A stretch of 64,000 nt of DNA, from positions 76,138,001 to 76,202,000 of the forward strand of contig NC_045696.1 in the NCBI RefSeq assembly GCF_009834535.1, given 5' to 3'. The DNA is from Camelus ferus. Taxonomy: Eukaryota. Both the position numbers and the translations under genes were made by a program. Positions 1 through 64,000 of the stretch are shown here, piece by piece. The stretch's first letter is position 1. Every line of letters begins with the position of its first letter. The notes below the pieces were generated by a model that ran no database searches, had not been told where the DNA came from, and saw only the letters and a program-made list of their open reading frames with translations.

Positions 1-455
1 GTAAAATTCTACAGAGAAACAAGAACTATGATCTACCTTAGAAAACACAAGATGGTACAAGAAAATTTAAGTATAGCAAATATCAATAGATGCAAGAGAT
101 GGAAACTATTCTTATTGCCTAATAATTTTTTATTAGCAAAATAATCCTGAGTTGTTTTAAATAGCATTTCCTCTAGTGCATCTAAGTATAAATATATATT
201 TATAGATTTGATTGGGATACAGGACAGTAATTAGAAATCATGTCCAATAAAAAATCAGTCAGAAAGTAAGATAAAGTATAACATAATACAAATTATAAGA
301 AATATAATTTGACTTAGAAAATTTCAATGCTCAAGAAACTTTCTTAAACATCTATATAATATAATAGAGGTATCCCTATGTGTAAATAAGTTATAGGGCA
401 CCTTGGATACAGTTGGATGGATGGAAGGAAAGAAGGAAGGAAAATGATAGATATA

Positions 456-1615
456 AGAGCAAAAATGAACAAATGGGACCTAATAAAACTTGTAAGTTTT
501 GCACATAAAGGAAACTATAAGCAAAACAAAATGACAATCTACAGAATGGGAGAAAATATTTGAAAATGATGCAACTGATTAAGGCTTAATTTCTAGAATA
601 TATAAACAGCTCATACAACTTAATAACAAAAAAATAAACAGCCCAATCCAAAAATGGGCACAGGACCTAAACAAGCAATTCTCCAATGAAGACATACAAA
701 TGGCCAACAGGCACATGAAAAAATACTCAATACCACTAATTATCAGAGAAGAGAAATGAAAATCAAAACTACAATGAGGTATCACCTCACACCAGTCAGA
801 ATGGCCATCATTCAAAAGTGCATGAACGATAAATGCTGGAGAGAGTATAAAGAAAAGGGAACCCTCCTACACTGCTGGTGGGAATGCAGTTTGGTGCAGC
901 CATTATGGAAAACAGTATGGAGATTCCTCAAAAGACTGAAAATAGATTCACCATATGATCCAGCAATCCCACTCCTGGGCATATATCCAGAGGGAACGTT
1001 AATTCAAAAAGACACATGCACCTCAATGTTCATAGCAGCACTATATACAATAGCCAAGACATGGAAACAACCTAAATGTCCATCGACAGATAACTGAATA
1101 AAGAAGTTGTGGTATATTTATACAATGGAATACTACTCAGACATAAAAAAGAACAAAATAGTGCCATTTGCAGCAACATGGATGGACGTAGAGATCATCA
1201 TTCTAAGTGAAGTAAGCCAGAAAGGGAAAGAAAAATACCATATGATATCACTCATATGTGGAATCTAAAAAAGAAAAAAAAAAAGGACACTATGAACTCA
1301 TCTACAACAACAAAAAAAAAAAACAAACTCGCAGACTTAGTAAACAATCTATAGTTACTAGGGATAGAGGGTGGGAAGGGATAAATTTGGGAGTTTGAGA
1401 TTTACAAATGTTAGCCACTAGATATAAAAATAGATTTTTAAAAAAGTTTCTTCTGTATAGCACAGAGAATTATGTTCAATATGTCGTAATAACCTTTAAT
1501 AAAAAAGAATATGAAAATAAATGTATGTATGTATATGCATGAATGGGACACTGTGCTGTACAACAGAAATTGACACATTGTAACTGACTATACTTCAGTA
1601 ACATAAGTTAAAAAA
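456..1615 (+). mobile_element. LINE-1, 5'-truncated (ORF2 C-terminus, 3' UTR, A-rich tail)
   Basis: ORF 756-1097 ([68 protein letters not shown]) is the typical L1 ORF2 Cys-rich C-terminus. The 3' UTR ends GAAATTGACACATTGTAACTGACTATACTTCA plus an A-rich tail. Frameshifts and stops show it is defective. Confidence 0.95.
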
Positions 1616-1911
1616 TGTTTTTGATTTTTTTAAATGGATTTTTTTTCTTTTTAAATCAGGAAAAGTATAGTAAGTATATAAGCATTTCAAATAAAGAGAA
1701 GTCAGAATTCAACATAGTACAAAATAATTTCAGATGCGCTTTACTTTGTATCACAGATAGACTCAACATTTTTGTATGAATTATATTTACGTGATAAAGT
1801 ATGTTAAATAAACCAAAGCGTGGTTATCATTAAAAAAAAAAAAAAAAACTCCAGTAAGTTCTTTATTAAAAACAACTAACTGCTTCCTCATTTATCTATG
1901 TTGTAAATTTT

Positions 1912-3400
1912 CCATTAACAAATAATTACTGAGCACCAACTATGTTCCAGACACCAAGTCTATAGTATTGTAGTCCCCCCTTATCTGCAGAGGATACAGT
2001 CCAAAACCCACAGTAGAGGACTGAAACCACAGATAGTAAAAAAAAAAAACCCTATATATATACTGTTTTCTTCCTATATGTACACACCTATAGTAAAGTT
2101 TAATTTAAAAATTAGACACAGTAAGAGATTAGTAACAATTACGAATAAAATAGAAAATCCTAACAATGTCCTGTAAAAAAGTTACGTGAATGGTCTCTCT
2201 CTCTCAAAATATCTTCTTGTTCAAATTTAATGCCTTTTTCATCTTAAGTAAGCACTTACACACCATGGCCATAACTTTTGCAGTTTCAGTTGCAACAGCA
2301 AAGCTAGCACAAATGTCTTTTTCCTTCTTCACAATTTCACAGATGGAGGATTCATTCATACTGTAGATCTTAGCCTGAGCACACAATTGGTTTTCTTCCC
2401 TTACTAAGCCAAGAAGTTGCATCTTTTCACTTAAAGGAAGCACTATAGCTTCTCCTCAGCATCTCTGAATTGCCAGCATCACTACTCTTGCACTTTGGGG
2501 CCATCCTTAAGTAAAATAATAGTTACTTGAACATAAGCACCGTAATACGACAGTCAATATGATAACCAAGGAAATGACTAACATGTGGGATACATTGGAC
2601 AAAGGAATAATTCACATTGCAGGCAGGACAGAGTGGGTGGCTTGAGAGCTATTCAGAACAGCATACAATTTAAAACTTACGCATTGCTTATTTCTGAAAT
2701 TTTCCATTGAATATTTTCAATTCTCGGTTGATCATGGGTAACTGAAACCACAGAAAGCGAAACCACAGATAAGACTATTGTACTAAACAAGGCAGCACGG
2801 TCTTGTAATCAGGAACTAAGAGTATACATGCACAAACAGACAAGTGAATAAACAATTTAATTTAATAAGTACAAAGTGTGCTGAGTGCTATGAAGGAAAT
2901 AAACATGGCATGTGATAGAGAATAGATGGAAAACTTTTTTAGATTGAATACTCAGGGAAGACTTCTCTAAGGAAGTGACATCTAAGCCAAGATCTGAAAG
3001 ATAAGGAGCTCGCCCATCACCCAGAGAGAAAGGGAGCAAGAATATGTGTATTGTGTGTGAGGCACTGTGGTGGAGGAAATAGAGTTTAAAGGCCTGAGGA
3101 GTGAAGAAGGCTGGAGGATAGTTAAGAAGGAGGGGAGGGGCCAGAGAAGGGATCTGGTAGGCTGGGGCTGTGAGAAGAAGATTGGAATTTAATCCAATCC
3201 ATGTTTCTATACAATCACTCATGCTACTAAGCAGGCAACTGAAGAGGGGTAGCATGGAAACCAAGTCACATGTTAGGAGATTATTACATAACTGGAAGGA
3301 TAACGGTAGCTGGACTACGTGGTTGCAGTGGAAACAGAGACAGGTCAGTGAACTTAAGGAAAGAAGCAACAGGGCTTGCTGATGGACTGGATGCGGGGCT
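1912..3400 (-). mobile_element. LINE-2 3' fragment, interrupted by MER44/Tigger7 at 1968-2780
   Basis: CATTAACAAATAATTACTGAGCACCAACTATGTTCCAGACAC at 1913-1955 resumes after 2782 (AGTGCTATGAAGGAAATAAA, CAGGGAAGACTTCTCTAAGGAAGTGACATCTAAGC), typical of antisense L2. Confidence 0.8.
1968..2780 (-). mobile_element. MER44 (Tigger7 deletion derivative, TcMar-Tigger) with transposase N-terminal relic
   Basis: TIR-like ends TTGTAGTCCCCCCTTATC and GATAAGACTATTG, each flanked by TA. ORF 2204-2443(-) (LPLSEK..AKIYSMNESSICEIVKKEKDICASFAVA..KMKKALNL) resembles the CENP-B-type HTH of Tigger transposases. Confidence 0.88.
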
Positions 3401-3898
3401 TAATAAGGAGGTTTGTATCAAAGATCTCTCTCAGTTATAGATACAATCCAGGTCTTTATATAAACTCTTCTCAATTTAATATAAGGATTATGTTCTAAAA
3501 GTATGCACTAAATTGCATGTGAAAATGCACTCTGGTTTAACAAAAACTTATTTAAGCTTCTCAGATTGATATTCTTGATACCATTTATAACTAAATTTCT
3601 ATTGGAAAAAATGTATTGCACCAAACATGGAAATTTACAATTTTTTCTTCATTTCATAATGTATTTAAAGTGAGCCTTTCTTTTTTTATTCCTCTTCAAA
3701 ATCTTTAATAGTTTCCATCTATGTTGTTGCTGTTGTTTTATAAAGGTGACTTAAATCCACACTGGTTAACCTAGAAGATGATTAAAGAAATTCATTTAGC
3801 TAGGTCACTGCTTCGAGTGGGTCAGCCACAAAGAGACAGAAAGATGTAAATCACCCACTCCGATGATCCCAGACAACACCACAAGCAGAGGCAAACCA

Positions 3899-4303
3899 CA
3901 GCCGACCCGTGAACACTGGTGTGAGTTAGGGGAGCCAACCCGCCTCACAGTCAAAAGTCCAAGTGTAACTTATACTCAGCCCTCCATAAATGCAGGTCCA
4001 GGTCCATGGTTCTGTACCCAGGAATTCAACCAACTGTGGGCTGTGTAGTACTGAGTATTTACTTTTAAAAAAAAATTCAGTTATACATATATACCTGTTC
4101 TTTTTCATATTCTTTTTCATTGTAGGTTATTGCAAGCATTTGATTATAGTTTCCTGTGCTGTATAGTAGGCCCTTATTGTTTACCTATTTCGAGTACAGT
4201 AGTTTGTATCTGCTAATCCCAAACTCCTAATTTATTACTCTTGAAAAACACCTGCGTGTAAGTGGACCCACAGTTCAAACCTGTGTTGTTCAAGGGTTGA
4301 CTG
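3899..4303. mobile_element. Tigger2/MER8-like MITE, interrupted by an L1 3' fragment
   Basis: TIRs CAGCCGACCCGTGAACA and TGTTCAAGGGTTGACTG followed by TA; internal GTAAGTGGACCCACAGTTCAAACC motif. Confidence 0.8.
4064..4234 (-). mobile_element. L1 3' UTR fragment nested in the Tigger2-like MITE
   Basis: TATAGTTTCCTGTGCTGTATAGTAGG..TATCTGCTAATCCCAAACTCCTAATTTAT is the antisense of the L1 3' UTR seen at 1380-1470 and 33810-33900. Confidence 0.8.
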
Positions 4304-4788
4304 TACTAGAAAGGAGAGGCTGTGAAAGCTTCGCTTGCTGCTCTCACTAGAGGCCCGGTTCAGACTTGGCATTGTGTTGACCCATGTACACACTGGATGA
4401 TTTTGCCAAATCTGCTCCAGCTGCTCTCTCATCTGTTGAATTTTTACTGAACTTTTATACCTTGCACACAAATAAGACTATTCTTTGGTTTGTAGGATCA
4501 CTACAAATTTTATCTGTATAAATCTAGGTTAGCCTCATAAAATTCTGAATCACCCATATGGAAAAAGACAGATACCTAGGCAAAAGAGATTCATGCCAGG
4601 TTCCCAGTTGAAATTATTTCCTCTCATTGCTTTTAATTTCTAAGTTTCAATTTCTAAATGTCTAAAATTTTAATTGTAAGTCTTTTGAGGAGTATTTATA
4701 GTAACTAAAACTAAGGTGGGGTGCCCATCAAGACCCAGCCTCCTGAATCTTGTTCAAAATGAGAGCCTCACTCTCCCTCTGTCCCTTG

Positions 4789-5199
4789 TGTATTAGTCAA
4801 GGTTCTTTAGAGATAGAGAACCGATAGGCTATACATATTTATATAGAGAGAGATTTATCATAAGTAATTGGTTCATGTGACTATAGAGGCTGGCAAGTCC
4901 AAATCTGCAATGTGGGCCAGCAGGCTGGAGACCCAGAGAGCTGATGTTATAGATGAAGTCTGAAGGCAGTCCTCCGGAGAATTTCCTCTTGCTCAGGGAG
5001 GCCATTTATTTTGTTCTATTCAGACCTTCAACTGATGAGAAGAAGCCCACCACATTATAGAGAACAATCTGCTTTAATCTACTAATTAAAATGTTAATCT
5101 CATCCAAAAACACTCTGGCAGAAACACTCAGAATAGTGTTTAACAAAATATCTGAGTACCCCATGACCCAGTCAACTTGACATGCAAATTAATCATCAT
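4789..5199 (-). mobile_element. MLT2-type (ERVL) solo LTR
   Basis: Starts TGTATTAGTCAAGGTTCT and ends CCAGTCAACTTGACATGCAAATTAATCATCA, matching antisense MLT2 termini. Confidence 0.85.
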
Positions 5200-5319
5200 A
5201 TCTTGCCAGTCCCAATTCCTCCTTTCTGCAAGGACAAAATCTTACAGTGGGAAGAGTTAGGTCTCAAAGTTCAAGGACTAAATACTAGGTCCAACTGACA
5301 ATGTAGTTTAGTAATAAAA

Positions 5320-5525
5320 ATGCAAGTGGGCTTTGATATCAAATATACCTGGGTTCAAATCCCTACCCACCAGTACAGTTTAGGGACTTCAAGCAAGTTA
5401 TCTGGCTTCTGAGAACCTTGATTTGGTTCTTGGTAGAATGGAGATTACAATAGGTTCATTCTGAGTAATCAACTAAATAATACCCCCTGACAGTTCCAGA
5501 CACATGATAGACTGCTAAAGAATCT
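5320..5525 (+). mobile_element. MIR SINE
   Basis: CCTGGGTTCAAATCCCT..AGCAAGTTATCTGGCTTCTGAGAACCTTGATTT..GTAGAATGGAGAT, a degenerate MIR core. Confidence 0.7.
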
Positions 5526-5710
5526 TGTCACAGCGGGAGTCCCAGCTGCGTTGTCTGCTTACTGATATTTAGCCATGTCTGGCTGCCTGGGAGGGTGGGT
5601 CTGCCAGGAGAGATGGCTTCAGGAACTGAAGAGTCTCCTGGGAAAGAACTCATACAGAACAAGACTGTCAGACAACCTTGGCCTGGGAAGAAAAGGCCTC
5701 AGTTATCTGG

Positions 5711-6190
5711 TGTTGACTGAAATAAATGCGCAGCCTAAAAGTTAAGAGTTATGTTTTATTTGGTGGGAGGACTCAAGCCGGGATGACAGCCTCTCAGGTC
5801 GCTCTGAGGGACTGCTCCGAAGAGGTAGGGGAGGAGCTAGGATATATAGGAGCTTTACAACAAAGACCAGGTAGTTGGAACAATAAAAGATTGCTTGTTA
5901 TCTAAAGAAAACCAGGCATCTTAAGTTAAAGAATTGAGTGCTTTTCTATGTATGGGAGGAAGCAAACATTTGGGCTCACTGAATTCATTCCTTTGACAAG
6001 CACCTAACTATCCAGGGCCAGTATCCTGTCCTTTCTTATTCTGAGTCCACTCAGAGTGCACCATTGTGAGTGGCTGCAGGCCTGTCCTCACTGGGGGGTG
6101 GCAGCAGCCGCTGATGACTTGGTTTCAGCCTTCTTTGTCTACTGATATGGTTGCAGTATTTTCATTCACATTGCAGTATTTTCGTTCACA
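5711..6190 (-). mobile_element. Young ERV1-class solo LTR (MER41-like cetartiodactyl family)
   Basis: TG...CA termini with a 4-bp TSD CTGG (5707-5710 / 6191-6194). On the minus strand there is a TATA box (CCTATATATCC) and a poly(A) signal (AATAAAACATAACTCT). Several CpGs are retained. The family name is from memory. Confidence 0.85.
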
Positions 6191-6985
6191 CTGGGGAAAG
6201 ACTGGCTTTGACTCTCCAGTGCTACACCCCTCCCCCTGCCCAGCCCCTTTCAGACATACTCGTGCCAGAGTCCTGGTGAGAAAGGAGACTCTGAACAAAA
6301 ACAAAGAGGTATTTTTCCTAAAAACATCTGGCTCACCCTTGCATTTCTTCTTCTCTTCCTTCCATATACTCATGATCACTGAGGAGAATTCTAGCTGGTC
6401 CAACTTCCCTGGGATTCTTTCTTTCCTTGGATTTTGGTGGGTTTGGCTGACAAGCCCAACTCAGAGTCTCAGAACCTGCATTTTCTAGGTTGCTTGAATG
6501 AAGTAAGCACCTGGCTTCTTTCCTACCCCTCCCAAGTCTGCGTTCTTTGGATGGATTAGCATTTACATGGAACTCCAGAGGGACTTAGCTTTCCTAACCA
6601 AAATATGAAAAGCCGTTTAGTTCCTGATTAGTAACTTAACAGGGCAAGCAACCTGTTACATTAACAGGCACATTCCTCAGGGGGCTACTATGTCATTTTA
6701 CCCTCTACATAACCCTTTCCAAACAAGGAAGCAGATACTCAGTAGATTCAAACAGCATCAGAACCTCATCTTGGGTATTGGCCCAGATACAAACTGGAAT
6801 GACTCTACAGAGATGCCTAAGCTTTCTAGGCTGAAAGTAGCCAAACCTGGTACACTCAGAATTAGACTTTTGAAGGTACCTTTGTTTCCCTGGCCCACAT
6901 CCCTCACCCTGTACTAGCCAGTGTCTTTCAGTAGATTAAAAACATCCCTGTTTCCCATCCCCACCAAAGCTAATTCTTCTAGATT

Positions 6986-7177
6986 AGTACTGTCCAATAG
7001 AATTGTCTGCAATGATGGAAATGTTCTGTATCCGCACCATCCCATGTGACAGCCACACATGACTACTGAGCACTTCAAATGTGCTAGTGTGACTTTATAA
7101 ACTGAATTTTTAATATTACTTAATCTCAATAAGTTTAAACTGCCACTAATAGCTAGCGACTACCATGCGTATCTAGA
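6986..7177 (+). mobile_element. MER3 (hAT-Charlie)
   Basis: CTGTCCAATAGAATTGTCTGCAATGATGGAAATGTTCTGTATC..TGAGCACTTCAAATGTGCTAGTGTGACT matches the MER3 consensus as recalled. Confidence 0.85.
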
Positions 7178-7719
7178 TAATGACTCATCAGCCACATGAA
7201 ACTCCTTTCTATCATCCATTGGATCCATAACCCTGTTTTCATAGGACCCTGGATCCCACCTATGTGGTTCTATTCTCTTTCTAAGCCTCAAATGCTAATG
7301 AATTTGAATTCTTCAATGAGCATATTCATAGATAATAATTTCTGGTGGAAGATAGCTTGATACAACCCTCAAACAATCCCAAAGTGGTTAGTTATAAATT
7401 TAACCCTAGGCAAGTTGTTTTAGGGGTCATCACTTATAAGCCCTAACAATAGAAATCTAATGGATAAATGTCAGTTTGGCTGTCTCTCCAATTCCTTAGC
7501 CCTTCTGAGCCTCTTTGGTACCCCAGGATGCTCCCAGTGGTTCTTATTCTATCATCCACCCTGCCTACCTGTTTGCTCATGCCCTCCTCACAGTAGACTT
7601 ACGGCTTGCCCTTCTTCTAATCCCAGAAGTCCAGAAGTATATTCATAGAGTACAAGCATTTCCCCACACTCCAAAATGTTTTAAAACTTTGTCACTGGCT
7701 TCTTGTTCTAAACAGGGCC

Positions 7720-7756
7720 CATTCTACATGTTATATATATATAACATTCTACATGT

Positions 7757-7789
<33 letters not shown>

Positions 7790-7822
7790 ATGTGTGTATA
7801 TATATATATACACACACATACA
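7720..7822. repeat. 25-bp tandem duplication followed by a compound (TA)/(TG)/(TA)/(CA) microsatellite
   Basis: CATTCTACATGTTATATATATATA at 7720 and 7745, then alternating dinucleotide runs. Confidence 0.9.
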
Positions 7823-7884
7823 AGGTTCTCAGAAGCTTGCCCTGGGGAACAAAATTAAATATCCCTCAAAAATCTATCCCCACT

Positions 7885-8108
7885 GAGAGCAGGGGCTCCA
7901 ATCTCAGCTCTGCTGCTTTGCAGCTGTGTGACAGACACCAGTCATCTTGTTTCATCTCTCTGGGCCTCAGTTTCCTTACCTGTAAAATGGGTAACCCCAA
8001 GAGCACACCTGCAATGGACAGTGGAAAGATTAAATGAGCCTCACTCTCAGAAACTGCTCAACAATGCCTGGAATGTAAGAATATTCAGTAAATACTAGTT
8101 CTTATTAG
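7885..8108 (+). mobile_element. MIR SINE
   Basis: CTCTGGGCCTCAGTTTCCTTACCTGTAAAATGGG core and a 3' AGTAAATACTAGTTCTTATT end. Confidence 0.85.
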
Positions 8109-8149
8109 CCATAAAAAAAAATCTATCCTCATATTTCAGAGTTGATCAG

Positions 8150-8275
8150 GACAGATTCATTGATGCCACTCTTGATGTTCAATAGGCCCCAGGTGGGGCA
8201 CAGAAATCTGCATTTTTACAAGTACCCAGGAGATACTGATGTAGGTAATTCTTAGAATTCACTTTCAGAAAATCT
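8150..8275 (+). mobile_element. MER5-type (hAT-Charlie) fragment
   Basis: GGTGGGGCACAGAAATCTGCATTTTTACAAGTACCCAGGAGATACTGATG. Confidence 0.7.
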
Positions 8276-11200
8276 AAACTAGAAAAAACAACTTCACTTT
8301 CTTAATTCCATCTGTTGGCATGATACAATAATTTGATGGCAAAAAAAAAAGGAAAAGAAAAGAAAAAATCAAACTAAAGCATCTTCCAGTAATCAAAGGT
8401 ATTCTCTGATCTTTAGTTTTCTCCTGAAACTTCCATATCACTTCTACCTTACAGTGATGTGCTTGCATCTTTGCCAGGAATTTAAGTCATGACATCTCTT
8501 GAACGCACCTCAGGTCTTATTCCCCTCAGCACAGTGCCGCAACCCAGTTGCCTTGGCATCCTCCTGCTGAGTGTCACTCACAGGGCCCATCACACACAGG
8601 CACACATCATTGCTTCCCAGACCGTCTCTATACCCATTCAGACCTGGGCTTTTCAGGCAGCGCATGATTCTTCACGCTCTGCCTCTTTCTCACATCCAAG
8701 GGGCCTGTGCTTAATTTATCAGTTTGGACTCTGACTCTACTCCTGCTGCTAACCTTGAGTGTTTAAAGCTCTGACATGTAATAACAACAAGGCTTTTGAT
8801 GGCAGCCAGCCTATGACAGGTAGGAAAAGCCTGTACATTAAAAATAAGATTAGAAAGCTCATGGGCTACTGAAACCTTCATTCCTGCCTAAGGCTCCCAA
8901 AGATTTCTTTACTTCTAGGACATTATTTTCTGCCCTCTGGGAACAAATCTATTTGACATATATTTGTCACCTACAAATCAATGGACAAACCAAGCAGACT
9001 AGTAGGGTTTTAGAAGCCCCAGAATTTAGGCGAACTTGGGCAGGAGTCATGATGAATGTTTAGGAATATGGGAGGATGGAAGCTAGGAGGAGCTGGCAGA
9101 GACATCTAATTACATAAAGCAGGGCCCAGCATAACCGACTCAATTGCAGCAACAAGCTCTGGGGCAGATAAGAAGATCCAAACAGACAAGTCTCAGTATT
9201 TGGGCATCGGGCTGTTTGAAAGGCACAACGGTGAGAGACCCTGGCAGCAGCCACCATCCTTGTGGGTGTGTGTACGTTAGGCCCCCAGTGCATATCTGAG
9301 GTGAACGGCATGCTGTAGAATACAATATTGTTTGGGCTTAGTTTGAAGTCAGTCAGTAAATTAGGATTCAGCAGTGCAAACGTGGGCAGATAGACAACCC
9401 CGGGCCAACCAGACGGGTATGATGTGGAAGAGGGCATAACAGGAAGTGCTGTGACTTGCGGGCTGTGCTTCAGTGCCTGGTGCAGGTGGTGAGCAGGTTA
9501 GAGGTTGTGCAGGAGGCACCAAAAATGATCAGGGTCATAGCTCAGCCACAGCTAAGTCAGCAGACCTCGATTACGGAAAGCACTTAATCTGAGCCCGCAA
9601 TCTGGGCTGGAGGTGGAGCAGGGGAGGTGGCTGTAACAAAATACTTCTTTGCTCTGCTCTGTCAGAATTAGCTCAGGAGCCAGCAGGGCACCAGTAGGAC
9701 TAGCAGTTGGCATTTGTGCTGTTACTCATCAAGACAACTGAGACACACTTCTTGATCCTTGGATTCTATTATAACAATCCAGGCTACACCATACAACACA
9801 CCATCTGCATCAGGTGTAGGCTCCACACCCAGATTTGCTAGCATCTATCATTCACATCACCATCCCAGTCCTAGAGCCTCATCACTCAGGAATCAAGAGG
9901 GCTCAGGCTGATGTGCACAACTGTAACAGTGCCTAAGCAATCAACTCAGCTGGTTGGGTCACACCCTCCAAGTTAACCCTCCAAGGGTACCTCCCTCCTC
10001 CTTCTTCCTTGCCACTCTCACCTCCATTAGTTTTAACAGTACAATCAAAAGAGGAACATTCAAGCATAACTGGCCAATGTTTTGGAGGTGAAAACAAAAG
10101 TGCTTATGAAAGGCATATCAATGCCAAACAAATGGTAAAGTAAAATCAAAGGTATAAGATCAGTAAGGAAAAGTCACTCCTCAGTTATAATTTGCAGATG
10201 CAAACTTTTCATGCTTTTGATCAAAAAAAAAAAATAGAACAAATTATATGGGCAGTATGTGGGCCAAAAATTTGTTCAACTCAAAAGATTTTTGTTTGAT
10301 ATAAACAGGCATTAATTAGCATGTGTTTATTACTCCTATTTTTCAAGCATATTGGAGTTCAATTAAGAAACTGATAAGCCTCTTTCCTGAAAAGACTAAA
10401 AGGAAAAATATTAACACACCATTAAAACGCTCATCAGAAAAGAGAACTTGGTAATCATTGCTAAAGGTAAATGTCCATATTAACCTGACGAGATGGAAGG
10501 CTAACGAAAAAGGTGTCTTTCTTTTCACACTTCAAATAACAGGTGAAATGGAATCTTCATCTGCAACCTAACAATAGACATATATTAAAATGTTTCATAC
10601 TTGAAAAGAAAAGCAACACTTGTCAAACTCAAAAAAAAGACTTTCTACAGTTTATTCATGCAAGCTTTATAACTTATACTGGATTTAATAAATTAATAAT
10701 ATTAATAGTATATTCACTAAATACCCTAAAAAGTCAAGTTATTTGAGAGAGATACAGATACATCTTCTACAAGAGATGGCCAATCAACACCTACAAAGTA
10801 TAAACTGATTAAAGAATATTAGGAAAGATTTAGAGAAAAAAATCCCTAAATAAAACTTCCATTTTGATCACATTATATGTCAAGAATTCTGGGGAAAGTA
10901 AATCATGCCCCTTGCCATCAGTAAATAGAGATACTACAACCTTGGCTTTGAACAGAAGTAAAGGAAACCATCTTTCAATCATCCACCCAGTCAGCAAAAC
11001 TTTGCTAAATGTCTACCAAATACTTGGCACTATGCTAGCTAATAGAGATTCAAGTCACTCTGATGAACACATCTTCAAGTTGAAGGAGATGTTCTGTGTC
11101 CTGCTAAGAGTTGTTATCCCATTGCCAGCTGGCCCACTGAGAACTGCAAAACAGAAGACGGCTTACAGACACGGTGCAGGAGGAGAGCAAGCACAGGGTG

Positions 11201-11615
11201 TGTAAGTGCTGAGGCTAACTCCATAGGCAGAGGATCTAAAGGAGCTTTTCCTGCCATGCATTGCTGACATGCACTCTGGGATTTATTGAAAGTTTTAAAC
11301 TGAAGATTAATATGATCATATCTTTGTTTTAGAATATTTGGAGACAGTGTCAGGGTAAAGGTCAAACTTAGTAGCAAGTGAACATATAATGAACTGTTCA
11401 AGAGGAAAATGTAAGGCAGTTTGGTCTACAGCAAACAGTAGGAGTATGCAAACATGAAAAGACTCAAGTCTTGTTTAAGGGTTACTCTCCACTGGACTAA
11501 GTGATTGAGTGGATCTAAGGAATGAAAATAGGGAGAAGGCAAGGATGCTGTTTTGCTTCATCTCCCTAAATGTCAATTTTCTCATCTATAAGGTAGATTT
11601 ATTGTCCTAACAGTA

Positions 11616-11768
11616 CAATCATTCCTCTGTACCCTCAAGGGAATGGTTCCAGAACCCGCGCAGTTACCAGAATCAATGCTTAAGTCCCTCAAGAAAATAC
11701 CAAAGCACAAGCTTCCACAGCCGCAGATTCAACCAGCTGGGAAGCCCACGAATATAGTGGGACGACTG
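11616..11768. mobile_element. Short MER2/Tigger3-like MITE inserted in a MIR
   Basis: TA|CAATCATTCCTCTGTACCC..GGAATGGTTCCAGAACCC..GTGGGACGACTG|TA. The flanks (AATTTTCTCATCTATAA and CACAGGGTTGTTG) rejoin as MIR. Confidence 0.75.
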
Positions 11769-14006
11769 TACAACACAGGGTTGTTGGATGGAGGGATCAA
11801 ACAAAAACAATGAAAATAGAATCAAAATATCCATATAAACGTTTATAAAAACAACCACAAAAATGATGTTAAGGGAACAAATTTTCTTCTTTGAATCTGT
11901 ATTTTCATCTACAAAAATGGAATAGTGAGGGGGCCTTCCAGCTCTAATGTACACTCTTCTTGTCAAGATGGATAATTCATCCAATTCCTTGACATGAGAT
12001 GGAAAGATAAGTCAGTAACCACCACTACTATTTCAAAGATGAGTCTTCTATTCTGTTCCATGCCCTAATTAGTGATGGGCAGGCATTTGTCCATGCAAAG
12101 AACCTTCACTGGGCACTTTTTTCCTATGCCATGTCTGGACATGAGAATATGATTAAGACATGGTTCCTAGAGCGAGCTGCTTATAGTTTAAGATGTCTTT
12201 GTATTATTTAGAAATAATAGATGTTCTGCATATCCTAAATAAACTTTCCTCCCTCCGCCTTTCAAAATGAAGACCAGACAGCCTTCCTGAACAATCCCTC
12301 AGATAAATGCCCTACTGCTTTCCAGAGAAAGCAGTAGTCTCCTTTTCTAGATCTATTCATATCTGTCTTAGTTCCCGATGATGGCACCAGGATCAGTCCT
12401 AATTAATAAACTTCAGCAAAGTATGGAAAGACAAATTCATTGATTGTATGCTTAAACAGCCATAGTCATTATAGTTGTATCTCAATTTTGACCAATTAAT
12501 CCTTCACTGAATTACCCAGAAAGAGTAAACAGGAAAAATAAGTTCACCACCCTTGACTGTGGTCTTAACATTTAATCATTCTACAGGAATTCAAGAACCA
12601 AGAACATTCTGGTTGTTTCCTCTCTTCCCTTTTCAACTTAAGGCTGGTCTTGAACCTTGTAGAATCCCTCATCTTCCTTGGCTTACCTTCCTCTCAAGTG
12701 TACAAGAAAATAAAATACATGAAATATTATATTTGTTTAGCATTTCACCATAGGGTCAACTACTTGATGCCCCTGTGACCAGGAAGAAATACAAGTCTCT
12801 GGGCATTTTTTCTGGCTGAAAATTATACTTGTCTGCATTCAGATCATGCTTCAAAGAATTAGTGTCACACTTTGACTTCAGCTGAAGTTTAAAAGCATGA
12901 ACTATTCTTTTCTTCGCAACTATTTCTTGGTTACCAACTATAGTGAAAAAGGTACAATCTATAGGGAACAAGAAAAAACCGTATTTACTATTTGAAAAAA
13001 CATGAGAGCAGGAAGTATAAAGAAAACTAATTGGTAATCCAGCCAAACAGGGTAATTCAGAGATAGATGTTTAAAGAGAGAGAGAGAAAGCATGAGACAG
13101 AGCGTGAGCAGAATTGAGGGAAATAACTATTCTAATCTTGTCCTAGTTGCTTTTTTTTTTTTAAAGATAACATCCGTTCCATTTTTTTGCCAAGTATAGA
13201 GTTCCTTATTGTTTCTAGCTCATTAACTTTCCTCAGTCTCTCCCAGAACAGCACATTTCACCATCGTTTTGCATATGGGAAGCATAAACAAAACCATGAC
13301 ATTTTAAGGCATGATCCCATGGGGACTTCAAGAAGTTTATATTTCACTGGAAACTCTGAGAATCTTTTGCCCAGCTAAAAAGAACATCTGCTTCCTCTTA
13401 GGAACTTTAAATACACTTTGATCCTGACGTCTTTCAATATCAACCACACAATGTATTTGAGGTTTTCCTGAGTAAAATGGGAGAGCAGAGTGACATTTGA
13501 GTTGGGGGCAAAGTGCCACTTTCCAGGAGACGTTTAACTAAAGCTTTTGCTCAGGAATCAAAAAACACAGTTTTAATGCTGCTTATTCTTGGTTCTTCCT
13601 TAGAAACCTTGCTCTGCAATAATACTCATCTATCTAACATTTCTAAAACAGTAAACAAATTACTCCTCAACCAACCATTTATCAGGAAGTCAATTAGGTA
13701 GTATATAATTTGTAGATGGAAAACCAAGAAATGAGCGGGCTTAATTAGAATTCAGATGTATACTGCGTGCTTTCCATTTTCCCTCTCCCCAGACCTCCAA
13801 GAGTTTCCCTATGTCAGCATGATTTTAGTCAAGATCATCTAGTAGTATTACTTTGTGATAAGTATCTAGTTCAAATTTAAAATGTCTCACCCACTGCACT
13901 ACTTTGGGTTCCCTGATGTATTAATGCATTCCAAAAGCATCTACTGAGTCAGGGTAAACTTCTAGACATTGTAGTTCATTTTTATCAAATTAAGCAATAA
14001 TCTAGC

Positions 14007-14250
14007 TGAGGGATCCGAAAACTACAGCCTCTGGACCCTATTTTTGTAAAATAAATAATTTTACCAAAAAAAAATTGTAATGAAACACAGCCATGCCTTA
14101 TTTGTTTATTGTCTATGGCTGCTTTTGTACTGTAACAGCCGTGTTGAGATTAAAGCCTGATTCAGTAGCCATAAGAGAGGTTGTGTGACCCACCAGCCCA
14201 AAATATTTACCATGTGACCCTTTACAGGAAAAATGTCACAAACCTTGTTC
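14007..14250 (+). mobile_element. MER58A-like (hAT-Charlie)
   Basis: AAACTACAGCC..GAAACACAGCCATGCC..GTCTATGGCTGCTTTTG..AAAATATTTACCATGTGACCCTTTACAGGAAAA. Confidence 0.85.
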
Positions 14251-14259
14251 TAGCTAGGT

Positions 14260-14440
14260 CAGTGATTTCTAGACACCGTGTCTAGCTGCACGTAGATCTC
14301 TTGAGAACCTAGTTAAAGGCATATTCTTCACCCCAGAGATTCTGTTTCAGGAGGTTGCTGGGAGGGGCACACAGGAATCTGTATTTTTAAAATCTCCTTC
14401 AGGAGATTGGGTTGTATAACTCCACTTGAGGAATGCTGTT
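14260..14440 (+). mobile_element. MER5-type (hAT-Charlie)
   Basis: CCCCAGAGATTCTGTTTCAG..CAGGAATCTGTATTTTTAAAATCTCC. Confidence 0.7.
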
Positions 14441-14960
14441 CCAGGTGATACATTTAAGGGTGTTCAAGAGACAGAATTTTTTTAAGTGCGATGGGATAAG
14501 ATTAAGGAAAAGCTTCTTGGGAGACAGTGATTATCTGCAAGTTTTGATCGATTTGGATTGGCAGAGAGAAAATCCAGAATTTATTCCAGGCAATGGAAAA
14601 AACAACAAGCCAAGACATGGAGGTGGGAAGGAACAAGGATGAGTAAAGTGTACTGTAAGGAAACAGGTCTAATCAAAGAGAAGGTGTCACTGAGGAGTCA
14701 AGAAAGAAAGGATTCTACTTGTATAGAGTTGGGGATCAGAGCAATAGATTTCTTTGAAAGCTATTGACAGACACTCTCAATCTAAATTAATTGTTCAAAA
14801 ATTGGTCAAGACCTGCAAGTTGCAGTAGAGCTGAACCAGCCAGGCAGTGTATCCCAATCTCTCTGACGAACAATCGAGGACATTTGTAACAATGTGGGTT
14901 AGGGTCTGGGTATAGAATTAACACTTCAGAGTTTGAACCTGCAACTTTGACTTCATGAAT

Positions 14961-15146
14961 AGTATCTTCAAACTTTAACAAGCATCAGCAACATTTAGAA
15001 GGCTTGTTAAAATTTAGAAAGCTGGGTTTCACCTCTGGAGTTTCTGATTCAGTAGGTCTGGGGCAGGGCCTGAGAGTGTGCACTGGAGCAAGTTCCCAGA
15101 TGATGCTGATGGTGTTGGTCTAGGGACCACCTTTTGAGAACAAATG
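14961..15146 (+). mobile_element. MER5A (hAT-Charlie)
   Basis: GAGTTTCTGATTCAGTAGGTCTGGGGCAGGGCCTGAGA..CAAGTTCCCAGATGATGCTGATG..GGGACCACCTTTTGAGAAC. Confidence 0.85.
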
Positions 15147-18100
15147 GGACAGATGGCTGGAAAAGAGGAGTCATACAGTGTGTCTATAAACAGGTTTTGT
15201 CATGTTGAAGCCCACTCAGTTCTATGGCTGATGTACTAAGGCAAACATACTACGGCCCTTCAGGTTTGAACTTACAGAGGTCATTGCCAGTTTGGATGGA
15301 AACCAATCAAAATCATAGAATCACAAATATAATAGAACTAGTAATATAACAGCCTTTAGATATCATTTAGCTAAAACTTTATTTTATATATCAGATGGAA
15401 AAATTGAAAATCAGAGAGGTTACATGGCTTAAGTGCCCCCAGTTCCTAATGGCAACTCAGGGTTTTGTTCTTCAAAAGGAACCTACATAATGAAAAATGT
15501 GTGCTATTTAATATTAAGAAAATGCACTAAGATTTAGTCCATACCCTGAGTTTACTAAACAGTTTACATATGGCAACAATATACAAACTCGGATTTTAGT
15601 AATTGTACCAAAAATAAAATCTTCATTGAAGGGAAACCCATATTTGCAGAAACAGACAAATTATAATAACAACAATCATGATTAGAAATCAATTTGGGGT
15701 CTTAAGTAATTATTCCAAAACATATTGCTGTATTATCTAGTGCCTTTAAAAGACAATCCATCATATTACCAGTTTTGACTACATTTAGTTGTTGACTGTT
15801 TTGCTGAATTTCAAGTGCAAGAAAATTAAAGCTTGATTCAGGTTCAAGTCCTAGTCCCTGATCATGAGTAAATGACAACTCAGGTAACAGCTGCAGTTGA
15901 TTGACAATGACATCTGAGCAGAGATGCTTTCAGCTGCCTCGGGGCTCCCAGGACACTTAGAAATAATTCAGATATGGTTTCTTATCAGCTGGGTATTCGC
16001 AGCCTGTAAATATGTATCCTCATTCAGCATAATGGGTTTTGACAGAATAAAAGCCACCTGGAAAACATTTAAATGTCCTCTTCAAGAGGTTGTTTAGCTA
16101 CTTTTTCTCCCAAAGGACAACCAATCAACAATACATTATTTCAGTTTGTTAACACGTAGGATGTGTCAGGCTTTTGTTTTGTTTTTGCTTTCATTTGTTT
16201 GCTCTGTGCTTTTCGTTTGTCTTTCAAATGTAGAGTAAAAAGGATCAGGTTCCTTGTCCAGCCTCACATCATATGTAGGTAAAAATGAGTTAATCTTTAA
16301 TGAAACAGAAAGTGAGTGATATAAAGGCAATTTCCTTCTAGGCTTTACATGATGGCTCTTGTTCATTTTACTGTGTTCATCAACCACATGGTTATTTATT
16401 CATATATCCACCCAGCATATATCAGCATTGCTACTTGGAAGGCATTTTGACAGATTTCAGTTCCCCACCCCCACCCTAACCCCATTATAATTTTTGGAAA
16501 AGGAGAAGTAAGTGAATACTGCTTCTATACCAGGCACAGTTTGAGTTCTAATTTCCCTTTTGTTCTGTTCTGGCGTAATTTCTGCACTCAGGGTTGGTTA
16601 GTCATTTCACAAATAAGATTACTCTCCCACCATTTTCAAAGTGGTGAAATAAAGGATTTAACCATTTCTTTTCTTGAAAACTCTAGGTGTTATGAAATAT
16701 TCTATTCTTTATAAGTTTAACAAAATTTTCCTCAGCCGGGTATTTTGAGGTGTTCTTCACTCTGCTGTTCTTTCCAAACTTACTCTAACCTCGATGACCC
16801 AGTCTTCAAGTCAGGCCCATCTATGCACCAACTCCTAAGCAAGTGTCAGGAGTACCTCAGTTATTGCCAGCACTCCTTCAACTTTGAATAAGCTCCACAA
16901 AGGCTGAGTTCTTCCAGGACCAACTTAAAGTTCAAATTTCACTGTTGGGCTCATTTGGGAACCACGGCAACCCACAGGATATCTTTCTTCATTCTCCCAG
17001 GACACTGACTTCTCTAAACCGTTTGTTTGCACATCAAATTGTGCTTTATATCATGAATTATTGTTCTGAAATATGTGTACTGTAAGCTCCTTGAGGACAA
17101 ATAATAGGGCATACATTTCCTTGTATACTTCATAGGGCTTAACAAATTATTAAGTAGTCAGATTTGCTTGAATGGGAGGAAGGTGGTCTCAGGAATGCTT
17201 ATAGTAATGATCATTGTTAAAGAATATCTACTGGGAATTTTCTCCAGCAGAAAAGTGTCCATGGAATCAGGTAAAAAGCTAAAAATCAAAACCTTGAGTT
17301 ACCAAAGTTAGGCACTAAAAAGGTTAACAAAACTTCTGCAGTCACTGTAGTTCAATTTTAAAGGTTTTGGGGTTTTTATTTGTAAGAAGCTTAGAGAATT
17401 AACTGGTCTCCCTAATGTTACATACAACAGCCTCCCAGTAAGTAGTATGTTTATTCTTCAAAGAAGTTCAGAAATCTTTGCTAATTAATTAACTCATTAA
17501 TCACTAAACACTAGCAAGCTAGAAAGAAGGTTGCAAGAAGAAAAGCAAATGGTTGTAGCAGCAGCAACTCAAAAACCTAACCATATTCTAGAAGCTGAAG
17601 GAGGGGCTGTTATGCATTTGGTGTTGCATCGGGGTTGGGGATTTCATTGTTTGGTTGGAGTATGGAAAGAGTTTATCTGGCTTTCACATTAGACAGTGTC
17701 TTGCTGAATATTGCCTGTTCTTACAAATAGCTCACAGTGCCTGTTTTTCACAAGCTGGATGCCAGGGTTTTTCACTCATATAGCAGAATGGGATACAAAG
17801 AAAACATTATCTAGTGCCCTTTATGCTGAAGCACCAAAATGTACTTCAAGAAACAAGTAGGTGGGAGGTGGGAAGAGGGAGGGGCAGAAGAGATGATTCA
17901 AAAGAGCAATCCCAGTTTTAGTAAATGAACCAAATCCTAGAATTAGAAAGAAAATGCTCAAATTGGAAGCTAAATATGTCTGACAATTTTAAATCTAGGA
18001 TAATGGAAACTTATAAAATTGAGGCTTAAGACAAAAACCATTATCACCAGATCCTTCAGCCCATATTTTGAAGGTATCTATTCAGGTGGTTTCTAATAAT

Positions 18101-19009
18101 TTTGTTTAGTTGAGATAAACGGGAAGATGTGAGTGAGTGTAGGGCAGCCTTATAGTAATGCACAGTGCCACCGATTTACTCACCCTCCAAGCAATTTTAA
18201 AATCAATTCAGCATTTCCTGGATAGGCTGACGTCACCCTGTTCATATCAGGGCAAGGACCGAGCTGCTGGCTTTGTGCTCATTAAAATTCTGTATACTGC
18301 ACTATGCGGGAGTCAGTGTCTATTTTCAGGACGACCATAAAGCAAAGTAATAAGTGCTCTTTCTTAAGAGCAAGGTGGGCAGAACAGGGAGGAGTCATGT
18401 GGGATGAGGGCCACAGAGGGAGTGGAAGCATGTGATCTGTTAATGTTTACCAAATTCTAGCAGTAAAATTAAGTGTCAGCCATGTACACTTAATAAAGCA
18501 TCAAAAATATAGAAATGAATTCAAGAGTACTCCAAGAAATCTAATCTGAGAGGGGCCAGCCAGGAAGGTAGTGACAGACAATTTAATCTGGGGAAAATGA
18601 CTTTACACCAAGGAAATTGAAAACACCATTCTCTGTTCTTCTTTTACGATTTTCATTAAGTAGTTTTTCTTCTCACAACCCACTTATGAGGGAAAATATC
18701 TGTCACCCATCCTGGTACTATTTGCATAAACATAGAACCTAGTCTCCCAGATATATAATTTGCATATATATAGTGTATATGCATAAATACACATTTACAT
18801 ACACAAACATATGTATAAATATATATCTGTCAACAGGACCCCTGGGGGCATGACTGCCATGGTAGAGGGATCCTCTGAGGTATGGCTTTGCCATGAGCCT
18901 GGATCTGAGGGTCACCTCTGCTCTGACAGAGTGAGGCAGGGAGGTAATCAAGAGCATTAGAGTTTTCTAGAGCTGAGGGAGCAAAACTTCCCAATGTAAG
19001 ATGCACCTT

Positions 19010-19215
19010 TGAAGCACAGAGAGGTTCAGTGACTTGCTCAGAACTGGGAAGTGGCAGCGCTGAGATATGATCCGAGTTGGTGTAAAAGAGAGACTTCCTT
19101 TGTTTCCTGGGCCCTAGAGAACTATGCTCTGCCTGATCCACTGGGCTGTGTCCCCACCACGCCATTTCAAAGGGAGATGTGAACTGGACCAGGAAGACAA
19201 AAGACTGAAGGTGTC
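19010..19215 (-). repeat. Left arm of a 206-bp inverted repeat
   Basis: Reverse complement of 19989-20194 with 5 substitutions and no indels by manual alignment. ORFs 18830-19165(-) and 20039-20242(+) share near-identical N-termini. Confidence 0.97.
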
Positions 19216-19988
19216 ATTCAGCTAGGCCTGCAGAATTCCTGTGGCTAATCCTTTAGTGGATGGAGTAAACTTTGCAAAAGGGAGGCTCCCCCGTGGACAG
19301 ACAGACACACACTGCTCTTAGTACAGTCTCCGAGAAATGCACGTTTCTTTAGTCCCACCTGGTAGGTAAAAGTAGCTGCCCAGGGGCTAAGAAAAAATGA
19401 CCTTGAATTCAGAACAGGACAGTCATTCTGTTATTGACCATTCCATATCAAGTATTATTTCAAGAGACAAAACCAACTCCAAATATTATTTAAAATTCTG
19501 ACTGAGGCTCCTGGGTTTTCTTCTTCTTTCAGCTGCTTTTCACATGCGCACACACACACACATGCACACACAGCCAGTGGGACCTTGCATGTGGTAAAAA
19601 GCAAGACTTTGTGTTCTAAGAAGGGCAGGCTGACCTTTCAGAGTTCACCCCAACATAAGTGTGAAGGCTCTCATCTCTCTAGAATGGGACTTACTGTTCA
19701 AAGGCAACGAAAAATTGCCTAAAGACTCAGCTTCCCTCTCCTGCTGGGTCAAGGAGAAAGGGAGATGGGAGAGTTCTTCCAGGAGGGCTTGGCACTGTGT
19801 CCACTTGGCACAGAAAGCAACTAGGCACCTCTCTGCTCACGTCCTCTATTTTTAAAGACTGGTTTCAGTTCTCTGCTGGAGGCTGTGGCCTGGCCCGGAG
19901 CAGCCAGGAGGAGGGGACCTCCTGTGCTTTTGGAGCATCTGGGATGAGAAGTGCACCATGAGAATTCATGCCACAGTCACATGAAGGG

Positions 19989-20194
19989 GACACCCTCAGT
20001 CTTTTTTCTTCCTGGCCCAGTTCACATCTCCCTTTGAAATGGCGTGGTGGGGACACAGCCCAGTGGATCAGGCAGAGCATAGTTCTCTAGGGCCCAGGGA
20101 ACAAAGGAAGTCTCTCTCTTACACCAACTCGGATCATATCTCAGCGCTGCCACTTCCCAGTTCTGAGCAAGTCACTGAACCTCTCTGTGCTTCA
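19989..20194 (+). repeat. Right arm of a 206-bp inverted repeat
   Basis: Partner of 19010-19215; spacer 19216-19988 (773 bp). Confidence 0.97.
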
Positions 20195-20335
20195 GTTGCC
20201 TCCTCTCTGAATTGGGATAGCAACAGTCCCTCCCTCAGATGATACTTAGAAAGACTGAATGAAGCCAGTTTTTAAGAGTGAGGAAAAGTGTTTTTGGAAC
20301 ACAGTAAACATGTGTAAGTGTTAGGGATGGTTATT
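20123..20335 (+). mobile_element. MIR SINE, 5' part inside the right inverted-repeat arm
   Basis: CTCAGCGCTGCCACTT..GAGCAAGTCACTGAACCTCTCTGTGCTTCAGTTGCCTCCTCTCTGAATTGGGATAG..AACACAGTAAAC. Confidence 0.8.
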
Positions 20336-21486
20336 AGACCTGCTCTTGGACTTGAAGGGAAGAGCAAAGGAGAACCAGGCTACCACACTCGTTATCCCAC
20401 CCTTGGGCCCTGGGATTGCAGATCAGGTGGGGCTGACACTGCCTTCAAATCTCACCCCAACTTTCCCCTGAGATTGTTTCTCTGGGGTGAATGGAAGCAG
20501 AGTTGTTGGCTGCCTCAGCTGAAAGGCACAGACATCCTCATTACCCTGAAATAACCTGATTAAGAGTCTATAAAAGGAGGCACTGATGCTAAGGAAGAAC
20601 CTGGTCCGCTTACTGAATAAAGGAGTTCAGGATCTAGAAACACTGTTTTGAGTGAAACCCTGGGCTTTATTATTAACAACATGAGGGAGAGAATGGAAGC
20701 ATTGAGACTTTGTTCTTTATTGTGAGTTCTTATTGTCTATAAGTAAAGTGCCCGCTCTCCAGGGAGATATGCCAGTGATTTGCAACCTGCTTGCCAGGCA
20801 CCACAACTGCAGGGGAACTGACCAGAGCACCAGAGATTTCTGGATCTAAAACTGCAATGAAATAGGTGTTCTTATAACTAAGACTAAAGATTTCAGTTTA
20901 GAGAAGAATGTGTGAAGGCTGTTTCTCCACCCTAAGCATATATTTCCCAAACCAAAAATCCAGACCTAGTATATCACAGATTTTTGTTTGGCTTCTGGGA
21001 CTGCCTTTAGGCTATCTTTAAGATAACAGTTTAAATGGCAAAATATTGACCTTTGGGGGCTATGCAGGAAAATAGGGCAGAATATTTGACTAACTTGAAA
21101 AATTCAAGAACTCATCATATACATTCATTTGACAGGGAGGCAAAATGCAGCAAATAGGAAAAGATTTGTAAAGTGGAAACCTATAGTTGCACTTTACGAA
21201 AGTGACCCTTTTGACCTTATCTGGTTCTAAGTAGCAAAGAGAAACCATAACTGGACTCTGAGTTTCCCTGGGGACTCCCAGGGCACTGTGGTCAGGGGTA
21301 GAATTACCGAAGACAGTCACAACTCAAAAAGGACACCCATCGACCTATCTGACTCTATTCTTCTTTTCATCCCAGGTCACTGAGGAGGACAGAGCATCCC
21401 TTGAGCACCTGTGCTCTGTTCAGTGTGCTCCTGGGTTAGAAATGAGAATGATATTCCCCAACCCCAACAGTGCTTTGTCTAGAAAG

Positions 21487-21685
21487 TCAGCCTAGCATAA
21501 TAGTAGGTGACCTTGGAGTCAGACTATAGGGCTTCAAATCTCATAAGCTGGGTAACCTCCCTAAGCCTCAATTTTAGCATCTGTAAAATGGAAATAATAA
21601 CCAGTACCTCACTCAATGGAATAAATGGTGACGTAAGCAAAGAACTAGGTTCATGCTAAGAATTCAATAAATGTTAACTGCTATT
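21487..21685 (+). mobile_element. MIR SINE
   Basis: TTGGAGTCAGAC..CTAAGCCTCAATTTTAGCATCTGTAAAATGGAAATAATA..TCAATAAATGTTAACTGCTATT. Confidence 0.85.
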
Positions 21686-23693
21686 TCTGGAAAAGAAAAA
21701 TCAAGTGTGATACCTACCAGCATATGAGCACCAACAATATGCAATTAGCAGTCTTCTAATCTTTTCCTGGGAAATTTCCATAAAAATGTATAGCATATTT
21801 CCTAAAATTAAATAACTTTAATATCTCATAATAGAAAATAGAGAAATACAATATTTTTAAACAAGTTAAAATAGTCTGGTTTTTAATAAGACAGAAAACC
21901 AGAGAGAGGATAGTGAGGCTATTCCTCCCTTGATCTGGGCCTGTAAGTCCATTAACACACTAAAAACCATACCCCACATGGAATCCGAACTCAGGGTCCC
22001 TAAAACTGTGGAGATTTCAATTGCTTGTTTTTTGACTAATAAATGAAGTAAACTAAAACATAGGACAATACCACACATGTGTCCAGGGCACTATTTTATT
22101 TGTTGGATTTGTAGTACTGATTTTAAATTGAATTTCAAATTTTAAGATGTATGCTTTACTTATAAAATTGTGGTTATTATTGAACTCTGCTTTCTCATTT
22201 TTTTTGCTCTTTTTCTACATGAATTTTGTTTTTAATTTTTAAAATAGGGGACCTGAGCAAGACAGATTCTAAAGCTATTTTTTAACCTTTTATTATTCTA
22301 TGAATTCCTCAAATATTAAACTCCATGTTACATTTTTAGCAATTAATGAAAACAGTTTTTGAGAAGTGGAGAGGAGATATGTCTCTAAAACCAAAAAGTG
22401 TTTATTTCAACTGCAGGCAGAGGCTTTTCCTAATTTTGAAAAAGAGCCACAAAATAAGAAACAGTCTCTAATCTCTATGTCATTTGCAAATAGGGGACAA
22501 TCACGATTGAAAAGAAGCCAATGAGAGCAGCAGGGAGATTCCAGAAAGCACAAGACATGGGGCAGAGTCCTAGAAGCAGATAGTATATGGTGCAGCTGAG
22601 GGTAAGGAAACAGAGACGTGAAACTGTTTTCAAATATTTAAAGCCTCCCCCTCCCCCCATTCAGAGTTGAGGTATTTTCTGATCTTCAAAAACTGCATCC
22701 TGTCAGAAACTGTGGTAGCTCTTCATCTTCCGCAGCTCAGCTTTTTCTCACCTCCTTTCACACATCTTGTGCTTTTCAGACGTATCACATTCTGATCGCC
22801 ACATGAACCATCCCCCACTATATAGGGCAGTGTAGGAAAAGCAACCTAATTAATGATTGCCATTTACAATTCTGTAGAAACTACTTGTCTGCACAGTCGA
22901 TAAACAGTCTGACTGGTTTCTCTCTGTGCAATAGGTTTCAGTACCTCTAAGGTTGGATCTTAAAAAAAAAAAAAAGAGTTCTGATACATTCCGCTCAACC
23001 ATTTGACAGATCTGTTTAATTTTAAAATGAAAGGGAAAAAAGATTCATTTAAGAAAGCACCGCAGTCGTGTGAATATTTGGTGATTCTTAGCTATCCTTT
23101 ATATGGGATAACTGTCTTGAAACTGAAAACAAGAATTAATTCAATATATCAGCAAAGACTTACAGGACCCTACCATTCAAGCTATGTCATCAGCCACTAT
23201 GGAGTGCATGATAGATTGTTCTTGTTCTTCAAAGAGTTTACAATCCAGTTGGAGAAGAAAATTAAAATTCAAATAGTTTAACTGTTAATAATGTAATAGT
23301 GTAAAACTATACAAGGAAAATGTAACAAAACATGTTTATTTGTCAATAGATGTTACATAGTGATGAGTTCAGAGAAAGCAAAACCACTGTGCCATGTGGT
23401 GGGCTGCAAAGGCTTCCCAGTAGGGGTGGTAGTTGCCCTGGACTGATCAGCCATGGATGGTGGAATTTGGATTCGTTGGGAGAAGACCAGTTTCCCAAAG
23501 AAAGCAAGAGCAGGGAGAATACCAGGGAAATATCAGAGGTAGCTAATCGCAAGTCATGTTCAGAAGCCATGGCTGGCTAGAGTTGCAACTTCACATAGAG
23601 GAGCAAGAGATGGTGATGAGAGGAGTGTCTGCACTGAAGACAACCTAAAGAGTTCTGAGTCCACCATACTGCTCTAATTACCTTTTCTCAACC

Positions 23694-23734
<41 letters not shown>

Positions 23735-23790
23735 ACACACAAATACATATACACACACACATATACATATATATATACACACACACATAT
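23694..23790. repeat. Compound (TA)n/(CA)n microsatellite
   Basis: Directly visible. Confidence 0.95.
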
Positions 23791-23970
23791 TTGTTAAGCT
23801 CCTATTATATACAAGGCATTGCTGAGGATGGGGGAAGGCAGAGGAACAAAAAGGAAAGACCTAATTTGAGCTCAGGAGCTAGACATAAAAACAGGAAATG
23901 TTAACAATGCAAAATATACTAAACAAAACCGAAAAAAAAGGAAGGTGAATTTGCAAATAATTACTCCACC

Positions 23971-24310
23971 TGTAGAGGAAACCAATTATTTTGTCTACTA
24001 AATACCTTTTCCTTTCTTCTGAGAATAAAAGTCTCTCTTTACTTCTGAGTATTGTTCTCTGGCTTCACAACTAGTTCTGTGGTATCCACAGAAGGTACCA
24101 TTTATTCCACAACCCTGCTCCCCTGGTCATAACTGATCTATAAGGAGTGAGCCTTAGCAGTTTGTAAGTCCCTGGTCCTAGTTTCTTCCGGGAACCAATT
24201 ACATCTCTGCTTGATTTTTCTAAATCTTTTAATCAATAATATGAGCATTCTGCTAATAAATTCAAACTGAATGCCTGTCACTTGCAATTCAAAGAGTCTT
24301 ATTAAACTTT
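23971..24310 (+). mobile_element. Old ERVL LTR (LTR33/LTR16-like), internally deleted
   Basis: TGTAG start, CCTTTCTTCTGAGAATAA, and a 3' end AATAAATTC..TGTCACTTGCAATTCAAAGAGTCTTA. Confidence 0.55.
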
Positions 24311-24469
24311 GAAGTAAATCAAATTTGCTTTGTCATATAATTGTTTGCACTCCTTATTTCAAATTTCCAGGTTTGCATTCTTTCCTTCAAACTTCTGGAT
24401 GCATTTCTCACTCATCTTTGTGTCACCTAAATTACCTAAGTCTGTGATTTATATCGAGCAGACAGAATT

Positions 24470-26654
24470 AAGTGAATAGTACTAGTTGCAGTAACAGACT
24501 CCCAACTTTCAGTAGTTGACACCTTAAAGTTTATTTCTCACTCCCATAAATGGTTGTTCTTCAGTGAGAGCTGGCTATCCTCTAGGTGGTGATTCTGGAA
24601 CTGGCTCCTCTCATCTTGTGGCTCCATCCTCCATGACCATTGTTGCATTTGCTGGACCATCTCCAGTCAAGAGAAGAAAGCATGAAGAGGTCTTCTATTT
24701 CTTAACTACCTGGGCCTGAACACAGCTCTTCCGCTCGCCTTCCACCATGAGAAGATGCCACCTAGACACAAATTCTAGGAAATTCGATCCCTGGCTGGGC
24801 AACCAGCTCCTGGCAGGAGCTCTATCCCACTGAAAGGAGGAAGTGATCTGTGGTGAAAAGCTAGATGTCTCTCTGTGCAAGAAACCTTCAAGACACTGCT
24901 GAAAGAAACTGAAGAAGACATGAACAAATGGAAAGACACCTTGTGTTCATAGATCAGAAGAATATTGTTAAAATGTCCAAACTACCCAAAGCCATCTACA
25001 GATTCAACACAATCCCCATCAAAATACCAAAGGCATTCTTCACAAAAATAGAAGAAACAAACCTAAAATTTGTGTGGAACAAATAGGCAAAGCAATAGTG
25101 AGAAAAAAGAAGAAAGTTAGAGATATCATGCTTCCAGATTTCAAACTATACTACAAAGCCACAGTAATATGGTACTGGCACCAAAATAGACACATAGACC
25201 AATGGAAGAGAATAGAGAGCTCAGAATTAAATCCTAGCATATGCAGTCAACTAATATGACAAGGGAGCCAAGAAGACTGAACAGGGAAAGGACAGTCTCT
25301 TCAACAAATGGTGCTGGGAAAACCAGAGAAACATACATACACAGAACAGTGAAACCGGACCCCCATGTAACACCATTCACAAAAATTTACTTGAAATTGA
25401 TCAAAGACTTAAACATAAGACCTGATTCCATAAAACTTCTAGAAGAAAACATAGGGAAGAAATTCTTTGACACTGGTCTTGACAATGACTTTTCTGATAT
25501 GATGCCAAAAGCAAAAAAACAAAAGCAAAAGTCAACACATGGAACTACTTTAAGTTCAAAAGCTTCTGCACAGCAAAAGAAACATTTAACAAAATGAAGA
25601 CAACCTACAGAATGGGAGAAAAATTTTGCAAACCATGTATCAGATCAGAGGTCAATGTCCAAAATAGACAAATAACCCATACAACTTAACAAAATACCAA
25701 ACAATCTTATTTAAAAATTGGTAGAACTCATCGTAATTTAGTGTTCTTCAATTAAAAAAAAATTGGTATAAGCTAAATAGATATTTTTCCAAAGAAGACA
25801 TTAAACTGTCCAACAGATATATGAAGAGACAGTCAACATCACAAATCCTCAGAGAAGTGCAAATCAAAATCACGATGAGATACCACCTCACACCTGTTGA
25901 AATGGCTATTATCGAAAAGACAAGAGACAATAGGTACTGGTGAGGATGTGATGAAAAGGGAACCCTTGTACTGTGTTGGTGAAAATATAAATTAGTCCAA
26001 TCATTATGGAAAACAATATAAAGGTTCCTCAAAAAAATAAAAATATATCTACCACATAATCTAGAAATTTCACTTCTAGGCATATAACCAAAGGAAATGA
26101 AAACAGGATTTCAAAGAGATACATGCACTCCCATGTTTACTGCAACATTATAATGGAATATTATTCAAGTATGAGAAAGGAGGATATACTGCCATTTGCA
26201 ACAGCATAAATGGACCTTGAGTACATTATGCTAAGTGAGGTAAGTCAGAGAAAGACAAATACTGTATGATCTCACTTATATGTTGAATATAAGTCAAACT
26301 CATAAAAATAGAGTAAAATGGTGATTACCAGAGAATAGGAGGTGAGGGATAAAACTGATGTTGTTTAAGAGTACAAACTTGCAACAAGTATAAGTAAGCC
26401 ATAGAAATCAGAAAACAATATTGTACTACAATCATCAAACTTGCTAAGAGACTAAAACCTAACTATCCCAACCACTAAAAAGAAAGGATAATAATGTAAT
26501 GTGATAGAGGTGCTAAATAGTGCCACAATGGCAATCATATTGCAATATACAAATGAATCAAATAAATACACTGTACAACTTAAACTTATACAATGTTCTA
26601 TGTCAAATACAGTTGGTAAAAAATAAGAAAGGAAAACTAGCTGTCTCTTCCACA
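24470..26654 (-). mobile_element. MLT1J/K-type MaLR LTR split by an L1 insertion (24873-26632)
   Basis: GTTGCAGTAACAGACTCCCAACTTTCAGT..AAAGTTTATTTCTCACTC..CATCTTGTGGCTCCATC; the LTR terminus CTAGCTGTCTCTTCCACA reappears at 26637-26654, after the L1. Confidence 0.7.
24873..26632 (+). mobile_element. LINE-1, 5'-truncated (ORF2 3' portion and 3' UTR) with degenerate TSD
   Basis: ORF2 peptides [29 protein letters not shown] and LIKDLNIRPDSIKLLEENIGK. TSD-like AAAAGCTAGATGTCTCT (24856-24872) / AAAACTAGCTGTCTCT (26633-26648). Confidence 0.95.
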
Positions 26655-26691
26655 GACATTCAAGTAATGTTGATTGGATTTACTTTACAAT

Positions 26692-26715
26692 GAGAGAGAG
26701 AGAGAGAGAAAGAAA

Positions 26716-26751
<36 letters not shown>

Positions 26752-26884
26752 GAGAAAGAGAGAAAGAAAAGGAAAGAAAGGAAGGAAGGAAGGAAGAAAG
26801 ATAAAGAAAGAAAGAAAGGAAGGAAGAAAGAAAAAGAAAGAAAGAAAGGAAGGAAGGAAGGAAGGGGGAGGGAGAAAAAAGAAA
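26692..26884. repeat. Polypurine simple repeat (GA)n/(GAAA)n/(GAAG)n
   Basis: About 193 nt of purines with a single T. Confidence 0.97.
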
Positions 26885-28387
26885 TCTTCTAGAGCAAAGT
26901 AAAGAAAAATTTCCTTGTGAGTTACAGGGAAAGATTGTGTCTCAAAAACCAAGGATTGAGCATTTCTCTTGCATTTTCTTAACCATACAAAGCCCACTGG
27001 AAAGCACAGATCACCAAAATGTAGAGGAACTCCCACTGACTACCTTAATGAAAAGGCAACAACTCTAATGTATATTTTTAAAAATTCTTCCAAATTATTA
27101 ACCTTGGAGACTAAACCATATAGCAGGGGTCTAAAACCTCCAGCAACTTTTTTTGTGTGTCAAAATTCTCTTCACAGGAATCGTTTCTCATGTAAAAGCA
27201 CAGAGCAATCTGCCAAAGAATTACTGAATGGCTAGAATTTCAAGGATGCAAATGTCTTCTTAAAATGGCTGTTTCTTCTATTGAATTGAATCCCACAACC
27301 TTTCTCTGTGAGGACAATGAGGGAAAATGTACAACCCTTATAACAAACAGGAGACATTTCAGAGCCTTTCTGGAGAGTTTCCAAGTATATTTAATTTTTT
27401 CTCCTGAAAACATTCCAAGAACAAATTTCTGCAGCATGAAAGTTGAGTTCAATCAAGAAGTAGGGTTCCAGAGCAATCTCCATACTCAGGGGAAGGGAAG
27501 AGAGTGGAGGAGATAGGAGCTTCATAACACATGGCTTGACCCCAGTCATGGAGGGCCCTGGGAGCCCCCTGAGTATAAAGGAAAGTTCTCTGGCACTAAA
27601 GGTAATTACTGAAGGGCAGGGCCGTGTTTCATTTGGTTTTGTATTTCTAATTCTGAACACAGTACCTGACACCTAGCAAGTATCCAATAAATACTTGATG
27701 AATGAATAAGCAAATGGAACAGGGGTTTAGTTATTATATCTTGGATGAAAGGTGATCGGTTGGCCTCACTGATTAAAAAAAAAATCTAAAACTGGGGCAC
27801 AAGATTGGTGTAAGACTAAGAAAAGACATTCAATGTTAAGTTTCTTTAAATGCTTTTAGTTGTAAACCAATGTGGTCTCAGTTAGGAGCAAAGATGAGTC
27901 ATCAAGCAGAGGTCAAAAGAATTTAGCTAAATAGGTGGGATGTTCTATCCGGAAGCTGAGGAAATTATTAATTTTAAATTACTGTACAACCTAATTGGAA
28001 AAGATCGAGTAGTAAAAAATACCATTTCTTTACTCCTGGCTTATCTTTGTTACTCCAAAAAGTGGAACCAGCCTGAAGCAAACTGTGTAGGAGTTCTCAC
28101 CCCCTCATCTCCCCTTGTGTCATCCTCTGTAGTCAGAAGTGCAACTCCGTGTGTCCAATGGCTTTATATTTGCCACACCTAGCCATCCCTTACGTCCCAG
28201 GTCTTCCTAGGACAACACCTCCTGCTTCAGACTGTTCCATCCTAAATGTTCTCATCTTACATTTCAGTCACTCACCCTCTGCTCTTGGCTCATGAAAGCT
28301 GCTTAAATTTGTTAATTTTCTCATGAGTGCAGAAAGGGCACTGATGGTGTGTTCAGGTTAAAATATAGTCTTGTTTATTGGGGCCTT

Positions 28388-28487
28388 NNNNNNNNNNNNN
28401 NNNNNNNNNNNNNNNNNNNNNNNNNNNNNNNNNNNNNNNNNNNNNNNNNNNNNNNNNNNNNNNNNNNNNNNNNNNNNNNNNNNNNNN
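28388..28487. other. Assembly gap (100 N)
   Basis: Run of exactly 100 N, usually a placeholder for a gap of unknown size. Confidence 0.99.
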
Positions 28488-30974
28488 TGGTTTGATTTTT
28501 CAAAGGAGACATATTGCTACTCTTAAGGACTTCTCAGGACACTGATTGGGGAAAAAAAAGTAGTGAAAACCAGAGCAATCTGACAGAAATAGGATGCCTT
28601 GTCACCCAAACCCTGAGGCAACTCACACATATGGTGCCGTATTTTAAACATGAAGAAATAGCCGCTGTCTTAACAGCCTGGTGCTGTTAGGATAGCCAAC
28701 TCCCAGAGAGCATGTCTTTCCTGGTAAATGTCTGGAGAAAAGCATTGTTCTGAGGAAGGCTCTTATGGATTCGCTGGAGAGGTTGCATGTAGGCAGCGGT
28801 GTATGGTTCTGCAGGGCACCCTCTGAGGGGCAGGGTAGGGGGCTGAGATCCTGCCATGTGCTCAAGGCACAGGGTACACTGGTCAGGGACTGAATCAGCC
28901 TGTAGGAAGGGGGTCTTTCCTTAATTGCTCCACAGAGGAGCCACATTTACACAATTTGTCTAAAGGGGATATATTTCCTTATCTGCAAAAAGGCACTATA
29001 TATGCTAATAGCTTGGGAACTAGATAATAAGTAGGGTGGATAATGATTTATCGTCAAAATACCTGTCAATGCTGAGACTAGTGGCTGTCACTTTTAGGAA
29101 ATCTGAATTCAGAATTCACATTAGCTCCTAAATAGCCTTAGCCCCACCCATCTGCAACCCGGGGATACTGGAGTGTTCGGGAAAAGCCAACCAGGGATTT
29201 GATGCCAGTCCTGGGTTTCCTTCAGGAGAGAGCAGGAATGTAGAGAAGAGGGGGGATGGGACTGACATGCTTTGTTTCTAAACCTTAGCACATCTGAGCG
29301 CAGGAACGGTATCTTATTCACTATTGTATTCTTAGTACCATGAACTCAAGTCAGTGTGGAAGGAATGTATTGAAATCCATTTTATTCTTTCATCTTGCTT
29401 GTGTTTTCAGTAAAAGAAAGATGGTTAAACCTTATTTTTTTTTTTTAAATCTACAAAATTCAATCCTATGTTAACTTGACAGACAAGACAACTTTGGAGA
29501 CATTTTTCAAAATCCATGAAAGGATCATAGGGCCTTGGAATTAAAAATGTCTTAGTTACAAATGAAGCAGCAGGGGTCTAGAGAGTTTAAGTAACTTGTG
29601 GTGGGTTTCACGACCTGTTGGAGGTGAACCAGAACTAGAGCTGAGAACAGACACCAAGCTCAAATCCTTCTTCAGTGCTCTAAGAGAGTAAGCACAGGTA
29701 CCTTTCCCATAAAGATCGTCCCCTGTTGGGAGCTGTCAGCCTCCCTTGCTGAGAGTCTTGCAGCATGCCTGTGGCCCCCCTGCGACCACCAGGCCCACTT
29801 TCCTAGTGCTGTCTCTGACAGTCAGCTGGATGCTCTTGTACTCCATCACACACTGCTAGACCCAGAAGTGGGTAATCAGATAGCAGTCCTAAAACATTTG
29901 CATAAATGGGCCCCAAAGAAAATACCAAGCCTGTCACTTTCAAATCCTTTTTGAAATGAGCCATGGAATTTAAAAAAAAAAAAAAGAGAGAGAGAGAGAA
30001 CTTCAAGACTAGGGAGCAGGTAAATGTGTCATACACCATCCTTGAACGTTGGAAGGGCTAGGCCAGAGCAGTCATACACTGGGAAGCTCCCACGGAGTCA
30101 CAGAAGAGTGGTCTGGCTTTGCAAATATGTATCAGAGACACCGAGGAGACCCACTATAGGGCAGCCAGGATGAAATAAAAGTAATTCCTCTCTGGTAGAA
30201 AGCATTCTAGGGACTGCTACAGAACAAAAGTGGAAATCGTTCCTGAAGAACTCTGGATTCAAGTCAAGCAGTGGGACAACATTTAAAGGGATATTTTGTC
30301 TGGGGAATAAGTACAGATTTTCTAAACTCTATTCTAATAACTGGAATAGCACATGTGTCTGGTAACTCAATAGAGAAGAATATGTGAAGACCATTATAAT
30401 AGATGGAGCATTTTAGTCAACTAATAACAAGCCATTCTTTCCTCAAGCAAAGGAACAAACTAGTTGGATGTGGTGGGAAAATAAAAATTCAGAATCTCAA
30501 TCACATGGAGTCACACAGGCATTTCCGGCTCAAGATGAACTTGAAAAATACAATAAAGAAAAATTTACAATGAGCAACTGATTTATGAGCTCAAAATGTC
30601 CATTTGCCCTCAAAAGACTTCTGGAAATAGACTCATTTTAGACGACATGATGTTTTATCCGCTATTATCTAAAAAGTTCAAACTGGACTAACCAGCTATG
30701 AAGGAGAAGATAATTTTATTATGCCTTGATACTTTTTGTTTCTCTTTAATAGTTTCCCAACTGAGAATACTTCGTGCCTCGTATTGATCACCATTTCATA
30801 TATATCGAGTGCCAGTGCTCAAGATGCTGCCCACAAGACATGATGAAAACTAAACTGGCAAAGTGGAGTTGAGGGCGGGCAGTTGTTCAGTGAATTTGGG
30901 CAGCTTTCTAAAACTGGAAGCATTTCCATCAGTAGTTCTTATGCATAATTATTTTTGTAAATGTCTTAAGATTG

Positions 30975-31032
30975 TGGAAGAAGAAAGAAGGGAAGGATCT
31001 GGAAGAAGAAAGAAGGGAAGGATCTGGAAGAA
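30975..31032. repeat. Perfect 25-bp tandem duplication
   Basis: TGGAAGAAGAAAGAAGGGAAGGATC x2 plus a partial third copy. Confidence 0.95.
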
Positions 31033-31159
31033 AACTTTGTAAATAGCTGTCCAGAAGTGAGCTGATATAGTTTAGACTCTAAACCATACTTTTCAGCTTA
31101 TAATAATCAAGAGTGTTAAGGGAGGGAGAATAACAAGTGACTCATTAAAAATAAAGTTG

Positions 31160-31995
31160 GTTCCCAATTTGAGCAACATAATGAAGTAGCATTGGATTAT
31201 AACCCAAAATATAAAACATAGTCGTGAGTGCATACTGATATTAAATTTTAAAAGATTAAATAATGAATGAATAAATGAATGGAGGAGAACAGACAAATCT
31301 CCCTTCCAGAAGAATTTCAAATAATTTATGAAGGTACTTCATTCTCAAAGAAGTTGTGTATAATTCCTCACTCACTCTTTAAGTATGGGCTGTGCATGGT
31401 AACTTCCTTCCAAAGAGTACAGTGTGAAAGCAAGGGGAATGTATAACTTTATAGTGGAGAAATCTGTCAAACACTACCTCAGTTGGGTTATTAAGGCAAA
31501 CATAAGTGATAAGCCACATTGGCAGCATGTACCCTTAATAAGATGTCATGAGTACGGTGCTTTACTTCTGTGGGTTTCTTCGCTGAACTTTCATAAGGAA
31601 AAGGAATGAGGAAAACAGATACATCCCAATGAGGGATATTCTACTAGATATCTGACTAGGAATTTCCAAAACTCAAGATCTTCAAAAACCAGGAAGTTTT
31701 GAAAAACTGTCACAGTCAAGAGGAGCCTAAGGAGGCATGACTTCTGAATGTAATATGGTGTCCTGGATGGAATTCTGGAAGGGGAAAAGGACATTAAGAT
31801 AACACTAAGTAAATCTGAATAAAGTATGGGCTTTAGTTAAAAGTAATGTACCAACAGTATTAGTTCAAGAATGGCATACTAATGTCAGATTCCAACAATA
31901 GGGGGAACTGGGCCGTGGGCTTTGGGGAACTTCCTGGAGTATATTTTTGTTTTTCCCTATTTTTCTGAAACTACTCAAAAAATAAAATTCAACAA
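31160..31995 (+). mobile_element. Old L1 3' end (L1MC/L1MD-like)
   Basis: GCATTGGATTATAACCCAAAATATAAA..ACTTCCTTCCAAAGAGTACAG..ATGTAATATGGTGTCCTGGATGGAATTCTGGAA..AAATCTGAATAAAGTATGG. Confidence 0.85.
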
Positions 31996-33715
31996 AAAGA
32001 AAGTAGGCTTAGGCCAAAACAAGACAGTTCAAGAGGATGGTAATACAAGGGGATAGAAGTTAGCCATCAAAAGAGGAGCTCTCAACCCAGTGGAGCCTGG
32101 AGTGTCAGCCCTGGGGGGGAAAAGGTCAAAATGAATCTTTAAATGCCAAGGAGAACTGTTAGAAACAACGTGTTAAGAATAGCTGGGAGGTATTCATAAG
32201 CACAATTAGCACCTTGACTGACTGGGAGCCCAAAATAAGCCACTGTGTGAGAGCCAGCAGGCGAGAGTCATAAACAGGTCCTTGATGGCACCTAAAATGA
32301 GGCGAGGCTCCCAGTGAGAGGAAAGCGTTAAGCAAACAGGGTCCAGGTTTGTCACAGGAACTTCTATGCTATGTGTTCTCCCTGGTGTTTCTAATTTGAA
32401 GAAAGAGTTAAAGTTTTTTCTATAAAAGTGTCACCCTGACATTTTTGTCACTTTTATAAAGGTTTTTGTGTCTTTATACATGCAGCCCCTGCTTGAATTT
32501 TGCCTAGTAGGAAAGAACCTAAAAACAACGTCTCTCAACGCTGGATCTGACCAGTCTTCTATTTCAGCAGCAGATTCTTAATTTGGAGAGACTGAATCAT
32601 CCATTTCTCACCTTTCTCACCAGCCAAGTATTTTTAACTTACTGTCAGCTCTGGAGTGAACACAGAGTCAATAAGGAAAAAAGATAGTTCATTTTTCACT
32701 TTTCTGCTTTTGGCTGCTGAATCCAAGAATGTATTACAGCAAAAAGGAGGGTCTTTTATGTAAAAATAATATTGGTTTGTTTAACATTTTTTTCTCCATT
32801 TTGTTAAATGTCCAAAATGAGTCCCTGACACTTAAACAAGGACCACTTCTTACCTGGAGGCAGCTTTTCTGCACTATCTCAATACAGAAACTGGGTAGCA
32901 ACCTTGATCTCCCCAGTGACTCCAGGAATAGAAAGGTCACAGGAATGCACCCAGTTTCCAGTACCAGGAGGGCCTGACCCAAAAGGTGATTCTCCGTGGA
33001 CCTGTCCTGCCAGACCTCAGAGATCTGGGACGGGAAAGAGACATAGCTTGAACTGCTGCTCAGGAGCCGCTGGGCACACTGGTACTCCCAAAACTCAGCT
33101 TCAGGAGAACAGTTTGCTCCAATGCCTAAAAGAAACAGTCAGGGTCTCATCAGGTTCTCAAGTCTAAACCGAGAAAATAGAAGTAGGGAGGCCAAAGCAG
33201 ATGATCAAATAAGAAGAGAGTGACATTTTCTCTTTATCACTGTAAGTAGATAAAATGTCAATTAAAAACATTTAAGCAAGACTTTTTGCTTCTCCTTTTG
33301 TTCATTTGATTGATAGAGAAAGAACAGATTTCACAGTCAGGGACAGAAAAGGATAAGGCAATGACTGGGTATTGCAGAATGATGAGATTCAGATAACACA
33401 GTTCTGTGTGGTGCAGTGAAAAACAGAAGGAATAGGTTATGCTCAGAATAGAAACTCCAGGGGAAATACCAAAGCCAATGAAGAGAATGATGAACAGAGG
33501 GGTTGGCCGAGTACATACTCCATGCCCAGAAGCATGGGCACAACGGAAGAGGAGGGAAGTTAACGCAAGAAAAGGTCACCTATAAAGGTGACCACAGTGA
33601 GGTGCTGAAGGTTGGGGGGAGGCCTGAAGACAAGTGACGGGGTAGGGGCTGAGGGAGGAGGCAGGCATAGTCCATGCAGAAGGTCACAGTGAAACTGTGT
33701 TCAAAGAAAAGCCCT

Positions 33716-34023
33716 AGAAAAAGACAAAAGAACATAAATACAAAACAGAAGCAGACTCATAGACATAGAATACAAACTTGTGGTTGCCAAGGGGGTGGGT
33801 GGGAAGGGACAGACTGGGAGTTTGAAATTTGTAGATACTGACAGGCATATGTAGAATAGATAAACGAGATTATACTGTATAGCACAGGGAAATATATACA
33901 AGATCTTGTAGTAGCTCACAGTGAAAAAGAATGTGACAATGAATATATGTATGTTCATGTATAACTGAAAAACTGTGCTCTACACTAGAATTTGACACAA
34001 CATTGTAAACTAAGTATAACTCA

Positions 34024-34055
<32 letters not shown>

Positions 34056-34062
34056 GAGGAAG
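33716..34062 (+). mobile_element. Young L1 3' UTR fragment with (GAAA)n tail
   Basis: CAGACTCATAGACATAGAATACAAACTTGTGGTTGCCAAGGGG..TACTGTATAGCACAGGGAAATATA..TGACACAACATTGTAAAC followed by (GAAA)n. Confidence 0.9.
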
Positions 34063-34149
34063 GAAAGTCCCAAAGTATCTGGTCTGTCCTCAGAGTCTTT
34101 TGAGAGAGAGATTGTATGGCAAAGCCAAACTCGAATCTATAAAAGGAAA

Positions 34150-34330
34150 GTAAATAATCATAGTAAACACTTACATAACAATGACGATATGCCAGATACG
34201 TGTAAATATGTTAACTTGTTTAATAATCCTATGAGGGAGAGACTTTACTGTCCTATTTTACAGATGCGGAAACTGAGGCAAAAAAGGATCAGGCGACTTG
34301 TCCAAGGTTACCCAAGCGATCACAATAGCC
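34150..34330 (-). mobile_element. MIR SINE
   Basis: CCTATTTTACAGATGCGGAAACTGAGGCA..ACTTGTCCAAGGTTAC. Confidence 0.85.
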
Positions 34331-34469
34331 ATCAGATGCTGACTCACTTCACACAAAAGCTGCCTCCCACAGGAAAGAGCATGCATACTCACCTTAGTAC
34401 TGTGTTGTCATCTAAAATAATTTTCTAAAGGAAACTGTTTGGAACCACTTTGTTTCTCCATATCTGTTC

Positions 34470-34800
34470 TTCCACTCAACCATGCCACAAATAGCTACTG
34501 AATGCACACTATGTACAATGCACTGTTATAGGGTTTGGGGGTAGGAAACATTAAAAAAAATCCATGCCTTCCTGAGCATACGCTTTAGTGAGGGGAAGCA
34601 GACAAAATAGGTAAGAGTAATATAGCATATTATGTGGAAATAAGCACGGAGGAGACAAAGCAGAGCAACAGCTAAGATGCTGAGTAGGACAGTCACAGGT
34701 TTGAGACTTACAGAGGTGAGGGAACCAGCCATGCAGATACTGGGGGAAGGCACTCCAGACAGAGGGTACTGCAATCGTAAATACCCTCAGGTCAGAATGG
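34470..34800 (-). mobile_element. LINE-2 fragment
   Basis: GGTGAGGGAACCAGCCATGCAGATACTGGGGAAGGCACTCCAGACAGAGGG motif. Confidence 0.7.
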
Positions 34801-37724
34801 GACAAGATGTCCAAGGTTTTGTGGCTGGAATGGATTTATCTTTGGTTAAGTCCCTGGGCCAAGCCTGAAGTCTTTCACTCCAAATATAAGTGAAAGAAGC
34901 AGTCTCTAAATAACATATTTCACACACTGTTTTCTCAAGAAAGATTCCCTTCACATATCTTCCTTCCAGAAATAACTGGAAGGCCACCAGCTCCTTCCAG
35001 ATTCTTCTTTTATCTCTGGCTATAAGTGGTACATGCCTTTTCCAAATTCCTTAGGGTATTTGCGAAGTCCCACCTTGCTTTTGATTAGAGTTACTTTTCT
35101 GCCTTATCTTCCCTCTAAACTGTACATTAATTGAGAGCAGGATATGGACCTGGTTAATTGTCTTCCTCTCTACAGAGCTCAGCCTTGCTCATAGCTAGAG
35201 TTCAACAAACATTTGAGAAGGTTTGAGTGTGTGTTTTCTATCAAATTTAGCTCCAAATTAGAATAGCATTAATTTCATAACTGTATTTTATTATAATGAG
35301 GAAACATATTGTTAACCATACTTTCTTGAATGTTTAATATTCACAAAGGTTTTTACCAAACTATGGCAACTCTTAGACATGTAAAATTACAAGCTAACAT
35401 TTTAAATGCCAGTGATCTTAAAGAGTAACACATTTTCCCCACATAACCATGAAACAGAAAAATTAGTTTTGACAACTTTGTTGTAAATAAGTAAAAATGG
35501 CACATTGCAAAATATTTTTGCTTATGTAATCAAAAAATTAGATGAACATTTTAAAATATCTCAAGTAGATAAAACATTTAAAAACTAGGCCGAATTTCCA
35601 GTGTTTGCCCAATCTGGCACTGACCAGTGGCTCATGCCCTATTATTTACTGACTGAAAATTTAATTACACAAGATGTCTTTTTTTAAGGGAACACAAAAT
35701 CTTACATACAATTGTTAAGACACCGTAGCCAATAAGTTACCGTAGCCGATAAGTTACCATAGTTTTCGAAAACCAAGAAGTAGAGAGACAATGTAAGAAG
35801 ACTACTACAGAATTTAAAATAATTTGCACTGAATTTGTCTTTATTCCTCTGGTGTAGAAAGTAGCCTAAAATGTCATGTAACTGATTTGAAATTGACCAA
35901 GCAGACATTTCAGCTCTATGATTATTATTACTTTTAAAAGAGTAGAAAATAATGAGAAAGTCAGTGAGAGAAATTAAAAAAAAAAACTCTTTACTTTGGG
36001 AAAATAAACTCCTTGTTTGGAATTGTTTCCTTCTTCTGTGCCTCTGTCTGTAGAGTGAAACCAGGTGACTTTAGGCTGAGGTGTGTGGCCTCTGTAAAGG
36101 AGACTTGTTTGGGGAAGCTGGCCCTTGGCTTAAGGAAGGCCATTCTACAGACCCTGATCTAACCTCCAGCTTGATGGTATTGTGAATGCTGCTGGTGCCA
36201 GGACTGGGTAGCTCACAAAGCTTCTGCTCAATGACCCATACATTCACCAGGACTTTGTATCTTATTGCAGAAGGGCTGAAAGTGGAAGGCAGTGGCAAAG
36301 CTCTAGCCATTAGACCCCAGAAACTGCTCAGCCCCAAGGAAACATAATTGAATACTCCGGGCCATCCTGGGTTTCAAAGTATGAGCCTCTCAAGTAGAAA
36401 CTATTTCTCCTCTTCCTTTCCCTTCTCCTAACCTAAAGTCATCCTTCCTTTGAGTCATAATAGCATCACTTCCTTAATTTTCCTGGATATAACTTTTTTT
36501 CCCCAAAGCCAAAGCTAGCTTATCATTCTCATCATCCACAATCATTCCTATAATAAATATTTCCAGAGCACCTACCACGTGACTCACTGTGCTATATTTG
36601 GAGACATATGCTAAGTGAGACAGATATGGTCCTTGTATTTGTTAAGGGTAGGAGAAAAGAATGAGTGCCCTGAAGTGTAGGGAACAATGACCCTTGATCA
36701 ATCTCTTGATACAGGATGGCATATTTAAGAACATACCACACAATGAAAGACATTGGTAAGCAATGATAGAAAGTGAGGTCCCAGGGAGAGGCAAGGCTCT
36801 GTCAGAATCCCAGAAGGTTTGTCAAGCTCTAAGGCACAACAGCAGTCCCGACGCCTCCCACCTCCACCCCAATTCCAATGCTAACCTTACCACATCCTCT
36901 CCCACCCAAGACAATGACAACATTTGTATATGCCTTCTCAGTAATCCTTCTCCCACCCCCGTGGTCTGTAGTGGGTAAGTGGGGCTTCTCTGGGAAAACA
37001 GTGTTTTTTCCAAAGTGGATTCATGACACTAGCACAGGCAAGCACCTAAGGCAAAAAACAAAAAACAAAACAAAACAAAATACCCAAACAAACAAACAAA
37101 CAAAAAAAACCTTTTGGAGATTGTGACGATTTGGCTTGAGTATCAAAAGCTAAATCCTGGAGGACTGAGAACAAGCATTCATAAGAACAGGAAGACTTCA
37201 AGAGGGAGCTGGACGTCCAAAGGCCAGTCTTCCCACCACTTGCTTAAGACATAAGTCCCAAGGGCTCATGTGCTGTGAGGACCTGAAGAGTGGCCTGGCA
37301 CACTGCCCCCTCTCTGGGTTGAAACTGTGGGACCACAGTTGTGTCCACATCAGAGATCGCAGGTGAGAGTGGGGATCTCAGAACAGAGGAGGCTCTGAGA
37401 TTTCCTGGCTTCCCACAATATGCTTCAGACATGTCATAGTTCACAGAAAAGCCCCATGTTCAACAGTGATGCCAAGCTGTAGTTTTCAAAGGGCTGATGG
37501 AAGAAAATAGGCAGCAGAGCCCCAGGACAGTCCCCAAAGTCATGGCTTCCACAGTTTTCCATGACCGAAAACAGTCAAGAGTTCCAGAGGAGGCACACCC
37601 ACCCCATCCCATTAAAAAAAAAGGAGTTATAGAAGTGGCTGAAAAGGGAGGTGATCACTCATGGTTCTGGGGCAGAGGATACAGATTGCATAAACACTGC
37701 GTTTGTTACAAATGAATAATCAAT

Positions 37725-37980
37725 AACAATTTCTAATAGAGGCAAGTTTATAGGAGCAAAAACAGATCAGTTGTTGCTAGACATGAGGCCAACAGTAATA
37801 GCTGACTAGAAAGGGCCTGAAGAATTTACAGGGGGCTAGCGATGGAACTATTCTGTACCTACATATCACTTGTCATTTGTCAAAATTAATATAAATGTCC
37901 ACCAAAAGGATTGAATTTTACTAGACGTAAAATTACGTACTAGACGTAATTTTACTAGACTAGGCGCTTTAAAAAAAAAT
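37725..37980 (+). mobile_element. Old L1ME-like 3' end fragment
   Basis: AAACAGATCAGTTGTTGCTAG..GATGGAACTATTCTGTACCT..CATTTGTCAAAATT..TGAATTTTACT..TAAAATTA. Confidence 0.7.
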
Positions 37981-37989
37981 TCTCGTTTT

Positions 37990-38180
37990 GGCACTTAATG
38001 GCTGAATGATCATGCCCTGACTATTAAATCTTTTTGTGCTTCAGTGACTTTACCTCCAAAGAAAAACAGAAGAACCTTCCTTATAGGAGTATTACAAGGA
38101 TTAAATGAGTTAATGTGAATAAGATACATAGAACAGAGCCTGCCACACCAGAAAGCCTTGGTGAGTAACAGTCACCATCG
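37990..38180 (+). mobile_element. MIR SINE
   Basis: AGGATTAAATGAGTTAATG..TAGAACAGAGCCTGCCACA. Confidence 0.75.
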
Positions 38181-38564
38181 TCACCACCGCCATCCTCATC
38201 GCGCCTGGTCCACGCCAGCTGTAGTGGACGCTGTGGTGCTCTGCCCAGATGCCTTGTCACCCACACACCAGTGCCCCAGACGCTGGCAAGATGGGCTGTT
38301 TTACTCTCCCAGCTGCTTTCCTCACTAGAAACTGCCCTCTACTACATGCCTATCAGCCAGCCACTGTTTCTGGTCCCCAGGGGTAAACTTGGGTTGAGTG
38401 GGGATACAAAGGCCAGCCCCCTTCTTGAAATCTGGGACAGTTCTAAAGGGCCATTTCACCTCCAGAACTCCCAGTAGGATGGATTTTAGCCTCAACTGCA
38501 ACCACGTTGTGGGTCAAACACTGCTCATCTGTGACGCCTCCTTCACAGGCAGTAAACCAAATAA

Positions 38565-38760
38565 GCATACAGACTCTGCAGCCAGACCGCCTGGGCGCAC
38601 TTCCCGACTTGGCTGTGGCCCTGGGGCCTTGGAAGCCACTTACCTCCTCTGTGGCTAGGTCTCCTCACGGGGTTCTGGCAAGGGTAAAATAAGCTAATGA
38701 ATGTAACAGCACTGAACAGTACCTAGCACACAGCAAACACTGCACTAACTGCTGTCATTT
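38565..38760 (+). mobile_element. MIR SINE
   Basis: GGCTGTGGCCCTGGG..CACTTACCTCCTCTGTG..AACAGCACTGAACAGTACCTAGCACACAG. Confidence 0.7.
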
Positions 38761-39149
38761 ACCCAGCTCACAGTGACCCAGCCTTCATCTGAATCTGTGA
38801 CCCTCACTGTCTGATCATTTGTTTTCTCTTAGCTTATTTCACAACATTATTTATACTTTCAATCTATATTCATGTTTGCAATTGCTTTATCTCAGCTAGA
38901 AGTATCAGTCCTTTCCGTTTACAAAATAGGGATTCAGAGAAATTACATGATTTGCTTAAGCTCATACAGCCAGACAGTGTCATGCCAATTTGTTCGCAGA
39001 ACACAGACTTTTCCCATTACACCACATCAGTTATATAAGGAGCTATTGAGAAAGCTGCTCCTTATACATATTTATTTAAGTGTGTGTGCTATGTAAAATA
39101 TAAGCCTTAATAAGAAGACAGTAATTATGTACAAGTTGAAAGAATATTA

Positions 39150-40200
39150 AAGTGTGATAGCCCAACACCTTCTCCCTAATACTGGAAGCCTTCCACATTG
39201 CCAATGGGTCACTGGTTCTCTGGCCTCTGAATATTTTCAGTGATGAGGAAGTCATAGCTTCCCAGGCAGCTTGGTTTTGTGATGCTCTCTCTGTCAGAAG
39301 GGAGCTATATTAAGCCACTTTCTCTAACTACCGCTTTCCCTCATTGGTCCTAGCTCTGCCTGTACAGCCATACAAAATAAAATAAATTCTTCATCCATGT
39401 ACTAGCCCTCCACATAGTTGAAAACAATTATTATATTCGCATTCTTGTTCCCAAGCTAAATAATGGAGATGTCTTCCCCCAATTCTCCCACAAAGCTCTC
39501 CATCTCCTCTCCATCTGATGTGCGTTCCTCTGAAAACACTCCAGTTTTCCAGCATCCTGAGATATAATACCTGAATCCAAACAGAGATTCCCATCTCTGA
39601 GTTGAGCAAGTCAGGAGGAAAAAATGACACTAAAACTGACGTTGATATAAATACTATGCTTTCATTAATTCAGCCAAGAAATCTTAACTATTTTTTGCAA
39701 GTCATGTCCCGCTGGGGACTCACGTGAAACCTACCCTCAACTAGACTCAACAAACATCTGTTCCAAATCTCCTTCCCTATCCCCACCTTATCCTGTCTCT
39801 GCACTGTTTCACTGTGATTATCCACTTAAAATGTGTCTGGTTAGATATAACCCATCATTGCAATATGTCAGGAACATTTTGTCAACTAATCTTCACCTAA
39901 AATATTAACTTCTTCCAACTTGAGTCCATTTGATAATTTCATCAGCCTGCCATTGAGGTCCACCTCGAAAACATTTATGAAAATAATGACCAGCAAAGGG
40001 CAATGACAAAGCCCTCCCTCAAGCATGCTACTGACAACTCATGCCCCCTTGAAGTTCTGTATTCTACCAGTTACAGATCTCACTCAGCGCCTGCTTCCCT
40101 CCACGTTGTTCTCAAAGATGTGATGAGGAACTTCATCAGATGCTGGCCAAAATCTCAGTGCCCTACATTTCTGTCAATCCTGTAATCTCCTGATCTACCA
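39150..40200 (-). mobile_element. CR1/L3 LINE fragment (ancient)
   Basis: CAGTGATGAGGAAGTCATAGCTTCCCAGGCAGC..CATTGGTCCTAGCTCTGCC..CCAAGCTAAATA..ATTAATTCAGCCAAGA resembles the antisense L3 3' region. Confidence 0.65.
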
Positions 40201-40791
40201 ATTCTATTCTTCTGTCTCACAACTAGTTCCAGCTCAGGGACAAAAAGGTATTGAATATTAATGCTCAGAGGCAAATAAGAACCTTTGGGTGCAATTTACA
40301 AGTTCTTCTTCAGATTAAGCCTGCAGACTATGAATTACCCAGAGAGAAGACACAGCCTGTGCACAGAGGTTAATGAGGACAAGACACATCTGAAAAACTA
40401 AAGCAAATTCATATACTAAAAGGAAAAGGTGCAAGAGAAGAGTGTAGAGGTTTGAGGGTGGAGAGAGAGAAAAGGGGACAGACTGTAAGTCATGTTAGGA
40501 ATTTGGACTGTATCCTGAGGGCAGTGGGGAGCCACTGACTGATGTTAACATGAGAGTGACAGGATTGAATTTGTATTTACAAAGATCACAGGAGAAGGCT
40601 GTTCTGGGGACTCCTGCTTTGACAGGGAAGTGGGTATAGTCAACCTCTAAGGTCCTGTCCAGTGCAAGGAGTCTGTAGTTCTATTGCTTAGCTAATCAAG
40701 AAACCCAAAGGAAGGTTAGCTTCTTCTCGGAGGATTTGCGCTTTCCCTGTCCTTATGAAATTGTCTAGACTCATCACTCCCATTAGGTGAG

Positions 40792-40793
<2 letters not shown>

Positions 40794-40833
<40 letters not shown>
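40794..40833. repeat. (GT)20 microsatellite
   Basis: Perfect dinucleotide run. Confidence 0.98.
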
Positions 40834-40835
<2 letters not shown>

Positions 40836-42919
40836 GCGGCAGGGGGCGGGGAGGTGGAGGAGAAGGGAGGTGGAGGAGAAGGAAGCTTACGTCACAATCT
40901 CCTAGCACCGTTGCATACCATAGCAGAATAGGTTCTCACTGTCACTGATGGTTCCTCCAGCTCAGCAAGCAGGCTGCTCAGAGCTGAAACAATCAGTGAG
41001 CCTAATTTATGAGCGGCAAAGTACACAGGCACCAACTACCAATATTGAAAGAATCAAGGGAGTAACAAAAGGTTGACAGATACTTGATTAAAATTTCATT
41101 TTTACCAAGCACCATGCTGTCAAGAAAATTGTAACAGATGATTAGGTGGTAAATTCAGAATTCCTTATGTCACTTGTTAAAAAAAGTTACCCACAACTTG
41201 TAAACAAGGACAAGAGGATGAGTGCACACTGTTTCAAAGTCACACTGAAACAGTGTTTAACAGACCTGTTTGCTCAAGGATCATTTAATTTTCTAAAATA
41301 ACCAACTATTGTTTGACTTGAAAACTTAAAATATAAATTAAAGGCTCAGGTCCTGTGAAGTTACATGTTATCTTGTAGATCTATGTCTGGTACAGAAGCA
41401 GTGTTTTCTGAGAGAAAAAAACAACCTCAAATGTTCAGGTTCCTTGTACTGCTGCTGCTTAACAGTTTGTTTCTAACACAGCAATCTAACGTAACATTCC
41501 TTCATTACATCACCTTATAAACAACCAGCTCCTCAAATGCTCTTTGAACCAGCTTTTTTATTTTATTGTTTTCCTCATTAATTGATGAGTTGGATAATAT
41601 CCTTGGCATGTGTTCATTTCCTATATTTGTATGAAAGTCATGTTTTAACTTTTTGAAAATTATACTTGGACATTCTGAGCAGTAAATAATTTAGTGTAAT
41701 TCTTCACTATACCTAGTCGTTGCTGGATTTTCAGTCTGATTGTTGGGGGAGGTGTTTTTTTTTTTTTTAATAACAGGTCTCTTTTCTTTATCTTGCAATG
41801 GTGACATAAAGTGAACAAGCACTGGGCAGACTTGTACATCCTCACTTCTGACATCCAAGAAAAAGACAGCACAGAATATTTATATCTGAGGCAGAAGGAA
41901 GGCAAACATCTGTCTTTTCCTTTTGGCCACTTCCTTCCTCCATTTTTACCTCTGAAAATTCTCCCAAGGCAAAAAAAAAAAAAAAATTATAGAAATGTTC
42001 AAATTGGGAGGGGATTCTTGTCCATTTGAACAAATGGAATACATGTTTAAAACCAAATCAAAATGCTCCTTACTGCTTTGTCAGTGTGTTGGGGTCTAGA
42101 GTCATCCCTCTTACTCAGTCCTACAGAGTTCTTACACTTAGGGGTTTCTGACCTTGCACAATAAATGTGCATGGAAGCAGGTGCTGGTATAAGACTATTC
42201 ATTTAGTTGTGGTTTTTTATAGATACATGAAACCCAATAAGAAAAATAAAAGACTGAATTATGGAAAATTTTCTAAAAAATCTAACTAGTAGCTGAAAGA
42301 ACCCTAACCTTTTGCTTCATTTCCTATGAAGATTATGCTTTCCAATTAAAATACAGAGTGGCATATGTATTTATGACCATCACTTGAATTTTCCATACAC
42401 TGAGCCTGCTATTTTTCCCTCATGTAAGAAAGCTTTTATCCCCCAACCACCATAAAAAAAAGTACAGAGAGGAAATGAGCAATCCCTGTTCATTACCATC
42501 TTGCTAATTTACAGTTAAATTGCTCTTTTTGTCTAATGTCCTTTAGAATTACTTGGTCTTCTTAAAGTCTGTTGCCTGGGTTCATGTGGCTTTTGAAAAA
42601 TACAATACTGGTTTTAATAACCCAGATTTGAAGTGATTTTGACTGTTAGCATAAATTTCATCTCTTTTTATGCCGGAAGCATTTCCTGTTTCAAAACCAT
42701 TCAGCCTGTAAATATTATGCTGCTCTTTCTCTGGCTTTTACTGGATCTGACAACTTGAGCCGTTGCCATCTAGGTATTAAGTACGGTTCTCAAATGCAAG
42801 ATGTACAGAGGCTGCCTGTTAATATTGCAGTGGGAATCTTTTGTATTAGGTTGGTTTCTGAAAATATCTCTGATGGATGCTGCTAGGCCAAAGAGCCTCC
42901 CACAACTGCAGCTCCAGAC

Positions 42920-43350
42920 AAATCCGGAGTGGATGTTTGTCAGCAGTTGTCTGAGTTCCTGTCGCAGCGCCCACCGATAGGTTGCCCGGCTGAAGGGGTG
43001 GTCTCAGTGGTGGTGGGCGGGGGACGGGAAGCCGTGGAGGGGGCTGGGCTCTGCAAACCGCTGAGCCAGAATCACCCCTGTAGAGAGCCTGATACCCAGT
43101 TCCCCACACCCCACTGAGGAGCTGAGCTGACCACAGAGGAAGGAGGCTAAAAAGGAGCTGGCTGCCTGGCATTTAGTAAATGAGCTGTCCGAAAGTAACT
43201 TGTATAGTGAGGAGAAACAGTTTTCTCTCCTCTCGATTTTCTGTGATTTCATTTATTTACCTAATTACTTCAGCCCCACCTCGTTTCAGAAACGATTCCG
43301 GGAGGCCGGGAGTGACTTAAGCAGTGCTCTACTGAACATGCACCCGGGAA
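42920..43350. promoter_or_regulatory. CpG-enriched, GC-rich patch; candidate promoter or enhancer
   Basis: 16 CpGs counted in about 430 bp against a CpG-poor background. GC box GGGCGGGG near 43014; no repeat recognised. Confidence 0.45.
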
Positions 43351-46300
43351 ACAATTTGCTTCTCTCTGTTCCAGCTCTGTTTTCAGCTTCCAAACAGTGA
43401 AGCAGGAGCACACAAGCTCTCCCAGGCTGAGGCTGCACCCAAGGCAACAGTCACCTCACCTTGAGTAGGGAGGGAGGATGAGGAGAAAGCCAGTTAACCC
43501 CTTCCATGCCCCAGACAACAGCTTCATTTCAGCTGAGATCCAAGAGGGGTTAAAATAAGCAGAGGCTCCATCGTCCTTCCAAATTCATCCTCCTGCCTTG
43601 TTACTCCTGCCCTCCCCGCCTGTCTGGAAGAAAAGGCTGTGGACGCCGCTTCTTTCTAGAGCAGCTTGGCATTCTTACTAAATCAATTAGGAGAGGAGCA
43701 GAAGGTGTGGTCAAAGCAAGCAGCATATCCAACTGCACTTCTCTAAGACACTGGTTGTAAGGAGTTAACTGTTTCCCCTGGACAAGTCTAAAGGAAGCAA
43801 ATTGCCCACTCAGAGAGCACAAATAGAAGGTAATTTGGGCCAATATCTATCATAAGTTAAGAGAGGGCAGGGTGGGTAGGAGAGCTGTTCTGAAGCTGCA
43901 GAAGAGATGATCTTGTTAATCCAGCCAGTGTTAATTAAGACTTCTATGTGCTAGGAGCACAGAACACAAAAATGGCCAGTAACTAGTCCTGGTCCCTGCC
44001 TTTGAAGTGCTCACCATCTAATAGAGTCCAGAGGAACTGCATTTGACTTGGGGTCGTTTTCTAGAGTCAGCTCTTAAGACAAAAACTGAAACAAATCCTC
44101 GGCAAATTTTCTTTTGAAAATCCTTTAAGAAAGGGCTGGGTTTTCCTCCAGTGTTAGCAGTGATTATTCTTTGATCAGGTCCCTAATGGAGCAGTTCCTT
44201 GTCCTGCATTCAGGCTGATAGTATGTGAAAAATAAATATTTAAATACTAGATGCTTCTCCAGCTCAGAGAGATACCCACCAACAAAAGCTTAAGAAACTG
44301 AGATCAGCTAACGCAGCATGAGATTCATGTCTCCCAACTTAAACCCACTCCCCGTTTCAAAAGGCACACACTTTTCCAGTAGAGTTGTCACCTTTTTCTT
44401 GCTTTCCCTCTTTCATGGTCTTTTCATCTGCTTTCTCTCCTCACTTTCTTCCCAGCAACTCCTCCCTTCCTCATTGGTTTACAGGTCAAAATGCATAACT
44501 TAAACACGTACAAGATGTAACTATTCTGGACCTCACTTTAAACAATGTGATAAGTGCTATGACAGAATAAAAGCTGAACGAGAACATTGTAGAAGATGTT
44601 TTAATGGCATATCTAGGAGTTAATCTGTTCTGGCTTAATGAGTTTAGACACCTTAATTCCAAAGGAGCACTGTGATTGAGAACGACCAAGACTCTTTCTA
44701 ACTCATGCATCACCTGGAAGACGGCCAAGGCCATGTTGAGGGTTCCACCCCACCCCCTCCATCACCAAGCAGTTATGGCAGACCACAGGATCACCACCAT
44801 TGTGTGCTGGGAATTCTAGCAAAATGAGTCTTCAGTTATTATAATACTATATTTGAAAAAAACTCATGTTAATTTTTAAAATCCTTTTGGCATAATTCCA
44901 AGATTTGGATGCTTTTGATCTTCTTCATTTAAAACCTACAGTGCTAATAAAACCTCCAAGGAGAGAGGAGAAAATTCTGCCTGGAGGGTAAGAGAAGCCT
45001 TCACAGAATAGGCAAGCTTTGAACTTAACCTTGAAGGAATGGGTTGGAGAGGATTCCAGGTGGGTGGTGGGGCAATTTATTACTGGTGACAGAAAGTTTG
45101 GAACAAAAGCACAGATATATTCTTCTTTTATTACCTGCCTTTACCATTCTCTTATCTCCTCTTTGTCCCCACTCTGCTTGTCCTAATCCCTCTTACCACG
45201 TGCCAGAGGCACATGTCTTCATTCCATGGCCTCTTCCAGGCAAGAGAAGCCCAAACTTCACAGTCCATATTATTTCATCTTCCGGGTTCACCTAGCAAAC
45301 AGTAAAATCATGTGTGCAGCTATTAGCTAAGGTGTTAAAATTAATGCCTACATCTCTTTCGTCAAACTTCCCACAATCTGTTCTCTGCCAATTAATGTTT
45401 TCACTGTGCATATCCCGTAGCACTCTGAAGCTCTAGTACAATGCTCAAGCACGTAATACACTTATTCATAATGTGCTGACCCTTGTTTGTCTCCTCTACC
45501 AGGTACAACTTCTCTTTGGCAATAAGGATGTGTTCAGCTAGCTGAACCAACCTTTTCATAAGTACAGTCTTTCTGTGGGAAAATAGAGAAGAAAGAATAA
45601 TAAGGAGATGCATTGTTTTTATTAATAAGTGATGACATAAGGAAAATATTGGCTTCAGAAATGGACTCTTTCACTAACTTTGTGCTTTCCATGTTTTAAA
45701 TATCCTCTATTTCTATTTTCAGAGTTGTATCTTGATTAAAATGAAAGAGTTAACTATTTCAAATGTAGAACCTATTCAAACAGCTTGATTCCACTCTGCA
45801 AAGCCTTCTGGTTTCCTAATTCATTTTACTCTTGACAAAAACTGACAAACATGATTATTTACAGAAAAATCTAGAAGTTTCTTTAGACATCAAGCAGTCT
45901 TTACTGTGCCACATTTCAATGACTTAAGTGCAAATTTAGAACATATGAATTAAGTTTTCCTTTAAAAACCTAAAGGTTTGAAATGTTATGGCCCTATATT
46001 ATGGTACTCTGACTTTTCCATTGAAAGCAGCCAGACATAAAAATGTTAATGCAGTGTGTACAAAACAAGATCCACCTGGTCTTACCTATTTTTACCTAAA
46101 ATAAATAGATACTTTTAAAAGTTTGTTCTTTAATAACAAATTAGTTGATCAGTAAATTCATTAATCCATCCAATAAACCAGTATGAAATGCCTTTCATAA
46201 GGTTTTATCATACGCTAGCCCTCAGCCTTCTTCTCTCCTAACTGGAAGGGATTAGCCCTCCTTAGCCTTCTTGTTAGCATACATTTTCACCTCTTTAAAT

Positions 46301-47949
46301 GTTATTCTTATTTCTTAATCAGGATCTCTACATTTAAATTGTATAGCTAAAGACTGATTTCAGAACAGTGACCTGATGCCTCTTTTCCAGCAAAATCATT
46401 TTCTGAAACCAACTTTTCAGGATCTATGAAGTCACCCAGAAATTCATGGTCCCTAATTTGAGAAACCAATCTTAGAAATGAAAGGGATGGATTGTTAATG
46501 TAGAAAAAAGTAGTCATATATCCCAGTTCTGGCAAAGATGCAACAATTCTGGCCACCTCATTCATTGTTGGTGGCAGTCAGAATTTATTAAGTTCTTTAG
46601 AATGAGACACCAGGTATCAAGAACTATAAAAATGTCCAATATAATTATATGTTCTGCTCCACGGATGCAGAAGTAACCTGCAAAATTTTTACAAGGATCA
46701 CTGAAGTCAGATTTTACCATGGTGGGCCCTGGCTCTGTCCAGACAACAAAACCTTTCATTGAATTATTATTTCATTGAATTATTTGGAGGGAAGTAAACA
46801 CAGTAGATTACTTCATTCAACAGAAAAGAATAAAGCTGTTCAAATGTTACGTATTAATAGTATTGATTATTTACATTCAGCCTCATTCTCAAAGGGATTT
46901 GAAGTTGCTTTCAGAGATGCATAAAGTATAAAAGCATCTAAAACAATAAAAGAAATCCAGATTAATGAAAAATAAGGATGGGAAAGTAAATGAAGCCTGA
47001 ACCAAGTAGAGGACAACATGGTAGAGACTTAAACTTGGAACTAAGCTTCTTAGAGGCCAAGCAAAAGGAGAAAATATTTGCAGTATCTTTGAAAGAAGCA
47101 AGCTACCTACTGGAAGAACCACAGCCTTGCTTAATACTGAGTCCAGAAAGAAATCTGCCCACAGTCCTGCTGGGAACAGACACTGGACTGTACCCACCAC
47201 AGGCACCTCTTCTGGCGGTAACTGCCCAAGTCACTAAGGGAGCAAAAACCACTCCAGGGCCCAGGAGCCTTAGAATGCCCACCTTCACACAGAGACTGAG
47301 AGACTATGAGTAATATTAGAACTCTGTGTTCTTCGGGAAATAAAGTGCCTTGTCTTCTCTCTGTCCCCGTGTATCCTAAGATGTCCATTTTGTTGAAATG
47401 AAAAGAACCAAGGTACTCTGCAGCCCAGACAGCCTAGGTAGCCATAGGTCTGACCTTTGCATATTAAAGTTAAGAAGTTAAATTTATATCTGATAAGGAA
47501 TATTATTCAAGGATTTGTTTATTTTCTGACTTTAAATGGTAGCGGGAAACATAAGCCTAGGTTGAGAAAAAGTCATCAAGGGATGTTGGAAGTTTCAAAA
47601 AAAGTAAAGATACTTTCAAAAAAGTAGACACTTCACTGGCACAGTCTTTGTTATCTACATATGATTTCCATCAGGAAGCACTGGTATTGTCTAATCTTAA
47701 TGTTAGATCTGTGTCCATTCTCATAAACCCCTCTGCATTGGCCAAAACACGATTAAGAAACTTACGTCCAGTTTGTGATTCTGCTATGTAAAACATGGTT
47801 AAGAAGTAGAAGAGCAGTTTGCTGGTATGAAACAAACGTTACAAGAATGCGGCTACGAGGAAAAGGATTGAGGTCCGAAAGGACTTGGCACAGAGGTGAT
47901 TCTTATCAGTGGAGGACTGTGAGGTGAGACCACAACACCCAGAGGATTT

Positions 47950-48365
47950 AGGCAAACCCAAGTGAAAGTCCCAGTTCAGCCACTGTATTATAGGGCAGCT
48001 CATTTAGTTTATTTTCACCCCAGTTTCCTCATATGTAAGTCATGGGTAATAGTATTTACTCTGTAGGTGTACTGTAAGACTAAAGCAATGAAACATGGAA
48101 AACACTTAGGAATAAGTGCTTAACTCAGGGTGGGAGAGGGTATAGCTCAAAAGCTAGAGTACATGCTTAACATACACAAGGTCTTGGGTTCAATCCCTAG
48201 GACCTCCTCTAAAAAGAAACAAACCTAACTACCTACTCACCACCACCACCAACCCCCTGCCAAAGTAAAATAGTTAAATAGTATAATAATACATAAATAA
48301 AATATTTAAAATCTCTTTTAAAATAAAAGTGTTTAACTCAGTGTATATGGGCTCAGTAAGTAAGA
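47950..48365 (+). mobile_element. MIR interrupted by a tRNA-derived SINE
   Basis: CCCAGTTTCCTCATATGTAA core; the MIR 3' part resumes after 48341. Confidence 0.7.
48129..48326 (+). mobile_element. tRNA-derived SINE (camelid Vic-1-like) with 15-bp TSD
   Basis: Head GGGTATAGCTCAAAAGCTAGAG (A box) and GGGTTCAATCCC (B box), AT-rich tail. TSD AAGTGCTTAACTCAG (48114-48128) / AAGTGTTTAACTCAG (48327-48341). Confidence 0.9.
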
Positions 48366-51300
48366 AAACTGAGGTTTTCTAGAAGAGAATAAGACACAAT
48401 TGCAGTGGAAAAAAAGCTTTGGTATGACTAAATGATAACTTCTAAACTGAGGAGAGGGGGCAATAATGGATTCTGCTTGCTTAATCACAACTGTGTACCA
48501 AGTGCCTCACACCATTCTCAGCACATGGTAGGAGTTCAATAATTTTTTTTTCTTTTTAACTTTTCATTCCCTTCACCTATCTTCTAATGTTAACATCTTA
48601 TATCACCATAATCCAGTTATCAAAATAAGAAATCAAATATTTTTGAATGAATATCAAATATATATTTTTAAATGATCAAAATAAGAATATTATCCATATG
48701 TCTGGGATATCCTTGAGGAAACACAGGAATATGAAGTTCCTTAGAGTTTTACACTAAGTATCAGAATTCCAAAATTATTTTGGGGAGGAAAAAAACAATT
48801 GATTTATTTAAAGTGACCGATTTAAAACAGACCTACTGAGGTGGACCTGCATAACTATTACATATAAAGTACATTTACTCCTAGTTGATCCTTTTCATTC
48901 ATCAGTGTTGCAATCAAGATTCACGGTGAAGAAATGAACTTCAGCTTATTGAGCAAACCAGGATTTACAACAAAATATGCAGGTACAAATTATGTAGAAC
49001 ATGAGTTATTCTTTCCATCGTGAGAAAAGGACATTTTTCATATCATAACTCTTTGTTATGAATATCTTTATGTAACACATAGACATTTATCACACCCCCA
49101 CCAATTTCATGAAGAGACAGTATGTCAGGGAGTTACCTAATTTGTGTCAAGGACAAGGAAAAGATGTGTCAAAAACAGCATTTTTTCCACCCCAATGACA
49201 GGTTAGCACTCCAGCTGTTACTGATCCATTGGAATTTCCTGCTTCCTCTTTCTTTGAAATGTTTTCTTTCTGTTGAATAAATTGGAGTCAGCGGGGTGGG
49301 AGGACATGACAGTTCAGGACAACAGATGGCATCAGAAGTAACTGTCCTTGGTACATTGTGGATATAGTAAAATTTGTTTACAGACTCAATAGGACCAGAT
49401 TTTTTTAAGGATTCACAATAACAATCAGAATTTAAAATAAGACTTTGATCATCATACAGAATAAAGGATGATCAGTTTTACTATCACATGGTATTTTTTT
49501 AAATGTTTTGACCATGAATGAGATGAAGGGTAGCTTTCTGTTAACCAAGATAAACATTTCCAGGCATTCCAGATAAATAGACGTTTCATCTGTGTGTCTT
49601 TTCTCTTCTCCCCATTTGTTCTTCCTCCTCTTCCACTTGGCTTTTCTTTTCCTTCTGTGAGGTGATTTTCATTGTTCCCACTGCCCCAGATCCTCTGTAG
49701 AGACATCTCGATTATTGCTGAAAACTCTAATAAACACTGGTCCACAGGTAATGTGCTCAGGAGAGGTGAGGATGAGCTTGAGCTGTTCTCCACTGAGCCC
49801 AGAATAGGAGAACAAACACTGCACTGGGAAAAAGAAGAGCTGGGAATAGCATCCTTTCGTACTCACTTGTTATGAAATTATGGACAACTGTTTAAAAGTC
49901 TTGAAGTACTAGTTGCTTTTTCTTAAAATTAGGATATTAATATCTCCTCTGACTGAAGCTTACCTCTTGACATGTTTATAGTTCTAGTTAGAAAGGATTC
50001 CCCCTACCCTATTTTTTGCGCTGATTTTGACCTAAAACTGCCCTGTGAAGCCAACAAGCAGTGAGCCAGTGATCAGTCACTTTAGTTGTCATCCAGTTAA
50101 CCATATGTTTCCAGAAACATACTTTTTATTCAAAGACTTTTTAAATGAGTATCTAATGGTGTCCCAGGTATGTGGAATTCATTTCCTTTGAGTGACTCTT
50201 CAGTACTTCGCCCGTTTTAGAAGAAAAAAAAATTTTTTTCTCTCTCATGGATATTTTCTCTTTTGCATAAATTCTATCCCTCAATCAGATATGTGTGCTT
50301 TAACATTCTGAAAGAAAACATTTTTTAACATACTTTACATAGGTGCTGTCCAATTATTAATCTGGCAGAAAGTCTTTCAGGACAAACAGGAATTGAGCCT
50401 CTAACACTAGACAACTATTTGGAGAGTACCTAATGCTGCTCTGTGAAGATAGTCCACAAATTTGAAACATAGTTCCTAATTTCAAAAAATCTATAACTCA
50501 TTGTGGAAATAATATTGGACTTTAGAATGAAAAAGTTCATCATTTTACAGATGGAAATAGGAAATAATTCACTGTCCAGAGAACAAAACAGAGAAAAGGA
50601 TGGTTTGGCCATCAGCAAAATAAAGTCCCTTCTCTACCTTCTAGAACTGGCAAAGACAGACTGACTTATGTTCGGAAAAGTCCAAATAAGTATCCAACAA
50701 TGACATTTTACAGAAAAGATTATCAGTAACGCAATGGTAGAGCATCTTAGCATAAGCCTTAAGTTAAGTAGCTGGCTGGAGGCATCTTAAAAACAAACCA
50801 CCAAAAAAAAAAAAAAAAGCAGAGTTCCTCAGTTTCCTCAGAGGGGACCTGCTGTATGCATATGATGCATATAATGGAGGAAGGGGTGCAGCAGACACTC
50901 TGATGCAGAGGCACCAAAGGGATCTTAGATCAACACATTCAGGCAAGTCTTGTGACAGCTGTGGGGCTGTGACTCCTGAACCATAAAATTACAAAAGAAG
51001 ATATGAGAGTGGAAAGGTTTATTTTGGTTTGTTTGTTTGTTTTTGTTTTTGTTTTTGTTTTGCAGAGGGGAGGGGGTTTATTGGGTTTTGTTTTTCTCAG
51101 ATATGGCTGGCTCTCAATATGAGATACAGCCAATTCATGATGAATTTATGTGTTATATGGTATTTTCTGTTAATTAAATTCTTTATTATAACTTTTCTAA
51201 AATATGCTTGTGGTGTATTTTTTTTTTTTATTCCCAGTAATGCAAGAAGAAAACCATGCCAACATGTGGCAATTTCCCATGGAAGCAATTATCCGTGGGT

Positions 51301-51510
51301 AGTACAGGGATGTAAGTGCCGCCACAAGGGATATGAGCACCAGAGGAGTGACAAATGGCAGAAAAGACTCGCAAATGAAAGAATACCAGAATGGGACATG
51401 ACGTGATGAGACATATTTGGATTTTTAAAAAGAAGTACATTCCAACTGAACTACGAGATGAGAGGCCAAAACCCACGGAGGAAAGGTAAGCATTGAACAA
51501 GTGCAGCAGC

Positions 51511-51567
51511 CTGAAACTGACATTGTAAACCAACTACACTTCAGTAAAAAGCAAAAGTAAAACAGAA
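51511..51567 (+). mobile_element. 57-bp extremely 5'-truncated L1 insertion with perfect 15-bp TSD
   Basis: TSD AACAAGTGCAGCAGC at 51496-51510 and 51568-51582. Insert CTGAAACTGACATTGTAAACCAACTACACTTCAGT plus an A-rich tail resembles the L1 3' terminus at 1566-1600. Confidence 0.9.
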
Positions 51568-51860
51568 AACAAGTGCAGCAGCTCTGAGTTCAGTAGGTGC
51601 TAAGAAGCGTCTGGGGGCAGGAAAGAGGCAGGGGGGCTGCTGGTAAGGAGCAATACTCAGTGCAGGTGGGAGAGGCAAGGCTCTACGGCCTAAGATGTTT
51701 ACTGCTCACCTGCTGGATGACGCTCAAAATTTCTTTGACTTTAGAGTTTTGCGTCAATGCCTCATTAAACACATATTGTGGGTTTCAAGGATGCAGCCAT
51801 TCTTTTTCTTTCTACCAGACAGATAGCAGTGGGGTCATCCCATTCAGAAACAGTACTGCC

Positions 51861-51923
51861 GCGGAGGAGGTATAGCTTAGTGGTAGAGTGCCTGCTCAGC
51901 ATGCACTTAGCTCAGTGAAAAAA

Positions 51924-51962
<39 letters not shown>

Positions 51963-52070
51963 ACAAACAAACAAACAAACAAACAAACAAACAAACAAAC
52001 CTAATTAACCTCCCTCCAAAAAGAAAAACATTGAAAAAATAACTTAAAAAAAATTTTTTTAAGAGAAAAA
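51861..52070 (+). mobile_element. tRNA-derived SINE (Vic-1-like), B box missing, with (TAAA)n(CAAA)n expansion
   Basis: GGTATAGCTTAGTGGTAGAGTGCCTGCTCAGCATGCAC head and CCTAATTAACCTCCC core. Degenerate TSD AAACAGTACTGCC / AAAGAGTACCACC. Confidence 0.85.
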
Positions 52071-52152
52071 AAAGAGTACCACCAATCCAGTAGCCAGAAG
52101 GAGTTTGTTAGGGTCTACCTAGATTGGGATATTTTGTTTGTAATTAGCACCC

Positions 52153-52567
52153 TATGATGGTCAATTCTCAGTGCCACCTTAGCTAGACCACAGCACCCAG
52201 ATATTTGGTCAAACATCAGTCTGAATGTTGCTGTGAAGGTTTTTTGTTTGTTTAAAGATAAGATTAACATTTAAATTAGTAGAGTTTGAATAAAGCAGAT
52301 TACACTCCATAATGTGAGTGAGCCTCTTCCAATCAGTTAAAGGTCTCAAGAGAAAAAGACCAAGGTCCTGCAGGAAAAAGGAAATTCTGCCTCCAAACTG
52401 CCTTTAGACTCAAGCAGAAACATCAACTCTCCCCTAGGACTCCAGCTTGCCAGTTTGCCCTGCAGATTTTAGACCTGCCAGCCACACAATCCTTCAAAGA
52501 AGTATCTCTTGAGATAGACAGACAGTCTCCTATTAGTTCTGTTTGTCTGGAAAACTGAGTAATATAC
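52153..52567 (+). mobile_element. MLT2-type (ERVL) solo LTR
   Basis: TATGATGGTCAATTCTCAGTGCCACCTTAGCTAG..CCCAGATATTTGGTCAAACAT..CTCCTATTAGTTCTGTTTGTCTGGAAAACTGAGTAATA. Confidence 0.88.
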
Positions 52568-52969
52568 ACATCTTTAAGGGTTTAGATCCATTAGCTTGAA
52601 GTAAAAAGGAATCTGAGTACAATAACCTCAGACATTCTGGGAAAGAATGACTTTCTATTAGACAATTTAAGTACAACCTAAATAACTGATATTAGACATA
52701 TTAAAACCATTTTGGATTAGGTTTTGAACCTAGAATCCTAGGAACCCAATCTTGTGGGTCTGGATTCACGATTATCCTCTTTTCTTTCTTTCTTTTTTAT
52801 TTTTTTCTTTTTCATCTTTTTGGTTTTTTGTTTTATGATCTGTCATAGAATTTCTGAAGTATGACCTGGCACCCAGTTACTTTTTTCAAGGTTTTGCTAC
52901 CTCTCTAGAAAGCATTATACACTCCCTCTGTGTATACTCCCTTTCTTGACTGCTCTTTTCTTAAAAAGA

Positions 52970-53185
52970 GCACGTTATAGTGAAAATAACAAAGACTCTG
53001 TGGTTTAAAAAAAATGTGAGTTTCAATCCTGGATCCAAAGCAAACCCTAGCTGTGTGATCTTGTCCACATAATTTAACCTCTCCCAATCTCAGTTTCCTT
53101 ATCTCTCAGGATCTTCGCAGAGTCTGCATGCAAAATAAATGAGATAGTGAATGCCCTGACCATACTGTTTACGTAGGAAGGAACT
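52970..53185 (+). mobile_element. MIR SINE
   Basis: CTAGCTGTGTGATCTTG..TTTAACCTCTCCCAATCTCAGTTTCCTTATCT. Confidence 0.8.
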
Positions 53186-53334
53186 GACTGCCAAGAAAAC
53201 GTGTATCTTTATGTACCTTCTCTATTTCCCTAATTTAAAAGTTGCTGATAATAAAAAATATCAACAAATATGTGTGTGAGGAAGTAAATAATGTCTCTGC
53301 CATACTTAGCTGCTGAAAAGAAAGTCCAAAGGAC

Positions 53335-53750
53335 TGTATTATTCAAGGTAGCCTAACTTCTGTAACAACTCTCAAATTACAGCAGCTTAATAAAAACAAT
53401 TAATAAAATTATATTTCTTGCTCACGACACAGCTCAGTGTGGGATGATGGGGGGTATTCTGCTCAACAAACTCATTCATGAACCCAGGCACCTTCAACTT
53501 GTGGTTCCATCCTCCTATTGGCCCTTAAAGTCCCCTCTTTCAAGCCAGCTGATGAGAAAGGCAGAGAAAGAGACAGTCACCCATGGCAGCTTTTTTGGGC
53601 CATTCCCAGGACAGCACATATTACTCAGCTTCTCATTTGATTGGCCAGAACACCACTGCTTAGCTTTACCTAGAACTTGTAGTGTTGCCATGTGCCCAGG
53701 GAGATGAAAACAAAGATACTGATGACCTTGGACACGCATTTCTGTCTCAG
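53335..53750 (-). mobile_element. MLT1J/K-type MaLR LTR
   Basis: TGTATTATTCAAGGTAGCCTAACTTCTGTAACAAC..TATTTCTTGCTCAC..ATTGGCCAGAAC..TGTGCCCAGG. Confidence 0.75.
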
Positions 53751-54659
53751 GAGCCATAAAAAAATCTATTTGATTAGTTTTTTTCAAGTTCGTTTGCCCT
53801 TAACTGTTTACTTCCCATTGCTTAGACACATGCTTCGATCTGTTTTCAGGCCTTCCCATCTTACATGAATTCCTAGGAACACATGTTTCCTGACCGTGGG
53901 GAAAGAGGTAGGTTGTAATTCCTTTGGTATCTAAAGTAGGAAGAAAAGATAGCTGCTCAGAGGGAAGAGGAAAAATAGTGAGGTTCAGCGTATAAAAGAA
54001 AATTGTAAATTTATTGCCCTAATGAGATCATCAAAAGTCTATACAACCTATAAGAATCAAGTATTAGAAACACTGTCTTCTGTGGTGACATGCCCTTGTA
54101 AGACTCTATAGTCCCTAAATCCTCTGAGCTTTTAAAGTTCCAGAAAAAGAAACAGTATTGCTGGCCAGTGCCTCACAGACTACCTAGAGAAATCAGTCTG
54201 TTGGCTGCAAATGTCTATGGCAAATGATAGCTGTGAAAAGTGCATTCATTTTCATGGACTATTTCAAACTCCTAGGAGAGGTTGAGGTAGAAACAAACAA
54301 GAGCCAGACTCCCCAGTTAACTCATTTCTTTTCTTTCTTCTGGATCTTCCTCACATTCTGTGTCCATGTAAAAGCCCAGATCTTCTCCTGCACCTGCCCT
54401 TTATAATCCACCCAACCCTGTGCAAGCCAAGATCCTTACCTGATACAAGGTCCCTACATATACCTCGTGGGCAGCACCCATGTGGCACAATGTTTGTCTC
54501 AAGGTGAGTGGAGACCAAAAGGCCTTCCCCACACTCCCCCTGCTAATCTGTCAGCTTTCCACCTGTATAGCTACAGTGCCGGAACATTCCAGTATTAGCC
54601 ATTGCATTGGGGTAAGGCAGTGGAGGCCTCTGAAAAAGTCCAGCACTAATAATGTGATG

Positions 54660-55110
54660 GTACTAATAGTCAAACTATTATTTATTAAGTGGTTACTATG
54701 CACTGTCAACTGTGTATGAATTATGTGATTAATCCTACCATAACCCTAATACCTCCATTTTAAAAATGAAAACTGAGTTTCAGCAAGGTTAAGCAAACAG
54801 CCCAGGGCAGCATAGCTAATAAAAGACAGAGCCAGGATTCAAACCTAATTCTGTCTGACTCCTCCTACATGAAGCAATTACAGCTAACATTTGTTGAGAG
54901 CTTACTACATGCCATTCATTGTTCTAAGTACTTTACTTGAGTTAACTCATTTTATCCCCATAACAATCCTACAAAGCTGATAATGTTATTATCGTCATTT
55001 TGCTGAGGAAGACACTGAAGCACAGAGTGCAGTGGCTTAACCGAACCCTTCAACAACTAAATGGGAGAGCTGGGACTGGAGCCCAGGGTTCTCCTTCAAG
55101 ACTGATACTT
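54660..55110 (-). mobile_element. Two tandem MIR SINEs
   Basis: CTCCATTTTAAAAATGAAAACTGAG..GAGCCAGGATTCAAACC, then a second copy GCTAACATTTGTTGAGAGCTTACTACATGCCA..CATTTTGCTGAGGAAGACACTGAAGCACAGAG. Confidence 0.8.
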
Positions 55111-55129
55111 TCTGTTGAAAAATTTTCGT

Positions 55130-56235
55130 ATTTTTTAATTATAAAAATTTTTTAAATTCTAAGAGTAGTGAACCCAGAACACTAGTAAAACCCACCAGAA
55201 CTCACCATATTTGCTTTAATTTGGGGGCTGAAATATTTTAACATAATTTGCCCATACAATATTTCACTCCCTAATACTTCCACATGCATCTCTAAGTAAG
55301 GACAATTTCTTATATAAGCACATCACTATTACCATACCTGACAAAAATTATTAGTAATTCCTTAGTACCATAGTAAAATTCCCAAATTGTTCCAAAATTA
55401 CCTTTTTTTTTTTTTACAGCTGACTTGTTCAAATCAGTATCCTTTGAAGGATCATGGATAGCATTCGCTCATTATGTAACTAAAATATCTCCTCCCCTCT
55501 TGTTATACCAAGACACTTATTGTTGAAAAGTCCAGGCCAGCTGTCTATAGAAAGATTTGTCACCTTTGTTTGATTATTTTCTTGTGGTTAAGTTGTTCCT
55601 CTAGCTTCTGTATACCCTATGAGGTAGAAGTTATAGCTAAAGCATGAGTAAGTTCACTGTTGGGAGAAATACTTCATAGGTGACACTGCTACTTCATCTT
55701 GCACCATATCTGGATCTTCACAAAGCTCAGTGATTCCATCAAAAGTGAGGTGAAGTGCACTCATGGAGTCAAGGTGGTGACAGCCAGATACTTCTACTGC
55801 AGAGCCCTGTCAATCAGCAAGCAATCTGCAGGAGTAGGTGATGACAGTCCCCATCAAACCCTCAATCAGTGGTTTTCTGTATCCATTGAAGATTCTTACT
55901 TGCATTATCATTTCATCAAGGGCTGCAAAATGGTGAATTTCCAACCATAGTATTCCTTTCACATTCAGGGCTGGCATTCTTCTATAAGAAAAAGTGTTCC
56001 TTCGTCAATCAGGACTATTTGGTTTCGCTAAAACACAGTTTTTTTCTGGAAAAACGTGCATTTATTTTTAATTATCAATTATCAGAGTAGGAAACTGGTT
56101 GAAATAACCACCTCCAATGGTGGAAAATAAGTTTTATTTTGGAAGATTTTCCTTTTTTTGAGTGTAGTTACAGACTTGTGGAGTTTTATGCATTCATAAT
56201 CTTTTTTTTTTAATGCTCAAATTGTGTCAAACTTG
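55130..56235 (-). mobile_element. Old L1 3' end (L1MC4/L1MC5/L1ME-like)
   Basis: TTTCACTCCCTAATACTTCCACATGCATCTCTAAG..AGGACAATTTCTTATATAAGCACATCACTATT..TTGAAAAGTCCAGGCCAGCTGTC..GATTCTTACTTGCATTATCATT. Confidence 0.75.
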
Positions 56236-58499
56236 AGCACTATATGATTTCAACTGTAATGCTACTAAACCTGGATTAGGGCCAAAGTTCAAATCCAGGG
56301 GTCGCATGTCATACCTGGGTGGGTTTTGCTCTCTGTGCCTCCTACACTTCAGGAATAAAACTGGAATAAAAAACTGTATGTAGCTTATAAGGGAGTAATT
56401 AAATGAGACAGATCAGCTACCAGGCTTAACAAAGGGTGTGACACATAGAAAGAATGTCACATGCTAGCTATTCCTATTTTCGTACCAACGATGTCACCAT
56501 CTATCACTAAGTCTGCACTAGAAACGGACTGGAGTCTGGGGTAGGGTGGTGAGAGAAGAGCGAGAGTCACGCGTGTCCTAGAGAGAAGGCTCTCACCCAG
56601 GACCGTGGTATGGGGGAGCGCCCTGGAGAACCAGGAACAGGGAATGGAAGGAGGCCCCTGGTGGAGGGAGGAAGGCAGAAGAGAGAATGACAATTCCCTG
56701 AAAGTAATTTTTCTGTTTGTTTCAGTTGTCTCAGGGCCCACTGTATTCCGAAAGAGCAAAAAGAATGCCTTGAAACCAGAGCTGAGTGGCTGTTTCAGAA
56801 CCTGCCTGAGTGCAGAGGTCAGGGCCATTTCCAGGCACCAGGTCACTTGCCTACCTATCCCAGCCACCCACGCCCAGATTGGGTGTGTGGCTGATGGACT
56901 AAGCTGCTTGGTTCCCATGAGCCTGTGAGGATAGCTTACAGGTCAGGGGAGCTTAACAGGTGAGGAGACAGGCTCAATGCCACCTTAGAAGTACAAAGAT
57001 CATATGAAACACTAAAAATATGCATTTTCCTATCAAAACCTCCTACATGGACTAAAATGTTTTTTAAGCTAGAAAAACATAATTCAAAATTTTATAACAT
57101 GAGAAAGATTCTTTCAATCTAGTTTCTTTGAATTGTACTCTAAGGAGTACTGGTCTTTCCCATAACCAAAGTGAAGGTAAAAAAAATCAATCTGAAACTT
57201 TGGAGAAAATTTTGGGGGTTTATATTATTTTCCTTCATTACCACACTGTACATTTTATTGTGGGGCTATATTTCTAGTGAAAATTCATAATAATCATCAA
57301 AGAAAAATGTTAATAGAAGGCTTAGTAAGAGGGATTTCTTTAAATTAAGAGTTGTTGTGCCTCCCTACCTAGCCCCTTCCCCTCCAGATCCTTGCTAGGT
57401 TATGAGGCTGCCCCAGATGTGGACGGTGTGTCATAGCCAAGAACTCATGCCACGACCACGTGGCACTACTGAGCATGTGCACACGTGTGGACTGTCTGTG
57501 TGTGTTTCCTTTAATAAAAAAGAATTTTTTTGTTTCCCTCAGAACTCACCAGGGACTGGCTCTGAAATTTATGGAGATAATCGAAGTAATGCCATTCACC
57601 CAAACTAAAGGTGGTGTACATGGCACCTGAAACTCCCAGTCATGCTTCTCTTTAATGTGTGTTAAACTTTGCTTTATAATTACATTCGGTGACTAGCATG
57701 CCTCAGTAAAATGTCGAGTGACTTGAAAAGTACTTGGCTCCCAGACAAGAAAAGTAAAACAAAGGTAAGTGTGTAATGGTTAACAAAGGAACATTCAGAA
57801 TCTTCCTTCTGGCAGAATCAAAGTGGCAAAGAACACCCTTGTCCTCCTCTCCTAAATACAAATTAGAGAAAACATCCTGGAAAATAAATGCCAAGAGCCA
57901 ACAGCCAGTTATGATTAAGAAACATGAAGTTTTAAACCATTCATTCTCACGTTGTTCTTCTAAACCAAGGCCATTAATAACTCTGAACATGTTGACTGAT
58001 TATCTTCTTTCTGCTTGGTTGGTATTTCTGTACCAAAATGTTCACATGGGAGGGAAATAAAGGACTGGCAGCTTAGATTCAAAAAAAGTTTGAACTGGAA
58101 CTCATTTATTTGTATTTCAAAATCCTGAGGCAGATTAACTGGAAGGCATCCAAAACCTCAGAAGCCAAAAGTTCTGCCAAACATTTTTCGGCTTGGCAAA
58201 TGGTAATAAAATATAGCCAGATCATTAAAGAAATCCTGTTCTGAATTCCCTTGAAGTTTCTAAGGCAAAGTTTAAGCAAAAATTATTTCCTTCAGAGGCT
58301 TGTATGCATGATAAAGTTCCATCTGTGCATAAGGAATCAGTGTGGTGGCTTAGACGCCTTGACCAAGGAAAAACAGACACAACAAAAATAAACCTACGTT
58401 CATTTCTATCTCTAGATCTGCATGGCTACACATTCATGAAGCAGAAATCTGTCTCTCATAACTTAGGAAGGAGTTGTTTATTACCCCATTGCTTTGTCA

Positions 58500-58845
58500 T
58501 GGCTGTGTCATTCGTTTTCAACAATCATGTACTGAAAACCCAGTATCAAGAAGGTCCAGTGTCAGACTCGTGTGAGGAAACAAAGATGAAGATACATAGA
58601 TTCTGCTCTCCTAGGGCATAATACAAGGTGATATGTATGGAGAAGAGACACATAAAAATGAGTGTTAACAAGGTATAGTGTTACATACCTTGGGAAAGGT
58701 AAGATAAGGTGCTCTGGGCATTCAGAGAAGGGAAATGTTAATTACAATCACGAGGTGAGGACAGATTTCAGGAAGGAGGGGGCAGAAGGAGAGCTAAACC
58801 TTGAAGGGTATGTGGGATTTGGACAAGATAAAGAAGGTCATTGAG
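58500..58845 (-). mobile_element. LINE-2 fragment
   Basis: CATTCGTTTTCAACAATCATGTACTGA..GGTGCTCTGGGCATTCAGAGAAGGG..GAGCTAAACCTTGAAGGGTATG. Confidence 0.7.
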
Positions 58846-59518
58846 TATCATGGTATTTCACTTAGTGCCTTATTGTTTAAAATGCTCCATCTTCTCATTT
58901 CCACTCTGGGTCATATTTATGTCCTCTTAAACCCTTAAACCAAAACTGATTACATGAGAACACATTTTTAACCCACACCGTAAAAGCGAGTTGGACATAA
59001 TCTCACATTTCTGTGTAATCACAGTTTACTTTATATGCTGCAATTTTTTTTTTCTGAATTGTTTCAAGGCAATTTCTCCTTAAATTAATCTTACCAGAAC
59101 AGGTTCAACTTGTGAAACCTAGTGGTGTAGTAGAGCCACCCACTAATCAAAACCAACATGGGAACAGGAGTCTGAATTATTTAGCCCCATAAGCATGTTC
59201 CTACTTTGCCTATGCAGGGTGCTTATAAAGAGGAATCATCATCTCTTTGCCCCCTTTTGTATCAATGCCATTGTATCAATCGATGGGAAATTGATCCACT
59301 TATTTAATTCAACTCATTTAGATAAGCATTCACCAAGACGCTACTATAAAGACACTGCCAGTTTCTGAGAAGGGAGGATGACTATCTACAGGAAACTCAC
59401 AGCTTAGATCAAAATACACAGCACCGCTAATGCAAAGTAACAGAATCTGTATATGCACAGATTCTTGGAACCACAAGGGACAAATATGTCTGATACATTC
59501 TATTTAAGAAATAAAGCT

Positions 59519-60140
59519 GCACCTTTTGACCACCTTCATGTAATTCCCCCTCCCCTGACCTGCTTCTAGTAACCACAAATCTGATCTTTTTTACTGAGTT
59601 TGTTTTTTGAAGTATAATTGACCTACAACACTGTCAGTTCCTGGTGCACAACAGTGATCCAATGTATCTATACACAGTCACCATGATAAGTCTAGTTACC
59701 ATCTGTCACCATACAAAGATATTACATTATTATTGGCCATATTCCCCACACTGTATATTTCAACCCCCTGACTTATTTTATAATTGGATGTTTGTAACTC
59801 TTAATTTCCCTCCTCTACTTCCCTCAAAGGGTAAAAACTTCAGTTATAAGATAGATACTAGGGATGTAATGTGCAACATGATTAACATAATTAACACTAC
59901 TGAATGTTGCATATACAAACTGTTAAGAGTGAATCCTAAGAGTTCTTATCACAAGGAAAAATTTTTTTCTTCTTTTATTTTGTATCTGTATCAGAGATGA
60001 TGGATGTTCACTAAACTCACTGTGGTAATCATTTCATAATGTATGTAAGTCAAATTATTATACTGTACAACTTAAACTTAATATAGTACTGTATGTCAAT
60101 TATACCTCAATAAAACTGGAAGAAAAATTTAAAAATTTAA
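59519..60140 (+). mobile_element. L1 3' end with 5' inversion (about 59519-59824 antisense, 59825-60140 sense)
   Basis: The antisense segment starts ACCTTTTGACCACC; the sense segment starts CAAAGGGTAAAAACTTCAGTTATAAG and ends TATGTCAATTATACCTCAATAAAACTGG plus an A-rich tail. Confidence 0.85.
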
Positions 60141-62474
60141 AGAAAACAGAAAGTTGGTTTCCATTTGCATATGTAGATTCATATTGTTTAGGATTCTAAT
60201 TGTAAGGTAAGCTGAAAATATTCCTTAAACTTTTTTGGAATTAGCTTTGGAGCCTATTTATATACAAATTACACACCAAAGTTAGTATTTTTTAAGTCAT
60301 TTGCCGATATTGACAAAGTGACAGGTTTCATTTACCAAACTTAAATCTGAATGTCTTGTCACATTTTCCAGTGTTCAGATACACCTTCAAATTAAAAGAT
60401 TTGCCACAATTGAGACTATTTAAAGATGTGTCACATCCTTTGAAGGCAATTTTTAAACATATATTTTGGAAAACGTCTCCAGAAATGTTTTTAGTGAGGG
60501 TGTCATCATTTCAATGTACTTTCCTGCCTCCTTTGTCTAGGAAACTCCTACTCAATTTTCACAGCTCAGCTTCTTCAGTGAAGTTCTCCTGGATATAATT
60601 CTGCACTTTCACACAATTTTGTTGAAACGTATAACTTCATTGCTACATCAAGTCTAAGGTATGACTAATCTGTGCATTAGTTTCCTCATCTGTAAAATGG
60701 ACACTATAACAGTATTAATAAAGGTAAAATGAATCAGTACTATTAAATACATGTGAACTATGGTATCACAAAAATTTACTATCAGTTGCAGTATCATTAT
60801 TGGCCCACGTAATTATTATATAGTAGGTCATCAATACAGGATCATTAATAAAATGTATGCCTTGTTTAACAGATATACCCGAATTTATATATCCCAGAGA
60901 AAGAGGCTAGTCTCTTTCTATAAAATGATTTACAATCACACTTCATAAGTTAAAAATATATATTCACCAAGTCTAAGACATAGCTTTATACATTAAAAAC
61001 AATGCAAATAATTTACATAGTGCGTTTCACAAAGCACATTTACAGTGAAGAAATTAATTTTATTTTCTTTCATACCATGTAATTCAGTTCCAATGCCAAT
61101 CATAAATGACAAGCACATAATGTATTTGCCCATTTGGCTCCCCCTTCAAAAATTTCTAAGTATCTAAGTTGTCACTGAAATCTGCAGTGGTCTTTTAATC
61201 AGTGAGCTTCTAATGGTCTTTTGATGATGATATCAAATGCCTATGCAGACATTTTTCCCTCTGATCCTCACTCCTCCCAAAAGGGGCAGTTGAATCTTAC
61301 TATCCTCTTTCTACACCAGTTCCAATAGCTCAGCAGGGAGGGAAGGGGAAAATAAAAACACATTTCTAATTTTCTACCCTACTGACTGGCCTACCATTCC
61401 CCTAGCCAACATCCTCAAAACATATAATGAACTGGTTTGTGTGAATGAAAGAGTGGGTCCATTTTCCTAGGCCATAGCCAAAGGAGGAAAAGGAGGTATC
61501 CAAACCCAGCTGCCATTCCCTTTCCCCTCATTTCAGGGAACTGAGCCATTTCACCATAGGTACCTGGAAGGAGGTCAAAGGAGAGACAAAACAAAAGACA
61601 CTCTGGGTTGGTTGGTTCTCTACAGGTCCTACAAGTGGGATTCAAGCCTATGCTACAATAACTCCTTTCTTTTTGCCAATAAAATAAAGAGAAATATAGG
61701 AATGACCAAAGGCAGAACCAGTCAAATCCCATGATCACAAATTCCCAGGGATGTGTCAAATTCCTTTAACATTTCAATAGAGTGGATATTAATTAACGAG
61801 TGGCTGATAAATTAGGCTCTGGATTGTCATATTTGTTATTTAGAAGTTTGTTATAAAGAAATAGGTCAAAGTCATATTTTTACCTAATGGCAGATAGGGA
61901 GAAATGATGAAAGGATGTGTGCATTCTAACTATTTCCTACCAACTATGTACATAGTAGGTGCACAATGCTATCACTTTCATCTTAGAATCACAGAATAAC
62001 AGAGATCAGGGAGATCCTCTAATCCAACTCCTCGCTTTGAAAAGGAGCACACTGAAGCACAGAGCACCTTCCCCAGAGAGGCTTCCACTTAGGGCTGCCA
62101 TCTGCAACAGGGAGGTCTCTCTTAAGTTCTAGCTTAAAATCTTCTATGACTGGTCGAGCTTCCACTGAGGACTCTGTTTTCTACTTATCGACACCATTTT
62201 CATAAGATGTATCACAAGCTCCAGCACGTATTTATTGTGTATTATTTACTGTGGCTTTATGTAGGTTAGTCCTCTCTTCGGATTACCAAGAGCTCCTTGA
62301 AGGCTACATAATTTGAATCCTCTCACCCTGCCTCCTAGCAGCAGAGCTGAAAATTCAACATTTACTGAATCCTTTCCCTTTACAAATGGGTCTAGAAGGG
62401 CCAAAATGAGTGGGAAGAGTTCAACAGAGCTCTTGTCCTCCTGAGGTTTAAAATGGAATAGGCAGAGAGTGGAA

Positions 62475-62549
62475 CAGCTCTAATATAGTCTGCTTGAGTG
62501 GAGGTGTAGACAGTTTTAATACAGTCTTCTGCGGTGGAGGTGTAGACAG
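62475..62549. repeat. Diverged 36-bp tandem duplication
   Basis: CAGCTCTAATATAGTCTGCTTGAGTGGAGGTGTAGA / CAGTTTTAATACAGTCTTCTGCGGTGGAGGTGTAGA. Confidence 0.9.
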
Positions 62550-64000
62550 CGAATGCAGGTAACAAGGAGGTTAGTTTACCTGAGAGCATCTGAGAAACGC
62601 TATTCAATGTGTGGTCCAAGGACAGGTGTTGGTTACATATGAAATAAATGCAGAAACTGAGAATAAACATTTAGAATCGCTTATAGCCATTGACAAAGTA
62701 AAATCATGTCTCCTGAGTCTAATAATAAAAAATTACGACTTGTGCTTTGTATGTCTGTGAACAGCGTAGAAATTTTAAAAAGAAAGGAAAGCAGCAAGGA
62801 AGAGAAAAAGAAGGAATCTGGCCTTTTCTCACAGAGAATTTGAGCAGCACTGTCCTAAATGAACCGGGCTTGACCTGGACCCCGCAGAGGAGGGGGACTT
62901 CCCCACCAAATAAGTGGAAGAAGGTGGGACAAGGATGGTCAGAAGCACCAACTCAGAGGAGAGGGTGCAGGGAATTAATGAGAAATAACAAACCAGTGAC
63001 ATGAGACGATTCTACTGTATGTGGATTTTACTGTATGTGGGAAGAAAACCCACAACAAGTGAACAATACCAAAGGTTAGGAGATTTCATTCCAAGCTGAA
63101 GAGTCTGGACCTTATTGCACTGGCAATGGAGAACTATGGAAAGTTTTTGACTAGAAAGTACCATAATGGATTCTGCACATGGGTAGAAGATGCTCAGTAG
63201 CTCCTTGGTAATTGAACTCATTTGCCTCAGTGGCTTTCACTTAAATGCCTACCTAGGCAGGCAGACCCCATAAGCAGAAGGGCAAGGCTTGGCCATCTAA
63301 CTAGCACTTGCCTCATCTGATGGACCTACTATCTAGATCCAGCAACTATTTTCATCTGGATTATACACTCCATGTGCCAGATATACAATCTTTCAAGAGA
63401 AGCTGAAAACCTGTACCTATATAGGTACTCCTAAATTTCAAATGTTAACACTAATTCAAAAACTTGTTAAAAGATACTGTTAAGGCCAAAACAAACAGGT
63501 CTGAAAGTTGGATTTGAGGTTCAGGTCCCCAATATGTACCTCTGCTTTTGCACATAAAAAAGAGATTTATTAGGTCTTCTAAAGTGATAAGCTGCTCCTC
63601 ACATATTTTTTGGTCCCCAAAGCCTATGAAGATTATTTTTATACTCAAAAATATAATGTCTATACTGTCCTGTGGTCCTCTGTCTCCAGAGATGATTGCT
63701 GGCATTAGTGATTACTGCTGATGTGTGCTGCTGATATGACCAAATCTCATGCATCCCTCAGTTCCTTCTCTCTTCGTTCAGCAGTAAAAATTATGTGCAA
63801 TTATAGCCACCCTTTATAGCCCCTGTAAGTACTACCATCGCTAAGAGGTAGAACTGTGTCTGATTTTTAGTATCTTTATCTCTTAAAACCAGAGTACTCA
63901 GCACTCTTAATCCTGGACTGAAACTGGGCTACTCTATCCAGCCCCCAGTGAAATAGCAGGGCATTCTGCCCAGGGCATTTCACTTTTCCCTTTTCTCTGG

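What the first reader, a model, noticed from the sequence alone, without database searches (positions are those of the whole stretch)
19010..20194. Near-perfect 206-bp inverted repeat around a 773-bp spacer
Seen: 19010-19215 is the reverse complement of 19989-20194 with 5 substitutions and no indels (about 97.6%). Roughly 130 bp is non-repeat sequence and roughly 70 bp is MIR. Known: independent MIR copies are far more diverged than this, so the identity is not explained by shared repeat ancestry. I see no TIR/TSD structure of a known transposon. Inference: this is either a recent inverted duplication or an older one kept homogeneous by arm-to-arm conversion. It could mediate recurrent inversion of the spacer. 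If transcribed on either strand it would fold into a ~200-bp dsRNA stem, a plausible substrate for ADAR editing, endo-siRNA production or back-splicing.
Basis: partly seen in the sequence, partly recalled or inferred. Interest (0 to 1): 0.7.

Follow-up and report, generated by a model that had tools for sequence, protein, structure and literature searches.

The report
Small local inverted duplication, repair scar
About 200 bases of non-coding DNA were copied backwards into a spot about 800 bases away, which is a common kind of small DNA-copying accident in mammals, and nothing yet shows that this one does anything.

Summary
The inverted repeat is real: 201/206 identical, no indels, the only near-identical repeat in the window. 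It has a direction. A MIR-like SINE runs about 130 bases past the right arm but stops at the outer edge of the left arm, so the left arm is the copy and the 1,185-base unit is not a transposon. The left arm's first 5 bases recur at 19206-19210 and contain one of the five 'substitutions' (chance 1-3%). This suggests a lossless 196-base insertion, primed by a 9/10 match to the donor and closed by a 5-base microhomology. It fits the common 'Inverted Dup' class (<1 kb copied within 5 kb; PMC4617611). The scan noted similar duplications elsewhere on this chromosome. No reads, outgroup or whole genome were obtained, so age, conversion, spacer flipping, transcription and editing are untested. Public contig word shares (0.97) cannot even show that other camels carry the left arm. 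No evidence of function was found. Ordinary.

The parts
19010..19215 (-). Left arm: the derived, inverted copy of 19989-20194. The inferred insertion proper is 19010-19205 (196 nt, 4 differences from the donor).
   Evidence: the SINE profile stops at 19010; junction reading is inferred
19010..19014 (+). First 5 bases of the left arm, a direct repeat of 19206-19210. Inferred return microhomology / short target duplication; it matches donor 20190-20194 in reverse complement.
   Evidence: chance 1.0-3.2% for search ranges of 10-15 nt, up to 7.6% for 30 nt; inferred
19206..19215 (+). Inferred original target DNA matching the donor (reverse complement of 19989-19998) at 9 of 10 bases: the priming site. 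It holds the 19209 difference.
   Evidence: inferred, needs an outgroup
19216..19988 (.). 773-base spacer, 48% GC. No Rfam family; its two ORFs of 90 aa or more have no Pfam hit; only ordinary splice-like sites.
19989..20194 (+). Right arm: the donor (about 140 bases of non-SINE sequence plus the 5' part of the SINE)
20131..20324 (+). MIR-like SINE relic (name recalled) that crosses the outer end of the right arm intact
   Evidence: 52 bits, E 2.6e-15 (44.9 bits on the region alone) with a profile trained on copies outside 18800-20500
18940..19009 (.). Left flank, faintly similar to the reverse complement of the right flank (39 matches in a 70-column gapped alignment). Probably chance, possibly an eroded older part of the repeat.
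   Evidence: about 5% of random pairs score as high

Best explanation
This is a one-off, locally templated inverted duplication, and most likely neutral. Inferred mechanism: a DNA end moving leftwards (a stalled nascent strand or a resected break end) ended near 19206. It folded back, or switched to the sister strand, and paired its last 10 bases with a 9/10 complementary site about 780 bases away (19989-19998). It copied about 196 bases to 20194, inside the SINE, and rejoined the original template through 5 matching bases. That left an inverted copy and a 5-base direct repeat, with no loss of target DNA; four substitutions came later or during the copying. Shown: the repeat, its direction, the 5-base repeat, the 9/10 match, no poly(A). 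Inferred: the ancestral empty site, the order of steps, the enzymes, the age (1.3-11.7 Myr at a published camel rate if all four differences are clock-like) and the lack of function.
For: The SINE continues past the right arm only and the left flank is not SINE-like. Identity falls from 76 perfect bases to near-random at the outer end, and the inner flanks are unrelated. 19010-19014 = 19206-19210 sits exactly at the arm start and accounts for the 19209 difference. There is no A or T run of 6 or more near the junctions. Size and distance fit the commonest class of human inversion-type variants: under 1 kb, within 5 kb, 54% of 229 sites (PMC4617611); median 284 bp, mostly 1-15 bp microhomology (10.1101/2024.04.18.590093). 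Return-before-departure events leave a direct repeat (PMC7954356 S5 legend). 4 transitions, 1 transversion and no indels look like germline change.
Against: No ancestral or empty allele was seen; the junction reading rests on a post hoc 5-mer with 1-3% chance. A rival 4-mer (2.6% chance) supports a flipped-spacer history. Differences are unevenly spread (two identical blocks of 76 bases or more: P 0.016 with five differences, 0.023 with four) and the outer flanks are faintly alike (about 5%); both fit conversion. The 773-nt loop and 196-nt tract exceed what is described for short-range switches (template within 100 nt, tract up to 128) and for snap-back end joining (primer repeats mostly under 10 bp apart, some over 25), so the enzymology is open.
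Confidence: 0.72

Rival explanations
1. An older, possibly longer inverted duplication whose core has been homogenised by arm-to-arm gene conversion (one or more tracts).
For: The outer 178 bases are 176/178 identical and the inner 28 are 25/28. Two long identical blocks have post hoc P about 0.02. The outer flanks align weakly: 6 of 150 random pairs, 5 of 100 shuffles, and 30-31 of 600 pair-HMM nulls reach the score.
Against: The left flank scores below most random DNA on the SINE profile. Its local score against the right flank (21) is matched by 1 of 12 unrelated SINE tails and by 193 of 2934 random stretches. The inner flanks show nothing (76 of 150; 164-308 of 600). One inner difference is better explained as target sequence.
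Confidence: 0.12
2. The spacer itself was flipped in the event (staggered break or longer reverse copying), with the 206 bases duplicated at one breakpoint.
For: It gives the same anatomy, including the SINE running past the right arm. The last 4 bases of the left flank (19006-19009) match the reverse complement of 19984-19987 (chance 2.6%).
Against: It needs two joins with no microhomology and one unexplained base (read by eye), and it leaves the 5-base repeat and the 19209 difference as coincidences.
Confidence: 0.08
3. Whatever its origin, the repeat is used: as a long dsRNA stem (ADAR substrate, endo-siRNA source, back-splicing aid) or as the substrate of a recurrent 0.8-kb inversion.
For: Both strands fold with 202-204 of 206 arm positions paired in register, and the arm duplex is -425 / -433 kcal/mol. 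The plus strand would hold three A-C mismatches.
Against: Any 200-base repeat folds this way, and a 3:1 split of wobble pairs is what transitions give by chance. Those RNA sets hold over 800 million letters of contigs, which suggests genomic carry-over or pervasive nuclear RNA, and they give no strand or level. No Rfam hit, no Pfam hit above cut-off in 59 of the 64 long ORFs, no 1-kb bin with CpG o/e above 0.4, and no outstanding exon in the spacer. The arms are below the 400-nt LIRBase cut-off and the 654-bp lower end of the human recurrent-inversion set.
Confidence: 0.05
4. Assembly artefact, or an allele private to the assembled animal or haplotype.
For: All 14 best DNA-like contig sets stop at 0.97 of the words; absence of the left arm predicts 0.964.
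Against: A collapsed bubble plus 1-3 private SNPs predicts the same share (P 0.20-0.42 against 0.38). An artefactual copy would be identical or differ by indels, not by four transitions and a transversion (general knowledge). The only gap in the window lies 8 kb away (28388-28487). Several differences argue against a brand-new allele unless the copying was error-prone.
Confidence: 0.07
5. A young non-autonomous transposon with 206-base terminal inverted repeats.
For: Shape only.
Against: Its right end falls inside a continuous old SINE, there is no target duplication abutting the unit, and there is no further copy in the window. A paper cites the view that mammalian DNA transposons were last active at least 40 Myr ago (PMC8605555).
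Confidence: 0.01

Closest known systems
'Inverted Dup' (inv-dup) class of the 1000 Genomes structural-variant maps (PMC4617611; 10.1101/2024.04.18.590093; passages read)
   Same: Copy under 1 kb, inverted, within 5 kb of its source, no retrotransposition marks, short inferred microhomology; the median of 284 bp is close to 196-206.
   Different: Those are human polymorphisms defined against an empty allele. Here no empty allele was seen and the arms already differ by about 2%.
Short-range template switches, four-point model, with point 4 before point 1 (PMC7954356; passages and S5 legend read)
   Same: Reverse-complement copy of nearby DNA that creates an inverted repeat plus a short direct repeat.
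Snap-back synthesis-dependent MMEJ (PMC5728401; passages read)
   Same: Inverted primer repeats at the inner ends and a microhomology repeat at the outer end; the insert becomes part of a new, longer inverted repeat.
   Different: Described for primers of 3-4 nt mostly under 10 bp apart in Drosophila; this event is far larger.
Recurrent inversions between inverted repeats (PMC6748972, PMC3961182; passages read) and conversion-maintained sex-chromosome palindromes (PMC8981503; listing only)
   Same: Inverted arms over 90% identical around a unique spacer.
   Different: Arms are 206 bp against 654 bp-24.2 kb; no second orientation or cross-species conversion was seen.
Long inverted repeats / hairpin-RNA loci as catalogued in LIRBase (PMC8728187; passages read)
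   Same: Would fold into a long stem if transcribed.
   Different: Arms are below the 400-nt cut-off and there is no evidence of transcription. The class is very common (4.59 million in 208 vertebrate genomes).

Membership tests
Inverted Dup (1000 Genomes) | Inverted copy shorter than 1 kb | tested here: met
   196-206 bases
Inverted Dup (1000 Genomes) | Inserted within 5 kb of its source | tested here: met
   773 bases; donor identified by SINE continuity
Inverted Dup (1000 Genomes) | No retrotransposition marks | tested here: met
   no A/T run of 6 or more within 30 nt of the left-arm ends; no L1-endonuclease-like site seen by eye (consensus recalled)
Inverted Dup (1000 Genomes) | 1-15 bp microhomology at the junctions | tested here: inconclusive
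   5 bp and 9/10 bp inferred from a direct repeat with 1-3% chance; needs the empty allele
Inverted Dup (1000 Genomes) | An empty (ancestral) allele with the spacer in unchanged orientation | not testable with these tools
   no whole genome, no homolog among 32 of 32 metagenome hits, no read lay obtained
Short-range template switch (four-point model) | Template within 100 nt and tract up to about 128 nt | tested here: not met
   about 780 nt and 196 nt (PMC7954356)
Short-range template switch (four-point model) | Direct repeat left when point 4 precedes point 1 | tested here: met
   19010-19014 = 19206-19210
Snap-back SD-MMEJ | Inverted primer repeats plus microhomology repeat | tested here: inconclusive
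   anatomy fits but is inferred
Snap-back SD-MMEJ | Primer repeats within a few tens of bases | tested here: not met
   773-nt loop; PMC5728401
Recurrent NAHR inversion | Inverted repeats over 90% identical | tested here: met
   97.6%
Recurrent NAHR inversion | Repeat length in the described range (654 bp-24.2 kb) | tested here: not met
   206 bp; PMC6748972
Recurrent NAHR inversion | Both spacer orientations observed | not testable with these tools
   needs reads that span the 76- and 82-base identical blocks; none obtained
Conversion-maintained palindrome | Arms more alike within than between species | not testable with these tools
   no outgroup sequence obtained
Conversion-maintained palindrome | Older, eroded homology beyond the homogenised core | tested here: inconclusive
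   outer flank about 5% chance, inner flank none
MITE / non-autonomous DNA transposon | Terminal repeats at true element ends with a target-site duplication | tested here: not met
   right end lies inside a continuous SINE; no abutting duplication
MITE / non-autonomous DNA transposon | Many genomic copies | tested here: inconclusive
   only two copies in 64 kb; genome not held
Hairpin-RNA locus (LIRBase sense) | Both arms over 400 nt | tested here: not met
   206 nt; PMC8728187
Hairpin-RNA locus (LIRBase sense) | Transcribed through both arms, with siRNAs or editing | not testable with these tools
   only unlaid contig word shares

The most novel reading that the evidence does not exclude
The locus is a camel-lineage inverted duplication that, despite arms of only about 200 bases, still converts and flips its spacer, or still segregates against the empty allele. 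It also lies in a transcribed region where it creates a new, near-perfect 200-bp dsRNA with A-C mismatches. In a genome without a young abundant Alu-like SINE, it would be a datable case of an ADAR substrate born from one repair event whose junctions can still be read.
Probability: 0.07. Interest if true: 0.5.

Novelty: new member of a known kind. Interest (0 to 1): 0.17.

Why it matters
As it stands it matters little: it is one more small inverted duplication, a class that is the commonest inversion-type variant in human long-read surveys and that this scan has noted several times on the same chromosome. Its modest value is as a readable scar. The junctions give a sharp prediction for the ancestral site and suggest fold-back priming over about 780 bases, between the scales of short template switches and large rearrangements. 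It would matter more if the spacer were shown to flip on arms this short, or if the stem were transcribed and edited.

Tried and rejected
Whole-genome copy count: no genome held. Rfam at gathering threshold: 0 matches in 64 kb. Pfam on 59 of the 64 stop-to-stop ORFs of 90 aa or more: 58 with no hit and one weak hit below cut-off (SAYSvFN, 19.5 of 25 bits, 35705-36070), taken as chance; short exons were not screened, so a host gene is not excluded. Ortholog hunt with one 18-base word in metagenome contigs: 32 loci, none homologous (best extension 31 bases at 87%). No read-level data were obtained at all. The idea that the left flank is a second, independent SINE that seeded the event was rejected; an nhmmer run on the short flanks returned nothing even for the positive control and was replaced by hmmsearch. 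The idea that the SINE covers more of the arm at its 5' end was not supported. Inner-flank homology was rejected. Wobble-pair bias as a sign of selection on RNA: 3:1 among four transitions, not informative. A crude splice-site scan with recalled base frequencies found sites in the unit at densities of 0.27 per kb or more, nothing exceptional. Earlier notes near this place, on look-alike stretches or under two word sets: none. A search for a camel-specific report (12 of 319 papers listed) showed none about camels; searches were on mechanism, rates or RNA editing. This is not proof that the locus is unpublished.

Full report
Observation. The repeat is exactly as described. Arms 19010-19215 and 19989-20194 are 206 bases long and 773 bases apart, 201/206 identical without gaps, E 2.8e-96. 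The five differences are at left-arm positions 19086 (A/G), 19105 (T/C), 19188 (A/G), 19198 (C/A) and 19209 (A/G). It is the only near-identical repeat in the window; the other 8 of 9 off-diagonal self-BLAST hits are 70-81% identical.

Setting. The window is 31-46% GC in 2-kb bins. It has no Rfam match, no Pfam hit above cut-off in 59 of 64 long ORFs and no 1-kb bin with CpG observed/expected above 0.4. Short exons were not screened. Earlier notes of the scan (unchecked) call the genome a wild Bactrian camel and place this window 16 Mb after a MUC13 note and 13 Mb before an IL12A note. From recalled synteny that would be near human 3q26; I did not test it. No whole genome is held.

Direction. 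I built a profile from SINE copies outside 18800-20500 (I recognise them as MIR from memory). It matches 20131-20324 on the plus strand, running about 130 bases past the right arm, whereas on the left it stops at 19009-19010. The left flank scores -1.9 bits on the profile (915 of 1000 random stretches score as high), against 8.1 bits (32 of 1000) for the right flank. So the right arm is in its old context and the left arm is a copy of it. The same fact rules out a transposon, because the unit's right end lies inside a continuous old SINE and no target duplication abuts it.

Junctions. The first five bases of the left arm (19010-19014) recur as a direct repeat at 19206-19210, ten bases before the arm's inner end, and this repeat contains the 19209 difference. 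For 206-base stretches of the window, the first five bases recur within the last 10-15 bases in 1.0-1.7% of cases, or 1.7-3.2% if either end counts, rising to 7.6% for a 30-base range. The same scan listed five other 4-5 base repeats near these ends and six around the right arm, none at both arm boundaries in this way, so the test is post hoc. The simplest reading is that the ancestral site ran from 19009 straight into what is now 19206. Then 19206-19215 is original target DNA that happened to match the donor at 9 of 10 bases, and 19010-19205 (196 bases, four differences) is the insertion. A leftward-growing or resected end could have folded back onto 19989-19998, copied to 20194 and rejoined through the five shared bases; no target DNA is lost and the 19209 base needs no mutation. 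This is inference. There is no A or T run of six or more at either junction.

Rival histories. (a) Flipped spacer with a duplicated breakpoint. It gives the same anatomy, and the last four bases of the left flank match the reverse complement of 19984-19987 (chance 2.6%). It needs two joins without microhomology and one extra base, so I rank it lower. (b) Older repeat with conversion. The outer 178 bases differ at 2 sites and the inner 28 at 3. Two identical blocks of 76 bases or more have P 0.016 with five differences and 0.023 with four (post hoc). The outer flanks align weakly: 6 of 150 random pairs and 5 of 100 shuffles, 193 of 2934 random stretches and 1 of 12 unrelated SINE tails, and 30-31 of 600 pair-HMM nulls reach the score. 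The inner flanks show nothing, and the two flanks combined are reached by 28-31 of 300 nulls. These hints keep conversion alive but do not establish it.

Age. At 1.1e-8 per five-year generation (PMC7305198, passages), 4/196 gives 4.6 Myr (95% range 1.3-11.7) and 5/206 gives 5.5 Myr (1.8-12.7). At half that rate, an assumption of mine, 5/206 gives 11 Myr (3.6-25). PMC12337305 (passages and section 11) warns that such rates are very uncertain and puts the Old World-New World camel split near 16.3 Myr. Error-prone synthesis during the event would make it younger; PMC4052342 (passages) describes restarted forks as error-prone.

Public data. One search sampled 404 words of 17600-21600 and listed 24 runs. 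Fourteen DNA-like contig sets from six studies and two coded organisms each hold 0.97 of the words; nine are flagged as possible sources and the other five come from three studies. This does not prove that both arms are general. Removing the left arm predicts 0.964, and a collapsed assembly bubble plus one to three private SNPs predicts the same printed value with similar probability (0.38 against 0.20-0.42); a bubble alone is unlikely (0.017). Two RNA-Seq contig sets from one study hold 0.85 and 0.83, but each has over 800 million letters of contigs and gives no strand or level. No reads were laid, so junction support, spacer orientation, transcription and editing remain open. A scan of metagenome contigs gave 32 loci, none homologous. 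An artefact is still unlikely, because the differences are four transitions and one transversion with no indel and the nearest gap is 8 kb away.

RNA potential. If transcribed, either strand pairs 202-204 of 206 arm positions in register. The plus strand would carry three A-C mismatches, one U-G pair and one C-U mismatch; the minus strand three G-U pairs. That follows from any such repeat and is no sign of use. Splice-like sites in the unit are unremarkable under a crude scan with recalled weights.

Comparison with known classes. In PMC4617611 (passages), 54% of 229 characterised inversion sites were inverted duplications, nearly all under 1 kb and within 5 kb of the other copy, and not typically linked to retrotransposition. 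In 10.1101/2024.04.18.590093 (passages) they are the commonest inversion class (277 of 733; median 284 bp), mostly with 1-15 bp microhomology. This locus meets every feature of the class that I could test; the empty allele is untested. It works like a four-point template switch with return before departure (PMC7954356, passages and S5 legend) and like snap-back SD-MMEJ (PMC5728401, passages), but it exceeds the size limits of both, so I do not file it under them. Its arms are shorter than those of the 24 homology-mediated human inversions (654 bp-24.2 kb; PMC6748972, passages; recurrence in PMC3961182, passages) and than the LIRBase cut-off of 400 nt (PMC8728187, passages). I also saw the abstract and outline of 10.1101/2020.03.06.980458 and passages of PMC8605555. 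No supplements were read; size and microhomology tables in them could sharpen the comparison. Earlier notes of this scan report similar local inverted duplications of 144, 490 and 550 bases on the same chromosome (unchecked). One of them names the same closest class, which I had reached from the paper before reading it, and one pointed me to LIRBase.

Verdict. A real, single, locally templated inverted duplication of a common kind, with junctions that still suggest how it formed. There is no evidence of function. Interest 0.17; new member of a known kind.

Noticed in passing
window 28388-28487: A run of 100 N (scaffold gap), 8 kb to the right of the repeat; the only gap in the window.
   Followed up: no
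window 37916-37964: A tight cluster of short direct and inverted repeats (an 11-base word twice, a 7-base word three times, a small palindrome) that looks like a short-range template-switch or end-joining scar (by eye).
   Followed up: no
window about 30975-31035: A perfect tandem duplication of about 25 purine-rich bases (by eye).
   Followed up: no
window about 62498-62550: A 17-base direct repeat with a short spacer (by eye).
   Followed up: no
window about 450-1600, 24880-26650 and 33700-34020: L1-like 3' fragments, 70-76% alike to each other. The L1 label is recalled; Pfam gave no hit on their ORFs.
   Followed up: partly
window about 48130-48260 and 51865-52030: Two tRNA-like SINE heads followed by A-rich tails, probably a camelid SINE (label recalled).
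   Followed up: no
window about 42850-43330: A GC-richer patch with several CpGs that may be a regulatory element. It does not reach CpG o/e 0.4 in 1-kb bins.
   Followed up: partly
window 35705-36070 (-): A weak Pfam match (SAYSvFN, 19.5 bits, cut-off 25), taken as chance.
   Followed up: partly
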